Source: Candidatus Heimdallarchaeota archaeon B3_Heim (lineage in GTDB: Archaea; Asgardarchaeota; Heimdallarchaeia; Hodarchaeales; Hodarchaeaceae). Taken from it: 6,483 bases of DNA. Numbering within the stretch: the stretch's first letter is position 1; each line of letters opens with the position of its first letter. The translations under genes and the position numbers were made by a program. Below are positions 1 through 6,483 of this stretch, piece by piece. Location of the stretch: positions 1-6,483 of the forward strand of contig NJBF01000094.1 of the NCBI GenBank assembly GCA_003144275.1, in the 5' to 3' direction. Below the pieces are notes generated by a model. That model was not told the DNA's origin. It made no database searches and saw only the letters and a list, made by a program, of their open reading frames with translations.

Positions 1-83
1 TCTTTACGTAGATTTTTGAAGTGATCTACCAAATTCGGAGGGATTTGTTTTTCTATCCACGGTTCTAGTTCTATACACACCAT
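1..83 (-). CDS. Possible 5' end of a gene running off the left edge (MVCIELEPWIEKQIPPNLVDHFKNLRK...)
   Basis: Not in the ORF track. ATG at 83 on the minus strand, open to the window edge. A TATA-like CTTATAAG at 107-114 is at leaderless-promoter distance. Only 27 codons are visible. Confidence 0.3.
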   Translation of the reverse strand, partial: MVCIELEPWIEKQIPPNLVDHFKNLRK

Positions 84-202
84 GTTTTTTCCACATAGAT
101 TTTAATCTTATAAGTAAATGTCTAAATTCCCAAGAATTAGACTCTTTTGATCTACAAGTTTGTTCAAAAATATATTTCAGTTTTCCTAACATCGTACTCT
201 GT

Positions 203-238
203 CGTAAAAAGCTGGTATAGATAGGAAAAGTATATACC
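203..238 (+). repeat. 36-bp repeat, copy 1
   Basis: cgtaaaaagctggtatagataggaaaagtatatacc; 32/36 to consensus. Confidence 0.9.
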
Positions 239-324
239 AATCGAGAAGAATGTTTATTTCGAATAATAACGTTGAAAAAATACTTCTAAGATAAAAAAAT
301 TTTCCTACGGTAAAGGAAAAATTC

Positions 325-1233
325 ATGGAGAAAAAGATCATGACTCAAACTAAACCTATTTTAGTAACAGGAGCTAGTTCAGGTATTGGGAAACTGGTCA
401 CAGAAGTTTTGTCCCAGAAAGGCCATCTAGTTTATGCCTGTGCACGGAAAAAAGTCGATATTACGATGCTGAATAAGATGGAAAATGTCACATCATTCCA
501 ATTAGATGTCACAAACCCATTAGACGTTCAAGAAGTCGTTACTCGCGTGAAGCAGGAAGGGAAAGGGTTGTTTGGACTTGTAAATAACGCTGGTGTTGGT
601 GATAGTTGGCCAATCCTAGCAACTAGTGAAGAAATGTTGCATCGTGTTTTCAATGTAAACGTTTATGGTCACCTCCGTGTAACTAACGCATTAATTTCCT
701 TTTTAATTGAATCCCAAGGTCGAATCGTTAATATAAGCTCTGTATCGGGACTTATAACACCTACTTTTCTCGGTACATACAGTATGAGCAAACACGCACT
801 TGAAGCTTGGTCAAATGCTTTATCACTGGAATTGGAAAATTATAATGTCAAGGTTAGCATAATTGAACCTGGAAATTACAAATCAAATATAGTAAACGCA
901 GCAGTTCCAGTTCTGCTTAAACGATTCCAAGAAACTACAACCAACTTGTTTCAAAAGGAAATTGAATCAATTTTGTCTCAAGATGAAGAAGCGATAAATA
1001 GGAGGGAAAAACTACCATCTCCTGTTGAAGTGGTCGACGCTGTTTTAGATGCATTATTCAATGAGCATCCAAAGCCAAGATATTTAGTTATTTCTCAATT
1101 AGAGACCGATTTGTTTTTATCGGTTCTCAAATACCAATTCGTTAAGATTTCACAGCTTTTTAAAGATAATACTCATGAATTTACCTTAAAGGATTTACGC
1201 AATTTATTAGATGAGGTAATTAATGAGAATTAA
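325..1233 (+). CDS. Classical short-chain dehydrogenase/reductase (SDR), probably NADP(H)-preferring. Start may be 340.
   Basis: TGASSGIG Rossmann motif, NNAG, IVNISS and catalytic YSMSK (YxxxK). Basic residues ARKK follow beta-2. GGAG at 327-330 could serve the ATG at 340. Confidence 0.95.
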   Translation: MEKKIMTQTKPILVTGASSGIGKLVTEVLSQKGHLVYACARKKVDITMLNKMENVTSFQLDVTNPLDVQEVVTRVKQEGKGLFGLVNNAGVGDSWPILATSEEMLHRVFNVNVYGHLRVTNALISFLIESQGRIVNISSVSGLITPTFLGTYSMSKHALEAWSNALSLELENYNVKVSIIEPGNYKSNIVNAAVPVLLKRFQETTTNLFQKEIESILSQDEEAINRREKLPSPVEVVDAVLDALFNEHPKPRYLVISQLETDLFLSVLKYQFVKISQLFKDNTHEFTLKDLRNLLDEVINEN

Positions 1234-1287
1234 GGGGAATTGTATTACTAAATTAATTCGGAGTACTGACCCTTCCTCGTACACTGT

Positions 1288-1323
1288 CGTCCATGGCTGG
1301 TTTAGATTACAGAAGTATATACC
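1288..1323 (+). repeat. 36-bp repeat, copy 2
   Basis: cgtccatggctggtttagattacagaagtatatacc; 31/36 to consensus. Its 5' flank matches that of copy 1 (tcgtacWctgtcgt, 13/14). Confidence 0.9.
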
Positions 1324-1341
1324 TCGGTATATACCATATTC

Positions 1342-1350
1342 TTTTTTTTT
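1342..1350 (+). terminator. Oligo-T tract (T9), possible archaeal-type intrinsic terminator
   Basis: A run of 9 T downstream of the SDR gene and copy 2. A similar T6 run (3660-3665) precedes copy 5. Confidence 0.35.
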
Positions 1351-1360
1351 CTGCCAACTC

Positions 1361-1373
1361 CGTAAAAGGCTGG
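1361..1373 (+). repeat. Left half of the repeat only (copy 3)
   Basis: cgtaaaaggctgg is a 13/13 match to consensus positions 1-13, after which similarity collapses. The preceding ccaactc is identical to the flank of copy 5. Confidence 0.8.
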
Positions 1374-1394
1374 ATTAACACAAACAATTGGTTC

Positions 1395-2516
1395 CTATGT
1401 CTTCTTATATCTACATAAAAATACCACAAGAGTGGTAAAGAACAGTACTATTATGAAAACACTAGGGAAGGAACTCGGAGCTGCCTCGTACGCCGTTGAG
1501 ATCGTGGTTGTAAAAGTTTTTGGAGTGGTTTCCTCTGTTGTTGTATTGGGGGTTGAACTAGAAGTTGTGGTAGAAGTTATAGGTTCTGTGGAAGATGGAA
1601 TAGTGGTAGTTATCGATGGACTGGTTGTCAGCGGGGTAGTCGTCGTTGTGATTATCGTGACTGGGATTGGTGGGAGTACAGGAGAACCGGTAGTGGCCTC
1701 ATTCGTACCATCATTTGCATAGAAACGGTAGTTAATATTGCAGCCATCCGTACAGAACAAGAGCAGACTTTTGGTAAAGAATCTGCCAGCTGTGTAATCA
1801 GCGCTACCGCCATATTCTGTCATCCCATATTTTTCACTGCTGTTATAGGCGCTATTATTGTCTACATCGATCCATAACTGGATCTGAGCTGGCGCATCAT
1901 TATCAGTATCCTTATACTCCACCCTGAATTCGAAAGTGGTACCGCTGACGGCACTATCGGGATTTACTCCGTCTAAAGAATAATTTACTTCTCCGGTCCA
2001 ATCAAGTGTTGGTGCACTGCCGGATCCCGAACTGCTATCAAAGACGTAAACAGAACTGTTGTCTGTGGGTACCCCGGTGATACTCACGCCGTCGCTTACT
2101 GCATAAAACCTGTAATGTTTGACGTTGCCGTTTGTATTAGTGAGAACCCTATTGAAGGTGTAGAGTTTACCGTCATAGTAGGTTTCGTCACTGATGTTGA
2201 CCGCGTTCATCAGGAGTTTCTCGCCAGGTTCGTAGCCATCATCGTCATCATCAATCCAGACTTGAACAGTTGACGGCTCGATATTGTTACTATCGGTGTA
2301 ATTGACTCGGAACATGAAATTGGTACCAGTAACTGCGCTATCTGGATTTGCACCATCGGCTACAAAGTTATTCTCGCCTGTCCAAGTAAGGATCGGATCC
2401 TGGGACAAATTCACCGAAACGATAGACAAATAGGACAAGTTTCCTATAAAAATGGCTAATACCACCAAAGTGGTAATAATTAAGGTGAATTTCTTACTAT
2501 TTTTTCTTGAATCCAT
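1395..2516 (-). CDS. Secreted/cell-surface protein: N-terminal signal or TM segment, two tandem beta-rich (Ig-like, inferred) domains, Thr/Ser-rich stalk, C-terminal TM anchor with basic tail
   Basis: Basic N-terminus followed by a hydrophobic stretch (aa ~10-34). Internal duplication: PILTWTGENNFVADGANPDSAVTGTNFMFRVNY vs PTLDWTGEVNYSLDGVNPDSAVSGTTFEFRVEY, and YRFYAVSDG vs YRFYANDG. T/S/P-rich aa ~287-341. Ends with VFIIVLFFTTLVVFLC-RYKKT. Nine N-x-S/T sequons. Confidence 0.9.
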   Translation of the reverse strand: MDSRKNSKKFTLIITTLVVLAIFIGNLSYLSIVSVNLSQDPILTWTGENNFVADGANPDSAVTGTNFMFRVNYTDSNNIEPSTVQVWIDDDDDGYEPGEKLLMNAVNISDETYYDGKLYTFNRVLTNTNGNVKHYRFYAVSDGVSITGVPTDNSSVYVFDSSSGSGSAPTLDWTGEVNYSLDGVNPDSAVSGTTFEFRVEYKDTDNDAPAQIQLWIDVDNNSAYNSSEKYGMTEYGGSADYTAGRFFTKSLLLFCTDGCNINYRFYANDGTNEATTGSPVLPPIPVTIITTTTTPLTTSPSITTTIPSSTEPITSTTTSSSTPNTTTEETTPKTFTTTISTAYEAAPSSFPSVFIIVLFFTTLVVFLCRYKKT

Positions 2517-2560
2517 TCGCAGACCCTGTAATAATTGGTTGCAGTTCAGATGAGGTACGT

Positions 2561-2576
2561 TACATATAAGCTTTTT
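2561..2576 (-). promoter_or_regulatory. BRE/TATA-like promoter of the surface-protein gene
   Basis: Minus strand reads AAAAAGCTTATATGTA, 45-60 bp upstream of the ATG at 2516. Confidence 0.55.
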
Positions 2577-2712
2577 GAGGTAGACCGAAAAAAATAAAAT
2601 AAAATTCTCAAAATCACCAGTAATTACGTAAGATTCATGCTACACAGGATAGGGGAATTAGTGTCATTCCTGAGTAAGTTTTGATATTGAATACAAATGG
2701 TGTCTCAAACAT

Positions 2713-2748
2713 CGTAAAAGGCTGGTTTAGATTAGAAAAGGATATATC
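2713..2748 (+). repeat. 36-bp repeat, copy 4
   Basis: cgtaaaaggctggtttagattagaaaaggatatatc; 35/36. Confidence 0.95.
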
Positions 2749-2821
2749 AGAATCTATTCTCTTTCTAAAAGAACTGGTTAATGATCTAGCTTCCTTTCTA
2801 GGTACATTATGAGAATGGGAA

Positions 2822-2856
2822 TTATATCCTAAGATGGTAAGATTTTTATATCCTAA
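2822..2856 (+). promoter_or_regulatory. Promoter of TA pair 1 with an 11-bp direct repeat (possible autoregulatory operator)
   Basis: TTATATCCTAA at 2822-2832 and 2846-2856. The second copy overlaps TTTATA (2845-2850), about 30 bp before the ATG at 2879. Confidence 0.45.
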
Positions 2857-2878
2857 TCCCCTATAGTTCATGAATGAT

Positions 2879-3148
2879 ATGAAAGGCATAAAAGTGTATA
2901 TTGATCCGAAAATTGAAGAAGAATTTCGAAAAACCGCCATGAAAATATTTGGTTATGGAAAAGGGTCTTTGAGTAAAGCAGCAGAACAAGCTTTCAAGAA
3001 ATGGATTCAAGAATATTCGAGTAACTTAGAAACAATAAGTATTCCAGAAGATCCAATCTATGAAATCAGAGGACAGCTTGAAGGGATAACTCTTACATCT
3101 GTAGAACTCCAACATAAAGCAAGGGAATATCGTGTTGGAAATCCATAG
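2879..3148 (+). CDS. Putative antitoxin of pair 1 (ribbon-helix-helix-like N-terminus). ORF track start is 2870; 2879 is preferred.
   Basis: 89 aa. Beta-strand-like MKGIKVYID followed by two predicted helices (EEEFRKTAMKIF; SLSKAAEQAFKKWI). Lies directly upstream of a PIN gene. The TATA spacing fits a start at 2879. Confidence 0.8.
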   Translation: MKGIKVYIDPKIEEEFRKTAMKIFGYGKGSLSKAAEQAFKKWIQEYSSNLETISIPEDPIYEIRGQLEGITLTSVELQHKAREYRVGNP

Positions 3149-3164
3149 GTAGTAGTGAGTAACA

Positions 3165-3566
3165 ATGTTAATTGATACAAATATATTCTTAGAAGTTCAA
3201 CTCAATCAAGAAAAAGCACAACAGGCATCGGAAATATTAGAAGCTGTTTTTAAAAATATCATCCATGCTTATATCACTGATTTTACCATTGATTCAATTG
3301 CAATTATTATGGAGCATTATAATAAATCATCAGCTGAAATAAAACGATTCCTTGTCTCATTACTTGCTTATGAAGGGTTGGAGTTCTACAAGCTATCTAT
3401 TTTTGATAAAATTGAAGCAACAGAGCATATGAGCTCACTACAACTAGATTTTGATGATGCCTGCATGTACCAAGCCATGCAGGTATTAAAAATAACTACA
3501 ATCGCTTCCTTTGATAAGGATTTTGACAAAATTCCTAGTATTAAGCGGTTAGTGTCATTACCATAG
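3165..3566 (+). CDS. vapC: PIN-domain VapC-family ribonuclease toxin (pair 1)
   Basis: MLIDTNIF at the N-terminus, LDFDDA, and SFDKDFD acidic motifs; 133 aa. Confidence 0.9.
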   Translation: MLIDTNIFLEVQLNQEKAQQASEILEAVFKNIIHAYITDFTIDSIAIIMEHYNKSSAEIKRFLVSLLAYEGLEFYKLSIFDKIEATEHMSSLQLDFDDACMYQAMQVLKITTIASFDKDFDKIPSIKRLVSLP

Positions 3567-3674
3567 ATTCCATTCCCCTTTTGTTAAGATCATCCATGTC
3601 CGTCTGACTACGAAAGTATTTGCCTAAGTTAATATCTAGAATCTATGTATGATAATTAGTTTTTTCCCCAACTC

Positions 3675-3710
3675 CGTCAATGGCTGGTTTAGATTAGAAA
3701 AGGATATACC
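3675..3710 (+). repeat. 36-bp repeat, copy 5
   Basis: cgtcaatggctggtttagattagaaaaggatatacc; 34/36. Confidence 0.95.
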
Positions 3711-3728
3711 ATAACGAATGAAAAATTA

Positions 3729-4238
3729 CTAATTACTTGGAGCTTTATAGTTTACACCGAAGAGTACAGTAATAGCTGGAGCCAATACCCAGAAAAATCC
3801 TTCCAAGTATTGATCAACTAAGTTACCTGGGATATTTGGATCCAGAGTGATAACTTCAGAATACCCTTGGATAAGACTCCACAAAATATATCCTGTGATC
3901 ATTGCGAATGAAGAAATAAACCAAAGATTCACAAAGAAGAGTGAGCGAATCGGGATTTTTGCTCCTTCCCTAAGTTGTTGTGTTGATCCGTAATTAACAA
4001 AAATACACACAAGAAACCAACCAATTGCAAATACAAACCAAGTCAGGCGTGGAGTGGATGTCAAACTATCGAGGGAAAATACACCAAAGCCCCATTTTTT
4101 AGGAAAAATTACAATGGCAGAGAAAATTCCAGAAAAGAAATCAATTGCATAATCAGAGACAACTAATAAAGAAAAATATCCTATCATCACATAAATGAAT
4201 GTCCAAAAATATACAATTCTTTTCTCTAACGCTTTCAT
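3729..4238 (-). CDS. Hypothetical integral membrane protein (about 4-5 TM segments)
   Basis: 169 aa with several long F/W/I/L-rich hydrophobic stretches. It fills the interval between copies 5 and 6. I recognise no family motif. Confidence 0.75.
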   Translation of the reverse strand: MKALEKRIVYFWTFIYVMIGYFSLLVVSDYAIDFFSGIFSAIVIFPKKWGFGVFSLDSLTSTPRLTWFVFAIGWFLVCIFVNYGSTQQLREGAKIPIRSLFFVNLWFISSFAMITGYILWSLIQGYSEVITLDPNIPGNLVDQYLEGFFWVLAPAITVLFGVNYKAPSN

Positions 4239-4321
4239 TTTTCTCTTTCCGATGAAGAATCGATTTTTTTGGCCCTATACTTAGAATATTAAATATTGTA
4301 TCACGGCAAAATTGTAAACTT

Positions 4322-4357
4322 CATCAAAGGCTGGCTTAGGTTACAAAAGTATATACC
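4322..4357 (+). repeat. 36-bp repeat, copy 6
   Basis: catcaaaggctggcttaggttacaaaagtatatacc; 31/36. Confidence 0.9.
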
Positions 4358-4401
4358 TTGGTAAACATAATAATTTGAAATCAGAATTTACATTTACTGA
4401 T

Positions 4402-4824
4402 TCAGATTTTCAAGATATTAACTAACCCATCAAATTCAGTATCAAAAGTAACAAGATTCTCGACTTTCTCTAATTCCATAAAGGCTAAAACTGTACAATC
4501 AGTAAAGCTGAGAGGTTTTTTTGGCCATTCTGCTATTTGTTCCCATTTTTGCCAAGAAAGGCTGAAATGTTGATCAGTGATCTTCTTAAATTGAACAAAT
4601 TCAGGTTTTTTACAAATAATGCTGTATGCATTAATAACGAAGTCTTTTCTATGAGTATGGCCCCAAATGGTGGTTAGAACCTCATCAACAATATAATCAG
4701 TTGTAACAAGAGCACCATATTGATTGTTTCTCAGAATACTCAAGATTTTCTTTGCATCTACATGTTTCTCATCACGATTATTCAAAAGAGCTACAAAAAA
4801 GCAGCTGTCCATAAAAGTTAACAT
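4402..4824 (-). CDS. vapC: PIN-domain VapC-family toxin (pair 2). Start revised to 4824 (140 aa).
   Basis: MLTFMDSCFFVALL, DYIVDEVLT, LSFTDC and TFDTEFD motifs. GAGAGGT RBS overlaps the antitoxin stop just upstream of ATG 4824, so the track's extension to 4896 is unlikely. Confidence 0.9.
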   Translation of the reverse strand: MLTFMDSCFFVALLNNRDEKHVDAKKILSILRNNQYGALVTTDYIVDEVLTTIWGHTHRKDFVINAYSIICKKPEFVQFKKITDQHFSLSWQKWEQIAEWPKKPLSFTDCTVLAFMELEKVENLVTFDTEFDGLVNILKI

Positions 4825-4831
4825 GATAATC

Positions 4832-5125
4832 TTACCTCTCCAGGTCATAGGTAATTTTGTTAATTTGAGATGATAATTTTTCTGTTCCTTCGCCAAAATC
4901 AGTAGCTATAGCTAAAACAGATTCGATTATACTATCAGTCAGGGATGATTTATCCTGTTGAATTTCAAGAATAAGTTGATCATAGTTATTCGCTCCAATT
5001 CTAAATGCTAGCTCTAAAATGTCTTTTTTACTTAGTTTCTTTTTGGTATCAAGATAAATTCTTGCCTGTAATTCCTCTAAATCTTCCTGGAGATCAAATT
5101 TCACAGTCGACACTGAGAACACCAA
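4832..5125 (-). CDS. Putative antitoxin of pair 2. Start uncertain (TTG 5125, GTG 5122 or GTG 5113).
   Basis: Small protein (STVKFD...LEELQARIYL..KKKLSKKDILELAF) whose stop lies 7 bp before the PIN start. A TATA-like TTTAAAAA sits on the minus strand at 5146-5153. Confidence 0.75.
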   Translation of the reverse strand: MVFSVSTVKFDLQEDLEELQARIYLDTKKKLSKKDILELAFRIGANNYDQLILEIQQDKSSLTDSIIESVLAIATDFGEGTEKLSSQINKITYDLER

Positions 5126-5245
5126 GTAACCCAGAACACTGAATATTTTTAAATCTTTATATGTACCCTAATTTTAGAAAAAGTGGTTCAATTTACAAAA
5201 GTTCATACTCGGCATATAATCAGATCTTAATAATTGTCCGAACTT

Positions 5246-5281
5246 CGTAAAAGGCTGGTTTAGATTGGAAAAGTATAAATT
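5246..5281 (+). repeat. 36-bp repeat, copy 7
   Basis: cgtaaaaggctggtttagattggaaaagtataaatt; 32/36. Confidence 0.9.
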
Positions 5282-5505
5282 ACTTAACAAATAAAAAATC
5301 ATATTTTAAAAATGATATAATCTTATCAAAAACTCCATTGAGTATGCAATTCATTAAAACAACTTTTTCACATTCTATATTAACACATATATAGACGTTC
5401 TGATCTTTTACTATTTTCAATAGAAGGAGATTAAACATCAACACGGGTGTAAGTAATTCTAATTGCAGTTTTTACTCTGAGGTAAAAAAAAACCTTTATA
5501 GAAAA

Positions 5506-5538
5506 TTTTAAGTACTATTGTAGCTATAGTTGCTATAG
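5506..5538 (+). promoter_or_regulatory. Promoter/operator of TA pair 3
   Basis: TATA-like TTTTAAGTA (5506-5514) is followed by three hexamers at 9-bp period: CTATTG (5515), CTATAG (5524), CTATAG (5533). Confidence 0.45.
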
Positions 5539-5551
5539 GAAGAAACCAAAT

Positions 5552-5794
5552 ATGGTAACTACAATTCAATTGAAAGAACCTACCAAGCTAGCGCTTTTTG
5601 AAGTAAAGAATCACCTAGAAAATGTGTTTGGTCGTTCAATGAGTTACGATGAAGTAATAGAATATTTAGTTAAAACGAGTCAGGTTGATATTCCATTTTC
5701 ACGTACAGTAAGGAAATTCCGTGGAGTTTTAGGCGCTGAAGGAAGACAGATATATGAAAAAATGCGTCAGGAAGAACTCTTAAATGAAAAATAA
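5552..5794 (+). CDS. Putative antitoxin of pair 3 (RHH-like, archaeal VapB type)
   Basis: 80 aa. MVTTIQL strand, helix, then SYDEVIEYLV helix, a pattern common in archaeal antitoxins. Overlaps the PIN gene by 11 bp. Confidence 0.8.
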   Translation: MVTTIQLKEPTKLALFEVKNHLENVFGRSMSYDEVIEYLVKTSQVDIPFSRTVRKFRGVLGAEGRQIYEKMRQEELLNEK

Positions 5795-6263
5795 TAGTGA
5801 GGATGCTCAAATAAAAGCTGCAACATTAGATACAGGGGTATTGATTGAATATCTCTCATTAGACAAAGAAAAACCAAAAGAAAATATGTTCCTTAAACAT
5901 CTCGAAGAAATATTGCTCGAAACTGACAAATATCGTATTCTTTATATTCCTTCAATAGTGAAATCAGAGCTGCTGTATATTACTTGCAGACTGAAAGGGT
6001 GGGAGGAAGCAAAAACGACAATAGACGACTTCTTAACCAATTTTGTTATTTTACGAGTACCAGACTTGGATGGAATAGCTGCACGAATTAAATGCAAAGT
6101 CCCAATTGCATTAGCTGATTGTTACACTCTTGCAATAGGAAAATTCTTATCAACTCCAACGTATTTTATTAACGAAATCGAATTATCGAAAAAAGTCCAA
6201 AAAATAATATCCGAAGAGTTTATGATCGATCTAAGGATCATAGAAAGGCCAGCAACGGATTAA
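5784..6263 (+). CDS. vapC: PIN-domain VapC-like toxin (pair 3)
   Basis: LDTGVLIEYL, KSELLY and IALADCYTLA motifs. The final acidic motif reads NEIE rather than DxD. Confidence 0.85.
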   Translation: MKNNSEDAQIKAATLDTGVLIEYLSLDKEKPKENMFLKHLEEILLETDKYRILYIPSIVKSELLYITCRLKGWEEAKTTIDDFLTNFVILRVPDLDGIAARIKCKVPIALADCYTLAIGKFLSTPTYFINEIELSKKVQKIISEEFMIDLRIIERPATD

Positions 6264-6316
6264 TATTATGCAAGCAGAAGCATCATTTAGGAGAATAGAT
6301 TTACATTCAGTTGTGT

Positions 6317-6352
6317 CGTAAAAGGCTGATTTAGATTAGAAAAGGATATACG
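6317..6352 (+). repeat. 36-bp repeat, copy 8
   Basis: cgtaaaaggctgatttagattagaaaaggatatacg; 34/36. Confidence 0.95.
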
Positions 6353-6453
6353 CGGGTGAGATGTGCGCGAAATTTTATTTTTTGTTGTTTTGACATTTCG
6401 GGGAAGAGTGGACTGTAATAATCCGACAATAATATGATTATTATTGAACAAGA

Positions 6454-6483
6454 GAGGTGAGGAGAACATTTGACCAAAAATGA
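6454..6483 (+). other. Probable RBS and start of a gene running off the right edge
   Basis: GAGGTGA (6454-6460) and GGAG (6461-6464) precede TTG at 6470 (TTG ACC AAA AAT GA...). An alternative ATG lies at 6480. Confidence 0.35.

Follow-up and report, generated by a model that had tools for sequence, protein, structure and literature searches.

A polar site of about 55 bp punctuates co-oriented, reshuffled cassette arrays in the archaeal genus Hodarchaeum

The window, meaning the whole 6,483-nucleotide stretch that was analysed, is an entire 6.5-kb contig of a Ca. Hodarchaeota MAG. Scanning it with a 35-nt core consensus at up to 3 mismatches returned 7 matches, at positions 203, 1288, 2713, 3675, 4322, 5246 and 6317 and all on the + strand, against 0 core matches in 200 shuffles of the window, which bears out the seven full + strand copies of a preliminary description. 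The gene contents likewise confirm its reading of one unit per interval in mixed orientation (+, empty, -, +, -, -, +). Partial copies exist as it had claimed, but there are two rather than one (a type B site at 1361-1381 and a decayed copy at 5184-5208), each 72 bp from a full copy. The distance from the repeat to the downstream start codon ranges from 90 to 270 nt.

The contig begins within the cassette upstream of copy 1, where its end truncates the 5' end of an Endonuclease V gene (1..83, minus strand). Window positions 1-241 are 93% identical to G013:C97:7652-7892, and the counterpart gene in that genome (L025:7024-7734, minus) matches PF04493 (Endonuclease_5, E 1.5e-61); the TTG-initiated ORF at 4-240 probably over-extends the Endonuclease V gene. 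Repeat copy 1 (203..237, +), a type A core without the right palindrome arm, is followed by cassette 1, a short-chain dehydrogenase (SDR) gene (325..1233, +; PF00106, E 9e-41) that recurs at 86% identity in G012, flanked there by one decayed and one type B site. Copy 2 (1288..1334, +) is the only window copy with a fully kept 3' palindrome, GTATATAC-CTCG-GTATATAC at 1315-1334, and encloses a 72-bp empty unit together with the type B site (CGTAAAAGGCTGG+ATTAACAC; 1361..1381, +), a left-arm partial copy preceded by a T9 tract. Cassette 2 (1395..2516, minus) encodes a 373-aa protein without a family match; by eye, this protein has a signal-peptide-like N-terminus and internal repeats. Copy 3 (2713..2747, +) precedes cassette 3 (2870..3566, +), which pairs a 92-aa putative antitoxin (2870-3148) with a PIN-domain toxin (3165-3566; PF01850, E 2.7e-12) and has homologues in G020 (92% identical) and G018 (86% identical, inverted relative to the repeat). 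Copy 4 (3675..3709, +), with a T-tract and then an CCAACTCCGTC-type left flank, is followed by cassette 4 (3729..4238, minus), a 169-aa protein that has no family match and is membrane-like by eye. Beyond copy 5 (4322..4356, +), whose right palindrome arm is partial, cassette 5 (4402..5125, minus) holds a PIN-domain protein (4402-4896; PF01850, E 2.2e-8) and an overlapping upstream 97-aa gene (4832-5125), in a PIN plus antitoxin layout. The decayed right-half copy (5184..5208, +) lies 72 bp before copy 6 (5246..5280, +). Cassette 6 (5552..6263, +) has the layout antitoxin plus PIN, with an 80-aa gene (5552-5794) and a PIN-domain protein (5784-6263; PF01850, E 2.2e-5). Copy 7 (6317..6351, +) leads into the start of a further cassette (GGGTGAGATGTGCGCG...; 6352..6483, +), truncated by the contig end; this start also lies downstream of two different repeat copies on G013:C97 (697-865 at 93%; 12821-12889).

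The window copies belong to a site family of about 97 copies from about 15 species, in which the full element of about 55 bp reads AACTCCGTmAAAGGCTGGTTTAGATwrsAAAAGTATATAC-N4-GTATATAC. Its core, GGCTGGTTTAGAT, is near-invariant over the 97 copies. The final 8 nt of the core consensus, GTATATAC, are the left arm of a palindrome, GTATATAC-N4-GTATATAC, so that the 35-nt core ends in the left half of a palindrome with 8-bp arms. At least 6 of the 8 pairs are kept in 51 of 97 copies, compared with 1 of 97 in a shifted control. The preliminary description had called the repeat non-palindromic, which holds for most window copies but not for the family with its 3' palindrome, complete in copy 2. Its proposal that the only internal order is direct has to be withdrawn: AAAAGG twice and TTAGA-TTAGA occur in some variants only, the consensus having AAAAGT and a variable triplet, and the left arm and 6-bp spacer share the geometry of a genus-wide 11-6-11 palindrome. 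The left arm is either AACTCCGTmAAA or ATGTCGTmAAA, often with a T-tract ahead of it, and a BRE/TATA-like AAAAGTATATAC lies inside the repeat. A shorter class, type B (CGTmAAAGGCTGG+ATTAACAC), marks boundaries too. It joins the left arm and GGCTGG of type A to a different conserved right arm and is one of the hybrid classes that meet at GGCTGG; other copies are reduced to the right half. Empty units of 63-72 bp recur between sites. DNA folds of the 7 window copies on both strands gave z-scores of -1.3 to +1.3, no better than shuffles, and produced a helix only at the 8-bp palindrome of copy 2. We found no inverted terminal core sites in the 97-copy consensus, no Rfam match for the repeat, and no terminal inverted repeats or target duplications of MITE type at the repeat.

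This element is restricted to a single genus. Of 21 other Hodarchaeum genomes, 19 carry it and two are without any copy, and it was found in 0 of 20 genomes from neighbouring genera of the class; scanning every GTDB species representative for the exact pattern gave matches confined to MAGs labelled Hodarchaeota, Heimdallarchaeota, Hermodarchaeota or 'uncultured archaeon'. In the 3.95-Mb source assembly, a profile search placed full copies on C22, C84, C103, C20 and C61 only, on a single strand within each contig. Across genomes, the copies on a contig are co-oriented, with 2 exceptions in about 120 copies. Instead of being scattered genome-wide, the repeat keeps to a few array contigs, on which sites are spaced 0.6-12 kb apart and genes fill the intervals. 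There are several arrays per genome, and their flanks differ among genomes. Sites can decay in place, as at C84:29225.

Cassettes are shared between species and reshuffled with their polarity kept: among between-species homologous cassette pairs, 37 agree in their orientation to the repeat and 2 are inverted, and the downstream neighbour is also homologous in 0 of 28 pairs. The shared cassettes are 83-96% identical, and a core gene of the same species is 80-85% identical or beyond BLASTN alignment; by this comparison of sequence identities, the excess over the core gene is clear evidence that cassettes have moved horizontally between species. The LVIVD segment of G009 and G000 is 94.5% identical at the nucleotide and 96.7% at the protein level, and the neighbouring genes are at 47-83% protein identity. 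The closest relative is G013, with a core GTPase gene at 98% identity, and what it has in common with the window is positions 1-241 and 6315-6483 only, the two end cassettes; none of the six inner window cassettes was found in it. Cassette order is not conserved in relatives, and the repeat is the boundary signal of an archaeal cassette-shuffling region, as had been proposed. Units can also comprise multiple genes, for example a six-gene unit including ABC-transporter genes. In alignments, cassette homology begins or stops inside the site, left-arm variants moving with the upstream cassette and the triplet and K position mostly not (6 and 8 non-independent site pairs). The breakpoints vary: the 'GGGTGAG' cassette, and window copy 1 compared with G013, break near the palindrome loop and not at GGCTGG, and the homology of the SDR cassette to G012 ends with the stop codon, 50 nt short of the site. 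Scattered breakpoints would also result from ordinary homologous recombination within a conserved repeat.

No recombinase gene is linked to the arrays. The approximately 450 kb of array contigs and flanks examined contain no recombinase, Cas1 or HUH enzyme and, incidental IS aside, no transposase, and PF00589 has no match on the array contigs of G000, G013, G020, G004, G005 and G018. The array ends, where a recombinase, IS110-like, Cas1-like or dedicated transposase gene had been suggested, carry none of these; the array flanks hold ordinary genes. An IntI-like fragment on the unlinked contig C77 is split and, at 186 bits, falls short of the cut-off of 265. A XerA-type gene scores 269 bits (cut-off 220), and no tyrosine recombinase besides this type was detected in the array-rich G013 and G005. 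Attempts to define a dif site for the genus gave none, and no circular or excised cassette forms were seen.

Related sequences occur beyond the arrays. Palindromes of 11-6-11 layout, TGTCGTmAAA-N6-TTTkACGACA, have the same left arm and 6-bp spacer as the repeat; 20 of the 21 other Hodarchaeum genomes contain them, versus 1 of 20 outside the genus. They are intergenic and found outside arrays too, and one at G018:C82 is perfect with a GGCTGG spacer. The right arm of the repeat (TTTAGATwrsA) does not invert the left one, and the site therefore departs from a canonical tyrosine-recombinase core. An ISH3-like IS (a DDE-family assignment whose match is below the curated cut-off) sits mid-spacer in such palindromes with a 4-bp duplication, and also in the GGCTGG site at C84:13252. 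At least one match to the palindrome family is a coding motif, V-A/V-K-Q-D-F-D-D, and not a DNA site.

To our knowledge, the classical integron is the only cassette platform described so far for Asgard archaea. An attC site is an imperfect palindrome of 57-141 bp with the layout R''(RYYYAAC)-L''...L'-R'(GTTRRRY) that folds as a single-strand hairpin; most integron cassettes consist of one promoterless ORF reading in the direction of the array, and a complete integron has an IntI tyrosine recombinase with attI and Pc at one array end. In Asgard archaea, Hodarchaeum among them, chromosomal integron cassette arrays and attC clusters lacking an integrase (CALINs) have been reported by Ghaly et al. 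2022 (PMC9668308); that IntegronFinder-based study gives the Hodarchaeum contig JAEOTM010000022.1, and the repeat-bearing JAEOTM010000052.1, 112.1 and 005.1 are absent from it. Our arrays resemble integrons and CALINs in their same-strand conserved sites, small accessory modules with several toxin-antitoxin pairs, order that varies among relatives, cassettes common to several species, a site of which most moves with one cassette, and an adjacent integrase that is often missing. In contrast to attC, the repeat lacks an R''/L''-L'/R' imperfect palindrome and RYYYAAC...GTTRRRY, and it does not fold as a single strand. In contrast to integrons, the genes of Hodarchaeum cassettes point either way and have promoters of their own, and some units hold several genes. 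Array ends carry neither IntI nor attI. We rejected an integron/attC array since attC architecture, a terminal IntI and co-oriented cassettes are all lacking; the arrays look like an integron-style cassette system on an undescribed site.

Classical pdif sites are 28 bp long, with two inverted 11-bp arms around a 6-bp spacer, and alternate as C/D and D/C. The pdif (Xer) modules of Acinetobacter plasmids and IMEX at dif, which use host XerCD, are likewise short-site modules without their own recombinase and with toxin-antitoxin and accessory cargo. The left arm and 6-bp spacer of the repeat match the 11-6 layout, but the right arm departs from it, the sites are direct instead of alternating, and about 30 extra conserved bp and a second palindrome are added. 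Compared with the experimentally defined archaeal dif (PMC2958812), the arms are unlike, bar a TTTAGAT heptamer in the wrong orientation. The repeat fits neither attC nor, beyond its left arm and spacer, classical pdif, much as the preliminary description stated, and no match to an attC or to Rfam families was found. IS1111-attC elements target attC sites, and like these and REP-targeting IS, the ISH3-like IS enters the spacer centre of the sites and related palindromes; it is of another family, however, and the sites are its target and not the origin of the array. CRISPR arrays have 23-50 bp repeats, spacers of similar length and cas1/cas2. A CRISPR array was rejected on the spacing of 0.6-12 kb filled with genes, and the idea of a CRISPR-adaptation-like insertion of gene-sized units is unsupported because no Cas1 was found in 5 genomes and no CRISPR-like array in the source genome. 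REP elements and MITEs form many dispersed intergenic copies on both strands, MITEs with terminal inverted repeats and target duplications; a dispersed REP/MITE was rejected given full copies on 5 contigs only and one strand per contig.

On balance we consider it an even call that the repeat is the attachment site of a Hodarchaeum-specific cassette-exchange system whose recombinase is encoded elsewhere. A unit would consist of the right part of a site (TTTAGAT-wrs-AAAAGTATATAC plus the palindrome), zero to several genes in either orientation, often a T-tract, and a left arm ending in GGCTGG, so that head-to-tail joining would bring one complete site with each unit. The core would be the left arm (about 11 bp), the invariant 6-bp GGCTGG and the non-symmetric right arm, in the geometry of a tyrosine-recombinase core, and the AT-rich palindrome to its right would be bound by an accessory factor or by a further recombinase unit. 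Recombination of two co-oriented sites would insert, excise or swap units, which would yield same-strand arrays with cassette orientation kept and order scrambled. We infer site-specific recombination between direct sites, one of the mechanisms suggested earlier, as we do the crossover position and the identity of the enzyme. The enzyme would act from outside the arrays, with the XerA-type protein, the sole tyrosine recombinase that two array-rich genomes yielded, as the leading candidate from gene content. More tentatively, and with doubt outweighing confidence, we propose that all parts together form one undescribed system: a composite, polar, non-attC site with a recombinase-type core, a fixed GGCTGG overlap and an accessory palindrome, an unlinked host recombinase, possibly XerA, and modules of one or several genes moved between species.

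The repeat could instead be a passive, REP/BIME-like element of variable regions with a structural or protein-binding role (in the nucleoid, as an insulator or as a terminator) that combines a T-tract and a TATA-like palindrome with one half of the genus-wide palindrome, and whose conserved 35-55 bp serve as recombination anchors following DNA uptake while cassettes are swapped by ordinary homologous recombination or gene conversion with no dedicated recombinase. We regard this as unlikely, even though no array has a linked recombinase, breakpoints fall at varied places in the repeat, sites decay in place, and the left arm belongs to a wider intergenic palindrome family that is an IS target like bacterial REPs and extends outside arrays. 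Against it, copies are limited to few arrays, strictly co-oriented and non-dispersed, and 35-55 bp at about 85-90% identity is short for efficient homologous recombination; the co-oriented copies between every module, the 63-72-bp empty units and the type B class are left unexplained. A role in transcription or regulation, as a small RNA, RNA-processing signal or operator whose position between modules reflects regulation, strikes us as very improbable. The BRE/TATA-like AAAAGTATATAC, the hairpin-forming palindrome and the frequent upstream T-tract would suit such an element, and the same-arm palindromes could be operators of a dimeric regulator, but neighbouring genes show the repeat their 5' or 3' ends without rule and at the variable start-codon distances given above, Rfam matches are missing, folding energies do not improve on shuffled sequences, and reshuffling with kept polarity is left unexplained.

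Accretion islands at tRNA/tmRNA/rRNA gene tails, such as Prochlorococcus tycheposons, share direct repeats, variable cargo and an often vanished integrase with the Hodarchaeum arrays. The arrays could accordingly be tandem-accretion scars, formed by repeated integration into one target with target duplication as at tRNA/tmRNA/rRNA gene 3' ends, the integrases later lost, the repeat being the tail of some gene and the cassettes decayed and immobile today. The source genome does have two partial LSU matches (23S rRNA 3' tail copies) on C65, and with most array ends unassembled a source gene could be missed. We nevertheless find this history improbable: neither the complete 23S gene nor its flanks matched the repeat in G001 and G004, both of this genus, and no tRNA or Rfam RNA gene lies in the approximately 450 kb of array contigs and flanks, so that a stable-RNA gene tail copy was rejected, a search on which the many unassembled array ends bear. 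Moreover, arrays are unanchored and several per genome with flanks that differ among genomes, the two genomes of the genus without a copy indicate that the site does not belong to any conserved essential gene, the repeat has a recombinase-site-like internal structure of its own, and turnover is recent (G013 versus G000).

Asgard archaea have unusually large, fluid accessory genomes, and gene uptake and reshuffling bear on models of eukaryogenesis; Hodarchaeum belongs to the archaeal order placed closest to eukaryotes. An attachment-site system of the kind favoured here would be a second platform type in Asgard archaea, within one genus, with a defined 55-bp site, between-species exchange and fast turnover: 0 of six adjacent cassettes are common to a pair of genomes that are 98% identical in one core gene. 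If true, it would, together with the rRNA-tail copies of the same genome, point to a general route of gene flow in Asgard archaea that does without its own integrase. With a short conserved site and few candidate enzymes, the mechanism is directly testable in vitro. The site could also mark gene flow in sediment metagenomes. In independent metagenomes, single window cassettes lie on contigs that part at repeat edges; these contigs, from three other metagenome studies, part from the window at 2708-2713 and 2745-2746, at the edges of copy 3.

We searched the window, which makes up all of contig C22 of the B3_Heim assembly (G000; 3.95 Mb in 103 contigs, 36% GC), with the 35-nt consensus CGTmAAAGGCTGGTTTAGATwrsAAAAGkATATAC, allowing at most three mismatches. 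This recovered the seven full copies originally reported, all on the + strand, at positions 203, 1288, 2713, 3675, 4322, 5246 and 6317, and gave no match across 200 shuffles. The preliminary description was right that partial copies exist and counted one of them; there are two, a left arm only at 1361-1381 and a decayed right half at 5184-5208, each 72 bp from a full copy. Gene content agrees with its picture of one unit per interval in mixed orientation (+, empty, −, +, −, −, +): an SDR gene (+), an empty unit of 72 bp, a 373-aa protein without family match (−), a putative antitoxin with a PIN toxin (+), a 169-aa protein without family match (−), a PIN protein with an upstream partner gene (−), and a small gene with a PIN protein (+). 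The start of an Endonuclease V gene occupies window positions 1-83 (−).

The analysis confirms the observation and extends it far beyond the window. A profile search of the G000 assembly placed full copies on C22 (7), C84 (4, besides decayed copies), C103 (2), C20 (1) and the end of C61 (1), with none on other contigs and all copies on any one contig on the same strand. This confinement to five contigs, with one strand per contig, rejects a dispersed REP or MITE element. Eleven further genomes (20 contigs) and 11 metagenome contigs show the same pattern, with co-oriented copies at intervals of 0.4-12 kb (median 1.6 kb); the proposed scan of the genome and its relatives returned arrays and not genome-wide scatter. 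With at most three mismatches, a 28-nt core is present in 19 of the 21 other Hodarchaeum genomes and is missing from all 20 genomes examined in eight other genera of the class; a reversed-pattern control gave zero. A gelsolin-domain protein encoded on a sister contig had indicated an Asgard archaeon. An exact-pattern scan of one genome per species across 185,579 prokaryote species gave matches confined to Asgard-labelled MAGs (Hodarchaeota, or variously Heimdallarchaeota or Hermodarchaeota) or to MAGs labelled "uncultured archaeon".

The consensus of 97 aligned copies reads AAC(T/G)(C/T)CGTmAAAGGCTGGTTTAGAT-wrs-AAAAGTATATAC-N4-GTATATAC, within which GGCTGGTTTAGAT is nearly invariant. The final 8 nt of the repeat as first described thus make up the left arm of a palindrome, which is retained with at least 6 of 8 pairs in 51 of the 97 copies versus 1 of 97 in a shifted control. 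The label "non-palindromic" accordingly suits most window copies, where only copy 2 has the full palindrome, and fails for the family. Besides these type A sites there is a type B class of more than 20 members, also at module boundaries, in which the same left arm and GGCTGG are followed by ATTAACAC; the partial copy at window 1361-1381 belongs here. Right-half-only copies are rare, and a T5-T9 tract lies upstream of many "AACTCCGT" copies. Doublets, i.e. two sites 37-72 bp apart that enclose an empty unit, recur in several genomes. Sites erode in place, and adjoining cassettes then fuse. A decayed copy at G000:C84:29185-29235 (sequence CCAACTCCGCTAAATAAGGTTTAATTTGAAAGATATAT) separates units whose boundaries are intact sites in three other Hodarchaeum genomes (G013, G020 and G018).

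To compare cassettes, we split 24 array contigs at their sites and aligned all pieces with one another. Relative to the repeat, orientation is shared by 37 homologous cassette pairs from different species and reversed in 2; a single G018 copy of the PIN cassette of the window is a member of both inverted pairs. The downstream neighbor is also homologous in 0 of 28 testable pairs; one adjacency, an ABC-transporter unit followed by a VapBC unit, is conserved between G020 and G018 and was missed by the pairwise count because a 72-bp empty unit lies between. Alignments show that homology starts or stops inside the site. Measured against one core GTPase gene, identity to G000 is 98% in G013, 88% in G012, 85% in G020 and 80% in G003 and G018, and most other genomes of the genus give no BLASTN alignment; cassettes common to G000 and G020 or G018 reach 92-93%. 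G000:C48:66064-67758 and contig C1 of G009 (L019:18264-19957) share a 1.7-kb LVIVD-repeat segment at 94.5% identity; it adjoins type A or type B sites in both, in a genome pair whose neighboring syntenic proteins are 47-83% identical and whose core GTPase gene is unalignable by BLASTN. The closest relative, G013, matches the window at 1-241 and 6315-6483 only. None of the six inner window cassettes was found in its assembly (91% complete); there, a TPR unit and a VapBC unit that differs from the window's separate the two anchor cassettes. Apart from the one adjacency, the comparison of cassette order suggested earlier finds no conservation. Single window cassettes also occur on contigs of four other sediment metagenome studies, with divergence at the repeat edges. 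In these alignments the cassettes behave like units of exchange.

The array resembles an integron or a pdif-module system in how it works, but the repeat is no attC site and does not fully fit a pdif site, as the preliminary description had recognized. The 97-copy consensus lacks the terminal inverted core sites of attC, and single-strand folds of all seven window copies, on both strands, were no better than shuffles. An IntegronFinder survey of archaeal genomes reports canonical attC clusters in two Hodarchaeum assemblies (Ghaly et al. 2022, PMC9668308); for JAEOTM it names contig 022, not the repeat-bearing contigs 005, 052 and 112. Beyond that paper, the literature searched gave no description of such arrays in Asgard archaea. 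The idea of CRISPR adaptation with gene-sized inserts did not hold up, since there is no CRISPR array in the genome and no Cas1 in five genomes. A viral or plasmid carrier was rejected for want of a match in IMG/VR.

In the array site, the left arm and the 6-bp block are laid out as in a genus-specific family of inverted repeats. An ISH3-like IS adjoins the C84 array (G000:C84:11986-13252, L001); its transposase matches DDE_Tnp_1 and its terminal repeats begin CAGTACTTCG. Its insertion point is a site composed of AACTCCGTCAAA, GGCTGG and TTTGACGACG, where the central 4 bp of the 6-bp block (GCTG) are duplicated. Further G000 copies of this IS lie on C3, C7, C21, C32, C36, C47, C59, C60, C91 and C103, and most have ATGTCGyCAAAC-like flanks at the same offset. 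The apparent targets of the IS are 11-6-11 palindromes (aTGTCGyCAAA-N6-TTTGrCGACAt), into which it inserts at the center of the 6-bp spacer with a 4-bp duplication; the array-type GGCTGG site is among them. Such target-specific behavior is like that of IS1111-attC elements. Seven of nine intact palindromes of the form TGTCGTmAAA-N6-TTTkACGACA in G000 are intergenic; members lie at C50:40060, C10:983, C15:11893, C76:47155, C80:97927, C80:112928 and C36:21301. The family (26-28 bp) has 2-9 members in each of 20 of the 21 other Hodarchaeum genomes, and outside the genus it occurs in 1 of 20 genomes, with controls near zero. A perfect palindrome with a GGCTGG spacer is found at G018:C82:264-289 (L094). 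The match at G000:C94:8223 (L087:5001), which at least seven species share, was rejected as a DNA site: it encodes the motif H-P-x-x-x-V-A/V-K-Q-D-F-D-D inside a 183-aa ORF for a conserved small protein. Matches to the pattern are therefore not all DNA sites. The 11-6 geometry of the array left arm and block is that of a classical tyrosine-recombinase core site, except that the right arm is replaced.

No recombinase gene was found on any array contig or flank examined, and the array ends, where the preliminary description proposed to look, likewise lack an IS110-like, Cas1-like or dedicated transposase gene. A XerA-type protein is the only tyrosine recombinase detected in G013 (13 site copies) and G005 (8). 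G000 encodes a true XerA (269 bits against a cut-off of 220). It also has three Xer-like proteins that score under the cut-off and, on C77, a split IntI-like fragment; none of these genes is linked to the arrays. The IntI-like fragment is a 773-aa ORF (C77:6991-9312; L104:492-2813) whose C-terminal part matches the integron integrase model TIGR02249 at 186 bits, below cut-off, and whose catalytic domain continues in another frame; judging by its reading frames, the gene appears to be frameshifted or fused. Ghaly et al. report a lone IntI for one Hodarchaeum assembly (PMC9668308), and this ORF may be it. IS110 and Y1-HUH enzymes were each absent from four of five genomes searched, with a single match off the array contigs. 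An IS91 Y2 search gave no match, but neither did the control genomes. TnpB has many copies, unlinked to the repeat except for one fragment inside a G020 cassette. No dif site emerged for the genus; searches with ATATAA-N6-TTATAT and Thermococcales-dif-like patterns returned background only. The heptamer TTTAGAT forms the outer portion of the XerA arm in Pyrococcus (PMC2958812); since TTTAGAT in the array site has the wrong orientation relative to GGCTGG, this match is only a lead. An intergenic cluster of dense GTATAT/ATATAC palindromes at G000:C50:30310-30390, 1.7 kb from a decayed array repeat (C50:32005-32057), is without conservation in the genus, and the palindrome at C50:30332 was rejected as dif on that ground.

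We give roughly an even chance to the repeat being a polar recombination site of a cassette-exchange system whose recombinase is encoded elsewhere. Sites with a common upstream and a differing downstream cassette agree at variable left-arm positions and differ in the triplet; in the reverse comparison, with a common downstream cassette, left arms differ and the right part is partly shared (a small sample of 6 and 8 pairs). Together with type B sites and right-half hybrids, this pattern places many junctions in or beside GGCTGG. Some recent junctions fall close to the loop of the palindrome and not at GGCTGG, and given these and the small sample, a fixed crossover is not separable from recombination anywhere in the conserved block. 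A passive repeat acted on by homologous recombination is accordingly a possible, if rather doubtful, explanation. Three candidate excision joints in contigs are explained by repeat-repeat similarity and give no evidence of excision.

That the copies are scars of accretion at the tail of some gene seems unlikely to us. Across roughly 450 kb of array contigs and their flanks there is no tRNA gene that might anchor an array, and the repeat matches neither the 23S gene nor its flanks in two genomes of the genus. A coding reading was rejected because variants are not synonymous in any frame. Least probable, and in our estimate very improbable, is a regulatory or RNA element; neither the repeat nor the array contigs match an Rfam family. 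A second, unrelated type of punctuating repeat is present in G000: C65 carries, at 3498-3825 and 12431-12734 (L078, L077), two incomplete copies of the final ~250 positions of the 23S rRNA model (sarcin-ricin loop to the 3′ end), and further internal repeats.

Array contigs carry detoxification and redox enzymes, ABC transporters, DinB, Endonuclease V, methyltransferases, TPR, LRR and Kelch proteins, and several PIN/VapB pairs. The recurrent protein families (ABC transporters, TPR, PIN/VapB, DinB, Endonuclease V, methyltransferases) were rejected as candidate enzymes and are cargo only. Endonuclease V is ordinarily a housekeeping repair gene; here, array cassettes carrying it turn up in three or more species, with two in G000 (window 1-83; G000:C84:24367-25071; G013:C97:7024-7734; G020:C123:3659-4357). 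A gene for a 118-aa gelsolin-repeat protein lies within an array cassette at G000:C84:15045-15401 (L001), and a eukaryote-signature gene is therefore found in a mobile-looking module.
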